This document shows positions 1 to 63,929 of a DNA stretch of 63,929 nucleotides, piece by piece. The translations under genes were made by a program, and so were the position numbers. The notes beneath the pieces were generated by a model, which did no database searches, was not told the DNA's origin, and saw only the letters and a program-made list of their open reading frames with translations. This stretch comes from an uncultured Bacilli bacterium (GTDB taxonomy: Bacteria; Bacillota_I; Bacilli_A; RF39; UBA660), in assembly GCA_947625635.1 (NCBI GenBank), contig CANQPA010000002.1:1-63929 (forward strand), given 5' to 3'. The first letter of the stretch is position 1; every line of letters begins with the position of its first letter.

Positions 1-192
1 TTCTTCCCATAAACTATAATAATCAAAAGAATTCTTATTAGACATCCAGTTTCTTATTACTCCAGATGGATCTTTGGAATTTACATATTTTGCTAAATCG
101 GTTAGAGAAATATAATTAATACTCCCAATTCGCATTATTCCAATTTTATTTTCTTTTACAATAATTTCGGTTGTTACTATATCTGTTTTCAT
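1..192 (-). CDS. KilA-N domain protein, N-terminal 64 codons (gene runs off the window start)
   Basis: ATG at 190-192 follows an AAAGGGGGA RBS. The translation MKTDIVTTEIIVKENKIGIMRIGSINYISLTDLAKYVNSKDPSGVIRNWMSNKNSFDYYSLWEE resembles KilA-N N-terminal domains (YISLTD...NWM.N...F..LWE). Confidence 0.5.
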   Translation of the reverse strand, partial: MKTDIVTTEIIVKENKIGIMRIGSINYISLTDLAKYVNSKDPSGVIRNWMSNKNSFDYYSLWEE

Positions 193-263
193 TTTAATCC
201 CCCTTTAATATTTTTTAAATCTTATTAATATTAGTGAACACATTACCTTATCAAAAATAAATA

Positions 264-839
264 TTATTTTGATAATCCTTTAACTCTTTCTTTTAATAAT
301 TCTCCTTCATAATTATAAATATTCAAAGGTAATCCTTTTTTCATACAAATTTCAGAAATTGTATCCACAAACATATTAAGTTTTTCATCAACTAATTGTT
401 CTTTAGAAATAGGCAAAATCAAGGCAACTATAAACTCACTATCAATTTTATCTTTTACTTGTACTTCTCCAAGTGCTAAACCTTTAGTTTCTTCTTTTGA
501 AATTATAGGTACATCTTTTGATACAGCTAAACCAATATAATCGTAATCAAAGCATGTAAATGTTTGATGATCTTTTAGCTCAATAGCTTTCTTTATAAAC
601 CGATTTTGTGGATCTGATAGAGAAACCCTATCTTTATGAATATCTTCATCATAATACATCCATTCTTTACCTTGCGGTATATCAAGTTTAAATGATGCAT
701 CATCATAACTAAAATTTATGCCTTTTTTTTCAAGATAATCTCTTGATGCTATTACTTTTGATTGCAAAATTTTATTAAGTCTTTCATAAGTTTTTTCATT
801 ATTTATGCTTCCAATTTGATGAATATAAAAATCTATCAT
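264..839 (-). CDS. hypothetical protein (191 aa), no recognisable motif
   Basis: Clean 191-codon ORF with an AAGGTGA RBS before the ATG at 839. It lies just downstream of the orphan secA-tail copy. Confidence 0.6.
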   Translation of the reverse strand: MIDFYIHQIGSINNEKTYERLNKILQSKVIASRDYLEKKGINFSYDDASFKLDIPQGKEWMYYDEDIHKDRVSLSDPQNRFIKKAIELKDHQTFTCFDYDYIGLAVSKDVPIISKEETKGLALGEVQVKDKIDSEFIVALILPISKEQLVDEKLNMFVDTISEICMKKGLPLNIYNYEGELLKERVKGLSK

Positions 840-972
840 TTATGTCACCTTCTATTGTTTTATTTTCCTCATTTTCAAAAAAATGAGGAATAAATGAGGA
901 AATTTTTCAATTTTTATAGTGTTTTTTATCTTTTTTGTATTTTAAATCACTCGCAAACCCTTATAAAACCTA

Positions 973-1016
973 CTACTTTCCACAACAATTTTTATACTTT
1001 TTACCACTTCCACATG
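973..1016 (-). repeat. perfect 44-bp copy of the secA 3' end (identical to 2547-2590)
   Basis: The string ctactttccacaacaatttttatactttttaccacttccacatg is read identically at both positions. On the minus strand it encodes CGSGKKYKNCCGK plus stop, the SEC-C zinc motif. Confidence 0.95.
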
Positions 1017-1143
1017 TTGAACATACTCCAGTATTTATAGTATTTATGGTATTTATCATATTATTGTTATTTCTAATAGTTTCAAGACTGGGAACATTGG
1101 TATTTATAGTATTTGTGTTATTATTGTTACTATAAATACTTTT
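973..1143 (-). pseudogene. orphan SEC-C tail reading frame (56 codons between an in-frame TGA and TAG), with no convincing start
   Basis: The minus-strand frame reads KSIYSNNNNTNTINTNVPSLETIRNNNNMINTINTINTGVCSTCGSGKKYKNCCGK*. It includes a 9-nt tandem repeat (agtatttat x3 at 1030-1056) encoding INT repeats. The only internal ATG would give 28 aa. Confidence 0.35.
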
Positions 1144-1147
1144 TCAT

Positions 1148-1178
1148 CTGCAAACATTCTGCAAACATTGTTTGCACC
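1148..1178. promoter_or_regulatory. TGCAAAC repeat cluster, including the perfect palindrome TGCAAAC-ATT-GTTTGCA (1160-1176)
   Basis: ctgcaaacattctgcaaacattgtttgcacc, read directly. A near-identical block occurs at 1981-2010. Confidence 0.5.
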
Positions 1179-1203
1179 TGTTTATTATATTCACAAATTT
1201 ATT

Positions 1204-1755
1204 CTATAAATCTTCTTTTGTAATTGAATATATAATTGAATCATTTCTCTCTTTAGTATATTTATTAATCCTTCTATTTTTTAAAACAGCATCTTTATGC
1301 ATTCCTGCTTTAGCCATTACTTTTCCACTAGCAGGATTACCGCTTATATGCCTTGCTTCTATTAAATATAAATTGCACTCATTTAATAGATATTTAATTA
1401 CTGCTCTTAGTGCTTCTGTTGCATATCCCTTACCCCAAAATTTAGAACCGTAGCAATATCCCAATTCGGCTGTATTATGCTTTTTGCTAATTGTAATTGC
1501 AGAAATGCTTCCTATTACTTCATGGGTATCTTTAAGTTCTACAATCCAATTATAACTTCCATTATCATACTCTTTTATCCACGATTGAATTACTGATTTA
1601 GTTTCTTCAATACTTTGATGGACATCCCAACTTAAAAATTTACAACATTCAGAATCTGTTGCCCAATTCTTATACATACCATCGGCATCTTCTATTTTAA
1701 ATTTTCTCAAGATTAGCCTATCAGTAAATAAGGTTTTTGTTCCTAAATCATTCAA
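1204..1755 (-). CDS. GNAT family N-acetyltransferase (RimJ/RimL-like)
   Basis: 183 aa with a TTG start after a GGAGGTG RBS. It has the RimJ-like layout TDRLILRKF...ELGYCYGSKFWGKGYATEALRAVIKYL...ARHISGNPASGKVMAKAGM. Confidence 0.8.
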   Translation of the reverse strand: MNDLGTKTLFTDRLILRKFKIEDADGMYKNWATDSECCKFLSWDVHQSIEETKSVIQSWIKEYDNGSYNWIVELKDTHEVIGSISAITISKKHNTAELGYCYGSKFWGKGYATEALRAVIKYLLNECNLYLIEARHISGNPASGKVMAKAGMHKDAVLKNRRINKYTKERNDSIIYSITKEDL

Positions 1756-1773
1756 TATATCACCTCCAATTTT

Positions 1774-1822
1774 ATGTAAACATTACGCAATGTTTGCAAA
1801 CTAATTTCATTACTTTTCATAT
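1774..1822 (-). promoter_or_regulatory. cassette 5' module (promoter-like TTGCAA-N19-TAAAAT) upstream of the GNAT gene; paralogous to 2428-2482
   Basis: The minus strand reads atgaaaagtaatgaaattaGTTTGCAAacattgcgtaatgtttacaTAAAATtggagg. The atgaaaagtaatgaa and gtttgcaaa...gtttaca segments are shared with the module just downstream of secA. Confidence 0.4.
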
Positions 1823-1840
1823 TTTTTACTAGTTCTCAAG

Positions 1841-1857
1841 TCCTTTATTTATAAGGA
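1841..1857 (-). terminator. degenerate copy of the secA terminator hairpin
   Basis: tcctt-tatttat-aagga follows the degenerate SEC-C remnant. It is equivalent to ccctt-tatttat-aaggg at 2522-2538. Confidence 0.45.
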
Positions 1858-1865
1858 TTTTATTC

Positions 1866-1976
1866 TTATTTTTCACAGCAAGTGTTATACTTCTTACCCA
1901 AATCACAAGCTCAGTGTAATCTCATATTGTCCTTATTTATGGTATTTATAGTATTATTGTTACTATAAATATTTTC
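1866..1976 (-). pseudogene. degenerate second copy of the orphan SEC-C tail frame
   Basis: The minus-strand frame reads ENIYSNNNTINTINKDNMRLH-TGA-ACDLGKKYNTCCEK-TAA. It is colinear with 973-1143 and with the secA C-terminus, but carries an extra stop. Confidence 0.5.
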
Positions 1977-1980
1977 TCAT

Positions 1981-2010
1981 CTGCAAACATTTTGCAAACA
2001 ATGTTTGCAT
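1981..2010. promoter_or_regulatory. TGCAAAC repeat cluster, including the palindrome TGCAAAC-AAT-GTTTGCA (1993-2009)
   Basis: ctgcaaacattttgcaaacaatgtttgcat, read directly. Paralogous to 1148-1178. Confidence 0.5.
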
Positions 2011-2038
2011 TCCCATATAAATCAAAATTATAAAATAA

Positions 2039-2386
2039 TTATTTTATACACGACAATACTAATTGATTTATATCTTCTGTTTTTGCTTTTTCTATATTAG
2101 GATTTAATAACTGATTATAAAATTGAGCGATTGTTTGATAACTTTCACAAGTCACTTCATCCCCTATATTTATATCAATAAAATCCGTTGCATCCTTTAC
2201 CTCATAAATATCTTTAGCAATTGATAACGTAATTGTATTATTTTCTTCTCTTAAAGAAAAACTATTTCTACCTTGATAAACTTTATCAATAGTTTCAATT
2301 TTCTTACCATTTAAATCTAAGCATAAGCTTTGAAATATTTTATATAAGTTGTTTTTGGTATCATCATACATTACATAATTTTGCAT
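2039..2386 (-). CDS. hypothetical protein (115 aa)
   Basis: The ORF track extends to 2482, but the first 32 codons are the shared cassette 5' module. The ATG at 2384-2386 follows a CAGGGGG RBS and starts MQNYVMYDD. Confidence 0.55.
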   Translation of the reverse strand: MQNYVMYDDTKNNLYKIFQSLCLDLNGKKIETIDKVYQGRNSFSLREENNTITLSIAKDIYEVKDATDFIDINIGDEVTCESYQTIAQFYNQLLNPNIEKAKTEDINQLVLSCIK

Positions 2387-2427
2387 CTTAAAACCCCCTG
2401 AATTTCTAACGAAATTTTTAATATTTA

Positions 2428-2482
2428 TGTAAACATAGTAATTTTTGCAAACAATTTGCAAACAAAATTCATTACTTTTCAT
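2428..2482 (-). promoter_or_regulatory. cassette 5' module (TTGCAA-N17-TAAATA) immediately downstream of secA
   Basis: The minus strand reads atgaaaagtaatgaattttGTTTGCAAattGTTTGCAAaaattactatgtttacaTAAATA. Confidence 0.4.
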
Positions 2483-2521
2483 ATTATTTAGTAATTTTCA
2501 TATTTTGTATTAGATCTAAAA

Positions 2522-2538
2522 CCCTTTATTTATAAGGG
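2522..2538 (-). terminator. secA intrinsic terminator hairpin
   Basis: The minus strand reads cccttataaataaaggg followed by TTTT, 9 nt after the secA stop. Confidence 0.6.
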
Positions 2539-2546
2539 ATTCAACC

Positions 2547-5036
2547 CTACTTTCCACAACAATTTTTATACTTTTTACCACTTCCACATGGACAAGGTTC
2601 GTTTCTACCGATTTTTTTTACTTTTTTCGGAGATGATTTTTTTATTTTTTCCTTATTTTCATTTGTAACACCTTCTGCAATTTTTTTGCGTTCACTATTT
2701 TGTCTTACTTCTGCTTTAAGCAAATATGTCGTAGTTTGAGCATCTATCCTTGATAACAATTCATCAAACAAAGTATATCCTTCGGTTTTATATTCTCTTA
2801 AGGGATTATTCTGTGCATAGCTTCTAAGATGTATTCCTTCTCTTAAATGTGACATTGTATTAATATGTTCCATCCAATAAGTATCAATTACCCTAAGAGT
2901 TACTGCTTTTTCAAATTCATTTGTTACCTCTTCTGGTATTTGTTTTACTTTATCTTCATATTCTAAAACTAATTTATCATACATATAATTCAATATTTCT
3001 TCCGAATTTTTATATTCTATTTCATCGAATGTAACTTTGTGTTTTAGCAGATCATTAATTGATTCTAATATCTCGGATTTATCATTTCTATTTAAATTTT
3101 CATTTTCCTCTAGATGGGAATAAACTACATCACTTATATAATTTTTAAAATTTTCTAAAGTTGATTCGTGTATTGATTCCATATCAAGTATTTGATTTCT
3201 TTTTTCGTATATAATATTTCTTTGCTCATTTATAACATCATCATATTCAAGTAGAGTCTTTCTCATATCAAAATTGTTTCCTTCAACTCTTTTTTGTGCA
3301 GATTCGATTGAATTTGATAACATTTTGTTTCTAATCGACACATCTTCACTAAAACCTACCCTTTGAAGCATTAATTTTGCCCTATCTGTACCAAATCTTA
3401 CCATCAAATCATCTTCAAATGATACACAAAATTGACTTTCTCCTGGATCTCCTTGTCGACCTGAGCGTCCTCTTAATTGATTATCTATTCGTCTAGATTC
3501 ATGTCTTTCTGTTCCTATTACAAATAATCCACCAAGAGCTTTTACCTCATCTGTTAGCTTAATATCAGTTCCACGTCCTGCCATATTAGTAGCAATCGTA
3601 ACTGATCCTTTATCCCCTGCTTTCGCTATAATTTCAGCTTCCCTTGCATGGTTTTTAGCATTTAAAACTTCATGTGGAATTTTCATTTTTTTTAATCTTT
3701 CACTTATTAATTCACTGGTTTCTACTGCAACAGTTCCAACTAAAACGGGTTGTCCACTTTTATGCCTTTCCTTTATTTCATTTACTATAGCCTTATATTT
3801 TCCCTCTTTAGTCGCAAATAACAAATCACCATAATCTTTACGTATAACAGGTTTATTTGTTGGAATTTGTATAACATACATATTATATATGTCCCTAAAT
3901 TCTTCCTCTTCTGTTTTTGCTGTTCCTGTCATACCAGATAATTTTTTATACATCCTAAATAAATTTTGAAAAGTTATTGTTGCAAGCGTTTTTGTCTCTT
4001 CATTTATTGTAACCCCTTCCTTAGCTTCTATTGCCTGATGTAACCCGTCTGAATAGGCACGTCCTTGCATAAGTCGTCCAGTGAATGGGTCTACTATAAC
4101 AATTTTATCATCATTAATAACATAATCAACATCAATTTTCATAGCATAGTTGGCTTTTAATGCTTGATTTATAAAATGCACTAAGTTAGTATGATTTATA
4201 TCATATAGATTATCAACACCAAATGCTTTCTCAGCTTTAGAAATTCCAATCTGATCTAACGATACAGATTTTGTCTTTTCATCATATATATAACCTTCGT
4301 TTTCCTTCAAAGTTTTAACAAATTTATCAGTTTTAATATATAAATTTGAAGATTTCATAATCCCACCTGATATAATTAAAGGAGTTCTTGCCTCATCTAT
4401 TAATACAGAATCAACTTCATCTATTATAGCAAAGTTATATTTTCTTGCTACCCTATCACTAGCCTTTACTACCATGTTATCACGTAGATAATCAAATCCT
4501 ATTTCATTATTTGTTGAATACAATATATCGCAATTATATGCATCTCTTTTTTCTTTTGGGGTTAATTCTCTTCTATTAACACCAACAGTAAGTCCTAAAA
4601 ATCTGTATATTTCTCCCATCCAATTGGCATCACGTTCAGCTAAATATTCATTTACAGTAATTATATGTACTCCATTTTCTGTTAGAGCATTTAAATATGC
4701 AGGCATTGTAGAAGTTAATGTTTTACCTTCACCTGTTTTCATTTCAGCTATATTTCCATAATGAATAGCTAAACCTCCAATTATCTGTACATAATATGGT
4801 TTTTCTCCTATAACACGATAGGCTGCTTCTCTTGCAGTTGCAAAAGCATCTACTTTTATATCTTCTAGAGATTCTCCATTTGAAAGCCTTTTTTTAAATT
4901 CTTTTGTCTTGTTTTTTAACTCATCATCTGTTAACTCAGAGTATTTTTTATCTAGTGCTACTACATCATCAGCAATCTTTTTAAATTTTTCTAACTCCTT
5001 ATATTCATGATTAAATATACTTTTAAATAACTTCAT
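2547..5036 (-). CDS. secA: preprotein translocase ATPase SecA
   Basis: 829 aa with the DEAD-motor motifs MKTGEGKTL and DEVDSVLIDEARTPLIISG, and a C-terminal SEC-C zinc motif CPCGSGKKYKNCCGK. Confidence 0.98.
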   Translation of the reverse strand: MKLFKSIFNHEYKELEKFKKIADDVVALDKKYSELTDDELKNKTKEFKKRLSNGESLEDIKVDAFATAREAAYRVIGEKPYYVQIIGGLAIHYGNIAEMKTGEGKTLTSTMPAYLNALTENGVHIITVNEYLAERDANWMGEIYRFLGLTVGVNRRELTPKEKRDAYNCDILYSTNNEIGFDYLRDNMVVKASDRVARKYNFAIIDEVDSVLIDEARTPLIISGGIMKSSNLYIKTDKFVKTLKENEGYIYDEKTKSVSLDQIGISKAEKAFGVDNLYDINHTNLVHFINQALKANYAMKIDVDYVINDDKIVIVDPFTGRLMQGRAYSDGLHQAIEAKEGVTINEETKTLATITFQNLFRMYKKLSGMTGTAKTEEEEFRDIYNMYVIQIPTNKPVIRKDYGDLLFATKEGKYKAIVNEIKERHKSGQPVLVGTVAVETSELISERLKKMKIPHEVLNAKNHAREAEIIAKAGDKGSVTIATNMAGRGTDIKLTDEVKALGGLFVIGTERHESRRIDNQLRGRSGRQGDPGESQFCVSFEDDLMVRFGTDRAKLMLQRVGFSEDVSIRNKMLSNSIESAQKRVEGNNFDMRKTLLEYDDVINEQRNIIYEKRNQILDMESIHESTLENFKNYISDVVYSHLEENENLNRNDKSEILESINDLLKHKVTFDEIEYKNSEEILNYMYDKLVLEYEDKVKQIPEEVTNEFEKAVTLRVIDTYWMEHINTMSHLREGIHLRSYAQNNPLREYKTEGYTLFDELLSRIDAQTTTYLLKAEVRQNSERKKIAEGVTNENKEKIKKSSPKKVKKIGRNEPCPCGSGKKYKNCCGK

Positions 5037-5098
5037 ACTTTAGTCTCCTTTGCATATATATATTTTACCAAAAATCAACATAAAATAATAGTATAAAT

Positions 5099-5123
5099 TT
5101 AAAAAATAGGTTATTAAACCTAT
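5099..5123 (-). terminator. hpf terminator
   Basis: Hairpin ataggtt-atta-aacctat overlaps the hpf stop codon and is followed by a T-run on the minus strand. Confidence 0.55.
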
Positions 5124-5647
5124 CTTAATTCTAATATTCCATAATTTCCATCTTTTCTTTTATATAATACATTGACTTCATTAGTTTCCACATTTTTAAA
5201 CACAAAGAAATCATGATCTATCAATTCCATTTGTAGAATTGCTTCTTCTTCATTCATTGGCTTACTTTCTATAATTTTTCTTTTAACAATTGTTTTATCA
5301 TTTTCTTCTTTTTCTTCAAAATCTAAAATAAAACTTCTAATTAGATCTTTATCCACCTTTTTACTCATTCTTGTTTTATTTTTTCTTATTTGTCTTTCTA
5401 TAATATCAGACACTTTATCAATAGCAGCATATAAATCCTTATTTGATTCCTCACCTCGTAACAATATTCTACCAGTATTAATTGTAACTTCTACCACTTG
5501 TTCATTACCTCTTAATTTAACCAATACAGTAACAATAACATCATCACTGTTTTCAAAATATTTTTCTAACCTTCCAATTTTTTCTTCTATATAATTTCTT
5601 ATGGAATTAGTTACTTCCATTTTCTTTCCATGAATGATAAATTTCAT
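5120..5647 (-). CDS. hpf: ribosome hibernation promoting factor, long form
   Basis: 175 aa. The N-terminal S30AE/YfiA-like region (ITGKxxEVT type, IRNYIEEKIGRLEKYF) and the C-terminal dimerisation domain (FFVFKNVETNEVNVLYKRKDGNYGILE) are both present. Confidence 0.9.
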   Translation of the reverse strand: MKFIIHGKKMEVTNSIRNYIEEKIGRLEKYFENSDDVIVTVLVKLRGNEQVVEVTINTGRILLRGEESNKDLYAAIDKVSDIIERQIRKNKTRMSKKVDKDLIRSFILDFEEKEENDKTIVKRKIIESKPMNEEEAILQMELIDHDFFVFKNVETNEVNVLYKRKDGNYGILELR

Positions 5648-5720
5648 ATTATCCTTCCTTTCTATTTTAATTATATCATATCTATATTTTTTTTGTGTGA
5701 AAATATAATAAAAAAAACTA

Positions 5721-5936
5721 CTATACTAATGCAGTTTTTATTTCTATCACATTTTTTGCCTGTAATCCTTTGTCAGTTCTAACCAAATCAAATTTAACAT
5801 ATTGACCTTCTACTAAGGTTTTATACCCTTCAGAAAGTATGGCAGAATAATGAACAAATATATCTTCTTGATCATTATATTCAATAAAGCCAAATCCTTT
5901 TTCGTTATTGAACCACTTTACCTTGCCTGTAATCAC
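5721..5936 (-). CDS. cold-shock protein (CspA family)
   Basis: [18 protein letters not shown]...DIFVHYSAI contains the RNP1/RNP2 motifs. I prefer the second GTG (5936), which lies 8 nt after the AGGGAG RBS. Confidence 0.92.
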
Positions 5937-6268
5937 AAACACATCTCCCTTCTAGTTCTTGTTTACTATTTCAGTATAACATAAAGTTTAATATTTTTTT
6001 CAAATATCGTCCAATAATATTCGACAATTTTCGCAATAAATGGACATACCGTATCTGTAAAAAAACATTCTAATCTTATCATACTTAATATTATTCTAAA
6101 AGTACAAATGCATAAAGTGTCAAATTTAACGTTTAAAACGTGATGTTGGGCAAACTAGCAGAACACATTTTAAATTATAAAACATTTATTTTTCTTTTTA
6201 AAGCATTAGTAGTTTAAATATTAAATTTTTAATATTATAATTGTCTTGTTGAAGTAAGGTTGGTATGT

Positions 6269-6886
6269 ATGAAAAAATTTATCATTTCAAAATGTATGAA
6301 TTATATAAAAAAATATACAGATTATGATGAAGTAAAATTAAAAGAAATTGAATATGGTCTTGTTGGGATTTATCTTATGATTTCAAAGATGATTATAATT
6401 TTTTCCTTAGCATATGTGTTGAACATATTAAAAGAAATGGTTATATTCACTATAATATATAATATTCTTAGAGCTTCGTCGTTTGGACTACATGCAACAA
6501 AGAGTTGGATATGCTTATTATTTTCTACAATTTCATTTATAGGCATTCCTTATATATGCAAAATTATATACATCCCTATATTTTTTAAAGTAATAATATG
6601 TATATTAGGAATTTGTTTTATGTTTAAAAATAGTCCGGCTGATACAAAAAAAAGACCTATTGTAAGTAGAAAAAGAAGAAATATATATAAATTTATTTCT
6701 ACAATTTCAGTAATTATATATAGTTTTATAGTTATAATAATTGATAACAATTTTATGACAAATTGTATTATATTTTCTATTATAATTCAAAATTTTGTAA
6801 TATCACCTTCTGTATATAAAATATTTAAATTGCCTTATAACAATTATATAACATTTTTAAAAGAACATCCAGAATATGCTAATTAA
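6269..6886 (+). CDS. agrB: AgrB-type membrane peptidase (autoinducing peptide processing)
   Basis: Polytopic membrane protein with the AgrB signature ...ILRASSFGLHATKSWICLL... (His/Cys pair) and a later NSPADTKKRPIVSRKRR basic loop. It sits directly upstream of an AgrD-like peptide gene. Confidence 0.8.
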   Translation: MKKFIISKCMNYIKKYTDYDEVKLKEIEYGLVGIYLMISKMIIIFSLAYVLNILKEMVIFTIIYNILRASSFGLHATKSWICLLFSTISFIGIPYICKIIYIPIFFKVIICILGICFMFKNSPADTKKRPIVSRKRRNIYKFISTISVIIYSFIVIIIDNNFMTNCIIFSIIIQNFVISPSVYKIFKLPYNNYITFLKEHPEYAN

Positions 6887-6942
6887 TTTGGTTTAAACCT
6901 TATAAAGGTTTAAATATAAAAGAATTGAAAGGAGGAAGTATT

Positions 6943-7059
6943 ATGTTTTTTGCTAATTTACTAGCATTGTTAGGATTAGGTTCTGCTAATACAGGAAGTC
7001 AAGCATGCTTACTTATGTATTGGGATGAAGAAGAATGTCCTGAATCTTTAATAAAATAA
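6943..7059 (+). CDS. agrD: AgrD-type autoinducing peptide precursor (38 aa), absent from the ORF track
   Basis: A GGAGGAAG RBS lies 6 nt before the ATG. The product is MFFANLLALLGLGSANTGSQACLLMYWDEEECPESLIK: an amphipathic leader, then Cys plus a hydrophobic core, then an acidic DEEE.PE.L recognition tail like staphylococcal DEVEVPKEL. Confidence 0.75.
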   Translation: MFFANLLALLGLGSANTGSQACLLMYWDEEECPESLIK

Positions 7060-7065
7060 TAAATT

Positions 7066-7096
7066 AAAACCGTTAGAATTTCTAACAGTTTTTTTG
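7066..7096. terminator. bidirectional terminator between agrD (+) and the kinase (-)
   Basis: aaaac-cGTTAGA-att-TCTAACag-ttttttt: a 6-bp stem flanked by an A-run and a T-run. Confidence 0.55.
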
Positions 7097-7110
7097 TCGC
7101 TTTTTTATTG

Positions 7111-8430
7111 TCATGATTTTTTATATTTTATTATTAAATTTTGACTAAAAATATTTTTACTTATTTCCGTTTTTTGATCAAATATCACATTACTCTTTAC
7201 TATATTTTTAACTAAAGCTAAACCATAACCATGGCCTTTTCCTTTTGTAGTATAACCTTCATTATCTATTTTTGAAATGTCAATTGAACCTTTATAGTTG
7301 TTGGAAACTTTTATGCATAATGAATCATTATCCAAATATAATTCAATATTTATATTTTTTTGTTTTAAATTTTTTACTTCATCAATAGCATTGTCTATAA
7401 ATACACCTATAATTTTACAAATATCTATTATAGTATCAGTATCTAATTCGATTAAGTCAACTGTTCTAATATTCCTATCTATGTTTAAAAAATAACTAAT
7501 CTCATTTTCTTTTATTTTTAATATTTCAGAATATATTGTAGCCCTAAGACCTCCTGAAGGTATAGAATTAACCTCAAATAATAATTTTTCATCATCCAAA
7601 TATTTTTCCTCTATTATTGAATCAATATATTTTGGTATATCCTTATCTTTATTTATTATCATAGCTCTAACAGTCAATAAAAGATTTTTATTCTCATGAT
7701 TTGCAACTCTATACTTTGTCATCATATTTTCATAATCATTTAAACTTTTAATAGCCACGTTATATTTATTTGATACTTTGTTATATTTATTTTGAGTTTT
7801 AAATGAGTAAAAAATTATAGCTAAAACCAATAATGTAACAGAAACATTAAAAATAAGTATATATTCAACTTTTACGGTATTATATGAAGAAGACAATAAA
7901 ATATTTAAAATTAAAACACCAACTATGCAAAATAAACTGAGTTGAACAGAATTTATCTTGTCTGTAATCTTCAACAAAGTTTTGTATAATTTTTTAACAA
8001 ATTTAAATCTTACTGATATATACAATAAAATTGCTATGGTAACATTAGTAACGAATATTCCCAATGTTGATTTTATAGTTTGTTCAGTCTGATTTCCAAA
8101 TATTAATAACAATATTAATGTATATATGAACTCATCAAAAAATATTATTATTTGTGTATATATCGGTGTGATAATAGTTTTATTCCATTTTTCTTTAAAT
8201 AAATATTTGAAAAATATAATTAAAATTAAGGTCATTATTGTAATTTTGACGAATCTATTTATAACTATATAATTTATTATTGATGTAAACATCAGACCAA
8301 TTAATGTCACGTATAATTTGGAATCTTTAAAATTTACTGTTTTATTTAATAATAAATGCCAAGCATACAATGTCGATGACATTAATATCAAAGCATATAC
8401 AATAGTAATAAATATTTTAGAAATACTCAT
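7111..8430 (-). CDS. agrC: AgrC-like sensor histidine kinase (polytopic N-terminus, GHKL ATPase C-terminus)
   Basis: About 6-7 predicted TM helices, then a C-terminal ATP-binding region ...NNYKGSIDISKIDNEGYTTKGKGHGYGLALVKNIV. I chose the ATG at 8428-8430 (AAAGGAG RBS, 1 nt after the regulator stop) rather than 8490. Confidence 0.75.
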   Translation of the reverse strand: MSISKIFITIVYALILMSSTLYAWHLLLNKTVNFKDSKLYVTLIGLMFTSIINYIVINRFVKITIMTLILIIFFKYLFKEKWNKTIITPIYTQIIIFFDEFIYTLILLLIFGNQTEQTIKSTLGIFVTNVTIAILLYISVRFKFVKKLYKTLLKITDKINSVQLSLFCIVGVLILNILLSSSYNTVKVEYILIFNVSVTLLVLAIIFYSFKTQNKYNKVSNKYNVAIKSLNDYENMMTKYRVANHENKNLLLTVRAMIINKDKDIPKYIDSIIEEKYLDDEKLLFEVNSIPSGGLRATIYSEILKIKENEISYFLNIDRNIRTVDLIELDTDTIIDICKIIGVFIDNAIDEVKNLKQKNINIELYLDNDSLCIKVSNNYKGSIDISKIDNEGYTTKGKGHGYGLALVKNIVKSNVIFDQKTEISKNIFSQNLIIKYKKS

Positions 8431-8431
8431 A

Positions 8432-9133
8432 TTAGTTAAGCTCCTTTCTATATTTATCTGAAAGCAAATCGATTGTTTCTCCGTTATCAAATGTTATTAT
8501 TCTGTTCATTTTATCTATTTTAACTTTTCTATTATAATTTATGTAACATGCTCTATGTGTTTGAATGAATCTATCATCCAACATTTTTACTATATCAGCT
8601 AAAGATTTGTTTACTTTAAATTCAGCATAATCTGTCTTAATTATAGTTTTTCTTTCAAAACTTTCTTTTGTTATATATAATATATCATTTATATTTATTG
8701 TATACATTATATTTCTATCAGTAAATCTTATTGTATTCTTTTTATTTAGTATATCTAATGCTTTTTCTAATGAATTATTTAATCTATTCTCACAATCATC
8801 AAACTTGTTTATAAAAGATAAAAATAGTAAATCATTTTTCAATACGATATTTCCTAATTCTTCGTGTGCTGTTAAAAATATTATTACACTGTTTATATCC
8901 TTTTTTCTTATTTCTCTTGCTACATCTATTCCGGATTTTGTCGGTGTCTCAATGTCTAGTAAATAGATTTTAGCTGGTAATTTAGTTTCAACTTTATTAT
9001 AAAATCCATTTTTATAATCATCAAAAGTATAAATAGTATGTTCTTTTTTATTTTTTTCCATAAAATTTTTAACAATATTTTTTATTTTATTTCTATCTTT
9101 TTCATTATCATCACAAATTATAACATTAATCAT
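8432..9133 (-). CDS. agrA: LytTR-family response regulator (AgrA-like)
   Basis: Receiver domain (MINVIICDDNEKDR...YLLDIETP...IIFLTAHEE) followed by a LytTR DNA-binding domain (...FIQTHRACYINYNRKV). The ATG at 9133 lies 7 nt after a GGAGG RBS. Confidence 0.85.
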   Translation of the reverse strand: MINVIICDDNEKDRNKIKNIVKNFMEKNKKEHTIYTFDDYKNGFYNKVETKLPAKIYLLDIETPTKSGIDVAREIRKKDINSVIIFLTAHEELGNIVLKNDLLFLSFINKFDDCENRLNNSLEKALDILNKKNTIRFTDRNIMYTININDILYITKESFERKTIIKTDYAEFKVNKSLADIVKMLDDRFIQTHRACYINYNRKVKIDKMNRIITFDNGETIDLLSDKYRKELN

Positions 9134-9233
9134 CCAGTAACCTCCTATATTTAGAGCCAGAATTATACAACTAAATAATACCACAATTGACTTTTATTTA
9201 CAATAATTTCCATACAAGTTAGATTATCAGTAA

Positions 9234-9261
9234 ACAAAAAGATGCTACTAGTTAGCATCTT
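9234..9261 (-). terminator. alpha-operon (rplQ) terminator
   Basis: The minus strand reads AAGATGCTA-actag-TAGCATCTT followed by TTTT. The 9-bp stem overlaps the rplQ stop. Confidence 0.75.
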
Positions 9262-9604
9262 CCTCTATTAATTGTAAAATTACCATTAAAGCATCATCAC
9301 CACGACGTTCAGTTAACTTTAAAATTTGTGTATAACCTCCATTACGTTTTGCATAACGAGGGGCAAGTTCATCAAAAATTTTTTTCACAGCTTCCGTATC
9401 ATTATGCATAAATGCTAATGCTTTTCTTCTTGCTACTAAAGATCCATCTTTACCATAAGAAATCATTTTATCAACAAATTTACGAACCTCTTTAGCTCGT
9501 GTTTCTGTTGTTTCAATTTTTCCTTTCATAATAACATCTTTAGTTAAATTAGCAAGCATACTTTTTCTATGTTTATTAGTACGTCCTAATTTTCTATAAG
9601 CCAC
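9248..9604 (-). CDS. rplQ: 50S ribosomal protein L17
   Basis: MAYRKLGRTNKHRKSMLANL..., in the last position of the alpha operon. Confidence 0.97.
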   Translation of the reverse strand: MAYRKLGRTNKHRKSMLANLTKDVIMKGKIETTETRAKEVRKFVDKMISYGKDGSLVARRKALAFMHNDTEAVKKIFDELAPRYAKRNGGYTQILKLTERRGDDALMVILQLIEEDAN

Positions 9605-9621
9605 AATATTCCTCCTAACTA

Positions 9622-10572
9622 TTAGTCATCTTCTCGGAATCTAAGTCCCATATCCTTAATCTTATCAATTACCTCTTTTAAAGATTTTTTGCCTAAATTA
9701 CGTATTTTCATCATTTCAACTTCTGATTTTGCAGTTAAATCCCCTAGGGTATTAACACCGGCTCTTTTTAAACAGTTATAAGCTCTAACAGAAAAATCCA
9801 AATCATCAATTGATGTTTCTAATTTTTTTAGTTTACTATCTTCCTGTTTTGCATTCATTATACCTGTAACATCCGCTATTTCACTTAAATTAGTAATAAT
9901 ATTTAAATGTTCGATCATAATTTTAGCTGCAAGAGCCATAGCTTCTTCTGGTCTCATTGAACCATTTGTGTATACTTCCATAATTAGTTTATCATAGCTA
10001 GCATCCTGTCCAACGCGCGCATTTTCAACTTCATAACTAATTCTATCAATTGGGGAATATAATGCATCTATCGGAATGAATCCAATTTTTTGATTCTCAA
10101 TATATTTTTTATTTTCATTTGATGGTACATATCCTCTTCCATTAGCAACTATAAATTCCATATCAAGTTTTCCACCTTCAGCTACATTAGCTATTACTTG
10201 ATCTTTGTTTATAATTTCTACATCAGGATTTTCTTCTATATCACCTGCAGTTACTACTCCTTGTTTATCGGAAAAAAGTTTTAAAGTAACTTCCCCGTCA
10301 GTATTATTTTTTACTACTATATTTTTAAGATTTAATACTATTGTTGTAGCATCTTCTACAACACCTTCTATAGTTTGAAATTCATGCATAACACCATCTA
10401 TTTTAACTGCAACTATAGCACTTCCTGGCATGCTTGACAACATAATTCGTCTAAGCGCATTCCCTAAAGTTGTTCCAAATCCTCTTTCTAATGGTTCTAA
10501 TTCAAATTTACCAAAATTTTTATTTTCAATATATTCAGTTATTTTATATGTTGGTTTTTCAAAATTTAACAT
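9622..10572 (-). CDS. rpoA: DNA-directed RNA polymerase alpha subunit
   Basis: MLNFEKPTYKI...GFGTTLGNALRRIMLSS. The start at 10572 lies 9 nt after a GGAGG RBS. The longer ORF-track start overlaps rpsK. Confidence 0.97.
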   Translation of the reverse strand: MLNFEKPTYKITEYIENKNFGKFELEPLERGFGTTLGNALRRIMLSSMPGSAIVAVKIDGVMHEFQTIEGVVEDATTIVLNLKNIVVKNNTDGEVTLKLFSDKQGVVTAGDIEENPDVEIINKDQVIANVAEGGKLDMEFIVANGRGYVPSNENKKYIENQKIGFIPIDALYSPIDRISYEVENARVGQDASYDKLIMEVYTNGSMRPEEAMALAAKIMIEHLNIITNLSEIADVTGIMNAKQEDSKLKKLETSIDDLDFSVRAYNCLKRAGVNTLGDLTAKSEVEMMKIRNLGKKSLKEVIDKIKDMGLRFREDD

Positions 10573-10589
10573 AAATTCATTCCTCCTTC

Positions 10590-10973
10590 TTATCCACGTG
10601 GACGTTTTGGTGGACGACATCCGTTGTGTGGTATAGGTGTAACATCAGATATAGATGTAATTTCTAAACCTGCTGTTTGAAGTGAACGAATCGCTGTTTC
10701 TTTACCTGATCCTAAACCTTTTACATATACTTCAACTTTTCTCATTCCCATATCGTAAGCCGCTTTACCTGCTGCTTCAGCACTCATTCCAGCTGCGAAT
10801 GGAGTTGACTTTTTACTTCCTTTGAAACCTAAAGTTCCAGCAGAAGCCCAACTTATTGCATTACCATCATTATCACATAAAGTTACGATGGTATTGTTAA
10901 ATGTTGAATGAATGTAAGCTTTACCTTCTGGTATATTCTTCTTAACTTTTCTTTTTCTTGATTTGTAAGCCAT
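10590..10973 (-). CDS. rpsK: 30S ribosomal protein S11
   Basis: ...[18 protein letters not shown]..., in operon context. Confidence 0.97.
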
Positions 10974-10996
10974 AATCTATCCTCCTTTAATCACAA

Positions 10997-11362
10997 CTAT
11001 TTTTTCTTATTAGCAACTACTTTACCTCTACCCTTACGAGTACGAGCATTCCTATTAGTTCTTTGTCCTCTTACAGGTAAACCTTTTTTATGACGTGTTC
11101 CTTGATATGAATTTATTTCCATCTTTGTTTTTATATTCATATTAACTTCACGACGTAAATCTCCTTCAGTGGTATATTTATTAACTTCTTCACGAATTCT
11201 ATTTAATTCGTCATTTGTAAGATCTCCAGCTCTTTTATTTATATCGACTTTTGCGTCTTTTAAAATTGTGTTTGAAAGACTTCTTCCTATTCCATATACA
11301 TAAGTAAGTGAAATCTCTATTCTCTTATTATTTGGTATATCTACACCTTTAATACGTGCCAT
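10997..11362 (-). CDS. rpsM: 30S ribosomal protein S13
   Basis: [26 protein letters not shown]. Confidence 0.97.
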
Positions 11363-11375
11363 AAAACACCTCCTA

Positions 11376-11501
<126 letters not shown>

Positions 11502-11717
11502 CTATTTTCTGTAAGTTATACGACCACGTGTTAAATCGTAAGTTGATAACTCAACCATTACGGTGTCACCAGCTAAAATTCGAATCATGTTCATTCGCAT
11601 TTTACCCGAAACGTGTGCCGTAATTACATGTTTATTTGCTAGCTCTACTTTAAATACGTAGCCTGGCAAAACTTCTAATACTTTTCCTTCCATTTCGATA
11701 ACATCGTCTTTTGCCAC
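11502..11717 (-). CDS. infA: translation initiation factor IF-1
   Basis: [19 protein letters not shown]...[14 protein letters not shown]. Confidence 0.97.
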
Positions 11718-11721
11718 TATT

Positions 11722-12468
11722 TCACCTCTTCGTTAATATTTCATACCCATCTTTGGTAATTAACACTGTATGTTCAAAGTGAGCGGATGGCTTGTCATCT
11801 AGAGTTACTACCGTCCAGTCATCATCTAATAGACAAACATCAGCAGTTCCTAAATTAATCATGGGTTCGACAGCTATAACCATTCCTTCTTTTAAGATAG
11901 GTCCAGTATTCTTTTTTCCATAGTTTGGAACATCAGGATCCTCATGTAAATGGTTCCCTACACCATGTCCAACTAGTTCTTTAACTACGCCCAATCCTTT
12001 AGATTCAGCATATTTTTGTACTGCTTCTCCTATATCTCCAACGTGAGCCCCAGCTTTAACCTGTTTTAAACCTTCATACAATGATTTTTCTGTATGCTCA
12101 AGCAAATACTTTTTTTCATCTGATATAGTTCCAACTGGATACGTCCAAGCACTATCACCATGATAACCCTTATAGCAAGCACAAATATCAAGAGTTACTA
12201 TATCTCCATCGCATAATTTTCTTTTACTTCTAATACCATGTACAACCTCTTCATTGATTGAAATACAAATATTTCCAGGGTATCCGTTATACTGATAACA
12301 AGATGGAGTAGCACCCCTTTTTATAATATAATCGCGAGCCAGTGAATCAATTTTTTCTGTTGTTATTCCTGGCCTTAAAAATGATTTTAGATACTTATGT
12401 GTATCTCCTACTATTTCACCAGCTACACGCATTAATTCTATTTCTCTTGGAGTTTTAATATTAATCAT
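11722..12468 (-). CDS. map: type I methionine aminopeptidase
   Basis: 248 aa with metal-ligand context ...VHGI...DIVTLDI...GYHGD...VGHGVG...VIAVEPM...EHTV. Confidence 0.95.
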
Positions 12469-12469
12469 T

Positions 12470-13123
12470 TCATTCTCCTATTATTTTTACAACCTGCTCA
12501 TGAGTAAATTTTGCATCTTTATTAGAATCTACATAATAGACAATTCCTCTTTTTTTATAAAAATCTATTAATGGTGATGTATTTTTTATGAAAGAATTAT
12601 ATCTTTCTTCATATGTATCTGGATTATCATCTGTCCTATGAGTTAGTTCAATGCCACAAATATCGCAAATTCCATCTTTTTTAGGTTTTAACAACTCATT
12701 ATTTATATTGTAGACTCTACCACATTTTGGGCAAGATTTTCTGCCACTTATACGTGACTTTGCAACTTCCTTATCAATGTCTAAAACTACAACAACACCA
12801 ATATCTTTTTTTATTTCATCTAAAATTTTATCATAAGCCTCTGCTTGCTCAATATTTCTAGGAAAACCATCTAAAATATATCCATTTTCACAATCAGATT
12901 GTAATATTCTTTCTTTTAAAAGCTCTATAACTATATCAAATGGGACAAACATTCCTTTATCTTGATATTCTCCTATAATCTTGGCTCTTTCGCTACCATC
13001 GTTTCTTGCTTTTCTAAGTAAATCACCCGTAGATATATGAGGTATATTATATTGCTGTTTTAAAAGTGCAGCCTCAGTTCCTTTACCTGCAGCAGGAGCA
13101 GCTATTAAAATAATACTTCTCAT
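12470..13123 (-). CDS. adk: adenylate kinase (zinc-lid type)
   Basis: P-loop APAAGKGT, and a lid with CPKCGRVY...CDICG. Confidence 0.95.
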   Translation of the reverse strand: MRSIILIAAPAAGKGTEAALLKQQYNIPHISTGDLLRKARNDGSERAKIIGEYQDKGMFVPFDIVIELLKERILQSDCENGYILDGFPRNIEQAEAYDKILDEIKKDIGVVVVLDIDKEVAKSRISGRKSCPKCGRVYNINNELLKPKKDGICDICGIELTHRTDDNPDTYEERYNSFIKNTSPLIDFYKKRGIVYYVDSNKDAKFTHEQVVKIIGE

Positions 13124-14376
13124 ATTCTTCTTCTCCTTCTTCCCTTAGTATAAGTCCTATTTATTAATTGACTTTCTAATTGTTTGTAAGTTTCAAGTGC
13201 AACTCCAACAACAATAAGTAATCCTGTCCCGCTTATTGTTATTGATGTTTTTAAATTTGAAATTTTATCAAACACTATTGGAAGAATCGCAAGTGCTGTT
13301 AAAAACGTAGCTCCGACTATTGTTATTCTTTTTAACACTGTCTTTACATATTGTGTTGTTTCTTTACCTGGTCTAATACCTGGAATATATCCACCATTCT
13401 TATTTAAATTATCTGACATTTCTTTTGGCTTTAGCTGCATGAATGTATAAAAGTAAGTAAATGCAAAAATCAATATTATATATATAAATATTCCGAAACC
13501 TTTTGTATAATTTAAATAAGTTTCTACAAAAATTTTAAATCCACCATTCTTTATTACTGATGATAGTATTTGTGGAATTGAAAGAAGTGCCGATGCAAAT
13601 ATTACTGGCATAACTCCTGCACTATTTAACTTAAATGGTATATAATTTTGTTTACCAAGTGTACTAGTAGATTTATTAGCATATTGTATTGGAATTCTTC
13701 TTTCAGCAGATTCAACATATATAACACCTACTATAATTGCTACAAATATAATTATAAAAGCGATAAATATTGAAATTCCTAAAAATCCATTTGGAATTAA
13801 TTCATTCCATAAATTCTCAAACATTCCAGGAAGTACACTAATTATTCCTGCCATTATTATGAGCGATATCCCATTACCAATTCCTTTTATTGTTATTTGA
13901 TCTCCAATCCACATAAGAAGTGCGGTTCCAGCTGTTAAGATTAATGAATATACCATGTAATCCATAGGACTTCCATTACCTATATATGCGAATGAATACA
14001 TATATCCCTGCAAGAATGCAAGTGCAATTCCCACAATTCTTGTTATTTGGTTCAATTTTCTTCTACCAACACCACCTTGTTTTGATAACTCCGACAAATA
14101 AGGAACTATGTCAGCACAAAGTAATTGAATAACTATCTGAGCTGTTATATAAGGTGTAACGCCCAAAGCAAATACAGAGGCTTTTGTAAACGCTCCACCA
14201 CTCATAGCGCTTAAAATTTCAAGGTATGACATTTTACTAGCATCAACTTCTACTCCTGGCACTAATATAGTTGTTGCGCCAATGTTAAATACTAACAAAG
14301 CAGCTAAGGTAAATAAAATTCTTTTTAATAAATCTCTATTTTTTGAAGTAAATATTTGCTTAAAACTTGCAAACAT
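13120..14376 (-). CDS. secY: preprotein translocase subunit SecY
   Basis: 418-aa polytopic protein between rplO and adk, containing ...GVTPYITAQIVIQLL.... Confidence 0.96.
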   Translation of the reverse strand: MFASFKQIFTSKNRDLLKRILFTLAALLVFNIGATTILVPGVEVDASKMSYLEILSAMSGGAFTKASVFALGVTPYITAQIVIQLLCADIVPYLSELSKQGGVGRRKLNQITRIVGIALAFLQGYMYSFAYIGNGSPMDYMVYSLILTAGTALLMWIGDQITIKGIGNGISLIIMAGIISVLPGMFENLWNELIPNGFLGISIFIAFIIIFVAIIVGVIYVESAERRIPIQYANKSTSTLGKQNYIPFKLNSAGVMPVIFASALLSIPQILSSVIKNGGFKIFVETYLNYTKGFGIFIYIILIFAFTYFYTFMQLKPKEMSDNLNKNGGYIPGIRPGKETTQYVKTVLKRITIVGATFLTALAILPIVFDKISNLKTSITISGTGLLIVVGVALETYKQLESQLINRTYTKGRRRRRI

Positions 14377-14377
14377 A

Positions 14378-14821
14378 TTAAATCACCTCAGCTTTTCCAC
14401 CTTTAGACTCAATTTTTTCTATAGCAGTACTCGAAAATTTCTGAGCCTTAACAGTTAATTTTTTAGTTAATTCTCCGTTTCCTAGTACTTTAATACCTGA
14501 AAGTTGATTTTTCAAAATTCCCATTTCTTTTAACAATTCTGGAGTAACTACTGCTCCATCTTCAAATTTTTCTAAATCACTTATATTTATAATTGCATAC
14601 TCTTTTTTAAACATAGCGTTAGAAAATCCCCTTTTTGGTAAACGTCTGAATAATGGTAACTGTCCACCTTCAAATCCAGGTCTTACTCCTCCACCGCTTC
14701 TTGCATTTTGTCCTTTATGTCCTTTTCCACTAGTTTTTCCATGTCCTGAAGCAACTCCACGACCAACTCTCTTACTAGTTTTAAATGCACCTTCACTAGG
14801 ACGTAATTCATGTAGTTTCAT
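14378..14821 (-). CDS. rplO: 50S ribosomal protein L15
   Basis: [38 protein letters not shown]. Confidence 0.97.
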
Positions 14822-14822
14822 A

Positions 14823-15416
14823 CTATCTTATCTCCTCTACTTTTTTACCACGTAAACGTGCTACTTCTTCTATTGTTTTTTGTGACTTTAATGCCTCAAG
14901 CGTTGCATATGCCATATTTACCTTTGTGCTTGATCCAAGTGATTTAGATAAAATATCTTTTACACCTGCCATTTCAAGCACTGATCTCACTGATCCGCCA
15001 GCCTTAACACCAGTTCCTTTATTTGCTGGTTTTAACATAACGTGACTTGCTCCACACACACCAGTTGCTTCGTGTGGTATTGTATGGTCTCCAACTATAG
15101 ACACTTTAACGATATTTTTAGTTGCAGCCTGACTAGCTTTCTTTATAGCATCTGGAACTTCATTAGCCTTGCCAGTTCCAAGACCGACTTTACCTTTTCT
15201 ATCTCCAACTACTACAACTGCTGAAAAACGGAAGTGTCTTCCACCTTTTGTTACCTTCGTAACACGGCCAATGGAAATAACTTCTTCTTCATATAACTTC
15301 TGTTGTCTTTGTCTTGATTGACGTCTATCATTTGATTTACGAGGTTTTCTTTCAGTTTTATCTACTTTTTCTGTAGATTTAACTTCATCAATTTTTTCGA
15401 TTTCCTTTTTCATCAT
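14823..15416 (-). CDS. rpsE: 30S ribosomal protein S5 with a basic N-terminal extension
   Basis: S5 core ...[27 protein letters not shown].... The ATG at 15416 follows an AGGAGG RBS. About 45 extra K/R/Q-rich residues precede the core. Confidence 0.95.
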
Positions 15417-15426
15417 TACCCTCCTA

Positions 15427-15789
15427 TTAGAACTCAAGTCCATTCTCACGTGCGGCATCTGCAAGTGCTTTTACACGTCCATGATATAGGTATCCACCTC
15501 TATCGAAAACGACTTTTGATATTTTTGCTTTTTTAGCTCTTTTAGCAAGTAGTTCTCCTACCTTTTCTGCAGCTTCTATATTTCCACCATTTTCTAGTTT
15601 CAATTCTTTATCTATAGAAGATGCACTGACTAAAGTTTTAGAAGCTTCATCATCAATGATTTGAGCAAAAATATTACTGTTTGATCTAAAAACATTTAAT
15701 CTAGGAACGCAAGACGTACCATTTACTTTATTTCTAACACGAGTGTGTCTTGACCCACGTGCTTTATTACGGTCTACTTTTTTGATCAT
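15427..15789 (-). CDS. rplR: 50S ribosomal protein L18
   Basis: ...[18 protein letters not shown]...[19 protein letters not shown]. Confidence 0.97.
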
Positions 15790-15810
15790 AACTACTCTCC
15801 TTTACTCTTA

Positions 15811-16344
15811 TTATTTAGAAGCTTTCTTTCCTTCTTTACGACGAATATGTTCGTCAGTATAGCGAATACCTTTTCCTTTATATGGTTCAGGTCTCCTAAT
15901 TTTTCTTATATTTGCTGCAAATTCTCCTACTAATTGCTTATCAGTTCCCCTTACAAATAATTCTGTATTACTTGGAACTTCTAATTTAATTCCTTCTGGA
16001 ATTTTAACGTTAACAGGATGAGAATATCCAGCAGTTACAACTAATTCATTACCTTTTAATTGAAAACGATAACCTACACCAACAGACTCAAGTTTTTTTT
16101 CGAATCCCTTAGTAACGCCAATAATCATATTGTTAATATTAGCATTGGCAGTTCCATGAAAATTTTTAAATTCATCACTTGATCTAGTTAGTACTATTTC
16201 ATTTTCATTAACACTTACAGTGATGTTTTTATTTATTACAGTAGAAAGTTCACCTTTTGGGCCCTTTACAGTAACTTTATTACCATCAACTGTAACTGTA
16301 ACACCAGTTGGTATTAATAATTTTCTATTTCCAACTCGACTCAT
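15811..16344 (-). CDS. rplF: 50S ribosomal protein L6
   Basis: MSRVGNRKLLIPTGVTVTVDGNKVTVKGPKGEL. Confidence 0.97.
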   Translation of the reverse strand: MSRVGNRKLLIPTGVTVTVDGNKVTVKGPKGELSTVINKNITVSVNENEIVLTRSSDEFKNFHGTANANINNMIIGVTKGFEKKLESVGVGYRFQLKGNELVVTAGYSHPVNVKIPEGIKLEVPSNTELFVRGTDKQLVGEFAANIRKIRRPEPYKGKGIRYTDEHIRRKEGKKASK

Positions 16345-16359
16345 TAAGTATCATCCTTT

Positions 16360-16752
16360 CTACCAAATATAGGCAAGAACTTCCCCACCAAGAGAACTTT
16401 CTCTAGCTTCTTTATCTGTCATAACACCTTTTGATGTTGAAATAATTGCTATTCCAAGTCCATTTAATACTTTAGGAACCTCTTCTGCCTTAACATATAC
16501 GCGCAATCCTGGTTTAGATATTCTTTTAAGTCCAGTAATTACACGTTCCTTGTCTACATATTTTAAAGATAAAACAAGGATATTTTGAATATTATTTTTC
16601 TTTTCTTTATAATCTGCTATAAATCCTTCAGATTTTAATATTCTAGCAATCTCTTTTTTCATTTTTGAAGCGGGTACTTCAACCTCTTTATATCGCATTT
16701 GATTTGCATTACGAATACGTGTTAGCATATCTGCGATTGGATCTGTTATCAT
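16360..16752 (-). CDS. rpsH: 30S ribosomal protein S8
   Basis: [18 protein letters not shown]. Confidence 0.97.
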
Positions 16753-16768
16753 AATATCCTCCTTCTTC

Positions 16769-16954
16769 TTACCAGCTTGATTTTTTCATTCCTGGTATTT
16801 GTCCCTTATAAGCTAATTCACGAAAACAAATTCTACAAATTCCGTATTTTTTTAATACAGCATGTGGTCGACCACAACGACTGCAACGAGTATATCTACG
16901 TACTTCGAATTTAGGTTTACGACTAGCTTTTATTTTCATACTTTTCTTAGCCAT
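16769..16954 (-). CDS. rpsN: 30S ribosomal protein S14, type Z (zinc form)
   Basis: 61 aa with [23 protein letters not shown]. Confidence 0.96.
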
Positions 16955-16969
16955 ATTTTCCTCCTAAGT

Positions 16970-17509
16970 TTATTTTTTAAATGGCATTCCGAAACCTTTT
17001 AATAAATCTCGAGCTTCTTCATCAGTTTTTGCAGTTGTAACAAAAACTATATCCATACCACGTACCTTAATTACACTGTCGTATTCGATTTCTGGGAATA
17101 TCAATTGTTCTGTTAGCCCTAATGTGTAATTACCCCTTCCATCAAATGCTTTATTGGATATACCTCTAAAATCTCTTACACGTGGTAAAGTAATACTAAT
17201 CAATTTATCTAAGAAGTTATACATGTTTTCACCACGTAAAGTTACCTTACATCCAATAGCTTGGCCTTGTCTAAGTTTAAATCCAGCAATAGATTTTTTT
17301 GCTTTTGTAGCGACTGGTTTTTGTCCTGTAATAATCTCTAAATCTTTCATTGCACCTTCCAATAATTTTGAATTAGTAGTAGCATCGCCACATCCAACAT
17401 TTACTACAATTTTTTCTAATTTTGGTGCTTCCTGGATATTCTTATAGTTATACTTTTTCATTAATTCTGATACGATTTCTTTAGTGTATTTTTCTTTTAG
17501 GCGGTTCAT
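16970..17509 (-). CDS. rplE: 50S ribosomal protein L5
   Basis: [39 protein letters not shown]. Confidence 0.97.
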
Positions 17510-17526
17510 ATATACCCTCCTTTCAA

Positions 17527-17835
17527 TTAATCAAGACTAGAATTAGATTTTTTTGTAACTCTAATTTTCTTACCGTCTTTATTTATACTATGTCCTATTC
17601 TAGTAGGTTTTTTAGTTTTAGGATCTACTATCATTACGTTTGAAGCATGAATAGGTGCTTCTACCTCATTTATAGAACCTGCTTGTTGACCATTCCCTTT
17701 AACATGTTTTTTTACTATGTTAACTCCTTCAACAACTACTCTATTTTCATTACGTAATACGTGAGTAATCTTTCCTTCTTTACCTTTATCCTTACCAGAA
17801 ATGACAACAACTTTATCTCCAGTTTTAAAGTTCAT
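17527..17835 (-). CDS. rplX: 50S ribosomal protein L24
   Basis: [23 protein letters not shown]. The second ATG has proper spacing from the GGAGG RBS. Confidence 0.95.
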
Positions 17836-17853
17836 ATTCATTCCTCCAAACTA

Positions 17854-18222
17854 TTATAACACTTCTTTTGCTAGTGATATAATTTTATTAAAACCTAAAT
17901 CACGTAATTCACGTGCTACTGGTCCAAACACACGAGTTCCAACTGGACTCTTATCATCTTTAATAATAACCGCTGCATTATCATCAAATTTGATATATGA
18001 TCCATCTTCTCTTCTTAGACCAAATTTACTCCTAACAACAACTGCTTTAACTACTTTGCTTTTTCCAACAGTTCCATTAGGCGTTGCTTTTTTAACAGTA
18101 GCAACTACTATATCTCCAATATTACCAGTTTTAACTTTAGATCCTCCGAGAACACGAATAACAGATAGTTCTCTTGCTCCCGAATTATCAGCTACCTTTA
18201 AACGGCTTTCTTGTTGAATCAT
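17854..18222 (-). CDS. rplN: 50S ribosomal protein L14
   Basis: [18 protein letters not shown]. Confidence 0.97.
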
Positions 18223-18245
18223 ATGTTATCCTCCTTCACTCGTTA

Positions 18246-18506
18246 TTACAATACAATTGCTTTTTCCACCACTTTTACTAAGCGGAAATGTTTAGTTTTT
18301 GATAATGGTCTAGTTTCTACTATAAGAACTTTATCGCCTTTTTTTGCATCATTCTTTTCATCATGTACAGTATATTTTTTAGAATATTTAACTCTTTTTC
18401 CATATAGTCTATCGTTTTTGTAAGTTTCAACTAAAACTGTAATAGTCTTGTCATTAACATCACTTACAACAGTTCCAACTAATTCATGTCTTCTTTTATC
18501 TTCCAT
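18246..18506 (-). CDS. rpsQ: 30S ribosomal protein S17
   Basis: ...[19 protein letters not shown]...[13 protein letters not shown]. Confidence 0.96.
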
Positions 18507-18514
18507 ATTTCCTC

Positions 18515-18709
18515 CTATTTAGTTAGTTCTCTTTCACGTAAAATTGTTTTCATACGTGCAACTAGCTTTCTTAATTCTGATATTCTTGAAGGTTTTTCTA
18601 AGGATCCTGTTGCTTGTTGAAAACGTAAGTTAAATAATTCTTCTTTCGATTCTTCAATTTTTGAAAGTATTTCTTCATCAGATAATTCTCTTATTTCTTT
18701 ATTAGTCAT
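18515..18709 (-). CDS. rpmC: 50S ribosomal protein L29
   Basis: [31 protein letters not shown]. The start overlaps the rplP stop. Confidence 0.93.
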
Positions 18710-19130
18710 TAGAATCACCACTTTCTTTCCTTACGAATTTACACTTGATAGGAAGTTTATGCATTGCTAAACGAAAGGCTTCTCTAGCGACTGCTTCCTC
18801 AACTTCACCTATTTCAAACATAATTTTCCCTTCTTTAACTACTGCAACCCATGAGTCATGAGAACCTTTACCTTTACCTTGACGAGTTTCAAGTGGTTTT
18901 TTTGTTAATGATAAATGTGGAAATATGTTTATCCAAACTTTTCCTCCACGTTTCATATAACGAGTCATAGCAACCCTAGCTGCTTCAATTTGTCTATCAG
19001 TAATCCAAGCGCCCTCTAGTGCCATTAAACCATATTCTCCAAAATTAATTTTTGTATTACCTTTTGCTTTTCCTTCATAAGGAAGACGATGCACATTTCT
19101 AAATTTAGTTCTTTTTGGAATTACTGCCAT
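18702..19130 (-). CDS. rplP: 50S ribosomal protein L16
   Basis: [15 protein letters not shown]... Confidence 0.97.
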
Positions 19131-19782
19131 CTTTATTACCTCCCTTATTTTTAGCAGGAAGTATTTCTCCTTTGCAAATCCAAACTTTTACGCCAATCTT
19201 ACCATAAGTAGTATTAGCTTCTTTCGATGCGTAATCTATATCAGATCTTAAAGTATGGCGAGGAACACTACCCTCTGTATAACCTTCAGTACGAGCCATA
19301 TCAGCTCCCCCTAAACGTCCAGATACAGAAGTTGTAATTCCTTTTGCTCCTGCTTTCATCGTATTTCTAATTGCTCTTTTTTGAGCAATTCTAAATGATA
19401 CACGTCCTTCGATTTGACGTGCTATATTTTCTGCTACTATTGCAGCGTCTAAATCTGGGTTTTTAACTTCTTTAATAGAAATTTGAATATCCTCATCGAC
19501 TAATTTAGACAAATCTTTTTTTATCTTATCAATTTCATCTCCACCATGTCCGATAACAACCCCAGGTTTAGCTGTATTTATAACTACATTAGTCTTTTTA
19601 GTGTCTCTTTCAATAATGATACTTGAAACTGATGCGTCTTTTAGCCTTTTTTCTAACATTTTACGAATTTTATCATCATTCTTGATATACTTTGCATTGT
19701 TACGGCCTTCAGCATACCAATTTGATTGCCAAAATTTGTTAACGCCTATTCTAAGTCCTATTGGACTAACTTTTTGACCCAC
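19105..19782 (-). CDS. rpsC: 30S ribosomal protein S3
   Basis: [24 protein letters not shown]. Confidence 0.97.
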
Positions 19783-19800
19783 AAGTTTTCCTCCTTTACT

Positions 19801-20136
19801 TTAGTTTCTGTCACTTACAACAATTGTAATATGACTTGTTCTTTTTTTTATTGGATCTACGTGTCCACGAGAACCAAATTTCATTCTTTTTAACGTTTGT
19901 CCTTCATCAACATATGCTTCTTTAACATATAATTTAGTTTTATCTAAACCTAAGTTGTTACAGGCATTTGCTACTGCAGAAGTCAAAACTTTTAAAGTTA
20001 ATCTAGCAGCTTCACTGTTATAATTTCTGCAAATTTTATCTGCTTCATTAACATCTTTGCCACGTATTAAATCAATAATTAAACGTGCCTTGCGTGGTGG
20101 GATTCTAAGTCCCTTTGCTATTGCTTTTGCTTCCAT
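19801..20136 (-). CDS. rplV: 50S ribosomal protein L22
   Basis: MEAKAIAKGLRIPPRKARLIIDLIRGK. Confidence 0.97.
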   Translation of the reverse strand: MEAKAIAKGLRIPPRKARLIIDLIRGKDVNEADKICRNYNSEAARLTLKVLTSAVANACNNLGLDKTKLYVKEAYVDEGQTLKRMKFGSRGHVDPIKKRTSHITIVVSDRN

Positions 20137-20157
20137 AAAATCTCCTCCCTAGGTTTC

Positions 20158-20430
20158 TTAATTTTTACCTTTATCATCACCGTGGCCACCAAATTTACGA
20201 GTAGCAACAAATTCACCCAATTTGTGTCCCACCATATCTTCAGTAACATATACAGGAACAAATTCTTTTCCATTGTGAACAGCAAATGTGTTACCTATAA
20301 ATTCAGGAAATATTGTTGAACGGCGTGACCAAGTTTTTATAACCTCTTTTTTTTCTGATTCATTTACTTTTTTTACCTTTTTCATTAAACTATCGTCTAC
20401 AAAAGGTCCTTTTTTTAAACTTCTAGCCAT
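20158..20430 (-). CDS. rpsS: 30S ribosomal protein S19
   Basis: [19 protein letters not shown]...[14 protein letters not shown]. Confidence 0.97.
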
Positions 20431-20447
20431 AATTCCATCCTTTCCTA

Positions 20448-21275
20448 TTATTTACGGCGATGTACTATTAAGTCATCTGATTGTTTTTTGCCTTTACGAG
20501 TCTTATATCCAAGTGCAGGTTTACCCCAAGGTGTTAGAGGTCCTTTGTGTCCTACTGGAGCCTTACCTTCTCCACCACCGTGTGGGTGATCATTAGGATT
20601 CATAACTGATCCACGAACCGTTGGGCGAATTCCCATATGTCTTTTACGACCAGCTTTACCTAAATTTACCAACTCAAAATCCTCATTTCCTACTTCACCA
20701 ATTGTAGCTCTGCAAGTACTAAGAACTTTACGAACTTCTCCACTTGATAAACGAAGTAGTGCATATTTTCCTTCAAACCCAAGAATTTGAGCACTAGAAC
20801 CAGCAGAACGAGCCATTTGAGCGCCCTTTCCAGCTTTAAGTTCTATATTATGAACTAGTGTTCCTTCTGGTATTTTATATAGTGGAAGAGTATTACCAAT
20901 TTTAATATCAGCATTTTCTCCACTTTCAATTTTATCTCCTACTTTTAATCCTTTAGGAGCAATTATATATTTTTTTTCTCCATCTGCATAATTAATCAAA
21001 GCAATATTAGCAGTTCTATTTGGATCGTATTCAATAGATGCAACAGTTCCAATAATACCATCTTTGATTCTTTTAAAGTCTATAATACGATATTTTCTTT
21101 TAGCTCCTCCGCCTTGATGACGAACAGTTATCCTACCTTGATTATTACGACCACCATTTTTCTTTAATGTAATAAGTAATGATTTTTCTGGTGCTACTTT
21201 AGTTAACTCACTATTATCTAAAGTAGTCATACCACGTCTACCATTAGTCGTTGATTTATAACTTTTGATTGCCAT
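20448..21275 (-). CDS. rplB: 50S ribosomal protein L2
   Basis: 275 aa with ...[16 protein letters not shown].... Confidence 0.97.
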
Positions 21276-21293
21276 TTGTATTCCTCCCTTAGA

Positions 21294-21575
21294 TTAGTTA
21301 AGTTCTATTGAACTTCCTTCTTTTAATTTAACTATTGCTTTTTTCTTTCTATTTGTTAATCCAGAATAACGTCCAACTCTTTTAGTCTTAGGTTTAACGT
21401 TTATTGTATTAACACTTTCAACTTTTACATCAAATATTTTTTCAACTGCTTGTTTAATCTCTGTTTTGTTAGCTTTTGGATCTACACTAAAGGTAACAAC
21501 GTTACCATTTTGAGATAAATTTGCAGTTTTTTCTGTAATAATTGGAGCTTTTACAACATCTCTAAATGTTTTCAT
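21294..21575 (-). CDS. rplW: 50S ribosomal protein L23
   Basis: ...[11 protein letters not shown]...[24 protein letters not shown]. Confidence 0.96.
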
Positions 21576-22198
21576 TATACTAAAGCCTCCTCTATACTTT
21601 TAATAGCATCTTCTTCAGCTATTACAAGATTTGCAGAAACTAAATCTAGTACGTTAATTTCACTTGCTTCAAGTAATAAAACATTAGTCAAATTACGAGT
21701 AGCTAAAATTAAATTATCATTTAATTCATTAACAACTATAAGTACGTTCCTTTCAATTTTAAAATTATTTAAAATATTCTTCATATCTTTAGTTTTATTT
21801 GTTTTTAAATCTAATTTATCAACAATAATTAATTCTTTATTGATAATTTTATAAGCTAAAGCAGATTTAAGTGCCAAAGCTCTTTCTTTTCTGTTTTGTT
21901 TAGTGGTATAGTTTCTTTCTTGATTTCCGAAAGCCCATCCACCATGATACCAATGTGGTGCTCTTGTAGAGCCCTGACGAGCACGTCCTGTTCCTTTTTG
22001 TCTCCATGGTTTTCTTCCACCACCAGAAACATCTGAACGTCCTTTAACGCCTCTTGTCCCTTGACGAGCATTATTTTGAGCAAGCTTTATTGCATCATAT
22101 AGTACTGCATCATTTGGAACAATTCCAAATACTTCTTTATTTAATGTAATATCTTTTATTTTTTCACCATTTGTGTTTAATACATCTATTTTACTCAT
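21575..22198 (-). CDS. rplD: 50S ribosomal protein L4
   Basis: ...[31 protein letters not shown].... Confidence 0.97.
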
Positions 22199-22212
22199 AT
22201 GTATCCTCCCTA

Positions 22213-23001
22213 CTAATTTTCATCCTTAGTAGTTTCTTCTGCCTCACTAATTTCGGCAGTTTCTTCTACAACTGGTTTTTCCTCGGCAACTTGATCTTCT
22301 TGTGGTTTATTATTTTCTTCTATAATTGGTTCATCCATCTCATAAGATACAAGTTCTTCCATATTATTTATTTTTCCATTTGCCTTAACAGCACTCTTAA
22401 TAACAACCAAACCTTTTTTAGGCCCAGGTATGTTACCGCTTATTAATATTACATTATTTTCTATATCTACAGCAACAACTTCAAGATTTTGAATAGTTAC
22501 TGTAAGTGTTCCCATATGTCCAGCAAGTTTTTTACCTTTGAAAACACGCATTGGTCTCATTGTTCCCATTGAACCTGGTCTTCTATGATAATGTGATCCA
22601 TGTCCCATAGGTCCTCTACTTTGGCCATGTCTTTTAATGACACCTTGGAACCCCTTACCTTTAGTAGTTCCAGTTACATCAACTACTTCTCCTGGAGTGA
22701 ATATATCAGCTGATATTTCTTGTCCAAGAGTATATGAATTGATATCTACACCTTTTATTTCTCTAAAGAAGCGCTTAGGTGTAGTTTGTGCTTTTGCAGT
22801 ATGTCCTGCAGAAGCTTTAGTCGCTAACTTTTCTCTAGTATTTCCAAATCCTAATTGAATTGCATCGTAACCATCATTTTCTTTAGTTTTGATTTGTGTA
22901 ACTACGTTTTTTTCAACTTCAACAACAGTTACAGGAATTAATTTACCAGATTCAGTAAACACTTGAGTCATTCCAATTTTACGACCTAAGATTCCTTTCA
23001 T
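22213..23001 (-). CDS. rplC: 50S ribosomal protein L3 with an acidic C-terminal extension
   Basis: [15 protein letters not shown]... core. About 50 extra residues rich in E, ending ...[17 protein letters not shown]. Confidence 0.96.
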
Positions 23002-23012
23002 ATATATCCTCC

Positions 23013-23321
23013 TTATTTAATTATTTTGATATCTACACCACTTGGAATATCTAAGTGAGCAAGAGCTCCTATAGTTTCCTTTGATGGGTCCATGATATCT
23101 ATTAGTCTTTTGTGTGTTCTTCTTTCAAATTGCTCACGTGAATCTTTATATTTATGAACAGCTCTTAAAATAGTGATTTTCTCAATTTCAGTTGGTAGTG
23201 GAACTGGTCCAACAATACTTCCACCATTTCTTTTAACCGTCTCAACAATTTTAGCGCAAGCTTTGTCTAAACTTTTGTGTTCAAACGCTTTTAATTTGAT
23301 ACGAACTTTAGTTTTTGACAT
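23013..23321 (-). CDS. rpsJ: 30S ribosomal protein S10
   Basis: ...[14 protein letters not shown]...[14 protein letters not shown]. Confidence 0.97.
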
Positions 23322-23454
23322 AATGTATCCTCCCTTCGCCTATATCCAGTATAGACTTGCTCCGTGTAAAAACCCAATATCAGGTTGTTTTTTCTATCAA
23401 CTTAGCCTGGTGTATCAGCAACCTCACACATCAACGCAACGTCACACATACAAA

Positions 23455-23483
23455 ATTATACGTTATTTAAAAAGAAAAATCAA
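23455..23483 (-). promoter_or_regulatory. sigma-A type promoter of the S10 operon
   Basis: The minus strand reads TTGATT-N17-TATAAT (-35 at 23478-23483, -10 at 23455-23460), about 130 nt upstream of rpsJ. Confidence 0.65.
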
Positions 23484-23506
23484 CACTTTTTTAAAAATTT
23501 GTTGAT
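23471..23506 (-). terminator. terminator of the first pilin-FGE gene, overlapping the S10 -35 box
   Basis: The minus strand reads ATCAACA-aatttttaaaaaag-TGTTGAT followed by TTTTTCTTTTT. Confidence 0.5.
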
Positions 23507-23633
23507 TTTTTGTTAATTTTAAAAGTAAATACCTATTTCATTATATCAATTACATATTCAAAAACTATAAAATATAAAGAATTGTACATTTCTTAGTTAT
23601 ATTATTTTATTTTATCAATCTATTTTGTATTAG

Positions 23634-25226
23634 TTATAAAATAACAATCCTAAATGAAAGTCTACTATCCTTTGCACCTGAAAATGGATAACTACTAAAA
23701 ACTCCGGCAAAACGGCTATTAGCATCATCTCTTAGAAGCCATGGAGCTGCTTGGGATAAAAATGCTGGATTATCTCCATACCATCCCCTAGTTTCGCTTA
23801 AACCAAACCCATAGCAAATAGCTTTATTACAAGCACTATCTACTGATGTGTCAGTAAATAAATCATAATATTTTGAAGATTTTAAATCATCTGGTAACGT
23901 TTCAAAACCAGAATTAACAACTGTATTATTATAATTTGCCATTAAGTATTCATAAGAACCACCACTCATATCATATATTCCATATATATTGCCTGTTGTT
24001 GATGCTCCTCCACCACAAAAACCTGTTCCTGATCCCATATCTAACAAATCATCATATTTGCAAGAATTTGAAGCTTTTCCGCCTGGTGCTCCACCACTTG
24101 TTCCCGTATTATATTCCCTAGAATTATTTATATATATTTCTTTATTTGAACCCGTATATAAATTATTTCCGTATTTTCCATATTTGCTTTGTGAAAGATA
24201 TGCAACTGCTCCCCATTCAGAACCTTTCATCATATGTGTATCTATTTCATTCTTGTTTATTTTAAATAGATTTCCTTCTCTTGACATTGAACGTGATACA
24301 AAGAAAAATTTTGATACTGTATTATTTCTTAGTGAAGTAACATTTGGTAGTATCCTTATATTATTTGCATCAATACAATTTTCATCTATGCAACTTAGAT
24401 CATAGTTCCCAGATGTATGACTTGTTTCAAACTTTCCTACCCATATTCCTGATAGTATTTCATCACCAAATGTGAAGGCTGGATGTATTCTATATCCTTT
24501 TTCGTTTGTATTTTCATATGTTACACCTTTATTTATAAAGTTTACTTCTATTTCTCCTGGTACTGTTTTATCATTGCTTCCTTTTCCAAATTGTCCATTA
24601 GTTGTATCTATTTTATATTCATATTTAGGTATCCAAACAAACATAGCTAATATATCTGATGATGTTATATCTTCTTGTTTTGCTGGAACTTTTAATTTTG
24701 TTCCTATATTTTTACTTACTCCATCCTTTAAAATTACAGCGTTTGCCCACCATTGATCATTATAATCATACCATTTTTCACTTGTATCAGCTACCTGCCA
24801 AAAATCATCTTTATATATTACTGGTGTTAAAGTATTATTCATAAGATCTGGATAATTTGCTTGACTTTTGTCTTTGTATAAAACATCACAATATCCAATA
24901 TTTTCAGATAATATTTTCCCATTTTCATATACTATTGTACCTTTGCAAGGTTTTTTACCCGTTATTTCTATTGTTAATTCTTCTCCATCACAAGCAATAT
25001 TACCATCTTTATTTACTGTACAATTAGTTGGATTAAATTCACTTGTTAAATTCTTTCTTATTATTGCTTCTTTGACCGCTTCTAAATATAACTCTTTACT
25101 TCTTTCATTACTTTGTTTCTTTGAAGAATCAACTATATTTAGTACTATTGGCGTAGCTATTAACGCGATTATTGCTAGTATTACGATTACTGCCAAAAGT
25201 TCTATTAATGTAAATCCTCTCTTCAT
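23634..25226 (-). CDS. prepilin-type N-terminal methylation-motif protein fused to an FGE-sulfatase-like C-terminal domain (530 aa)
   Basis: The N-terminus MKRGFTLIELLAVIVILAIIALIA matches the type IV pilin/pseudopilin signal (K/R-G-F-T-L-I-E). The C-terminal half carries, in order, HPAFTF, SEWGAVAYL, GIYDMSGGSYEY, LLRDD and SFRIV. In FGE-sulfatase (PF03781) domains the corresponding motifs are HPV..V.W, EAEWEYAAR, GLYDM.GNVWEW, LRGGS and GFR.V. The ATG at 25226 follows an AGAGG RBS. Confidence 0.6.
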   Translation of the reverse strand: MKRGFTLIELLAVIVILAIIALIATPIVLNIVDSSKKQSNERSKELYLEAVKEAIIRKNLTSEFNPTNCTVNKDGNIACDGEELTIEITGKKPCKGTIVYENGKILSENIGYCDVLYKDKSQANYPDLMNNTLTPVIYKDDFWQVADTSEKWYDYNDQWWANAVILKDGVSKNIGTKLKVPAKQEDITSSDILAMFVWIPKYEYKIDTTNGQFGKGSNDKTVPGEIEVNFINKGVTYENTNEKGYRIHPAFTFGDEILSGIWVGKFETSHTSGNYDLSCIDENCIDANNIRILPNVTSLRNNTVSKFFFVSRSMSREGNLFKINKNEIDTHMMKGSEWGAVAYLSQSKYGKYGNNLYTGSNKEIYINNSREYNTGTSGGAPGGKASNSCKYDDLLDMGSGTGFCGGGASTTGNIYGIYDMSGGSYEYLMANYNNTVVNSGFETLPDDLKSSKYYDLFTDTSVDSACNKAICYGFGLSETRGWYGDNPAFLSQAAPWLLRDDANSRFAGVFSSYPFSGAKDSRLSFRIVIL

Positions 25227-25251
25227 TATCACTACCTCTACTTTTTTATTT

Positions 25252-25282
25252 ATTATATCATTATCTCCTACCTAGATGTCAA
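25252..25282 (-). promoter_or_regulatory. promoter of pilin-FGE gene 1 (TTGACA-N19-TGaTATAAT)
   Basis: -35 at 25277-25282 and -10 at 25252-25257, with a TG at the extended -10 position. It is colinear with the promoter of the paralogue at 32556-32587. Confidence 0.5.
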
Positions 25283-25411
25283 TAGTTTAAAATGTTATCA
25301 TTGAATATTTTTTAAACTTTTGCAACAAATAAAAAAATAAACTGACAATGTTGACAATGTCAATTTATAAATTTATTTAATATTCTTTAATATATTTTAT
25401 TAGGTGATAAA

Positions 25412-25699
25412 TTGAAAATAGTTCCTAGTGTTTCTGCTCCTATTTATACTTCTTCAGCGTTTATACTAGGCTTATTGCTTTGCGATGAATTAACTCCTGC
25501 AGAACAAAATTCGTTAGGTAATTGGTTCATGATGGTCGGGCAAGCACTTTGTACAAACTCTGCACAACAACAGTTATTAAATAATAGAAATAATACTGCT
25601 AATAACTATAATTCTCACATTATAAACGATAATAATCTAAAAGCAAGTGCAAAAAATATAAAGGAGGAGATAAACAATATTTTTAGTAACTTTAAATAA
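25412..25699 (+). CDS. hypothetical small protein (95 aa), hydrophobic N-terminal half and N/Q-rich tail
   Basis: The TTG start lies 5 nt after an AGGTGA RBS. The product is MKIVPSVSAPIYTSSAFILGLLLCDELTPAEQNSLGNWFMMVGQALCTNSAQQQLLNN.... It is divergent from pilin-FGE gene 1. Confidence 0.45.
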   Translation: MKIVPSVSAPIYTSSAFILGLLLCDELTPAEQNSLGNWFMMVGQALCTNSAQQQLLNNRNNTANNYNSHIINDNNLKASAKNIKEEINNIFSNFK

Positions 25700-25722
25700 A
25701 TATAAAAATTTATAGTTTTAAT

Positions 25723-26739
25723 CTATATTTCCCATCCTACTAACTTTCTTTTTATTTTCTTTAATGCATTTTTTTCTATTACATTAACTCTTTGCCTTTT
25801 TATTCCGTAAATTTTTCCTATTTCTTCTAAGGTTTTTTCTTTAAAATATATTAATGTAATTATTTTATATTCCCTATCAGTTAGTATTTGTTTCATTACT
25901 TTATTAATTTTTTCATAATCAATTTTTACTTCAGATAATCTAAAGTCATGGTCATCTGTCATTATAACGTTGACTAGTGAGTCCTTTGAATCATCTGTTA
26001 TATCTGCATCTAAACTTGCTATTTCATGTATACTACTTAAATAAGTTCTAACCTTATCTTCTGATAAATTTAAATTCGTCGCTATCTGTTGTATATCTGG
26101 ATATTTTCTATATTTATCATTATATTCATCTGCAAAACTTTTTATTTTTTTTATATCCAGTGAAGCATGTCTTGGATACCTTATTAAGTATGACTTCTCA
26201 CTTTTGTAATTATAAATTGACTGTTTAATCCAGTATGAGGCGTATGATGAAAATTTTATATTTTTTGTTTCATCGAATTTATCTATAGCCTTAATTAAAC
26301 CAATATTACCTTCCTGTATTAAATCTATTAAAGGAATTCTGTAATCACTATTTTTTTTTGCTATATAAACTACAAACTTTAAATTACAGTTTATAATATA
26401 ATCTTTAATCTCTTTGTTGCCGCGTCTGTATTCTACAAATAATTTTTTTTCTTGTTCCTTGGTTAAAACCGGAAATTTATTAATTTCCGTTAAATATAAT
26501 GTCAAAGAATCTTTATTATATATTGATGAATTTAAATCTTCACCTAAATCATTAATATGCTTATAATTATCTTCAAAATTTAAATCAGTATAATCTTCTA
26601 TATCAATTCCATTTTTTACTAAAGAACAAAATAAATTATCTAATTCTTCATCAATTAAACCTAATTTATTTATTTCATCATATGATAATTTATTATTATT
26701 ACTACTGGCTTTATCTATTAATTGTTGTAAAAAATCCAT
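25723..26739 (-). CDS. sigma-70 family factor, RpoD-like (338 aa)
   Basis: Region 1.2 is LYLTEINKFPVLTKEQEKKLF. Region 2 is NLKFVVYIAKK...DLIQEGNIGLIKAIDKFDETKNIKFSSYASYWIKQSI...IRYPRH. Region 4.2 is TLEEIGKIYGIKRQRVNVIEKNALKKIK. The RBS is GGGGGG. Confidence 0.8.
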   Translation of the reverse strand: MDFLQQLIDKASSNNNKLSYDEINKLGLIDEELDNLFCSLVKNGIDIEDYTDLNFEDNYKHINDLGEDLNSSIYNKDSLTLYLTEINKFPVLTKEQEKKLFVEYRRGNKEIKDYIINCNLKFVVYIAKKNSDYRIPLIDLIQEGNIGLIKAIDKFDETKNIKFSSYASYWIKQSIYNYKSEKSYLIRYPRHASLDIKKIKSFADEYNDKYRKYPDIQQIATNLNLSEDKVRTYLSSIHEIASLDADITDDSKDSLVNVIMTDDHDFRLSEVKIDYEKINKVMKQILTDREYKIITLIYFKEKTLEEIGKIYGIKRQRVNVIEKNALKKIKRKLVGWEI

Positions 26740-26760
26740 AAATATCCCCCCGTCATTAAA

Positions 26761-27588
26761 TTATTTATTAATCTTACTAATATAATTTCGAATTTTTCTA
26801 TATGCTTTCTGTTCATATTTATAAACAGTCGTTCTAGGTACATTTAAAATCTCACATATTTCTCTTGTTCTATATGGTACCCCATTAGTAAAGCCATGTT
26901 TTAATTTTATAACGCTTAATTCATTTTCTCCTAAAATCTCAGATAATTTTGATATATCACATATGTCATATTCATCATTATTTGTATCAGGAACTAAATC
27001 ATATAAAGTCGTTATATCATTCTCATTTATTGTCGAATCTAAACTTTGAACATCATTCATAACTCGTAATGCTCCGATAATCTCTTCTTTTGAATAACCC
27101 AACGTTTCACTAATATTATTTAAATCCGGTATTCTATGATTAATTAAATAATAATGATTAATATATTTTTTTATTTTGTTCAGATTTTCGAATCCATTGA
27201 ATGAAATTTTTAAAATTGAAGAAGATTTAGCTATATATCTTTCAATATCTTTTTTTATACACCATCCTGCATACGTACAAAATCTTACATCTTTAGAAGA
27301 ATCAAATTTTTCAAATGCTTTTACCAATGCCAAATTACCTTCTTGTATTAAATCCATAATAGAAATAGTTTTATAAAAATAATTTTTAGATACATGTACA
27401 ACAAATCTCAAATTACATTTTATTATTTTATCTCTTGCAGATTTATTACCATTTTGATATTCAACAAACAATTCCTTCTCTTGTTCTTTTGATAGGATTG
27501 GATACATGCTTATTTCATTCAAATATAATTTAAATGAATCATAATTCGCGTTAAAAATTTCACTATTATTTTCAATTAAATCATTCAT
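26761..27588 (-). CDS. sigma-70 family factor, RpoD-like (275 aa)
   Basis: LYLNEISMYPILSKEQEKELF...NLRFVVHVSKN...DLIQEGNLALVKAFEKFDSSKDVRFCTYAGWCIKKDI.... The C-terminal HTH is TREICEILNVPRTTVYKYEQKAYRKIRN. Confidence 0.8.
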   Translation of the reverse strand: MNDLIENNSEIFNANYDSFKLYLNEISMYPILSKEQEKELFVEYQNGNKSARDKIIKCNLRFVVHVSKNYFYKTISIMDLIQEGNLALVKAFEKFDSSKDVRFCTYAGWCIKKDIERYIAKSSSILKISFNGFENLNKIKKYINHYYLINHRIPDLNNISETLGYSKEEIIGALRVMNDVQSLDSTINENDITTLYDLVPDTNNDEYDICDISKLSEILGENELSVIKLKHGFTNGVPYRTREICEILNVPRTTVYKYEQKAYRKIRNYISKINK

Positions 27589-27772
27589 ATTAAATTCCCC
27601 CTCTTGATAAATAATACTAAACTCTCGTGATATTTTTATTATAATTTTTTTACAATATTTTGAATTCTTATTTTTAGAATATTATCACGTTTTAAAAGGC
27701 CATATTATCTGTAATGATTATTATATCAAGTTATAAATCATTTTAACTGATCTATATAGTTTAATAAAATTA

Positions 27773-27794
27773 AGAAAAAAAGGTATAATCTACC
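27773..27794 (-). terminator. rpsF-ssb-rpsR operon terminator
   Basis: The minus strand reads GGTAGattaTACC immediately after the rpsR stop, followed by TTTTTTTT. Confidence 0.55.
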
Positions 27795-28013
27795 TTATTT
27801 AACAAATGGTATTAAAGCCATATGTCTTGCATATTTTACTTGCGTAGCTATATGTCTTTGATGTTCAGCACAAGCGCCAGTAATTCTTCTAGGTAATATT
27901 TTAGCTTTATCTTGACTTATATATTTTTTTATTACTTCTACGTTTTTATAATCAACATCTTTACCTGCACACATCTGACATATTTTTTTCTTTTTTCTAA
28001 AAAATTCTGCCAT
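27795..28013 (-). CDS. rpsR: 30S ribosomal protein S18
   Basis: ...KICQMCAGKDVDYKNVEVIKKYIS...ILPRRITG. Confidence 0.96.
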   Translation of the reverse strand: MAEFFRKKKKICQMCAGKDVDYKNVEVIKKYISQDKAKILPRRITGACAEHQRHIATQVKYARHMALIPFVK

Positions 28014-28026
28014 ATTTATCCTCCTA

Positions 28027-28512
28027 TTATTCTAAAAAATTATCATCTATTGAAACACTATCTCCAAATTCAGCAAATGGATCATTTTCTACATCAATTT
28101 CATTTTGATGTGGAGTATTATCTTGATAATCATATGGGGTTGTTTCATAATTACCCATTTGTGGTTCTGTTGAAGAAGCTGATGCTACACGTGCTGCCTT
28201 ACTTTCAACAAATTCAAAATTATCTAATGCTACTTCAACTGTATATCTCTTATTTCCATCTCTATCGTCATAACTTCCAGTTTGTAATCTTCCTTCTATT
28301 GCAATTAAGTTTCCCTTATCAAAGTATCTGGAAATTGTTTCTGCTTGCTTCCTCCAAGCAACTACATTTATAAAGTCTGCATCCCTTTTTCCATCAGTAT
28401 TCGTAAAGTTCCTATTTACAGCTACAGTAAATCTTGTAAATGCTGTATTTTGCTGTGTATAACGCAATTCTGGTTTTGCAGTTAATCTACCCAATAATAC
28501 TACTTTATTCAT
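28027..28512 (-). CDS. ssb: single-stranded DNA-binding protein
   Basis: MNKVVLLGRLTAKPELRYT...FINVVAWRKQAE OB-fold, with an acidic C-terminal tip. Confidence 0.95.
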   Translation of the reverse strand: MNKVVLLGRLTAKPELRYTQQNTAFTRFTVAVNRNFTNTDGKRDADFINVVAWRKQAETISRYFDKGNLIAIEGRLQTGSYDDRDGNKRYTVEVALDNFEFVESKAARVASASSTEPQMGNYETTPYDYQDNTPHQNEIDVENDPFAEFGDSVSIDDNFLE

Positions 28513-28523
28513 TATTACACCTC

Positions 28524-28826
28524 TTAGCCCTTCTTATTTATTATTAAATGTCTAATAATATCATTGCTTATCAAAGCTAATCTATCAAATTCTTTTATTG
28601 CTTTATCATCATTAGCTTCAATATTAACTACAAAATAATATCCACTTTTATAAGTGTTATTTCCAACTTTTATTTCATATGCTAAAGTTTTTTGTCCCCA
28701 AGCGTCAACATTTGTAACTTTTGCACCATTAGTTTCTAATGTTTTCTGAAAATTAGATGCTACTTTTTTAATATCATCTTCACTTAATGTTGGTCTTACT
28801 ATAAACATAATTTCATAATTTCTCAT
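28524..28826 (-). CDS. rpsF: 30S ribosomal protein S6
   Basis: MRNYEIMFIVRPTLSEDD. Confidence 0.96.
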   Translation of the reverse strand: MRNYEIMFIVRPTLSEDDIKKVASNFQKTLETNGAKVTNVDAWGQKTLAYEIKVGNNTYKSGYYFVVNIEANDDKAIKEFDRLALISNDIIRHLIINKKG

Positions 28827-28888
28827 AATACACCTCCTTATGGTCTTTGGTTCTTTCGAACAAGGAGTAAATTTCTTACTCGTCTTAG

Positions 28889-28917
28889 ATTATAACAAAC
28901 TTTTTCTCGTTTGTAAA
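28889..28917 (-). promoter_or_regulatory. promoter of rpsF-ssb-rpsR
   Basis: The minus strand reads TTTACA-N17-TATAAT. The leader contains the hairpin GAGTAA-atttc-TTACTC (28865-28881). Confidence 0.6.
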
Positions 28918-28984
28918 CCTTATTTAATTATATTTTTTTAAAATTAGTTTGTGAATAAAAATTCATTTTATTTAAATACTAATA

Positions 28985-29485
28985 ATGGTGAATTATATGT
29001 ATTATTATATAAATTATTTTTTTATTTTATCTATTTTTGGTCATATTATTGAATCATTCTTCTACTCTGGCGGTGATAGTGGCATATTACTAGGTTATTG
29101 GACTCCAATTTATGGAATAGGAAGTATTATTATTTTATTTATATATAAATTTATTGACAAAAATTTCAAAAATAAATTTTTGAAAACTTTGATATTATTC
29201 TTTTCTTGCTCTATTTTATTGTCCTTAATTGAAATTATAGGAGGATATATATTAAAGTGGATTTTTAATATAGAGCTATGGAATTATACTAATCATAAAT
29301 ACAATATAGGAAAATATACTTCTATTGAAATGTCTTTTCTATGGGGATTAAGTAGTATTTTACTTATTTATTTTATTAAACCTATTTTTGATAAATTGAT
29401 TAATAAAATACCTAGATATATTAGCAATATATTCATATTTATATTTGTTATTGACTTAATTGCAACATTAATCGTAAAAAAATAA
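28985..29485 (+). CDS. small polytopic membrane protein (CmpB/DUF1113-like, putative ABC-transporter type IV family)
   Basis: 166 aa with 4-5 hydrophobic helices and the motifs LLGYWTPIYGIG and WNYTN. The family assignment comes from memory of PF06541. Confidence 0.45.
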   Translation: MVNYMYYYINYFFILSIFGHIIESFFYSGGDSGILLGYWTPIYGIGSIIILFIYKFIDKNFKNKFLKTLILFFSCSILLSLIEIIGGYILKWIFNIELWNYTNHKYNIGKYTSIEMSFLWGLSSILLIYFIKPIFDKLINKIPRYISNIFIFIFVIDLIATLIVKK

Positions 29486-29508
29486 AAGTATATACCTTTG
29501 TATATACT

Positions 29509-30612
29509 TCACACATTAAATCTAAAATAACAAATATCTCCATCCTGCATTATATAGTCTTTTCCCTCTAATCTTAATTTTCCGGCCTCTTTTACCATCT
29601 TGTCGTTTCCATATTTTTCTAAATCACTATAACTCATTACTTCGGCCTTGATAAAACCTTTTTCAAAATCAGAGTGAATAATTCCTGCACATTCTGGGGC
29701 CTTCATTCCAGTTTTAAAAGTCCAGGCTCTACATTCATCTTCACCAGCTGTAAAAAATGTTTTTAAACCCAGCAATTTATAAGAAGCTTTTATAAGCTTA
29801 TCTATACCACTTTCATTTATTCCAAGTTCACTTAAAAATGTCTTTTTATCATTAGATTCCATATTAGATAAATCAGATTCTATTTTTGCACATATACTTA
29901 CCACTTCTGCATTATCTTTTTTTGCATATTCTAAAACATTTTCTAAATATTTATTACCTCCGCTAAGTAAATCATCTTCTGAAACATTGGCAACATATAT
30001 TATTGGTTTACTTGTTAATAAGTTGAATGATTTAATATATAATTTTTCATCATCTGTTAGTTCTATTCTTCTGATTGGAATATTTTTTTCCAATGCATTT
30101 TTTAATTTAGTTAAAATATGAGCTTCTTTTTGAATTTCTTTATCTTTAGATAAGGCTGCTTTTTTACCTATTTTATTAAACCTATTATCTACTATTTCTA
30201 AATCAGATAAAATTAATTCTATTTCAATTACTTCTATATCACGTATTGGATTTATATCATTTTCTACATGTATTATATCTTCATTTTCAAAACATCTAAC
30301 TACCTCACAAATCGCATCAACTTCTCTTATATGAGATAAAAATTTATTACCTAATCCTTCTCCATTGGAAGCACCTTTAACTAGACCTGCTATATCAGTA
30401 AATTCAAAAGTTGTTGGTACTAAACTTTTAGGGGTGTATAAATCGTTTAAAAAATTTAATCTTTCATCTGGAACGACTACTACTCCTACATTCGGGTCTA
30501 TTGTAGCAAATGGATAATTTGCAGCTAATATATTTTTTTTAGTTATCGCATTAAACAATGTACTTTTACCTACGTTTGGAAGACCTACTATTCCTGCCGT
30601 TAAGCTCATCAA
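29509..30612 (-). CDS. ychF: redox-regulated ribosome-binding ATPase YchF
   Basis: GIVGLPNVGKSTLFNA...NYPFATIDPNVG...DIAGLVKGAS, with the C-terminal TGS-like MQDGDICYFRFNV. Confidence 0.96.
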   Translation of the reverse strand: MMSLTAGIVGLPNVGKSTLFNAITKKNILAANYPFATIDPNVGVVVVPDERLNFLNDLYTPKSLVPTTFEFTDIAGLVKGASNGEGLGNKFLSHIREVDAICEVVRCFENEDIIHVENDINPIRDIEVIEIELILSDLEIVDNRFNKIGKKAALSKDKEIQKEAHILTKLKNALEKNIPIRRIELTDDEKLYIKSFNLLTSKPIIYVANVSEDDLLSGGNKYLENVLEYAKKDNAEVVSICAKIESDLSNMESNDKKTFLSELGINESGIDKLIKASYKLLGLKTFFTAGEDECRAWTFKTGMKAPECAGIIHSDFEKGFIKAEVMSYSDLEKYGNDKMVKEAGKLRLEGKDYIMQDGDICYFRFNV

Positions 30613-30845
30613 ACCACCTCAATCATTAGTTTACTATAAAATTAGGCAAAATACAATAAAAATACCACTTCAAAAAGTGATATTTTTATTAATATTCCTT
30701 TTATTCTTAAATAGAACTACTCATATGTAATATCTATGGTAATATTACAATTTTATTATAAAGTACTATCTATAAAGAATCAATTAATTATTTTATATTT
30801 TATTATTTTTTTACAAAATTTTCGTAAAAATATGTAAAGTCAAAT

Positions 30846-32531
30846 TTATTTGGCAGGAGACAACACTATACGAAACGCATCACGTGAGTAACCAGAGCCA
30901 TACCATTTACCATATCTAAATATACCTCCATCTTTAGCATTATCAGCAATACCACCTCTATCGAACCATGGTTCACTCAAAGTTGGAAATGAAACTCCAT
31001 CAGAATACCAATGAGCTGTTTCATCTAATGCATGTCCTTTATTTTGTTCATTTAATGAGTTAGTATCTATGTAGCTATCAAAATATTTATCATCTATCTT
31101 AATTGCAAATTTTGCTGAATCTACTTCATTACCATTTTTATCCGTTCCTGCACCCCATACACTTGTATATGCCGTGGATAAATACCCCATTGCATACTCA
31201 TATGCTCCACCACTCATGTCATATATTCCGGATATATTTCCTGTTGTTGAGGCTCCTCCACCACAAGATCCTTTTCCTTCTCCCCTGTCGTTTATATCAT
31301 TGTATTTACATTGTTCTTGTGAATATTCTAATTGACTTGGAGTTCCATTACTCATGCCTGTTATATAATTTTTCGACTTATTTTGATATATTTCTTTATT
31401 ATCATTAGTATATAAATTATTACCATATTTTCCATATTTAGATTGTGAAAGATAAGCCGCCGCTCCCCACTCACTATTCTTTATCAAATGAGAATTTGTC
31501 ATTTGTTGGTTTATTCCAAATATATTATCATCTCTAGACATTGATCTAGATATATAAAACATATCTGACAACTTTTGGGACCTTAGCGAGGAAACGTTAG
31601 GCAATATTCTTATTGCGTCTGAATTACTGCATGTCTCATCTGAACATAAAAAAGAAACATTCTTATTACAACTTGTCTCAAATTTTCCTATCCATATTCC
31701 AGATAATTCTTCACCACCAAACGTAAAGGCCGGATGTGTTAACCATCCTCTTGGTTTACCTGACGTATATGTTGAGTTTCCCTTCTCTTTTGTATTTTGA
31801 TCTACGAACTTTATATCAATTGCTCCTGGTGTTGTTTGACTTGGTGCTGATCCGCCTTCCAACTGTACTCCATACGGATATTTTATGGTGTATGAATATC
31901 TTGGTATCCACACAAACATTCCTAATACATCTGAATCTTGTCCTTCTACTGTTACTATATCTCCTACTTGTTTTGTATCTTTAACTTCGTCTGTTAATAT
32001 TACTGCATTTGCCCACTCTTGTTTACTATAGTCATACCATTTCTCTTTTTCATTTACTATTTTCCAATTAACACCATCATATACTACTGGTGTTAATGTA
32101 TTACCCATTAAATTTGGTATTGGTATATATTCCTCTGTCAATACATATTCACTATCAATACCATCTTTTGTCACATACTTTTCTATATTTTCATATTTTA
32201 AATTTAAAGCTCTTGTTACATTGGTATTATCTACTATTATCATACCATTTATTGGTTTTACTCCATCTACATCTACTACTATTTCCTTCGTGTCACAAAT
32301 TAAATTACCATCTTCTTTTATTTTACATTCACTTGGGTTAAATTCTTCTATTGTATTTATTGATAAAATTTGTTTTTCTATTGCATTTATATATCTGTCT
32401 GCACTAATTAATATACCTTTTTCGTTAGAAATCTTTACTATATTATATACTCTTGGTATTGTTATTAATAATATTACAGCTAATATTACGATTACTGCAA
32501 GTAATTCTATTAATGTAAAACCTTTTCTCAT
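30846..32531 (-). CDS. second prepilin-type N-terminus / FGE-sulfatase-like protein (561 aa), paralogue of 23634-25226
   Basis: The N-terminus is MRKGFTLIELLAVIVILAVILLITIP. Blocks shared with the paralogue include NTLTPV.Y, KWYDY..Q.WANAVIL, MFVWIP.Y.Y, THPAFTFG.E.LSGIW.GKFETS, IRILPNV.SLR, SEWGA.AYLSQSKYGKYGNNLYT, GGGASTTGNI.GIYDMSGG.YEY, DRGG and AFRIV. Confidence 0.6.
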   Translation of the reverse strand: MRKGFTLIELLAVIVILAVILLITIPRVYNIVKISNEKGILISADRYINAIEKQILSINTIEEFNPSECKIKEDGNLICDTKEIVVDVDGVKPINGMIIVDNTNVTRALNLKYENIEKYVTKDGIDSEYVLTEEYIPIPNLMGNTLTPVVYDGVNWKIVNEKEKWYDYSKQEWANAVILTDEVKDTKQVGDIVTVEGQDSDVLGMFVWIPRYSYTIKYPYGVQLEGGSAPSQTTPGAIDIKFVDQNTKEKGNSTYTSGKPRGWLTHPAFTFGGEELSGIWIGKFETSCNKNVSFLCSDETCSNSDAIRILPNVSSLRSQKLSDMFYISRSMSRDDNIFGINQQMTNSHLIKNSEWGAAAYLSQSKYGKYGNNLYTNDNKEIYQNKSKNYITGMSNGTPSQLEYSQEQCKYNDINDRGEGKGSCGGGASTTGNISGIYDMSGGAYEYAMGYLSTAYTSVWGAGTDKNGNEVDSAKFAIKIDDKYFDSYIDTNSLNEQNKGHALDETAHWYSDGVSFPTLSEPWFDRGGIADNAKDGGIFRYGKWYGSGYSRDAFRIVLSPAK

Positions 32532-32555
32532 TATACTACCTCTACTTTCTTTTTT

Positions 32556-32587
32556 ATTATACCATTACCCCCCCCCCTACCTGTCAA
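32556..32587 (-). promoter_or_regulatory. promoter of pilin-FGE gene 2 (TTGACA-N20-TGgTATAAT) with a G10 tract in the spacer
   Basis: -35 at 32582-32587 and -10 at 32556-32561. The spacer is GGTA + G10 + TAATGG. The ATG lies 24 nt downstream of the -10 box. Confidence 0.5.
32568..32577 (-). repeat. homopolymeric C10 (G10 on the coding strand)
   Basis: Counted directly: accattaCCCCCCCCCCtacc. It is the longest G/C homopolymer I noticed in this AT-rich window. Confidence 0.9.
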
Positions 32588-32614
32588 TGACTTTAAACTA
32601 TCAAAAAAAGTAAT

Positions 32615-32634
32615 TGTAGTGGTTGTGTAGTGGT
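32615..32634. repeat. direct repeat TGTAGTGGT x2 with an 11-bp period, upstream of the pilin-FGE 2 promoter
   Basis: attGTAGTGGTtgTGTAGTGGTaaac, about 30-50 bp upstream of the -35 box. Confidence 0.6.
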
Positions 32635-32721
32635 AAACTTAAGTTGATCATTAAAGAATTGTCTATACACTATTCTATTTTTTTCAAATTATATATAATT
32701 TGAAACATAACTTATCAGTAA

Positions 32722-32745
32722 AATAAAAAAAGGATTTTCATCCTT
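32722..32745 (-). terminator. terminator after the AbgT-like transporter gene
   Basis: The minus strand reads AAGGAT-gaaa-ATCCTT followed by TTTTTTTATTTT. The stem overlaps the stop codon. Confidence 0.65.
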
Positions 32746-34243
32746 ACAACGTAATATTTGAGTTTATTCCTATAGGTAATCCAAGCAAATACCATCCTAT
32801 TATTATTACAAGCCATACTAATGATAAAGTTATTATTACTGGCATATTTTTTTTCATTGTATGAAAAATACTAATATTAGAATTTTGCTCATATTTATGC
32901 ATGAACCCTATTGTTATTATTAAGTACACATATATAGGTGAAAATAACTTACCTACAGAATCTGCTGATAAAAACATCATCTGAGTAAAAGCTGGACTTA
33001 TATTTGCTCTCATTAATAACGGTGCATAAATAGGAGCAACTAAATTCCATTTTGTTATAGAATCTGGGATAAATACTGATATTATAACAATTGATATAAA
33101 TGTAATTATAATAAGTAATACCCCCGATATACTACTTGAACCTATAAAATCTATTATATTAGTAGAAATAATAGTTGATATATTCGTCCAATCTATTACT
33201 TCGTACAGTATTGAAACAAAGAATAAAAGTACAAATACGTATCCTGTTCCTTCAAACGTTTTTGTTAATGCATTACTATAATCTCTACTATTTTTTATAT
33301 TCCTTGATACTGTTCCATATATAAACCCACATATCATTAATATTCCTATTACTAAAAACATTAATCCTTGATTTAATGGGGAATCAGCACCAAATAATTT
33401 CCCAATATATGTTGGTTCGGTTTTATCTAAAAGTATTCCTGAATGTGGAAATCCTGGTATTAGACAATACACAAATATTATCATCATTATAATAAAGGCA
33501 GTTAAAGTAATTTTTGACGCTTTTTTAGAAATATTTAAATTATCAGTTTCTTCATTCCTTGGATACTTTTTTGAAAACTTTTCCAAAACGATAGTTCCTA
33601 CTATTGTTAAAATTATTGTAGATGCAATTAAAACAAATATATTAGACAATAACTCATAATTATAATTAGAAGTTATACTCTGAACTGAAAGTTCAGTTAT
33701 ATCTCCTAATTGGTATGCCTGATAATTATAAATTAATCCAGTTCCATATCCTATGGTAATTGCAATAAACATCGTCAATATTCCCAATCTTGAATCCCTA
33801 CCTGTATATTTATATAGTATTCCGGCAATAGGCAATAAAAGTGCATAACTGTAATCTCCAATTATAGTAGATATTATACCTACAAATATAACCAGCATTG
33901 TAATATATTTGGGCTTAAGTTTATTTAATGGAAGAAATAATTGTTTTAAAAGACCACTTGCCTCTAAAATAGATACAGCTATTAGCGATAATATTACGAA
34001 AATCAAAGGTTCTAATGTCTGAAAATTGACAAAAGAATTATTTATGATATATTTTATTCCTGAACTACTAAATATATTGTTAACTATTAATAATGTAGTC
34101 TCAAAACTACCTGGCTCAGTTTTATAACCACTTACTCCTAACAAATGAAGAAAAAAACAAACAACAGATATTATTACTATCATTAACAAAATTTCGACAA
34201 CGGAACCTAATGGTCTTCTATGATTCTTTTTTTTCACACACAT
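32744..34243 (-). CDS. AbgT-family (p-aminobenzoyl-glutamate type) transporter
   Basis: About 12 hydrophobic segments. The N-terminal region ...IKYIINNSFVNFQTLEPLIFVILSLIAVSILEASGLLKQLF resembles the AbgT family. The true start may be the GTG at 34237, which is better spaced from the AGGAGG RBS. Confidence 0.55.
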   Translation of the reverse strand: MCVKKKNHRRPLGSVVEILLMIVIISVVCFFLHLLGVSGYKTEPGSFETTLLIVNNIFSSSGIKYIINNSFVNFQTLEPLIFVILSLIAVSILEASGLLKQLFLPLNKLKPKYITMLVIFVGIISTIIGDYSYALLLPIAGILYKYTGRDSRLGILTMFIAITIGYGTGLIYNYQAYQLGDITELSVQSITSNYNYELLSNIFVLIASTIILTIVGTIVLEKFSKKYPRNEETDNLNISKKASKITLTAFIIMMIIFVYCLIPGFPHSGILLDKTEPTYIGKLFGADSPLNQGLMFLVIGILMICGFIYGTVSRNIKNSRDYSNALTKTFEGTGYVFVLLFFVSILYEVIDWTNISTIISTNIIDFIGSSSISGVLLIIITFISIVIISVFIPDSITKWNLVAPIYAPLLMRANISPAFTQMMFLSADSVGKLFSPIYVYLIITIGFMHKYEQNSNISIFHTMKKNMPVIITLSLVWLVIIIGWYLLGLPIGINSNITL

Positions 34244-34247
34244 CCTC

Positions 34248-34433
34248 CTAAAATTTTGACACTTTTTTTAATTTCTTGTTAAATTCTATTCTTGGCATCA
34301 TTATTGTTCTACCACAATTTATACATTTTATTTTAATATCTGCACCAGTTCTTATAACTTCCCATTCATTTGTACCACATGGGTGATCTTTTTTCATAAC
34401 AACTATGCTTCCAACTTTATATTCTTTATCCAT
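34248..34433 (-). CDS. DUF951 family small protein (YyzM-like)
   Basis: MDKEYKVGSIVVMKKDHPCGTNEWEVIRTGADIKIKCINCGRTIMMPR. It occupies the typical position downstream of spo0J. Confidence 0.8.
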   Translation of the reverse strand: MDKEYKVGSIVVMKKDHPCGTNEWEVIRTGADIKIKCINCGRTIMMPRIEFNKKLKKVSKF

Positions 34434-35214
34434 TATGTACCACCACCTGATTATAAGGTATTACAATTTTATTTTTTTCAAAAGAAAGTATTATTTCTCT
34501 TTTTATTTTTCTATCCAAATTGAATTGCTCTAAATATTTTGATGAAATAACAATTCTAAATTTAATTGAATTATCTGATAGTTCTTGAATACCTAAACAC
34601 GAAATTTCTTTTAAATTAAATTGTTCTTTTAATTTTACACATAAATCATCTAATATTGTCTTTACTTTATCTATATCAGATTCATATGAAACACCTACAT
34701 CTATAATTAAATTAGAAGTTGATAAACTATAATTAATTATTTCGTTAATATTTCTATTAGATATTATCTTAATTTCACCCGTATAAGCTTTTAATTTTGT
34801 AGTTCTTAAATTAGAAGGAATAACTTCTCCTTTAAATCCATTTATAGAAACCCAATCACCAATCGAATACTGTCCCTCAAATATGATTGAAACGCCAACA
34901 ATAAAATCTTTAAGTAGATCTTGTAATGCCAATCCAGCTACTAATCCAACAATACCAAAAGATGCAATTAAAGATTTAGTATCTATTCCATATATTTCTA
35001 AAATTATCAACACAGATATGGTAATTATTATAAATAACACAATATTATTAATTAAATTTACTATTGTTTTCTTTTTGCCATCATTTATATTAGATATTTT
35101 AAAATTAAATATCTTATATACTAACTTTTTAGATAGGATACACAAAAAAATACATATAATTAATATTATAATAGGTGCTATAAATTCTTTTTTTAATATC
35201 ATTTCTAATTTCAT
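34426..35214 (-). CDS. MscS-family mechanosensitive channel
   Basis: TM helices followed by ...LALQDLLKDFIVGVSIIFEGQYSIGDWVSINGFKGEV.... Confidence 0.8.
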   Translation of the reverse strand: MKLEMILKKEFIAPIIILIICIFLCILSKKLVYKIFNFKISNINDGKKKTIVNLINNIVLFIIITISVLIILEIYGIDTKSLIASFGIVGLVAGLALQDLLKDFIVGVSIIFEGQYSIGDWVSINGFKGEVIPSNLRTTKLKAYTGEIKIISNRNINEIINYSLSTSNLIIDVGVSYESDIDKVKTILDDLCVKLKEQFNLKEISCLGIQELSDNSIKFRIVISSKYLEQFNLDRKIKREIILSFEKNKIVIPYNQVVVHNG

Positions 35215-35215
35215 G

Positions 35216-36100
35216 TTATTCCTTTATATTCAATATTTCTAAAATTCTATTTAAATCTGCATTGTTATTAAATGATATCAATATTTTTTTATCATTTATT
35301 TTTACTTTAGTATCTAATTTTTCTCTCAATAATTCTTCTATAAATTTATAATTTGGATCACTAGGTTTAGCATGTCTTTCTATCTTTATTTTTTTATCTT
35401 CCGTAACAGATGATTGTTCCAATTCCCTTACAGGAATCTTTTTTTCAACTATTTCTCTTGCCAATTCTATTATTTTTTGATCATTTTCAAGTTTACTCAA
35501 GACACGTGCATGGCCCATACTTATTTTATTATTTGCAACCATTTCTTGAACTTCTTTTGGTAACCTCAAAAGACCTAAAATATTTGTAATATGACTCCTA
35601 CTCTTACCTACCTTTTTAGATAATTCATCTTGTGTTAAAGACAATTTTTCTAACATTGATTTATAGGCAATGGCTTCTTCTATAGCACTTAAATTTTCTC
35701 TCTGCAAATTTTCAAGCAAAGCTATTTCCATCATTTGTTCATCATTCAAATTACGAATAATCGCTGGAATCTTCACAAGCCCAGCTTTTTTAGAAGCCCT
35801 AACTCTACGTTCTCCCGCTATTATTTCATAACCTTTAATGCTTTTTTTTACAATAATAGGTTGAAATACTCCATGTTCTTTTATTGAAGATGCTAAATCA
35901 TCCAAAGATTCATCATTAAATACTTTACGTGGCTGATATGGATTAGGACGTAATTCCTCTAGTGATATTTCCATTATTTCTTCATTTGTGGCATTTTCAT
36001 AGACTGTTTTTTCAAAACTATTTAAATCTAGATTTTCGGAATTAAACAATTGTTCTAAACCTTTTCCTAAAGCCCTTTTTTTAGTTTCCATTTCTATCAA
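35216..36100 (-). CDS. parB: chromosome partitioning protein ParB/Spo0J
   Basis: ...LRPNPYQPRKVFNDESLDDLASSIKEHGVFQPIIV...YEIIAGERRVRASKKAG...HARVL. Confidence 0.93.
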   Translation of the reverse strand: MIEMETKKRALGKGLEQLFNSENLDLNSFEKTVYENATNEEIMEISLEELRPNPYQPRKVFNDESLDDLASSIKEHGVFQPIIVKKSIKGYEIIAGERRVRASKKAGLVKIPAIIRNLNDEQMMEIALLENLQRENLSAIEEAIAYKSMLEKLSLTQDELSKKVGKSRSHITNILGLLRLPKEVQEMVANNKISMGHARVLSKLENDQKIIELAREIVEKKIPVRELEQSSVTEDKKIKIERHAKPSDPNYKFIEELLREKLDTKVKINDKKILISFNNNADLNRILEILNIKE

Positions 36101-36866
36101 TCACCTCTTTTGCCAAATTTATATATGCCTCTGTACCCCTACTCTTAGGATCGTAGGCATGTATTGGTTTGCCATGACTAGGAGCCTCTGACAATCTAAC
36201 GAGTCTAGGAATTATAGTATCATAAACTTTTTCTTTAAAATAACTTTTAATTTCTTCAACTACTTCCAATCCTAAATTAGTTCTATTGTCTAACATAGTA
36301 AGTAAAACTCCTTCTATGTCTAAACTTGGATTCAGCTTTTTTTGAGCTATCATTATTGAATTTAATAGTTGCATGATACCTTCTAATGCAAAAAATTCAC
36401 ATTGAACAGGAATTATGACAGAATTAGACGATGCTAAAGCATTAGTTGTTATTAATCCTAAAGATGGCGGACAATCAAGAATTATATAATCAAATATATC
36501 ACTTATTTCACCTAAATATTTTTTTAACTGCATCTGTGGAACAAATGATGGATTTAATCTGGCCATTTCAGCAAGTTCCATATCAACACCTGCTAAATTT
36601 ATTGAAGCAGGCATTAGGTATAAATTCTTAAATTTTGTTTTTACAACAACTTTTTTTACCTCGGCACGATCTACTAATAATTCATAAACACTATTTTGAA
36701 GTTCACCTTTGTTTACTCCAACTCCAGTTGTGCTGTTACCTTGTGGATCTAAATCTACTAATAAAGTTTTTTTGCCTAAAAGTCCTAGGGATGCTGCCAA
36801 ATTTATACTAGATGTAGTTTTTCCAACTCCACCTTTTTGATTAACAAATGCTATTATTTTTCCCAT
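36081..36866 (-). CDS. parA: chromosome partitioning ATPase ParA/Soj
   Basis: MGKIIAFVNQKGGVGKTTSSINLA is a deviant Walker A. The start at 36866 follows an AAGGTGA RBS. Confidence 0.95.
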   Translation of the reverse strand: MGKIIAFVNQKGGVGKTTSSINLAASLGLLGKKTLLVDLDPQGNSTTGVGVNKGELQNSVYELLVDRAEVKKVVVKTKFKNLYLMPASINLAGVDMELAEMARLNPSFVPQMQLKKYLGEISDIFDYIILDCPPSLGLITTNALASSNSVIIPVQCEFFALEGIMQLLNSIMIAQKKLNPSLDIEGVLLTMLDNRTNLGLEVVEEIKSYFKEKVYDTIIPRLVRLSEAPSHGKPIHAYDPKSRGTEAYINLAKEVIDRNGN

Positions 36867-37011
36867 TTTTTCACCTTTTTTCATTTTTCTTTTATATATA
36901 TTTAGTTTATCATATTTTTAAGAATAAATCTATCGTTTTTAACATCAATCTAAAAATTTACATTCTAGAATATTGTATTTATTTTGTTCATACTATTTAT
37001 TGGGTGAAATA

Positions 37012-37971
37012 ATGAAGAAGATTTTAATCTTATTTGGTGGGAACACTTATGAACATAATATTTCATGTCAATCTGTAAACTTTGTAATTAATAACATTGA
37101 TTTAAAGTTATTTGATTATACTGTCGTAGGATTAGATTATGATAATAATTTTTATGAAATAAAAAAAAATACGAATATAGATTCTAATTGGAGACAAAAT
37201 ATTAAAGAACCTATAAGAAATATTATTGAATATTTAAAACAATTTGATAAAATATTCCCAGTAATACACGGATCATTAGGTGAAGATGGAAAATTACAAA
37301 GTTTATTTGAAATGTTTAAAATAAATTTTGTTGGTTGCGACTCATTCAGCAGTCTAATATGTTTTGATAAATTATTTACTAAATTAATATTGGAAAAATA
37401 TTCTATACCTCAAGTCCCTTATGTAATATACAATAAAAATGCTAATTTAAATAAAATAGAATTTCCAGTTATAGTTAAGCCTTGTAAGTGTGGTTCTTCT
37501 ATAGGTATTAGTATAGCTAACAATAAAAAGGAATTAACTAAATCACTTAAAAAGGCTTTAAAATATGATAAAAATATTGTTATAGAAAAATTTCTAGATA
37601 ACAATAGAGAACTGGAATGTGCAATAATTGAAAAAAATAATAAATTGATTATATCTGATGTTGGTGAAATAATTAATACAAAAAAATGGTATGACTTTGA
37701 TTCAAAATATTTATCTAAAACAAATACTATAATATCAACTATAGATGATTCTATAAAAAAGGAAATAAAAAATTATTCAAAAATGATTTTTAAAATATTA
37801 GGATGTAAGGACTTGTGTAGAATTGATTTCCTTTATGATAAGAGTAATAATAAATTATATTTTAATGAAATTAATACAATTCCTGGTTTTACACAAATAA
37901 GTATGTATCCTAAATTAATTATGAATTCTAAAATAAGTAGTAAAGAATTAATAACTATTCTGCTTTCTTAA
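37012..37971 (+). CDS. ddl: D-alanine--D-alanine ligase
   Basis: MKKILILFGGNTYEHNISCQS...HGSLGEDGKLQSLFE...PVIVKPCKCGSSIGI...EINTIPGFT. Confidence 0.9.
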   Translation: MKKILILFGGNTYEHNISCQSVNFVINNIDLKLFDYTVVGLDYDNNFYEIKKNTNIDSNWRQNIKEPIRNIIEYLKQFDKIFPVIHGSLGEDGKLQSLFEMFKINFVGCDSFSSLICFDKLFTKLILEKYSIPQVPYVIYNKNANLNKIEFPVIVKPCKCGSSIGISIANNKKELTKSLKKALKYDKNIVIEKFLDNNRELECAIIEKNNKLIISDVGEIINTKKWYDFDSKYLSKTNTIISTIDDSIKKEIKNYSKMIFKILGCKDLCRIDFLYDKSNNKLYFNEINTIPGFTQISMYPKLIMNSKISSKELITILLS

Positions 37972-38031
37972 TAGACTAATTGTCTATAAATATTTTAACT
38001 AATGTATGAGAAAATTAAGTTGGTGATATAT

Positions 38032-38280
38032 ATGTCTGAAAATAAGAAAACTGATATTTATAATATTATAGGAAAAAATATAAAAAAATATAGAATTAAA
38101 AAAGGATTAAAACAACGAGAACTAGCTGAGACATTATATTTAAGTGATAGTTTTATTGCAAAACTAGAATCAATTACACATCAAACAATATCAATAGATA
38201 CTTTAGAAGATATTGCGGAAGTTCTTGGATGTGATATAAAAGATTTTTTTGATAGAAAAGTTATGGATGATAAAAAATAA
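38032..38280 (+). CDS. XRE-family helix-turn-helix transcriptional regulator
   Basis: ...IGKNIKKYRIKKGLKQRELAETLYLSDSFIAKLES.... Confidence 0.8.
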   Translation: MSENKKTDIYNIIGKNIKKYRIKKGLKQRELAETLYLSDSFIAKLESITHQTISIDTLEDIAEVLGCDIKDFFDRKVMDDKK

Positions 38281-38295
38281 TTAGTTTTATGTAAT

Positions 38296-38337
38296 AAAAA
38301 ACTGAAGATTTAATAAGGAAATATTCTTCAGTTTTTT
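38296..38337. terminator. bidirectional terminator between the XRE gene (+) and typA (-)
   Basis: aaaaaa-CTGAAGA-(16 nt)-TCTTCAG-tttttt. Confidence 0.6.
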
Positions 38338-38357
38338 ATTTATATTATTTTAAATTG

Positions 38358-40172
38358 CTATAATTTTTTTGACTCTTGTTTTTTTCTTTGCTCTGTATTT
38401 AAGATTTTTTTTCTCATTCTAAAATTTAATGGTGTAACTTCTACAAGTTCATCCTCATTTATATAATCTAGACAAATCTCCAAGCTCATAACTCTTGGAC
38501 GTTTTAATACTACAGTATGATCCTTGCTAGATGAACGAGTATTTGTTAAATTTTTTCCCTTTACCACATTTACAGCTAAATCATTATCGTGATTATTTTC
38601 GCCAACAATCATTCCTTCATAAACTTCTGTACCTGGTTCTATAAACATAACTCCTCTGTCCTCTAAATTACCAAGTGAATACGCTGTAGCTTTTCCATTT
38701 TCCATAGATACAAGCACACCATTTTTACGACTACCTACTTTAGTTCCTGCTTCTTTTCTATACTCTTTATAAGTATGATTAAGTATTCCATAACCTTTTG
38801 TCATTGTCATAAATTCAGTTGAAAAACCTATAAGTCCTCTTGTTGGTACTGTATAGTGAAGTTTTACCTCTTTATCCACGCTTGTCATGTTTTCCATAAC
38901 ACCTTCACGATTACCTAATGCTTCTATTACAGCACCGACATATTCTTCTGGTACATCTATTTGTACATCCTCAAAAGGTTCACAAATCTCACCATTAATC
39001 TCCTTTTTTATTATAGCTGGTTTTGATACTTGAAGCTCAAATCCTTCTCTTCTCATATTTTCAATTAATATAGATAAGTGTAATTCTCCCCTTCCTGACA
39101 CTATGAATGATTCAGAATCATTTTCAACTGGAGTAACTTTTAAGGATACATCTTTCTCAGTTTCTTTATATAATCTCTCTTCTATTTTACGAGCTGTTAC
39201 AATTTTACCTTCTCTACCACAAAATGGACTAGTATTAACTCCAAATGTCATTTGAAGTGTTGGCTCATCTATTCTAAGAATTGGAAGAGCCTCTTCTTTA
39301 CCTACTTCACATACAGTTTCTCCAACAGAAATATCAGGAAGTCCTGCAATACCAATAATATCCCCAGCACTTGCTTCATTTATTTCAATTCTTTTAAGTC
39401 CTAAAAAGCCATATATTTTAGCTACCCTAAACTGTTTTATAGTTCCATCAACTCTAACACAGCTTACCATCTGATTTAATTTAATTTTTCCACGTTTTAC
39501 AAGACCTATACCAATTCTACCTACAAAATCATTATAGTCAAGTAACGCAGGCTGAAATTGCAAAGATCCTTCTTCTTCTTTTGGTGATGGTATGTGCTCT
39601 ATGACCATATCTAATATTTTAGTCATATCGTGCTCTTGCGTTGTTATGTCATCTGAATAGCTGGATGTTCCATTTATAGCCGATGCATATACCACTGGAA
39701 AGTCTAAATCATCAATATCAGCACCTAATTCTATAAATAAATCCATTACTTCATCAATTACTTCTTTGGGTCTTGCTGATGGTTTATCTACTTTATTTAC
39801 AACTACAATTGGTTTAACTTTTGCATCTAGGGCCTTTTTTAAAACAAATCTAGTCTGTGGCATTGTTCCTTCATAAGCATCTACAACAAGCAAAACTCCA
39901 TCAACCATATTCATAATACGCTCTACTTCTCCTCCGAAATCGGCATGCCCTGGTGTATCTAATATATTTATTCTATAGTTTTTATAGTTTATTGCTGTAG
40001 TTTTAGCAAGTATAGTAATTCCACGTTCTCTTTCTATATCATTAGAATCTAGTGCTCTTTCTTGTACATCTTCATTTTCTCTAAATGTCCCACTTGCTTC
40101 AAGTAATTTATCTACAAGTGTAGTTTTTCCATGATCTACGTGTGCTATTATAGCTATATTTTTTTTCTTCAT
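38358..40172 (-). CDS. typA: translational GTPase TypA/BipA
   Basis: [17 protein letters not shown]...[14 protein letters not shown]...NKVD, 604 aa. Confidence 0.96.
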
Positions 40173-40329
40173 TTTGATACACTTCCTTCAAAATACTTTA
40201 CAATTATAACACACTTTATTAAAAAGTCAAATATTACATTACATATTTGACTTTTAAAAAATTTTATATTATAGCAGACATAAAAATTTTTTATATATTT
40301 AAAAAACATATTGTTTATAAAATTAACTG

Positions 40330-40776
40330 TTATTTTATAATGTTCTTAAGTATATAGTCCATTGTTATTTTTATATCTGGAAAGCAATCTAAATTTTCTA
40401 ATTCTTCTCTAGAAAACCAACCTATATCATCACTTTCTTCCTTATTTAATTTAAAATTAGAATCATCATTTGGAATGGCCGCATATATAATATCTATGTG
40501 TAAATGCGTCTCACCATCGTTTGTAGTCCTTCTATTTTTTTGAATACCAAGCGGTCTAATAAAATCATCTTCTCTTGGAAATCTTTCTCCAAGTAGCCTA
40601 ACCCTTAATCCAGTTTCTTCATAAACTTCCCTAACAGCAGTTTCTTCTGGTGTCTCATTTCCTTCTATGTGTCCTCCGGGTTGAGTCCATTTTTTATTTT
40701 TTTTATGTTTAATTAATAATATTTTTTTTGTATAAGGATTTATTACAAATGCAGATGCGCAAAAATGTCTATTCAT
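40330..40776 (-). CDS. NUDIX hydrolase
   Basis: The Nudix box is GGHIEGNETPEETAVREVYEETG. Confidence 0.9.
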   Translation of the reverse strand: MNRHFCASAFVINPYTKKILLIKHKKNKKWTQPGGHIEGNETPEETAVREVYEETGLRVRLLGERFPREDDFIRPLGIQKNRRTTNDGETHLHIDIIYAAIPNDDSNFKLNKEESDDIGWFSREELENLDCFPDIKITMDYILKNIIK

Positions 40777-40864
40777 ACAACCACCAATTATAATATATCA
40801 AATTACTTTTTTGTTGTCACTAAAAATTAGAATTATTATCTTTCATTTACATATTTTTTACATT

Positions 40865-41587
40865 TTACTCTAAAACATCCTTTGAATTTGTATCTATATT
40901 TTTTTCATATATTACAATTTTTTCGTTTATATCAAGTGTTGCAAGTAATATATTCGATAAATCAGTATATCCTTTAATCTTTAATTCTTTATTTAACCAT
41001 TTTTCATCTTTTTTCATATTTTTTAAGTTACTATGCATTATTTTTCCATCTATTATTATATTAGCGCATAAACTTTCCCTAGATACCTTAACCTTCATAT
41101 CTGATGGTGTTAGTGGTCTATATTCTGACTTTGGAAGTATACTGAGTTTTCCACTTGCTTCCATTACGGCATATTCAACTTGTGATAAATCAAAATAACC
41201 ATTGCTTCTTATCTCTTCCAACATATCATTAATATCAAATTTAACCCTTTTTAAATTTCTTTCAAGTATTTTTCCATCTTGAATAATTATGGTGGGAGTA
41301 CCCATAAAAAATCTTCTTAAACTTATACTTTTGAGTGTTCCATAGGAAATTAGATAAGCTACTACACCAAATATTAATACTGCAACTATACCATTTATTT
41401 CATTTGATTCTAAATTAATAGTCATCTCCGCTGCAAAATTTCCTATAGATATACCAATTACATAATCAAATAATGATAACTGTGATACTTGTTTTTTCCC
41501 TAACATTTTTGTTACTAAAAAAAGAGTTACTAAAGAAGATAAGGCTCTAAGAGTTACATTACCTAATTCCTGAAAATCAATATTCAT
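40865..41587 (-). CDS. DUF421 (YetF-like) membrane protein
   Basis: ...LGKKQVSQLSLFDYVIGISIGNFAA..., 240 aa. Confidence 0.7.
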   Translation of the reverse strand: MNIDFQELGNVTLRALSSLVTLFLVTKMLGKKQVSQLSLFDYVIGISIGNFAAEMTINLESNEINGIVAVLIFGVVAYLISYGTLKSISLRRFFMGTPTIIIQDGKILERNLKRVKFDINDMLEEIRSNGYFDLSQVEYAVMEASGKLSILPKSEYRPLTPSDMKVKVSRESLCANIIIDGKIMHSNLKNMKKDEKWLNKELKIKGYTDLSNILLATLDINEKIVIYEKNIDTNSKDVLE

Positions 41588-41641
41588 AAAATCACCTAAA
41601 GTTATTATTTACAATATTTAAAATATAATACAAAAAAAGGC

Positions 41642-41860
41642 TTATTTAGCCTCTTTAGTAAATCCATATTTACGATTAAATTTCTCAACACGTCCTGCCT
41701 TTGAAACAATTGTTCCCTCTTTTTTATCTCCATAAAAAGGATGACACTTATCGCAAACTTCTAAGTGCAACTCACTTTTATTAGATTTAACGGTAAAGGT
41801 ATTTCCGCAAGCACAACTAACCTTTGTTTCTACATACTCTGGATGAATTCCTTTTTTCAT
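41642..41860 (-). CDS. rpmE: 50S ribosomal protein L31 (zinc-binding type A)
   Basis: [22 protein letters not shown]...CDKCHPFY. Confidence 0.95.
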
Positions 41861-41989
41861 TCTATCTCTCCTTCCGCCATGACTAATAATTAATAGCCAT
41901 AGAAATTCAATTACTTACATAGTTTATCAAATATTAATTAAAATTTCAAGTACTTTTTACTAATATATGTAAATAATAAAATTATATAC

Positions 41990-42679
41990 CTATAAGCATT
42001 CATCTATTTCCATACTAGAATCCCAAATAAGTTTATATTTATAATATATTTTTTTTGGCATTTTATTAAACATTAAAATACCAGTTTCTATATGATCTTT
42101 TTTAATTAATTTAGGATTATTGTAATATTTTCTTTCTCTGTATACACTAGTTATTGTTGCAGTTTCTTTTTCTAAATCTTCTTCAAGATTATAGCCTACA
42201 TAAAAGTAATTATCATAAATAGGCTCTATCATAATAGAATTATTATATTTACAAATATTAAATGTTACTTTATTTTCATCTAGTTCTATGTGGCTATAAT
42301 CATATTTATTTTTAAGTATAAATGATAGTATTAATAGAAAAAGTAAGAAAAGTGTAAATAATATAGTTTTTAAAACTATGTTTAAAGTTTTAATTGAATT
42401 CTTTTTTAAAGTAGTTAAATTAATCTTTATTATATTTTCTTCTAATTTTTTTTGATACTCTTCCTTAGTTAATCTTTTTCCACTTAAAAGTTCATTAATA
42501 GATATATCAAGTATGTCACAAAGTGGTTTTAATAAAGATAAATCTGGCATGCATCTACCATTTTCCCATTTACTAATAGCCTTATCAGTGACACCCAATT
42601 TATCTGCTAGTTCCATTTGAGTTAAACCTTTTTCACGCCTTAATTCGAGTATAAATTTACCGATGTTTTCTTGATCCAT
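41990..42679 (-). CDS. membrane-anchored XRE-family HTH protein
   Basis: The N-terminal HTH is IGKFILELRREKGLTQMELADKLGVTDKAISKWENGRCMPD. A single TM helix (ILFTLFLLFLLILSFIL) follows, then an uncharacterised C-terminal domain. Confidence 0.75.
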   Translation of the reverse strand: MDQENIGKFILELRREKGLTQMELADKLGVTDKAISKWENGRCMPDLSLLKPLCDILDISINELLSGKRLTKEEYQKKLEENIIKINLTTLKKNSIKTLNIVLKTILFTLFLLFLLILSFILKNKYDYSHIELDENKVTFNICKYNNSIMIEPIYDNYFYVGYNLEEDLEKETATITSVYRERKYYNNPKLIKKDHIETGILMFNKMPKKIYYKYKLIWDSSMEIDECL

Positions 42680-42749
42680 TTCATCACCTCCAAATTAACT
42701 ATAACATAAATAATTAACATTTTAGTATACTAGAGGTAGAAAAAAACAA

Positions 42750-43406
42750 CTAATCGTTGCTTTTTCCAAATAACTGTAAGAGTCTTAAGAATATATTAAT
42801 GAAATCTAGATATAATTGTAAAGCACCATATATTGCTAAATTATCCTCATTTTCAATCATATATAAATTTCTTTTTATTACGTGTATATCGTATGCAATA
42901 TAAATTATAAATACTAATAATGCTACGATTGTTATTCCAAGATCAAATGTTTCACTACCTACAAACATATTTATTATTGTACAAATAATTACACCTAATA
43001 ATGCCATGAATAAATATATTCCTATCTTAGTTAAATCTAATTTTGTAAAATATCCTATTAATGCGAATATTAGAAATAATACCGATGTTATTCCAAATAC
43101 ATATACTATTGAAGTTACTTTGTATACTACAAATATTGAAGAAAATGTAAGTCCAGTTAAAAATGAATATAAACAGAAGAATATCTTAGCAGTCATTGGT
43201 TTCATCTTTCTAATTCTTAAACTTAACACTATTACTATAATTAATTCGAGTATTACTAGAAATATATAGTATTTAGAAAATACATTATATAGCATATTTT
43301 CATTCATAGATACATAATATCCTACTCCAAATGTAATTGCAAGTCCTATAAACATCCACATGAATACTTTGGAAAACAATTTATTATTTTGTAACATTTT
43401 TATCAC
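42750..43406 (-). CDS. Bax inhibitor-1/YccA family membrane protein
   Basis: Seven hydrophobic segments and the C-terminal ...GALQLYLDFINIFLRLLQLFG. Confidence 0.75.
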   Translation of the reverse strand: MIKMLQNNKLFSKVFMWMFIGLAITFGVGYYVSMNENMLYNVFSKYYIFLVILELIIVIVLSLRIRKMKPMTAKIFFCLYSFLTGLTFSSIFVVYKVTSIVYVFGITSVLFLIFALIGYFTKLDLTKIGIYLFMALLGVIICTIINMFVGSETFDLGITIVALLVFIIYIAYDIHVIKRNLYMIENEDNLAIYGALQLYLDFINIFLRLLQLFGKSND

Positions 43407-43431
43407 CCATTTTAATTATACAACTTTTTTA

Positions 43432-44091
43432 CTAATTAGTAAAGTTAAGTATTTTATCTGTAATATAGCTATAACCATCATTAGTTGGATATGATGACAT
43501 TATATAATTATTTAAAAGACTAATATCAACAAAATTTATATTATTTTTATCACAAATATTTTGTATTTTTTTATTAGCATATTGAATCATATCCTTATCA
43601 TTGATTATATTATAAAAGCTTAAGAAATATATTTTATCCTTATTATATTTTCTTATTAATATTAATAAATTATCTATATCATTTAACAAATTATCTATAT
43701 AATTATAGTCTATATTTTTTTTATATATTAAATCATTCATACCAATAGATATAGTTATTAGATTAGCTTTTATTAATAGATTTTGTAATTTATATTGTTT
43801 ATTATTAAAAGTAATTTCTTTATTATAATTAATATCATTCATTAAATCCATAACTCTATAATCATCTAAAGTAGAATAATTTACATAGTTATCTAATTTT
43901 TTTTTATAATATTCTTTTATATTATTACTATAACTATTATCTACATTTTCAAAGTTATTTATACCATAAGAAAGATAATCCCCTAAAGATAGATAATAAG
44001 TTTTCTCACTTATATTAAAAGAATATATTAAAAATATAATAACAAAAACTAATATAGTAAATATTATTTTTTTCATATTACCTAAGAACAA
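43432..44091 (-). CDS. SGNH/GDSL-type hydrolase with N-terminal anchor
   Basis: Block I is YYLSLGDYLSYG and block III is ISIGMNDL. An N-terminal hydrophobic helix is present. Confidence 0.6.
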   Translation of the reverse strand: MFLGNMKKIIFTILVFVIIFLIYSFNISEKTYYLSLGDYLSYGINNFENVDNSYSNNIKEYYKKKLDNYVNYSTLDDYRVMDLMNDINYNKEITFNNKQYKLQNLLIKANLITISIGMNDLIYKKNIDYNYIDNLLNDIDNLLILIRKYNKDKIYFLSFYNIINDKDMIQYANKKIQNICDKNNINFVDISLLNNYIMSSYPTNDGYSYITDKILNFTN

Positions 44092-44156
44092 ATATCAAAA
44101 TTTTAATTGACTTTTGTTCTATGCCTTTCTTTATATTTTTAATACTTTCCTAACAG

Positions 44157-44179
44157 ATAAAAAAAGTAGCTTAGCTACT
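44157..44179 (-). terminator. murA terminator
   Basis: The minus strand reads AGTAGC-taa-GCTACT followed by TTTTTTTA. Confidence 0.65.
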
Positions 44180-44187
44180 TAATTATA

Positions 44188-45435
44188 TTATTCCATTGTT
44201 ATTTTAGCACCAACATTTGTTAATTTTTCTAGTATTTTTTCATATCCTCTAAGTACATGATCAATATCTTTAATAGTTGTTGTACCTTTAGCTATTAAAG
44301 CAGCGAGTATTAAGCATGCTCCAGCTCTTAAATCTGTAGCTGTTACTTTAGCACCTTTAAGAGGGGTAGGTCCTTTAATTTTAATTTTTTTGCCACTTAT
44401 CTTTATATTAGCTCCCATTTTATTTAAATATGGTACATTTTGAAATCTATTTTCATATATTGTCTCTTCTAATGTAGATACTCCTGTACATTGAGTTAAA
44501 AGAGTTGTAATGGGTTGTTGTAAATCTGTTGGGAATCCTGGATATCCTAAAGTTTTTAAATTTACATGTTTAGGTTTTAGGCATTTATTTATAACTATAT
44601 AACTATTGCCTATTTTCATTTTAACACCCATCTCTTTTAATTTAAGAGTTAAAGATTCTACGTGTTCAGGTATAATATTTTCTATTCTAAGATTATCACC
44701 TAATAAAGCTCCTGCTATTATATATGTACCAGTTTCAATTCTATCAGGAATTACCTCAGCAAAGCATCCTTTAAGTTTTTCTACTCCCCTAATTCTAATT
44801 TCACTTGTTCCTGCACCTGTTATTTTTGCCCCCATATTATTTAAAAAAGTGGCAACATTTACTATTTCTGGTTCTTTAGCTGCATTTTCTATTATAGTGA
44901 GTCCTTTAGCTTTAACTGCAACTAGCATTGTATTTATAGTTGCTCCAACGCTTGGCATATCTAAATACACATGACCCCCTTTTAGTTCTGTCGCACTTAT
45001 TATAAATTTATTATCTTTTTCTTCAACAATTGCACCTAATGCTTCAAAACCTTTTAAGGTTTGATCTATAGGTCTTGCCCCTATTTTACACCCACCAGGA
45101 AAATACATTTCGACATGCTTATACTTGCCAAGTAAAGCAGACATGAAATAGTATGAGGCTCTAAGTTTACTTGAAACCTCTTTTGGAATTTTTTTATTTT
45201 TTATTTCTTTTGGATTTATAGTCATAAGTCCATTATCTAAACTCACTTTAGCACCTAGATATCTCAATATTTCATCTAGTGCATTTATATCTGAAATGTT
45301 TGGAATATTATCTATTTTTACTATACCATCTGATAATATAGAAGCAGGAACAAGTGCGACTGCACTGTTTTTTGCGCCACTTATCTTTATAGTTCCAGTA
45401 AGTGTTCTTCCACCTTCAATTTTTATTTGTTTCAT
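44188..45435 (-). CDS. murA: UDP-N-acetylglucosamine 1-carboxyvinyltransferase
   Basis: ...GTIKISGAKNSAVALVPA...PGGCKIGARPID.... Confidence 0.95.
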   Translation of the reverse strand: MKQIKIEGGRTLTGTIKISGAKNSAVALVPASILSDGIVKIDNIPNISDINALDEILRYLGAKVSLDNGLMTINPKEIKNKKIPKEVSSKLRASYYFMSALLGKYKHVEMYFPGGCKIGARPIDQTLKGFEALGAIVEEKDNKFIISATELKGGHVYLDMPSVGATINTMLVAVKAKGLTIIENAAKEPEIVNVATFLNNMGAKITGAGTSEIRIRGVEKLKGCFAEVIPDRIETGTYIIAGALLGDNLRIENIIPEHVESLTLKLKEMGVKMKIGNSYIVINKCLKPKHVNLKTLGYPGFPTDLQQPITTLLTQCTGVSTLEETIYENRFQNVPYLNKMGANIKISGKKIKIKGPTPLKGAKVTATDLRAGACLILAALIAKGTTTIKDIDHVLRGYEKILEKLTNVGAKITME

Positions 45436-45760
45436 AATACCTCCAAGACTATTATATTTTATGTTTATTGCCCAAATAGGTGTGCTTAACAGTCTTTAAA
45501 TATTATAACATATATACTTTTATATGTAAATTGGATATGAAATTCATTTTTTGATTTTGTTGCTGTAACAAATTTTATAAAACTATTTAATGTATAGCTT
45601 TTATGCGCCATATAATAATTACTATAAAAATTAATACTGAACGCTTCTATAAAAATTTTAATTAATATATGACATAAAAAAATTAATAATTAAAATTAAT
45701 TAAGTTAGTGAAAATATGATGATAAAAATCTATAACTGCAAGAGTCAAAAAAAATATTAT

Positions 45761-46291
45761 TTATATAAAATAAATTATTCCAAGTAATATTAAGGCTACA
45801 CCACCAAGCAGTGTTGCTAAAGAACCTATTACTTCATTTAATTTATTTCCAAGTAATAATCCAATATATGTAAACAAAAAACTAGTAATTGAGAAAATAC
45901 TTGAACAAAGTAAAAAATTATTACTTATATTATTCATACCAATACCAACCGAAAAACTATCTATACTAACCGCAAGTCCAAATAGTATCATTTCGCTTAT
46001 TTTCATTTTTTTTATATTTTCATCTGTTTTAAATGTTTCTATTATCATATTTATTCCTATAAATGAAAATATTACAAGCGTTATTAAATTTTCACCTATC
46101 GGTACTATTTTAATTATAAATTTTCCTATAATCATTCCAAATATTGGCATAAAAAAATGATATACTCCAACTATAATAGATAATATTTTTATTTCTTCTT
46201 TTGAAATAGAAATAGTTCCATATGCTAAAGCAAGAGAAAAAGCATCCATACTTAAACTAATTGCAATAAAAAATAAGAGTATTATATTCAT
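45761..46291 (-). CDS. mntP: manganese efflux pump MntP
   Basis: MNIILLFFIAISLSMDAFSLALAYG, with the repeated motif AVSIDSFSVGIG. Confidence 0.85.
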   Translation of the reverse strand: MNIILLFFIAISLSMDAFSLALAYGTISISKEEIKILSIIVGVYHFFMPIFGMIIGKFIIKIVPIGENLITLVIFSFIGINMIIETFKTDENIKKMKISEMILFGLAVSIDSFSVGIGMNNISNNFLLCSSIFSITSFLFTYIGLLLGNKLNEVIGSLATLLGGVALILLGIIYFI

Positions 46292-46322
46292 AGATTCACC
46301 TATAAAATAATACTCATTATTT

Positions 46323-46853
46323 TTAAAAATATTTATCTATTATAGTTTTAACCATAGTAGTATACTCTACATCTGTTGTATTACTGTCTTCTGCCTCTAA
46401 GAGGCATAATGGAGGAAACAATACACACCACCAGTTGTCGCCTAATCCTTCTCCTAATGTTATTACAACTGATTCATAGTATCCTTCATCATATGTTATT
46501 CCTTTAAATTCCTTTTTAGGAAAGTAATTTAATCCAAAATTAATTGTAAACGGTAATTCATACTCTTCTTCTTGTAAAGTTGTGTAAACTTTGTCCTCTA
46601 ATGACGATAGATGCCTTTTAATACGACTTCTAGCTTCTTCTAAGGTTTTTGTATCTTTCAACAATTTATACATATCACTTTCTACTGTTTTTTTTACTTT
46701 ATATTTAATGTTTTGATCATATTCAGAATTTGAATTGGCAATTACTCGTATCCTTATCGCATCATCTGGAATTATATTACTTACTGCAATTACATTTCCT
46801 ATTATTATATATGCCAATATTGTAAATAAAAAGGCTAAAAGAATTTTTTTCAT
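46323..46853 (-). CDS. spoIIR: stage II sporulation protein R
   Basis: ...IRIRVIANSNSEYDQNIKYKVK...GDNWWCVLFPPLCL.... Confidence 0.85.
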   Translation of the reverse strand: MKKILLAFLFTILAYIIIGNVIAVSNIIPDDAIRIRVIANSNSEYDQNIKYKVKKTVESDMYKLLKDTKTLEEARSRIKRHLSSLEDKVYTTLQEEEYELPFTINFGLNYFPKKEFKGITYDEGYYESVVITLGEGLGDNWWCVLFPPLCLLEAEDSNTTDVEYTTMVKTIIDKYF

Positions 46854-46916
46854 TTTATCACCTATTTAATATTGTACATAATAATAATTTTTATACATAA
46901 AATAATATTTTATTTC

Positions 46917-47372
46917 TTATTTATGGTACGATTCATTATTTTTTATAGTAAATGCTCTATAAAGCTGTTCCAACAACATGACCCTAAATAATTGATGTGG
47001 AAATGTCATCTTGGAAAAAGAAAGTTTATAATTGCTTCTTTCCTTTATATATGAATGAATACCATATGAACCACCTATAATAAATGTTATATTTGAATGT
47101 TTATTAAATATGTTATCTATTTTAGATGAGAACTCATTACTGTCAATCATATTTCCATCCAACTCTAATGTTATAATATAGTCTTTCTCATCAATATACT
47201 TTTCTATTAATTCCTTTTCTTTTATTAATGTTATATTAATATTTTTAAAATTACTATCCTTAACTTCAATTATATCAAGTTTAGTATATTTGGATAATCT
47301 TTTTTCATACTCAGCAATTGCATCTCTTAAATATTTCTCTTTTATTTTTCCAACACAAATTATTTTTATCAT
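46917..47372 (-). CDS. rlmH: 23S rRNA (pseudouridine1915-N3)-methyltransferase RlmH
   Basis: MIKIICVGKIKEKYL...FIIGGSYGIH...MTFPHQLFRVMLLEQLYRAF. Confidence 0.93.
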   Translation of the reverse strand: MIKIICVGKIKEKYLRDAIAEYEKRLSKYTKLDIIEVKDSNFKNINITLIKEKELIEKYIDEKDYIITLELDGNMIDSNEFSSKIDNIFNKHSNITFIIGGSYGIHSYIKERSNYKLSFSKMTFPHQLFRVMLLEQLYRAFTIKNNESYHK

Positions 47373-48130
47373 ACTTTAAACAACTCCGTCATTTCATTTT
47401 GTTTTGCAACTGTTATATTTTTAAACTGAATATTTTTTGTTTTTAAAGCCTTTTTTAATGTATCTAATGCAAGTTCTTCGGTGTTATTTTGTTGACTTAA
47501 ATGTGCTAAAATAACATATTTGGTATTATTACCTATTAATTTGGTTAAATAATAAGCAGAATCCTTGTTAGACAAGTGTCCCTTATCCCCTAGTATTCTT
47601 ATTTTCGTATGATATGGATAATTAGGATTATTCATTAATTTTTCTATATCATGATTGCTTTCAAATACATATAAATTTTTATTTGATATGCTATCAAATA
47701 TTTTTTCATTAATATACCCTGTATCAGTTATATACACCATAGAAGAGTTCTCTTCTTCTATTTTATACCCTTTTATATCTGTTACATCGTGTGATAATTT
47801 TATAGAATTTATTTTTATATCACTTTCTATCTGTACTACTTCATCTTTCTTCACATTTTCTAGATTCAATTTTGACTCAACTAATATCTTATCTGAAATA
47901 TATACAAGTGGTTTATATTTTTTATAAAAAGTTTTTAATCCACCAACATGGTCTACATGTGCGTGTGTTATTAAAACAATATCTATGTCACTTGGACTTA
48001 TTCCTATCAATTTTAAACTATTTTCAACATATGAACAACTAGTACCTATGTCAATCAATATTTTATGATTTTTTGTTTCGACATAGGTACAATTGCCCTT
48101 ACTACCACTTGATAACACGCTAACTATCAT
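47369..48130 (-). CDS. MBL-fold metallo-hydrolase (YycJ/WalJ-like)
   Basis: ...ILIDIGTS...LITHAHVDHVGG.... Confidence 0.85.
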   Translation of the reverse strand: MIVSVLSSGSKGNCTYVETKNHKILIDIGTSCSYVENSLKLIGISPSDIDIVLITHAHVDHVGGLKTFYKKYKPLVYISDKILVESKLNLENVKKDEVVQIESDIKINSIKLSHDVTDIKGYKIEEENSSMVYITDTGYINEKIFDSISNKNLYVFESNHDIEKLMNNPNYPYHTKIRILGDKGHLSNKDSAYYLTKLIGNNTKYVILAHLSQQNNTEELALDTLKKALKTKNIQFKNITVAKQNEMTELFKV

Positions 48131-49836
48131 CGGTAATAATTCAAAGGATTAGTAATACAAGAATATTGTGCACAAGTTCTTATTTCAAAATGCAAGTGAG
48201 GTCCTGTAGCCCATCCAGATGATCCAACATATCCTATTATATCTCCACGGGATACTGTACTTCCAACTGATATTCCACTAGCAAATGATGACATATGTGC
48301 ATAAAGTGAATAATAACCATTGTTATGATTTATCATAATATGTTTACCATATGATGTATTTCCTAAATCCTTCATAGTTTCTATTACACCATTATTTGCA
48401 GCATATATTGGTGATCCATACCCTGTTCCTGCAATATCAAGTCCACTATGGAAGTTACCTTCACCAAATACTGCCAAACGATATCCAAAATATGATGAGA
48501 ATGTATATCCACTATCTGTAGGCCATCCCCAAGATGTCGTACTTCCAACATTTGGAATATATTTAGTTCCTATGCTAATTATTTTTGGTATTGAACTTTT
48601 TATTGTCTCTTTATCAACCGGATCTACGTAAGTAATTTCTCCATTTACACTTTTTACATTTTGTGTTACTCTTTCTAAACCGGTTTGACCCTCTTGTGAA
48701 ACAATTAAACTACCTTGAGACAATGACTCATCATATTGTTCAATTGTTGAAAAATCAGTTACTTTATCTACAACTTCATATGATTCTACAACAATTTGTA
48801 TTTTTGGATCTACTTTAGAAATATTAACTTCAGTTCCTGATACTAACAAATTATCTATACCAGTATACTGTGGATTAAATATTAAAAATTCCTGAACACT
48901 TATTTGATTATTAAATGATAAAGATTCTATTGAATCACCTGGCTGTACTTGAACTTGTTTTTCCTCAAAATTGTCTCCATATAATAAATAAGCGGATAAA
49001 TCATTTGAATCTGTATATATTTTTTCTTCCACAGATATATTGGTTGCTTTATACGTTATATCTTCTTGAATGTATATATTTTCAACAATTGAACCAGTTG
49101 TTGTTATTTCTGATTGTGAATTGTTTTTGTATGACTCATACACATCACTATCAACAAAAATATTTATAACTTTCTCTATTGCATCCGTAAATGTTTGTTT
49201 GTCTATTGTATAAATTGTAATATCATCTGATTGGTTATTATTATTTTTTATTGTAAATGTGTATCCTGCTATCGTGCATGATTTTTTTTCAATTATTCTC
49301 TTGTATATTTCTGGGATAGAAATTACTTTTGGATCGTATGTATAAGTTTTTTTTATTTTTATACCATTTGGCGTATAAATGTTTTCTGATGTTTCATAAA
49401 TTTTATTTTTTGATATATAATCCTTCATTTCATAAATTTGATAATTATCATAATCATATAATTTTTGATCTTTATAAAATTTTAAATTATCCACATCTAA
49501 ATCTGTCAAATTATATAAATCTCTATTGCCTAATAAATAATCTATTTTTTCTTGCTCAGTATAATTTTCGAGTTCTTCTTTTTTAGCATATTTATCGTAA
49601 GTTTCTATAGCATCCACTTTCATTTTATAATTTCTAACATTTTCTCTTATAATATTAGCCTGATTATTTATATAATTATCTAGTTCTTCTTTCGATTTTA
49701 TAGTACCTAATAATTCACTATCAAGATATACTTTATAATATGTATATGGTTCCTTATTTGTTTGATAATCAAATCCAAATAAAAATACGATTACTGATAA
49801 TAATATAATTAAAAAATATACTCCTATTTTTTTCAT
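48127..49836 (-). CDS. M23 family peptidoglycan metalloendopeptidase with G5 domain
   Basis: An N-terminal anchor, a G5-like segment (VSQEGQTGLERVTQNVKSVNGEITYVDPVDKETIKSSIPKIISIGTK), and the M23 motifs HSGLDIAG...GPHLHFEI. Confidence 0.85.
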   Translation of the reverse strand: MKKIGVYFLIILLSVIVFLFGFDYQTNKEPYTYYKVYLDSELLGTIKSKEELDNYINNQANIIRENVRNYKMKVDAIETYDKYAKKEELENYTEQEKIDYLLGNRDLYNLTDLDVDNLKFYKDQKLYDYDNYQIYEMKDYISKNKIYETSENIYTPNGIKIKKTYTYDPKVISIPEIYKRIIEKKSCTIAGYTFTIKNNNNQSDDITIYTIDKQTFTDAIEKVINIFVDSDVYESYKNNSQSEITTTGSIVENIYIQEDITYKATNISVEEKIYTDSNDLSAYLLYGDNFEEKQVQVQPGDSIESLSFNNQISVQEFLIFNPQYTGIDNLLVSGTEVNISKVDPKIQIVVESYEVVDKVTDFSTIEQYDESLSQGSLIVSQEGQTGLERVTQNVKSVNGEITYVDPVDKETIKSSIPKIISIGTKYIPNVGSTTSWGWPTDSGYTFSSYFGYRLAVFGEGNFHSGLDIAGTGYGSPIYAANNGVIETMKDLGNTSYGKHIMINHNNGYYSLYAHMSSFASGISVGSTVSRGDIIGYVGSSGWATGPHLHFEIRTCAQYSCITNPLNYYR

Positions 49837-49843
49837 ATTTCAC

Positions 49844-51172
49844 CTAATTTTCTTCTTTTACATTTGCAACATTCACAAAAGTACTAGTTGTTCTTTGAAA
49901 CAATAATGGAATATCAACTAAAGGACCATTTCTATGTTTTCTTATTACAAATTCCATTAAACTATTCTGTTTTTCTCTTTCTTCATCTGTACAATGTAAA
50001 AACGCAACTATGTCTGCATCTTGCTCTATTGCTCCTGATTCTCTCAAATCGCTAAGTAACGGTTTTTTGTCGACACGTTGTTCTATACCACGCGATAATT
50101 GTGACAGCGCAACTACTGGAACATTTAATTCCATTGCCATTGTTTTTAAAGCTCGGGAAATATCAGCAACTTCTTGTTGTCTATTTGCACCATTTTTGCT
50201 AGTACCTTGGATAAGTGTTAAATAATCGATTACAACTAAATCAAGCCCACTAGGACTAGTCGCAAGCCTTCTACATTTACTTCTAATTTCACCAACAGTA
50301 TTTCCAGCAGTATCATCTATATATATATTTGTATTTGATAATCTGCTAATAGCTTCATTAACTCTTCTCCAATCCGAATGCTCTAAATTTCCTGTTTTTA
50401 ATTTTGAACCTTCTATTTGACCAACGCTTGACAACATACGCGTTGCAAGTTGCTCCGCACCCATTTCCATATTAAATAGAGCGACAGTTTTTTTACTATT
50501 TATTGCCACATTAGTTACTATATTAAGAGCAATAGCAGTTTTACCCATTCCAGGACGTGCAGCAATTATTATAAGTTCATGTGGATGAAATCCACTTGTT
50601 ACTTTATCAAGTTCATAATACCCTGTTGGTATACCAGTTATTTCACCTTTTTGAGATGCTAGTTTTTCCAAATCTGCTTGGGTTTTATATAATACATCCT
50701 GGATAGATTTAAATTCTGTACTCCTTAAACTTTTTGATACATCAAATATTTTTTTTTCAGCTGACTCTATAACTTCATTTATATTATTACTCGTATTATA
50801 GCTATTTGTTATAATATTAGTAGCTTCTTCTATTAATTTTCTAAGTATTGCTTTATCCTCAATTATTTTTATATATTCATCTATATTTGCCGCTGAAGGC
50901 ACACTTTCAATAATTTCTGTAAGATATTCAATATCACCAATTGTTTTTAACCAGTTACGATTATTCAATTCATCTGCTACAGTAGTTAAATCAACAACAC
51001 TTCCATTTTTATCTAAAAATTTAATACATTCAAAAATTTTAAAATGAGCATCTAAATAAAATTCACTACCATTTAACAATTCTAAAGCTTTTTTTAAAGC
51101 TTTCTTTGATAAAAACATTGCACCTAATACGGATTGCTCCGCATCAATATTATGTGGTATTTCTCTATTCAT
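49844..51172 (-). CDS. dnaB: replicative DNA helicase DnaB
   Basis: ...PHNIDAEQSVLGAMF...IIAARPGMGKTAIALN...SQLSRG.... Confidence 0.96.
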   Translation of the reverse strand: MNREIPHNIDAEQSVLGAMFLSKKALKKALELLNGSEFYLDAHFKIFECIKFLDKNGSVVDLTTVADELNNRNWLKTIGDIEYLTEIIESVPSAANIDEYIKIIEDKAILRKLIEEATNIITNSYNTSNNINEVIESAEKKIFDVSKSLRSTEFKSIQDVLYKTQADLEKLASQKGEITGIPTGYYELDKVTSGFHPHELIIIAARPGMGKTAIALNIVTNVAINSKKTVALFNMEMGAEQLATRMLSSVGQIEGSKLKTGNLEHSDWRRVNEAISRLSNTNIYIDDTAGNTVGEIRSKCRRLATSPSGLDLVVIDYLTLIQGTSKNGANRQQEVADISRALKTMAMELNVPVVALSQLSRGIEQRVDKKPLLSDLRESGAIEQDADIVAFLHCTDEEREKQNSLMEFVIRKHRNGPLVDIPLLFQRTTSTFVNVANVKEEN

Positions 51173-51179
51173 GATCCAC

Positions 51180-51617
51180 CTACTTTATTAATTCAATTTT
51201 AACATTTGCTTTTACATTTTTATGTAATTCCACTTCAACATTATGAAAACCCAACGTTGAAATATTATTAGTTATTTTTATTTGTTTTTTATCTATTGAA
51301 TATCCATTTTGTTTTAATTCTTCTACTATTTGTTTTGGACTTATACTTCCAAATACCTTACCTTTATCGCCTGTTTTAACTTTAAACTTAATTTCTAATT
51401 TTTCTAATTTATCCTTCAATTTCTTACATTCTAAAATAAGATTGATTTCATCACTTTGTTTTTTTTCTTTTTCTTTACTTACTTTATTTATATTATTTTG
51501 AGTAGCAGGGATTGCGGAACAATTATTTATCAAAAAAACGCCATATCCATCTTTTACATTTATAATATCTCCTGATTTTCCTTGCTTTTTTATGTCCTTC
51601 GTTAAAATTATTTTCAT
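51180..51617 (-). CDS. rplI: 50S ribosomal protein L9
   Basis: MKIILTKDIKKQGKSGDIINVKDGY. Confidence 0.95.
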   Translation of the reverse strand: MKIILTKDIKKQGKSGDIINVKDGYGVFLINNCSAIPATQNNINKVSKEKEKKQSDEINLILECKKLKDKLEKLEIKFKVKTGDKGKVFGSISPKQIVEELKQNGYSIDKKQIKITNNISTLGFHNVEVELHKNVKANVKIELIK

Positions 51618-51759
51618 TAAATAACCTCCTTGAAAGTCTATTTATATTATACTATAAAACCTAAAATAAAAAAAGACTATATTTTGAACTATAAGTAATT
51701 AAAAGGTGAGTAAAATAGAGATATAATCTTAAATATTTATTTTAAATTTTATATTTTAT

Positions 51760-51797
51760 AAAAAGTAGACTAGAAAATTTTTCTTAATCTACTTTTA
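51760..51797 (-). terminator. terminator after the 513-aa orphan gene
   Basis: The minus strand reads AGTAGA-(17 nt loop)-TCTACT followed by TTTTTATAAAAT. The loop is large, so this is a weak call. Confidence 0.4.
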
Positions 51798-51888
51798 TTT
51801 AAGGTTTTATGTCCTATATTTTTCAAATTATGTATCTTTATTGTTGAATTACAAAATTTCTATAATCACTCAAAGCATCTTAATAAAT

Positions 51889-53430
51889 TTATTTTTTTAT
51901 TTCTATTAATGGTAATTTATACATATTGGCAAGAGTAACTGCTTTGTTATAAATGTCGAAATTTCCATCATTTATGCAATAGACTGCCGCTATTTTTGTT
52001 TTAAATCCATCTAATGCTATTCTATTACAAATTTTAAAATTAAAAAATTCTTGTTCCAATTGAATAGGAGTTTTTAAATTTGACATATCATTGTAATTAA
52101 CTGTCGTAATATCCTCATTTTCAGTTATATAAAGGATATTATTATTATACTCACATATAAATCCTATTTGATAATCTAAATAATCATTTACCTTTTCAAT
52201 TTCCCTTTTTGTAATTAATATTGTTTGATATTTCTCATCAATAAATTGATTATTAGAACATATGAAATAATAATCATCCTGCGGATTATATGAATAAACA
52301 TCCGTTATAGTATTATTCCATATTTCATTAACTATCAAACCTACAACTTTTTCTATTTCTTTTAAGTTATAATTTTTAGTTTTTAATTTTTCATGTACAT
52401 GATCTAGTACTTTTTTACTGTCATCATCCAAAACTTCCAAATAATTTGATGTAATATAATTAATTGTAGTTTTAATATTTTTTACTCCCACTTTTTCATA
52501 TACAAATTTTTCTTCTTCTTTTTTATTTTCTATTTCTTTTATAAATTCTGATTCAAAAAATTTTATCTGATCATTAAATCTTATATTGTCACATAATTTT
52601 TCATAGGTCTTTTTTGCCGAATTATAATCCTTATCATTATAAGCAATAAATTTATAAAAAAGATTTTTAAATTCATTGAATTCTTGTAGATATTTACTAT
52701 CATATGGTATTAAATCCTCTAAATAATTTATTTTATTTAAATATTTTTCTATTTCCTTTTTTATTTTAACATTTAATATATCTAATTTTTTTTGTCTTGA
52801 AATACTTAATTTCTTTTCTTGATCTATATTTAAAAGATTTAAAATTTCATTTATATAATCATTTCTTTTAATTTGTCTTGTTAAATCATCATAACAATCT
52901 TGTACTATTACAGAATTATATAATACTAGATCATTATATTTTTTTAATAATTTTTTTCGTAAATCATCGTCTATATCTAAAGTTTTAAAATAATTTATAT
53001 TGAATTTGGACTGTCTATCATCGTTTAATTTATTTAATTCTTTTGACTTATTTTTAACTACCTTATCTAATCTAGCTAATTTTCTATATATATTATCAAG
53101 AATTTTTTTATTATTTTCAGATTCTTCCAAATTTTCTGTTAATAGTTTTTTATAATCTATATATCCATACAATGTTATAATATCTTTTATTATTTCATCA
53201 AAATCATAAGGCAATTTTTCTAACTTAGTTATATTTATATCATAATATCTTAAATGATTATCATTTCGTAATTTATTCAAGTAAGCTTTTCTTTCAAATT
53301 CATCTTGTAATTCTTCATCTCCAATTAATTGATATATTTTTTTTATATCCGAATCTAAATTCATTGTTTCAAAATATTTATCAAAAAGGCTATCACTTTG
53401 CATTAATATTTTACTGTTATTATGTTCCAT
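51889..53430 (-). CDS. hypothetical protein (513 aa), K/N/E-rich, predicted soluble, no recognisable motif
   Basis: Long clean ORF. I prefer the ATG at 53428-53430, which lies 7 nt after a GAGGTG RBS, over the GTG at 53439. Confidence 0.65.
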   Translation of the reverse strand: MEHNNSKILMQSDSLFDKYFETMNLDSDIKKIYQLIGDEELQDEFERKAYLNKLRNDNHLRYYDINITKLEKLPYDFDEIIKDIITLYGYIDYKKLLTENLEESENNKKILDNIYRKLARLDKVVKNKSKELNKLNDDRQSKFNINYFKTLDIDDDLRKKLLKKYNDLVLYNSVIVQDCYDDLTRQIKRNDYINEILNLLNIDQEKKLSISRQKKLDILNVKIKKEIEKYLNKINYLEDLIPYDSKYLQEFNEFKNLFYKFIAYNDKDYNSAKKTYEKLCDNIRFNDQIKFFESEFIKEIENKKEEEKFVYEKVGVKNIKTTINYITSNYLEVLDDDSKKVLDHVHEKLKTKNYNLKEIEKVVGLIVNEIWNNTITDVYSYNPQDDYYFICSNNQFIDEKYQTILITKREIEKVNDYLDYQIGFICEYNNNILYITENEDITTVNYNDMSNLKTPIQLEQEFFNFKICNRIALDGFKTKIAAVYCINDGNFDIYNKAVTLANMYKLPLIEIKK

Positions 53431-53498
53431 TTTTAACACCTCTTTATTCTATAGACATTTTATCATATTTTATTTTTTTTTACAATAAAAGAAGATAA

Positions 53499-55493
53499 TT
53501 ATTCATTACCTTCTTCTAATTCTTTTATGATTTCTTCTTTTGTTTTTTTAGTCAAATTTTTTACACCTTTTTCTTTTGCTAAAGACTTTAATTCTTCTAA
53601 GGACAAGTCATTCAAAGATTTTTCTTTATATTCACTTAAATCTATCTCTCCATCCTCATCAGGCATACAACCATTCTTTACTAAATAATCAATCTGTTCT
53701 TTTGTTATTGTTTCATATTCCAATAATGTGTTTGCAATTAAATTTAACAAATCTAGATTATCTTTAATAACTTTCTTGGTTTTCTCATAACATTCATTTA
53801 TAATTTTTCTTTGTTCTTGATCAATTTCAAAAGCAACTTGACTAGAAAAATTACGACTCTTATTATAATCTCTTCCTAAAAACACACTGGATTCTTGATG
53901 CTCAAATTGTATTGGTCCTAAATCACTCATACCATATTCTGTTACCATTGATCGTGCTATCTTAGTTGCTTTTTCAAAATCATTATGTGCTCCGGTAGTA
54001 ACTTCATTAAAAATAATTTCCTCTGCTACACGTCCACCAAGTAAACCACTTATTGTTTCAAGCAATTCCTTCTTTGTTGATAAAAAAGTTTCTTCCCTCG
54101 GCAACATCAAATTATATCCTCCTGCTTGACCACGAGGAATTATAGTTATTTTTTGAACTTCATTTGCACCTTCTAATTTAATTCCAACAACAGCATGGCC
54201 AGCCTCGTGATACGCAACCAATTTTTTTTCATGCTCTGTATATTTTTTGGTAACCTTAGCCGGACCCATCAATACTCTATCATGAGCCTCGTCAATTTCA
54301 GCCATTGTTATTGCTTTCTTTTTTCTTCTAACTGTAAGAAGAGCAGCTTCATTAAGTAGATTTTCCAAATCAGCCCCACTAAATCCTACGGTTCTTTTAG
54401 CAATATTATCTAATTTTACACCCTTTGCAAAAGATTTTCCTTTAGCATGTACTTTTAATATTTCTTCTCTTCCTTTTACATCAGGTAAATTAACCGTAAT
54501 TTGTCGGTCAAATCTTCCTGGTCTAAGTAATGCCGGATCCAAAACATCAGGTCTATTTGTTGCAGCAATTACAATAATACCCTCGTTTGCACCAAATCCA
54601 TCCATCTCTGTAAGTAATTGATTCAAAGTTTGTTCTCTTTCGTCGTGTCCGCCTCCAAGTCCTGTTCCTCTTTGTCGTCCTACTGCATCTATTTCATCTA
54701 TAAATATTAAGCAAGGTGCATTCTGTTTGGCTTGTTTAAACATATCTCTAACACGACTGGCACCTACACCAACAAATAATTCTACAAAATCAGAACCACT
54801 TATAAAATAAAATGGAACATTGGCCTCTCCTGCCACTGCTTTTGCAAGTAATGTTTTTCCAGTACCTGGAGGTCCAACTAACAATACTCCTTTAGGAATT
54901 CTGGCCCCCATTTGTTGAAATTTCTTTGGTTCTTTCAGAAAATCAATTAATTCTTGAACTTCCTCTTTTTCTTCTGTCAATCCAGCTACTTTGTCAAATT
55001 TTATCTTATCCTTATCACTTGTAAGTCTAGCTCTACTTCTTCCAAAATCCATTGATTTATTTGCATTTCCCATTTGCCTTGCTATAAAATAATAACCAAT
55101 AACTAATAAAAGAGCAATAGGAAGAATATTTACCAAAAAGGCTAAAAACCAACTAGATTCAGGATCTTTAGATACTTTTATATCTATTTTATTTGAACCT
55201 TTTAAATCATAAATCTGTTTTATGGTTTCTTCACTCAAAGTTGCAGATACAGAAAATGATTCGTTTTCATTATAATCTTTTAATTTTCCCTTTATAGAAT
55301 ATACTCCTTGACTACTATTTGGAGTTATTGTCAATTCTGTAACCTCATTCTTTTCTAACTCATTTAAAAATTCACTGTAAGTAAGATCATTAACTTTAGT
55401 ATTTAATACATTTATAAAGTAAAATATACCTATTATAATTATAAATAAAAATATATAAGAAATTAAGCTTCTTTTAACTACTTTTTTGTTCAT
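53499..55493 (-). CDS. ftsH: ATP-dependent zinc metalloprotease FtsH
   Basis: Walker [19 protein letters not shown], the second region of homology, and the HEAGHA zinc site. Confidence 0.97.
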
Positions 55494-55505
55494 TTTTTTC
55501 CTCCC

Positions 55506-56822
55506 TTAATCATACTTTAATATTATATCATATTTTTGTTCTTTTTTCCTATCCAAATGTGATTTTTTTATACCTGGTATCCAAATTATTTCACCACTAT
55601 CATCTGTTACTATAGGATAAGTATCTCTTTGTTCCTTGGGTATTTTTGAATTTGTAAATATATCGTTAACTTTTTTAGTGCACGGCATATTTTTAACTTT
55701 GATTTTATCACCATCTTTTTTATTTCTAACATGAAATGGCAATTTTATTTCATTACTATTCAAGTGAATAACAAAATTTGATGTTAATTTAGTGTCATTA
55801 TCTATATATATTTTTTTCCCATTTGGAAGAATTATTGAATCATGAAACAAATATTCATATTTTTCCCTTTTATTATTGTTTATAACTTTAAAATTATTAT
55901 ATTCTATTATTGCTTTTTTATTATATGGTAAATCAAAAACAACATTTTTATTAGTTAAAATATATTTTTTTATAATATTTAAATGTTTATATGTTATTTT
56001 ATCTATTTTATCACCATAAATTGAATTAAGATACATTTGTAAAATATAGTCCTTTATTATTTCATCTAATTTATTAAATTTTTTTATGTCTATTACTTTA
56101 TTTTCACATATCTGTTTATATTTTTTGTTTGCTAATTTTTTTAAATAATTATCAACCAACAAAATTTTTTCATTAAATTCTAATATTTTTTTATTAATGT
56201 TTTTATTCTCTTTTTTTAATTCCGGAAGAATATATTTTCTATACCTATTTCTTGTATACATATCACTTTCATTTGACATATCGTTTGCATACCATATACT
56301 ATTTTCATCTAAATATTTTTTTATTTCTTCTTTTGACATAAACACTAATGGTCTTGCGATTTTATAACCTCTATCAATTGATAATCTTTGAAATCCTGCA
56401 TATCCTTTAACATTTGATCCTCTAACTATTCTCATTAATATTGTTTCTATTAAATCATCTCCATGATGTGCTGTAAACAACACATTTGAATTGTATTTTT
56501 CTACAATTTTATCAAAAAATTCATATCTTATTTTTCTTGCACTGGCTTCACTAAATTTATCATTAGGAAATTTATTTATTACTTTCAATTCAAAAATTAA
56601 TTCATTTTTTTTACAAAATTCTTTTACCTTTTTTTCTTCTTCATCACTTTCAGTTCTTAGTTTATGATTAACGTGTGCGACTACTATTTTTAAATTTAAT
56701 TTATTTCTTAACTGAAGCAATAAATTTAATAAAAACATTGAATCTGGGCCACCACTAACTGCCACAACAATGCATTTATTATTTAAATTTAAATCATATA
56801 TGAATTTTATTACTTCGTGCAT
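55506..56822 (-). CDS. tilS: tRNA(Ile)-lysidine synthase
   Basis: The PP-loop is VAVSGGPDSMFLL. 438 aa, immediately upstream of ftsH. Confidence 0.92.
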   Translation of the reverse strand: MHEVIKFIYDLNLNNKCIVVAVSGGPDSMFLLNLLLQLRNKLNLKIVVAHVNHKLRTESDEEEKKVKEFCKKNELIFELKVINKFPNDKFSEASARKIRYEFFDKIVEKYNSNVLFTAHHGDDLIETILMRIVRGSNVKGYAGFQRLSIDRGYKIARPLVFMSKEEIKKYLDENSIWYANDMSNESDMYTRNRYRKYILPELKKENKNINKKILEFNEKILLVDNYLKKLANKKYKQICENKVIDIKKFNKLDEIIKDYILQMYLNSIYGDKIDKITYKHLNIIKKYILTNKNVVFDLPYNKKAIIEYNNFKVINNNKREKYEYLFHDSIILPNGKKIYIDNDTKLTSNFVIHLNSNEIKLPFHVRNKKDGDKIKVKNMPCTKKVNDIFTNSKIPKEQRDTYPIVTDDSGEIIWIPGIKKSHLDRKKEQKYDIILKYD

Positions 56823-56987
56823 AAAATCACCTGAAATATATTTTATTATAAAATATAATATATATCAAGTATATTATTTAATTTTTTACTATTTTAAAAT
56901 AAATTATAAGTATTACGAAAAATAAAAAGGACTATACTGCAGAGTAAAATCCCATTATTTAAAAATTATTTAAATTTAAATAATATA

Positions 56988-58616
56988 TTATTTTTTTTCA
57001 ATCTTAAATATTACTTGATAAATATCAGTTAAATCATATTCTTCTACATCAATTTTATATCCATACTGTTCAATTGTTTTTGAGCATTCCCTTATTGCAT
57101 TTATAACTTCCTTAAAATCTACTTTAGGAGAATTTAGTACATCTGCTTGTGGTAAAACTGGATCATATTGCTTATTATAATCTGTAACAATTATTGGATC
57201 TGGAATTTTAAATTCATTACTTTGCATTTCGTTTTTAACATCTAAGTTATTCACATTTTCACTTGGTGTTCCAAAACTAAACACACTGTCAGAATTATTT
57301 AATGAATTATTATTGAACACACCTCCTTGTGTTGGTGATTCTATTATTGGAGATATATTAGAAATTATTTGTTCTTGCTTAGTATCAGGTAATTGATCAC
57401 TTGCTTGGTTAACACCAAAACTTTCCATCGATGGTATTGATGAAGATAATGCGCCTTGATTAACGTCTTGATTTGAAATCACTTGCCCTAATGTATCTGA
57501 AGAATTAAAATTAAATGGCTCATTATTTATAGATGATTCCAAATTAGTAGATGACTGAATTGGAGATATAACTGGTTGCTCATAATTACTAGTATTAAAA
57601 GAAGGCATATCAACTTTGAATGTATCTCTACTATCTTCCATCGTATTATTAATTGGTATTGATTTTTGATTATTATTATTATCAATTGGTTGTTCAGAAG
57701 TTAACGGTGACAATTGTGGATTTATAAATCCTTGACCATTATCTATGTTATTGTTATTAGGATTTGTTTGTGAAAAAATATTAAAACCAGTTGGATTAGT
57801 AACATCCGATGGTTTAATTGAATTTTGTACTGGTGAATTTATATTAACATCTTGTACATTTTGCTGTCCACCTGTTCCAAAAATATCAAAACCTTGAGTC
57901 ATCATTTGTTGATTTTGAGGAGTGCTAGGCATTCCAAACATATTATTATCATTCATATTCATTTCCCCTTTTTCTATTATTTTTTTTGAATCTTCTGATC
58001 CAAAATCACTATTTTTTAATTTTTCGATTTCCTCATCAGTTCTTCTTACTGTTAATCGTTCTGTAATAATTCGATTTAACATTTTATTTTGTTTTTCCTC
58101 TGTATCAAGTCTTAAAAGTGATCTAGCATGTCTTTCTGATATTTTATTTTCAAGCAATGCTTCTTGAACTTCGTCTGATAGATTTAATAATCTTATTTTA
58201 TTAGCTATAGAAGATTGACTCTTACCTAATTTAGCTGCTAAACTTTCTTGAGTCGTATATCCCATATCAAGTATTTTCTTATAAGAAAGAGCTTCTTCTA
58301 TCGGAGTTAAATTTTTTCTTTGAACGTTTTCAATTAAAGCAATCTCTGCACTATCCTTATCATTTAAATTTTTTATAATTACCGGAACTGTTTCTTTTCC
58401 GGCTAACACACTTGCCTTATATCTTCTTTCACCCGCTATTATTTCATATTTATCACCTATAGTTCTAACAACAATAGGTTGAATTACTCCATGTTTTTTT
58501 ATTGAATCAGATAATTCAATTATTTCTTCCTCGTCAAACTGTATCCTAGGTTGCAATCTATTTGGCAATATGTCATTTATATCTACATCTATTACTCTAG
58601 ATGAATTATCATTCAT
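56988..58616 (-). CDS. noc: Noc-like ParB-family protein with a long low-complexity linker and an extra C-terminal domain (542 aa)
   Basis: The first ~200 aa are ParB/Noc-like (ILPNRLQPRIQFDEEEIIELSDSIKKHGVIQPIVV...YEIIAGERRYKAS...ISERHARSLL). About 250 N/Q/S/P-rich residues follow, then a ~70-aa folded-looking tail. The position between rsmG and tilS matches noc in Bacillus-type gene order. Confidence 0.75.
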   Translation of the reverse strand: MNDNSSRVIDVDINDILPNRLQPRIQFDEEEIIELSDSIKKHGVIQPIVVRTIGDKYEIIAGERRYKASVLAGKETVPVIIKNLNDKDSAEIALIENVQRKNLTPIEEALSYKKILDMGYTTQESLAAKLGKSQSSIANKIRLLNLSDEVQEALLENKISERHARSLLRLDTEEKQNKMLNRIITERLTVRRTDEEIEKLKNSDFGSEDSKKIIEKGEMNMNDNNMFGMPSTPQNQQMMTQGFDIFGTGGQQNVQDVNINSPVQNSIKPSDVTNPTGFNIFSQTNPNNNNIDNGQGFINPQLSPLTSEQPIDNNNNQKSIPINNTMEDSRDTFKVDMPSFNTSNYEQPVISPIQSSTNLESSINNEPFNFNSSDTLGQVISNQDVNQGALSSSIPSMESFGVNQASDQLPDTKQEQIISNISPIIESPTQGGVFNNNSLNNSDSVFSFGTPSENVNNLDVKNEMQSNEFKIPDPIIVTDYNKQYDPVLPQADVLNSPKVDFKEVINAIRECSKTIEQYGYKIDVEEYDLTDIYQVIFKIEKK

Positions 58617-58706
58617 AACATACCTCCTTTTTACTCCTTATAGATATTCTACAACATTTTGGAAAATAATGCAATATTTTTGGGAAATATTTTGGGAAAT
58701 AAAAAA

Positions 58707-59408
58707 TTATAAAGGTTTTCTTTTTATATCGCTATATTTCCTGGGAAATATTTTTGGGCAAATTCCCTTTTTCTTTATGTTTATTAAACTTCTATTGCTA
58801 TTTTCTATTGGTAGCTTAAATTCTATAATATTTTCTATTGAACAATTTAAAACATTTACAGCATTAGTAAAATTTGGTTCATTTAAAACATTACCTTTCA
58901 TAGCAATAAAATATTTCCCAATTTTAACTAAATTGATACCTAGTTCAAGCAATATGTTTAAAGGTGCGACTGCTCGAGCAGTTACTACATCAAATTTTTC
59001 CTTATTTTCCCTTGCATAATCTTCTATTCTTGTATGAATTGTATATATATCTTTTAATTTCAATTCTTTTATTACTTTATTTAAAAAAGTTATTCTTTTA
59101 TTTAATGAATCTATTAAAACTATTTTTAAATTAGGATAAAATATTTTTAATACAATACCTGGGAATCCAGCTCCACTGCCTAAATCACACAAACTATTTT
59201 CGTTATCTAAATTTATAATTTTTGATATTGTTAATGAGTCATAAAAATGCTTTAAATATACATCTCTTTTTTCTGTTATACTAGTAAGATTCATAATCTT
59301 ATTATATTGTATAATTAATTCATAATATTTCTCCAATTTTTCCATTTTTTCAGAGGTTACATTTATACCAAGCATTTCTACCTCAGCTATAAAATCACTT
59401 TGATTCAT
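58707..59408 (-). CDS. rsmG: 16S rRNA (guanine527-N7)-methyltransferase RsmG
   Basis: ...LCDLGSGAGFPGIVLKI...VTARAVA.... Confidence 0.93.
   Translation of the reverse strand: MNQSDFIAEVEMLGINVTSEKMEKLEKYYELIIQYNKIMNLTSITEKRDVYLKHFYDSLTISKIINLDNENSLCDLGSGAGFPGIVLKIFYPNLKIVLIDSLNKRITFLNKVIKELKLKDIYTIHTRIEDYARENKEKFDVVTARAVAPLNILLELGINLVKIGKYFIAMKGNVLNEPNFTNAVNVLNCSIENIIEFKLPIENSNRSLINIKKKGICPKIFPRKYSDIKRKPL
58735..58750. promoter_or_regulatory. Noc-binding-site-like palindrome TATTTCCTGGGAAATA
   Basis: 15 of 16 positions match the B. subtilis NBS consensus TATTTCCCGGGAAATA. It lies in the last codons of rsmG, 119 bp upstream of the noc-like start. TGGGAAAT half-sites occur at 58681-58688 and 58693-58700. 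Confidence 0.55.
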
Positions 59409-61266
59409 AAAAATACTCCTTTTTTATATATACCATAATTAATGATATATCAGCAGGATTTACTCCGCTTATTCTTATAGCTTGTCCTATAGATGTAGGT
59501 CTTATTTGTTTTAATTTTTGTTTAGCTTCACTGGCTAAATTATGAATTTTATCATAATCAATATCGTCAGGTATTTTTTTGTTATCTAAATCTACCATCT
59601 TAGATGCTTCATTTAATGCTTTTTTAATATATCCTTCATACTTAATATTTATTTCAACTTGTTCAAGTATATCTATATCGTAATCTTTATCTAAAAAACT
59701 TTTTAACTTTTCTATTTTTACTTCAGTTCTTTTTATTAAATCATATAAAGTTATACTTGAATTTATTTCTTGTAATCCTACACTAAGTAACTTTTCATTT
59801 GTTTCTTTTTTAGGTGTTAATTTAGTATTTTTTAGATATTGTGTTAATGTTTCTATACTATATTTTTTATTTAAAAATTTATCATATTTTTCCTTAGATA
59901 CCAACCCTACTTCATATCCATATTCTCTTAAACGAATATCAGCATTATCATGTCTTAAAAGCAGTCTATATTCAGCTCGTGATGTAAGTAGTCTATATGG
60001 ATCGATTATTCCTTTTGTAACTAAATCATCTATTAAAACACCTATGTATGCTTCATTTCTTTTAAGTATTAAAGGCTCTTTACCATCTAGCTTTAGTGAT
60101 GCATTAATCCCAGCCATTAACCCTTGACAAGCAGCTTCTTCATATCCACTTGTTCCATTAATTTGACCTGCTGTAAATAAATTTTCTATTACTTTTGTTT
60201 CAAGAGATTGTTTTAATTGTTTAGAATCGATTGCATCATATTCAATTGCATAAGCGTATTTGTTTATTTTAGCATTTTCAAGTCCAGGTAAACTATGTAC
60301 CATTTTCTCTTGAATATCTCTTGGCATACTTGTTGAAAATCCTTGTATATATATATCATCATAATATATACTTTCAGGCTCTAAAAATAATTGATGACGA
60401 TCTTTATCAGCAAATCTTACTATCTTATCTTCAATTGATGGACAATATCTTGGACCTACTCCTTTAATATCTTTAAGTCCACCATACATGCTTGATTTAT
60501 TTAAATTTTCTCTAATTATTTTATGAGTTTCTTCTGTTGTATAAATCAAATGACATGGTACTTGTGCATCCTTATCATAATAAACTTTATTATCAAAACT
60601 AAAAGTCCAATATCTATCGTCACCATTTTCTAATTTTGTTTTAGAAAAATCTATTGATTTTTTATCTATTCTTTGAGGAGTTCCCGTCTTAAGCCTTATT
60701 ATATTAAATCCATATTCTTTTAACTTATCACTTAAATGATTACTTGGCCTTTCTCCGTGTGGACCTTCTCTTCTCCTTGTATCTCCAATTAATATATCTG
60801 CTTTTAGATAAGTACCCGTTGTAAGTATTACTATTTTACTTTCAAGTTTAGTACCGTCTTCAAGAATAATCCCTTTTACTACATTATCATTTACTATTAA
60901 ATCTTCTACTATCGCTTCTTTTATTTCCAGATTAGAGGTACTTTTTAATGTATTTAGCATGTTTTTTGGATAAGTTATTTTATCTGCTTGAGCACGAAGA
61001 GCTTGTACTGCAGGACCTTTTGCGCTGTTTAACATTTTTATTTGAAGTAAACTTTTATCTGCATTTCTTCCCATCTCTCCACCAAGGGCATCTATTTCTC
61101 TTACAACTATTCCTTTTGCACTTCCTCCAATAGATGGATTACATGGCATATCTGCTATATTTTTTATATTACCTGTTACAAGTAAAGTTTTATGATTCGT
61201 TCTAGCACATGCTAGGCTTGCTTCACACCCCGCATGACCTCCACCTACAACAATAACATCATACAT
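59395..61266 (-). CDS. mnmG: tRNA uridine 5-carboxymethylaminomethyl modification enzyme MnmG (GidA)
   Basis: MYDVIVVGGGHAGCEA. The start at 61266 follows a GGAGGTG RBS. Confidence 0.96.
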   Translation of the reverse strand: MYDVIVVGGGHAGCEASLACARTNHKTLLVTGNIKNIADMPCNPSIGGSAKGIVVREIDALGGEMGRNADKSLLQIKMLNSAKGPAVQALRAQADKITYPKNMLNTLKSTSNLEIKEAIVEDLIVNDNVVKGIILEDGTKLESKIVILTTGTYLKADILIGDTRRREGPHGERPSNHLSDKLKEYGFNIIRLKTGTPQRIDKKSIDFSKTKLENGDDRYWTFSFDNKVYYDKDAQVPCHLIYTTEETHKIIRENLNKSSMYGGLKDIKGVGPRYCPSIEDKIVRFADKDRHQLFLEPESIYYDDIYIQGFSTSMPRDIQEKMVHSLPGLENAKINKYAYAIEYDAIDSKQLKQSLETKVIENLFTAGQINGTSGYEEAACQGLMAGINASLKLDGKEPLILKRNEAYIGVLIDDLVTKGIIDPYRLLTSRAEYRLLLRHDNADIRLREYGYEVGLVSKEKYDKFLNKKYSIETLTQYLKNTKLTPKKETNEKLLSVGLQEINSSITLYDLIKRTEVKIEKLKSFLDKDYDIDILEQVEINIKYEGYIKKALNEASKMVDLDNKKIPDDIDYDKIHNLASEAKQKLKQIRPTSIGQAIRISGVNPADISLIMVYIKKEYFYESK

Positions 61267-61298
61267 CTTCACACCTCCGTTCGCCAAACGATATTATA

Positions 61299-62648
61299 TT
61301 ATTTTCCTAGACAAAACTGGCTAAATAATTGATCTATAAGTTCATCAGAATATGTTTCTCCTATTATCTCACCTAATGTACTCCAAACACTTTTTAAATC
61401 TATCTCAACCATATCGATAGGCATATTATCTTTTATTCCATTTTTTACATCTTCTAAAGAAGATAATGATTTTTTTAGTAAGGATATACTTCTCGCACTA
61501 CTAAGATAAGTAAAATCACTTGTATTAATTTTTTCTAAGTTAAACATCTCTTTAATTTTATTTCTTAAACTATCTATACCTATATCATCTTTAATAGACA
61601 TTTCTATATAGTTATCAAGTAGTTTTAAATTTAATTTTCTATTTAAATCTATTTTATTTACAATAATTATATGGTTTTTATTCTTAATTTTCTCAAGTAT
61701 TTCTTTTTCTTCTTTATTAATATTTTCATTATTATTAAGTACATAAAGTATTAAATCTGCTTCATCTATTAAGTCTAAACTTTTTTTAACTCCTATACTC
61801 TCTACTACATCACTAGTCTTTCTAATACCTGCAGTATCTAATATATTAAGCATTATTCCATCTATTTGAACACTACCTTCAACTATATCACGAGTAGTTC
61901 CAGCAATATCAGTTACTATTGCTTTATCTTCATTAAGAAGTCTATTTAATATACTACTTTTCCCTACATTAGGACTACCTATTATAATTGTTTTAATACC
62001 TTCTTTAACTATTTTCATATCTTCTGATTTACTTAAAATATTATTTATTTCTCTTTTTATATTGTCTACATTGTCTAAAATATTTTTATTTGTTACCTCT
62101 TCTATATCTTCGTATTCTGGATAATCTATATTAACTTCTATATTAGCAAGTATTTCTATTATCTTACTTCTTAAATTTTTAATAAGTTTTGATACTTCAC
62201 CGTTTACTTCATTCATTGCTATTTTTCTAGATTTTTCTGTTTTAGCATTTATTAAATCCATAACGCCTTCTGCTTCTATTAAGTCTATTCTTCCATTTAA
62301 AAATGCTCTTTTTGTAAACTCACCTGGCTCAGCTAACCTACATCCATTTAAAAGCAATAATTCGAGTACTTTGTTTGTAATAGCAATACCACCGTGTGTA
62401 TTTATCTCTACTACATCTTCACGTGTAAATGTTTTAGGAGCTTTCATAACACTTACTAGTACTTCATCAATACAAGTATCTTTATATACAATATGCCCAT
62501 AATTAATGGTATGAGAATTTACTTTTTCTAAGTCATTATCTTTAAATATTTTATTTACTATTTTAATTGCATCACTACCACTTACCCTAATTATAGATAT
62601 CGCACCTACTCCGAGAGTAGTTGAAATTGCAGCTATTGTATCATCCAT
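61299..62648 (-). CDS. mnmE: tRNA modification GTPase MnmE (TrmE)
   Basis: MDDTIAAIST..., G-domain GSPNVGKSSILN...DTAGIR...NKIDL, and the C-terminal CLGK. An alternative upstream ATG lies at 62669. Confidence 0.95.
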   Translation of the reverse strand: MDDTIAAISTTLGVGAISIIRVSGSDAIKIVNKIFKDNDLEKVNSHTINYGHIVYKDTCIDEVLVSVMKAPKTFTREDVVEINTHGGIAITNKVLELLLLNGCRLAEPGEFTKRAFLNGRIDLIEAEGVMDLINAKTEKSRKIAMNEVNGEVSKLIKNLRSKIIEILANIEVNIDYPEYEDIEEVTNKNILDNVDNIKREINNILSKSEDMKIVKEGIKTIIIGSPNVGKSSILNRLLNEDKAIVTDIAGTTRDIVEGSVQIDGIMLNILDTAGIRKTSDVVESIGVKKSLDLIDEADLILYVLNNNENINKEEKEILEKIKNKNHIIIVNKIDLNRKLNLKLLDNYIEMSIKDDIGIDSLRNKIKEMFNLEKINTSDFTYLSSARSISLLKKSLSSLEDVKNGIKDNMPIDMVEIDLKSVWSTLGEIIGETYSDELIDQLFSQFCLGK

Positions 62649-62679
62649 AAAATCACTTCCAACGTGCATATTATATCAG

Positions 62680-62713
62680 AAAAAAAATAAAAAATATACC
62701 TAGTTTGGTATAT
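62680..62713 (-). terminator. terminator after the LRR gene
   Basis: The minus strand reads ATATACC-aaacta-GGTATAT followed by TTTTTATTTTTTTT. Confidence 0.65.
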
Positions 62714-62793
62714 TTAATTGCATCTTTTTTTATTTAATAATTAAATTTATAGATAATTCATATCATTATCTATAATTGAAAATTTTATATAGG

Positions 62794-63929
62794 TCAATTA
62801 TCATACAAAACTTCTTGAGATGCACAACCTAAAAACATGTTTAATGTATCATTTCCATCGTTTATTATCCATTTATCCCTTGATACCAATATCTTACTTA
62901 ATTTAGAACAATTAACGAACATTCTTCCCATCTTTTTCATACTCGATAAATTGAAACTTCTTAGATCTAATTCTGTTAAATTCATACAATCTTCAAACAT
63001 AGTAATCATATTGGTTACTTGTGACGTATCAAAACTTCTTAAATTTAAATTTTCTAAATTTGTACAATATTGAAACATTTCTGCCATTGATATAACACTA
63101 CTTGTATCAAAATTTTTTAAATCTAAACTAGTTAAATTTCTACAACTTGCAAATAATTTATCCATATTAATTACTTTATTTGTTACAAAATTGCTCACAT
63201 TTAATTCTGTAAGACTTTTACAACCTGCAAACATACCATTCATATACATTACTTTGTTTGTTACAAAATGACTTACATCTATTTCTGTTAAACTAGAGCA
63301 TCCCATAAACATATTTGCCATAGATTCTACTTCTGATGTATTAAAGTTACTAACGTTCAACTCTTTTAGATTAGAACAATTTTGAAACATACTGTCCATA
63401 CTAGTTACTTGTGATGTGTCAAAACGGCTTAAATCTAACTCTGTTAAACTAGAACAATTTTGAAACATACTATTCATATATTCTACTTCTGATGTATTAA
63501 AATGACTTATATCTAATTCACTTAAACTTGAACAACCTCTAAACATACTGTCCATACTAGTTACATTTGATGTATTAAAATGGCTCACATCTAATTTGAT
63601 TAAACTGGAACAGCCATAAAACATACCCTGCATAGCTATTACTTTGTTTGTTACAAAAAGGCTTACATCTACTTCTGTTAAACTTGAACAACCTCTAAAC
63701 ATACTATTCATATATTCTACTTTCGATGTATCAAAATTACTTACATCTACTTCTGTTAAACTGGAACAATTATTAAACATGCTCGCCATTGTTGTTACTT
63801 TACTTGTATCCATTAAATCAAATGTTATATCATTTAATGATTGAAAGTTGTAAAACATATTATTACTTTTAGGATTTGCTGATATTACATTTTCTGAATA
63901 TATATATACTGTTCCTTTTTCATCATAAT
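62794..63929 (-). CDS. BspA/DUF285-type leucine-rich-repeat surface protein, C-terminal part (open to the window end)
   Basis: About 13 tandem ~24-residue units of the form SMFxGCSSLTELDVSNFDTSxVxxM. The reading frame stays open upstream of the ORF-track Met (…YDEKGTVYIYSENVISANPKSNN-MFYNF). Confidence 0.85.
   Translation of the reverse strand, partial: YDEKGTVYIYSENVISANPKSNNMFYNFQSLNDITFDLMDTSKVTTMASMFNNCSSLTEVDVSNFDTSKVEYMNSMFRGCSSLTEVDVSLFVTNKVIAMQGMFYGCSSLIKLDVSHFNTSNVTSMDSMFRGCSSLSELDISHFNTSEVEYMNSMFQNCSSLTELDLSRFDTSQVTSMDSMFQNCSNLKELNVSNFNTSEVESMANMFMGCSSLTEIDVSHFVTNKVMYMNGMFAGCKSLTELNVSNFVTNKVINMDKLFASCRNLTSLDLKNFDTSSVISMAEMFQYCTNLENLNLRSFDTSQVTNMITMFEDCMNLTELDLRSFNLSSMKKMGRMFVNCSKLSKILVSRDKWIINDGNDTLNMFLGCASQEVLYDN

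Follow-up and report, generated by a model that had tools for sequence, protein, structure and literature searches.

Genes and features between the ribosomal operons

The DNA analysed here is a stretch of 63.9 kb, referred to below as the window, from a source genome represented by one contig. Four genes lie between the rpsF-ssb-rpsR block and the S10 operon: pilinA, ORF95, and the tandem sigma factor genes sig338 and sig275. A paralogue of pilinA, pilinB, lies beyond rpsF-ssb-rpsR. These genes and the S10 promoter had all been listed in an earlier note on this DNA, and each was found where it had been placed (Table 1).

Table 1. Features of the rpsR-rpsJ interval and its surroundings in the window.
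Feature	Position	Strand	Remarks
S10 operon promoter	23455..23483	-	TTGATT-17-TATAAT; context; kept in L080
pilinA cassette (gene and promoter), ~1.8 kb	23532..25338	-	blastn boundaries vs L080
pilinA, 530-aa modular type IV pilin-like protein	23634..25226	-	ORF 23634-25232; likely ATG at 25226
pilinA VR-equivalent (counterpart of the DGR variable region, VR), last ~40 codons	23637..23756	-	...PWLLRDD...AGVF...SFRIVIL; GC 0.38 vs 0.30 in rest of gene
pilinA promoter, TTGACA, 19 nt spacer, TGaTATAAT	25252..25282	-	-35 at 25282-25277; TATAAT at 25257-25252
ORF95, small protein, three helices	25412..25699	+	divergent from rpsJ; model pLDDT 81.7
sig338, SigA-derived (group-2-like) alternative sigma	25723..26739	-	Pfam regions 1.2, 2, 3 and 4 passed
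sig275, N-terminally short orphan sigma-70 paralogue	26761..27588	-	degenerate regions 2.4 and 4.2
rpsF-ssb-rpsR block	27795..28826	-	context; weak hairpin and T-run next after block
pilinB, 561-aa pilinA paralogue, same architecture	30846..32531	-	ORF, prepilin models
pilinB VR-equivalent	30849..30968	-	...PWFDRGG...GGIF...AFRIVLSPAK; GC 0.41 vs 0.31 in rest of gene
pilinB promoter, TTGACA, 20 nt spacer, TGgTATAAT	32556..32587	-	-35 at 32587-32582; TATAAT at 32561-32556
G10 homopolymer (C10 on + strand) in pilinB spacer	32568..32577	-	candidate slipped-strand phase-variation switch

The rpsR-rpsJ interval in related genomes

In the closest relative genome, L080, the site holds only rpsR, orthologues of sig338 (77% identity) and ORF95 (93%), and the S10 operon. 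Synteny comparison found L080 to lack pilinA, sig275 and pilinB, and blastn shows 189 unrelated bases in place of the pilinA cassette. ORF95 directly follows rpsR in L083, L090 and L091, and unrelated cargo occupies the rpsR-rpsJ site in L084, L087, L093, L098, L101 and L103. The earlier note had put the four genes forward as a candidate module not described before, and had named co-occurrence in related genomes as its test. The module fails by that test, because the genes do not co-occur in relatives, which beyond L080 are empty or carry unrelated cargo at the site.

ORF95 is a fixed, ancestral and strongly constrained resident gene of the site. Its protein is 93% identical in amino acids to the L080 orthologue, with a dN/dS of 0.038, and its family comprises 210 representatives. 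It adjoins rpsJ in 17 loci, the distance between the two in relatives being only ~215-255 bp, and it is widespread without any accompanying sigma gene. Profile and structure searches returned neither a family nor a fold match for ORF95. Pilin-family genes adjoin ORF95 in four loci (the window, L069, L101 and L125).

The rpsR-rpsJ stretch is likely to be a hotspot of insertion within a single clade of uncultured gut Bacilli of low GC content, where the four genes would be a mosaic of separate insertions rather than a working unit. This forms one reading with the account of the pilin proteins given below.

Two divergent sigma factors

Besides the four conserved regions, sig338 has a region-1.1-like segment at its N-terminus. 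Its best NCBIfam model is RpoD, at 174 bits against a cutoff of 572, and the scores of both sigmas fall far under every equivalog cutoff. The key -10 and -35 recognition residues of sig338 differ from those of the canonical SigA of the clade. It has a single close homologue (77% identity), all others being at most 37% identical, and its dN/dS is 0.175. L082 has a sigma at the corresponding locus that shares only 33% identity. Sigma identity thus spans 33-77% between genomes whose ribosomal proteins are more than 90% identical.

Sig275 is 35% identical to sig338 and has lost the IRxPxH motif. It passes the Pfam models for regions 1.2, 2 and 3, and region 4 is sub-threshold (14.7 bits, cutoff 24.1). 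RpoD-like regions, previously read in both proteins, are complete in sig338 and partial in sig275. The best database match of sig275 is 38% identical, and the search returned no orthologue anywhere. Synteny comparison found it absent from both L080 and L082; it is a lineage-specific indel. Both sigmas are SigA-derived paralogues that evolve fast and are restricted to a lineage, and neither is a housekeeping or a sporulation factor.

Pilin promoters and the proposed sigma-controlled regulon

The pilinA and pilinB promoters are the sole perfect TTGACA-N15-22-TATAAT pairs on either strand of the window. They are near-identical and have long spacers, as had been pointed out before. Extended -10 (TGn) promoters can function without a well-spaced -35. 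By their motifs, both promoters are of the consensus housekeeping type.

These promoters bear on the proposal that one or both tandem sigmas, together with ORF95 and the pilin genes, make up a regulatory module transcribing a small surface-protein regulon. The genes are physically adjacent in the window, the two promoters share their atypical spacing, and both sigmas have altered promoter-recognition residues, from which it follows that some non-canonical promoters must be read. However, the hexamers at the pilin promoters, TTGACA/TGnTATAAT, are perfect housekeeping ones, and ORF95 is widespread without a sigma. A sigma gene lies within 10 kb of only five of 79 pilin-family loci, and these are SigA, SigG-like and other unrelated sigmas. 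The module is largely refuted by synteny already, given the retention of sig338 and ORF95 in L080 without the other genes and the orphan status of sig275, and we regard it as very improbable. With one contig of the genome covered, synteny, neighbour census and promoters revealed no link between the sigmas and the pilin genes, though a second promoter dependent on a sigma may exist. Of the earlier interpretation, the prepilin-led proteins of FGE/C-type-lectin superfold are upheld, and their control by the sigmas is not.

Pilin-anchored lectin-fold proteins

PilinA and pilinB are 44% identical, and both pass the N_methyl/TIGR02532 prepilin models, confirming the type IV prepilin signal recognised previously. 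In pilinA the leader (MKRG|FTLIE), alpha-1 helix and small pilin head make up residues ~1-112, and residues ~130-530 form a C-type-lectin/FGE-superfold domain (AlphaFold model pLDDT 87.7). Its best Foldseek matches are TaqVP (5vf4, E 5e-8) and Mtd (1yu1, E 3e-4), with strong structural similarity also to phage tail collar and fibre proteins; matches to EgtB, PvdO and OvoA are weak (E 0.03-0.8). A Pfam search gave no PF03781 match at E<=0.1 for either protein, and 29 of 53 close family members match this model weakly (best E 4.6e-6). The FGE-like domain of the earlier note accordingly stands at superfamily level, by its fold and by these relatives, but not as a PF03781 assignment of the window proteins.

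We see very little chance that the domain is a surface-tethered catalytic enzyme of the FGE/EgtB/PvdO type (formylglycine-generating or sulfoxide-forming oxidase). Such a role could be argued from the weak PF03781 matches in the family and the EgtB, PvdO and OvoA hits, but the non-enzymatic binders (TaqVP, Mtd and phage tail fibres) match better by 5 to 7 orders of magnitude, and pilinA and pilinB themselves have no PF03781 match. The family alignment contains no invariant or near-invariant Cys column, so the catalytic Cys pair of FGE is absent. In relatives the C-terminus is hypermutated by DGRs, which is a hallmark of binding sites, not of active sites.

Equally improbable is an origin of these genes as prophage receptor-binding (tail fibre) remnants, as opposed to cellular surface proteins. 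The surroundings are housekeeping genes, and neither the window nor the neighbour census yielded phage genes; the proteins carry cellular export signals (prepilin leader or TM signal), and the genes occur in many copies with promoters of their own. PHROGs matches are confined to the N-terminal pilin segment, despite the strong structural likeness of the protein to Mtd and to phage tail collar and fibre proteins.

The pilin family numbers at least 7,920 homologues among uncultured Bacilli of the gut, and genomes carry it in many copies. Most members carry a TM signal in place of the pilin leader, and L021 encodes small pilins with a near-identical N-terminus. As part of the same joint reading, pilinA and pilinB are likely to be modular-pilin adhesins from a very large family, still without a name, of variable surface proteins found in uncultured bacteria of the gut. 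As the earlier note had remarked, the window yielded no pilus-assembly genes. Since neither the window nor any fetched locus showed a prepilin peptidase or an assembly ATPase, we infer filament display rather than observe it. Both proteins probably reach the cell surface or a filament, and could simply remain membrane-anchored.

DGR cassettes in relatives and the C-termini of the window proteins

In the neighbour census, RT and bAvd are the only specific recurrent neighbours of the pilin family. Family genes of relatives lie within DGR cassettes (RT, bAvd, TR/VR); an RT motif is present in seven family loci, with RVT_1 and bAvd confirmed, and mismatches between VR/TR pairs fall at TR adenines in 15/15, 17/17 and 11/12 cases. 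The VRs of RT-linked relatives have a GC content of 0.53-0.61, against ~0.33 elsewhere in the gene.

PilinA and pilinB retain the VR scaffold (RGG...AGVF...SFRxV). The 63.9 kb window contains no RT, Avd or TR, and six TRs from relatives gave no match to it at E<1e-4. The conserved 3' end TCGTTCCGCCTCGTGATGAG, rich in GC, is missing from both VR-equivalents, and their GC content (0.38 and 0.41) is like that of untargeted family members. They look untargeted by a DGR at present. These same absences make it unlikely that pilinA and/or pilinB are remote targets, with ~37 C-terminal codons hypermutated in trans by a DGR elsewhere in the genome, even though the closest homologue of pilinA (L001, 55% identity) lies directly upstream of bAvd and RT, VR/TR pairs are confirmed in family members and the scaffold is kept. 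Multi-target DGRs do exist, as in Treponema denticola, where a DGR has several dispersed targets (PMC5758913).

Poly-G tracts at family gene starts

The G10 tract of pilinB is the only G/C run of at least seven bases in the 63.9 kb, and the pilinA spacer holds an interrupted G-tract (GGTAGGAG). Relatives share the poly-G spacer architecture (e.g. L004, TTGACA-G13-CAATGAGATAAT), promoters of the family have spacers of 16 to 24 nt, and in some members the poly-G tract lies within the leader-peptide codons. Because tracts of at least eight G recur at the 5' end of 17 of 58 family genes, phase variation is suggested.

Proposed working of the locus

Taken as a whole, the reading that we favour, and consider probable, is that of a hotspot mosaic carrying modular-pilin adhesins of lectin fold, with no sigma module. 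Sig338 would be a fast-evolving yet functional SigA-derived alternative sigma confined to the nearest relatives, and sig275 a partly degenerate, orphan extra copy. The prepilin leader of pilinA and pilinB would be cleaved by a peptidase encoded elsewhere, after which the N-terminal helix would anchor the protein in the membrane or enter a filament, probably at its tip. The filament would consist of small pilins with the same N-terminus, and the lectin-fold domain would bind a ligand, e.g. a glycan or protein of host or microbial origin. Surface diversity could arise by three routes. Many paralogues per genome are observed, and mutagenic retrohoming of the last ~37 codons by DGRs is evident in a subset of relatives, with no sign of it in the window in the search for RT, Avd and TR. 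The third route would be slipped-strand mispairing at poly-G in promoter spacers or leader codons; the architecture is present and switching would follow from it. PilinB would carry a candidate G10 switch, at present in the 20 nt state, and pilinA a decayed version fixed at 19 nt.

Relation to known systems

The sigmas are nearest to the group 2 (RpoD-like, non-essential) sigma-70 factors, which sig338 resembles in its regions 1.2, 2, 3 and 4, its region-1.1-like N-terminus and its best match to RpoD. It differs from them in its changed -10/-35 recognition residues and extreme divergence (33-77% identity), and sig275 differs in lacking the N-terminus and in its degenerate region 4.

Phase-variable promoters with a homopolymer between -35 and -10 include the poly-G of porA and opc in Neisseria meningitidis and the poly-A of vlp in Mycoplasma hyorhinis. 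The candidate switch of pilinB likewise has its homopolymer within the spacer of a promoter that is otherwise consensus and belongs to a gene for a surface protein. Unlike these examples, the host belongs to a low-GC uncultured Bacilli lineage, and some family members have the tract in leader-peptide codons.

With the FGE-sulfatase superfamily (SUMF1/FGE, EgtB, PvdO, PorK; PF03781) the pilin proteins have in common the superfold and the GIYDMSGG.YE motif, but they lie under any PF03781 threshold, have no conserved catalytic Cys pair and are nearer to non-enzymatic binding proteins. Closer are the DGR variable proteins TaqVP, Mtd and TvpA, which share the CLec fold and the C-terminal RGG...GVF...FR scaffold. 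In relatives, members of the pilin family are themselves true DGR targets, with RT, bAvd and TR/VR mismatches specific to adenines. PilinA and pilinB depart from the DGR variable proteins in lacking a nearby RT, Avd or TR as well as the GC-rich VR/IMH signature, and in their N-terminal prepilin anchor; prepilin-anchored DGR targets are mentioned only in passing in the DGR literature (PMC11661182).

A parallel in overall design is with the modular type IV pilins of Streptococcus sanguinis, of which PilB bears a vWA module and PilC a lectin module (PMC8179133, PMC9934059). The earlier note knew of no described system of this composition; the pilin plus SUMF/FGE architecture (IPR012902-IPR005532) is in fact catalogued, with eight proteins in Dataset S1 of PMC8179133. 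In contrast to the S. sanguinis pilins, the module in the window has the DGR-type C-type-lectin fold, known here from sequence and models; the family genes are scattered, multicopy and outside a pil operon, with no assembly machinery seen, and in most members a TM signal substitutes for the pilin leader. What pilinA and pilinB share with PilB and PilC is a class III signal peptide and a small pilin module fused to a bulky ligand-binding module, together with a predicted display at the tip of a filament.

Gene content of the window

The window is an origin-proximal chromosome segment (27% GC) of a Bacilli-type organism, and carries mnmE/mnmG/rsmG, parAB, dnaB, rplI and the S10-spc-alpha operons. 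An ORF check recovered all of the genes listed in the earlier note, i.e. two prepilin-led paralogues (pilinA and pilinB, 44% identical), two tandem sigma-70 genes (sig338 and sig275, 35% identical) and ORF95, a small divergent gene beside the S10 operon; the S10 promoter was found at the same place, and genes for pilus assembly are indeed absent from the window. The sigma regions described for both genes stand for sig338 (Pfam regions 1.2, 2, 3 and 4) and, in sig275, for regions 1.2, 2 and 3 but not for region 4, which is sub-threshold. A generic promoter scan of the AT-rich window returned 38 sites against 38.4 expected, and a terminator scan of it found none. The absences that we report for diversity-generating retroelements (DGRs), housekeeping sigA and pilus machinery refer to the 63.9 kb window, from one contig of the genome.

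The window also encodes an agr-type quorum-sensing module and a SpoIIR homologue (PF09551, E 1.5e-38), so that in this small-genome lineage the pathway of sporulation sigma-E activation is retained at least in part; among relatives, locus L058 has a SigG-like sigma. A gene that extends almost to the end of the window encodes a PARCEL-repeat surface protein (TIGR02167, 11 repeats). Proteins of this kind are known as lipoproteins of Mycoplasma and Listeria, and the protein is a further candidate variable surface protein.

Coordinates of features in the window and in loci of relatives
Feature	Locus	Position	Strand	Remark
agr-type module	window	6260-9184		
AgrB	window	6260-6886	plus	
GHKL sensor kinase	window	7111-8490	minus	
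LytTR response regulator	window	8432-9184	minus	
pilinA	window	23634-25232	minus	likely ATG 25226, 530 aa
TTGACA/TGTCAA motif	window	25330-25365	minus	ORF95-pilinA intergenic
ORF95	window	25412-25699	plus	ORF
sig338	window	25723-26739	minus	ORF
sig275	window	26761-27588	minus	ORF
pilinB	window	30846-32531	minus	ORF, pilinA paralogue
G10 tract	window	32568-32577		between pilinB -35 and -10
SpoIIR homologue	window	46323-46853	minus	
PARCEL-repeat protein	window	62794-63858	minus	
Tandem TR-like array	L036	7391-9175		
Tandem TR-like array	L039	12377-13930		
Tandem TR-like array	L061	6770-8606		
Tandem TR-like array	L062	5269-8567		
Tandem TR-like array	L065	12391-13929		
T-rich VR replacement	L039	11135-11247		versus 12293-12405
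T-rich VR replacement	L062	4532-4645		versus 5184-5296
Poly-G in or just before pilin-type leader codons	L005	9329-9338		
Poly-G in or just before pilin-type leader codons	L017	2827-2836		
Poly-G in or just before pilin-type leader codons	L028	355-364		
Poly-G in or just before pilin-type leader codons	L025	252-261		
Poly-G in or just before pilin-type leader codons	L029	11582-11592		
Family gene with non-prepilin N-terminus (example)	L042	9311-11272		
SigG-like sigma	L058	17589-18365		

PilinA and pilinB join a type IV pilin module to a C-type-lectin fold

Both proteins carry a type IV pilin (class III) signal, defined by a leader that ends in Gly, F or M at +1, Glu at +5 and a hydrophobic helix of about 20 residues. 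The leader is MKRG followed by FTLIELLAVIVILAIIALIA in pilinA (PF07963, 27.9 bits; TIGR02532, 33.5) and MRKG followed by FTLIELLAVIVILAVILLIT in pilinB (25.6 and 29.4 bits), the cutoffs being 21.2 for PF07963 and 16.3 for TIGR02532. This prepilin motif is the sole Pfam or NCBIfam match of either protein, with none to FGE. Neither a prepilin peptidase nor PilB/PilC- or ComG-type machinery was found in the window or among the recurrent neighbours of the family, as we call the homologues of the two proteins.

An AlphaFold model based on 53 homologues (pLDDT 87.7, pTM 0.79) predicts an alpha-1 helix at residues 7-61 and a small beta head, which form a pilin module of residues ~1-112, and a C-terminal module of ~400 residues with a C-type-lectin (CLec) fold. 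The predicted architecture, a pilin module plus an independently folding extra module, is that of a modular type IV pilin. In Foldseek comparison with the PDB the top two matches are DGR variable proteins, TaqVP (5vf4, E 5e-8, probability 1.0) and Mtd (1yu1, E 3e-4), and the FGE-fold proteins PorK, EgtB, PvdO and OvoA rank behind them (E 0.009 to 0.8); among viral models the best matches are phage tail/collar fibre proteins and one SUMF-like phage protein. A marginal match to 5vf4 in a PDB sequence search (E 0.009) gained meaning after the fold search.

The C-terminal domain had been called FGE-like in the earlier note, a description that is right for the superfold and wrong for the enzyme. 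The PF03781 profile does not match pilinA or pilinB at E≤0.1; its matches in 29 of 53 relatives at E≤1 (best E 4.6e-6) support the superfold, and indicate at the profile level a remote superfamily relationship only. In formylglycine-generating enzymes a catalytic cysteine pair provides the Cu-binding residues, and in the 53-sequence family alignment Cys is absent from all columns that are invariant or at least 90% conserved. From the Foldseek ranking and the lack of a conserved Cys, we assign the C-terminal domain to the ligand-binding C-type lectins, and not to the FGE enzymes.

The family, which has no name, comprises at least 7,920 database proteins and at least 578 loci among species-representative genomes, its hosts being nearly all uncultured gut “Bacilli”/“Tenericutes” MAGs, plus Candidatus Onthousia. 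There are many copies per genome, with tandem copies at 15 of 79 loci and numerous copies at contig ends; the window pilin protein's own cluster has a single member. Most family members have a basic-TM-G(T/I)SYA(W/L/F) signal in place of the pilin leader, so that the CLec module is constant and the anchor exchangeable. Such non-prepilin N-termini, for example that of a gene in L042, are basic-hydrophobic and end in G(T/I/V)SYA(W/L/F)(L/F). They resemble SipW-type signal peptides; NCBIfam gave no match, and SipW-type identity is not claimed.

Diversity-generating retroelements target the family in relatives

A census of the 79 family loci returned only two specific recurrent neighbours, the DGR reverse transcriptase (RT), with the hallmark GNYTSQ...YMDD, and bAvd, both confirmed by Pfam. 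RT/Avd are found at 7-8 of the 79 loci. One of these is L001, where the gene most similar to pilinA (55% identity) is directly followed by bAvd and RT. The 3' ends of family genes pair with downstream template repeats (TRs), the mismatches falling at TR adenines (15/15 in L024, 17/17 in L036, 11/12 in L065 and 15/19 in L061). For L001 no TR was found, short-word BLAST included, in a search that covered all but 823 bp of its contig.

The window proteins share with DGR targets a C-terminal C-type-lectin fold, as seen in the TaqVP and Mtd matches, and a conserved variable region (VR) scaffold. A DGR elsewhere in the genome might target them in trans, which we consider improbable. No RT or Avd is encoded in the 63.9 kb window; nor does the window contain a repeat of the 3' end of pilinA or pilinB, or any match to the TRs of relatives. 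The VR-equivalents have a GC content of 0.38 and 0.41, versus 0.53-0.61 in the RT-linked genes, and are without the conserved GC-rich 3' end. Given the absence of RT, Avd and TR and the low GC of the VR-equivalents, pilinA and pilinB look like non-diversified paralogues.

At five DGR loci, tandem arrays of 4-10 units of ~310-350 bp each stand between the target gene and avd-RT. Each unit includes a TR-like segment of ~110 bp with the conserved end CTCGTTCCGCCTCGTGATGA, and in one unit only are the mismatches to the VR confined to adenines. It is unusual for a DGR to have several TRs in a tandem array. At two loci (L039 and L062) the VR position is occupied by T-rich, non-coding-looking sequence, which shares 98-100% identity with the first unit ahead of the array. 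It cuts the target protein short after ...WL(V/L)RGGG, and may represent a template copy that homed here and turned the gene off.

We found no paper on pilin-anchored DGR targets in these lineages. In DGR surveys pilin-type targets appear in passing or not at all: pilins are not mentioned by Roux 2021 or Wu 2018, and G-type pilin targets are mentioned only, as “scarcely represented”, in PMC11661182.

Poly-G tracts in promoters and leader codons

The look-alike promoters with long spacers previously described for the two pilin genes are real, with 19 nt (pilinA) and 20 nt (pilinB) between TTGACA and TGnTATAAT. No other perfect hexamer pair occurs in the window, and hexamers of this housekeeping type argue against an alternative sigma. 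Between the -35 and -10 of pilinB is a G10 tract, the only G/C run of seven or more in 63.9 kb, so that pilinB has the simple-sequence tract at a spacing-sensitive site that characterizes phase-variable loci.

Such tracts recur in the family loci, which have 32 runs of G≥8, every one on the gene strand; there are none in 578 kb of loci selected for ORF95. Among the 58 family genes with complete 5' ends, 17 have a G≥8 run between positions -250 and +150 relative to the start. Counting the window's own tract, 14 of 33 lie between -35 and -10 hexamers that each match at at least 5/6 positions, with spacers of 16 to 24 nt, for example TTGACA-G13-CAATGAGATAAT upstream of a pilin-type gene in L004. 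In L005, L017 and L028 the poly-G is instead just past the ATG, ~30 nt upstream of the prepilin-motif codons, and on our reading of these sequences tract length would set the reading frame. The leader-codon runs are 10-11 bases long, with the form ATGAGTA-G10-TAC..., and the assembled frame meets a stop; frame would be regained with one G fewer or two more, which looks like a translational phase switch. That the tracts are sequencing artefacts is unlikely, because they are internal, strand-consistent and positionally conserved. We infer slipped-strand phase variation at the poly-G tracts.

Synteny does not support a sigma-controlled module

The four genes between the S10 operon and rpsF-ssb-rpsR had been proposed to form a sigma-controlled module, which, had it existed, would have been a new regulatory system. 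The proposal fails on co-occurrence. The closest relative, L080 (GCA_947588865.1), has the order ftsH, o51889, ychF, cmpB, rpsF, ssb, rpsR, sig338, ORF95, S10 operon, and neither pilinA, sig275 nor pilinB is present at this locus. The ~1.8 kb pilinA cassette stands where L080 has 189 bp, and sig275 is a clean indel whose intergenic ends are conserved. Only 5 of the 79 family loci have a sigma gene at a distance of 10 kb or less, in each case an unrelated one. Judged from gene order, the regulatory module is not there, a warning that genes between conserved operons can be independent hotspot cargo.

In L080 (1-2184), ychF comes directly after ftsH and the o51889 orthologue, and in the window it is separated from them by ~21 kb (30613-51888; rplI, dnaB, parAB, an AbgT-like transporter, pilinB and others). 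This arrangement indicates a near-origin rearrangement between close relatives.

ORF95 is the fixed element of the region, divergent from rpsJ in 17 loci and fixed upstream of it within one gut Bacilli clade. Around it are found nothing (L083, L090, L091), one sigma (L080, L082), surface or membrane proteins (the L084 group), Hsp20 and a P-type ATPase (L087), GpsA (L093, L103) or pilin-family genes (L101, L125). Pilin-family genes adjoin ORF95 in four loci, namely the window, L069, L101 and L125. The protein (~95 aa, three predicted helices, motif EQN.LGNWFML.GQ.L.TN, ~210 family representatives) has no match in Pfam, NCBIfam, PHROGs or Foldseek. With 93% identity to its L080 orthologue and a dN/dS of 0.038 it is strongly constrained, more so than ribosomal proteins. 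We considered ORF95 as an anti-sigma and dropped the idea, because it is widespread without an adjoining sigma. The ORF95-pilinA intergenic region holds a palindromic tandem TTGACA/TGTCAA motif (AAATTGACATTGTCAACATTGTCAG as read on the minus strand, with ACATTGTCA twice; counterpart TTGATATTATAAACAATATCAA in L080), possibly an operator or a divergent promoter element of ORF95.

The sigma factors are divergent SigA paralogues

That the two sigmas are neither ordinary sporulation nor housekeeping factors, on which the module proposal had relied, is borne out by NCBIfam scores and recognition residues. Neither reaches any curated NCBIfam equivalog cutoff for RpoD, RpoS or the sporulation sigmas: best RpoD scores are 174 (sig338) and 141 bits (sig275) against a cutoff of 572, spore_sigF scores 99.9 and 106 against 321, SigG (NF006071) scores 124 and 103 against 372, and the SigK score of sig275 is 91 against 299. 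Where SigA has WWIRQAITR and TRERIRQIE in regions 2.4 and 4.2, sig338 has YWIKQSIYN and KRQRVNVIE, and sig275 has WCIKKDIER and PRTTVYKYE; sig275 is also without the IRxPxH motif. Low scores together with altered recognition residues rule out RpoD/SigA identity for both, and scores below cutoff rule out SigE/F/G/K. Phage origin was also considered; PHROGs gave a generic sigma match only.

The clade's canonical SigA was found in L072, in a dnaG-sigA context. Sig338 has one close relative (77% identity) among 5.8 billion proteins, the remaining matches being at most 37% identical, and its dN/dS of 0.175 reflects purifying selection; the sigma that L082 has at this locus shares only 33% identity and retains the canonical helices of SigA. 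The best database identity of sig275 is at most 38%. By these comparisons sig338 and sig275 are fast-evolving, lineage-restricted SigA paralogues.

A possible surface-variation system

PilinA and pilinB have a prepilin signal, a pilin module and a CLec module, and belong to a multicopy family with DGR targeting in relatives and poly-G tracts in promoters. The leader would be cut by a prepilin peptidase encoded elsewhere, and the protein would be membrane-anchored, or would sit, probably at the tip, in a filament of small pilins with the same N-terminus, three of which are encoded at L021. The lectin-fold domain would bind a ligand, and pilinB expression would be gated by G-tract length.

Tentatively, and without regarding it as the likelier outcome, we propose that pilinA and pilinB belong to a hitherto undescribed system of surface variation in host-associated Bacilli with reduced genomes, combining large sets of paralogues, poly-G slipped-strand switches and DGR hypermutation, with pilinB a live phase-variable copy. 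As part of the same tentative proposal, the system would comprise more than 8,000 CLec-fold adhesins, anchored either by a TM signal or by a type IV pilin module, with poly-G switches in promoter spacers and leader codons, and DGRs some of which have 4-10 TR-like units in tandem. Control specific to the lineage could be added, as one more layer, by the fast-evolving SigA paralogues at the hotspot.

The guts of animals and humans harbour uncultured small-genome Bacilli (formerly “Tenericutes”-like gut lineages) in abundance, and to our knowledge essentially nothing is known of how they attach to surfaces. The large family of pilin- or membrane-anchored lectin-fold proteins provides concrete adhesin candidates for them. 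DGR hypermutation in relatives adds type IV pilin scaffolds to the range of DGR targets, and, as the family is apparently gated by poly-G switches, two classical mechanisms, phase variation and mutagenic retrohoming, would be linked in one gene family.

The layout of pilinA and pilinB agrees with the “modular pilin” concept (PMC8179133), a pilin module plus an extra module; Dataset S1 of that study lists a pilin plus SUMF-domain architecture in 8 proteins. Modular pilins, CLec targets of DGRs and homopolymer phase variation are each already known, and it is the combination of all three in one very large protein family, from uncultured Bacilli of the gut, that appears to be undescribed.
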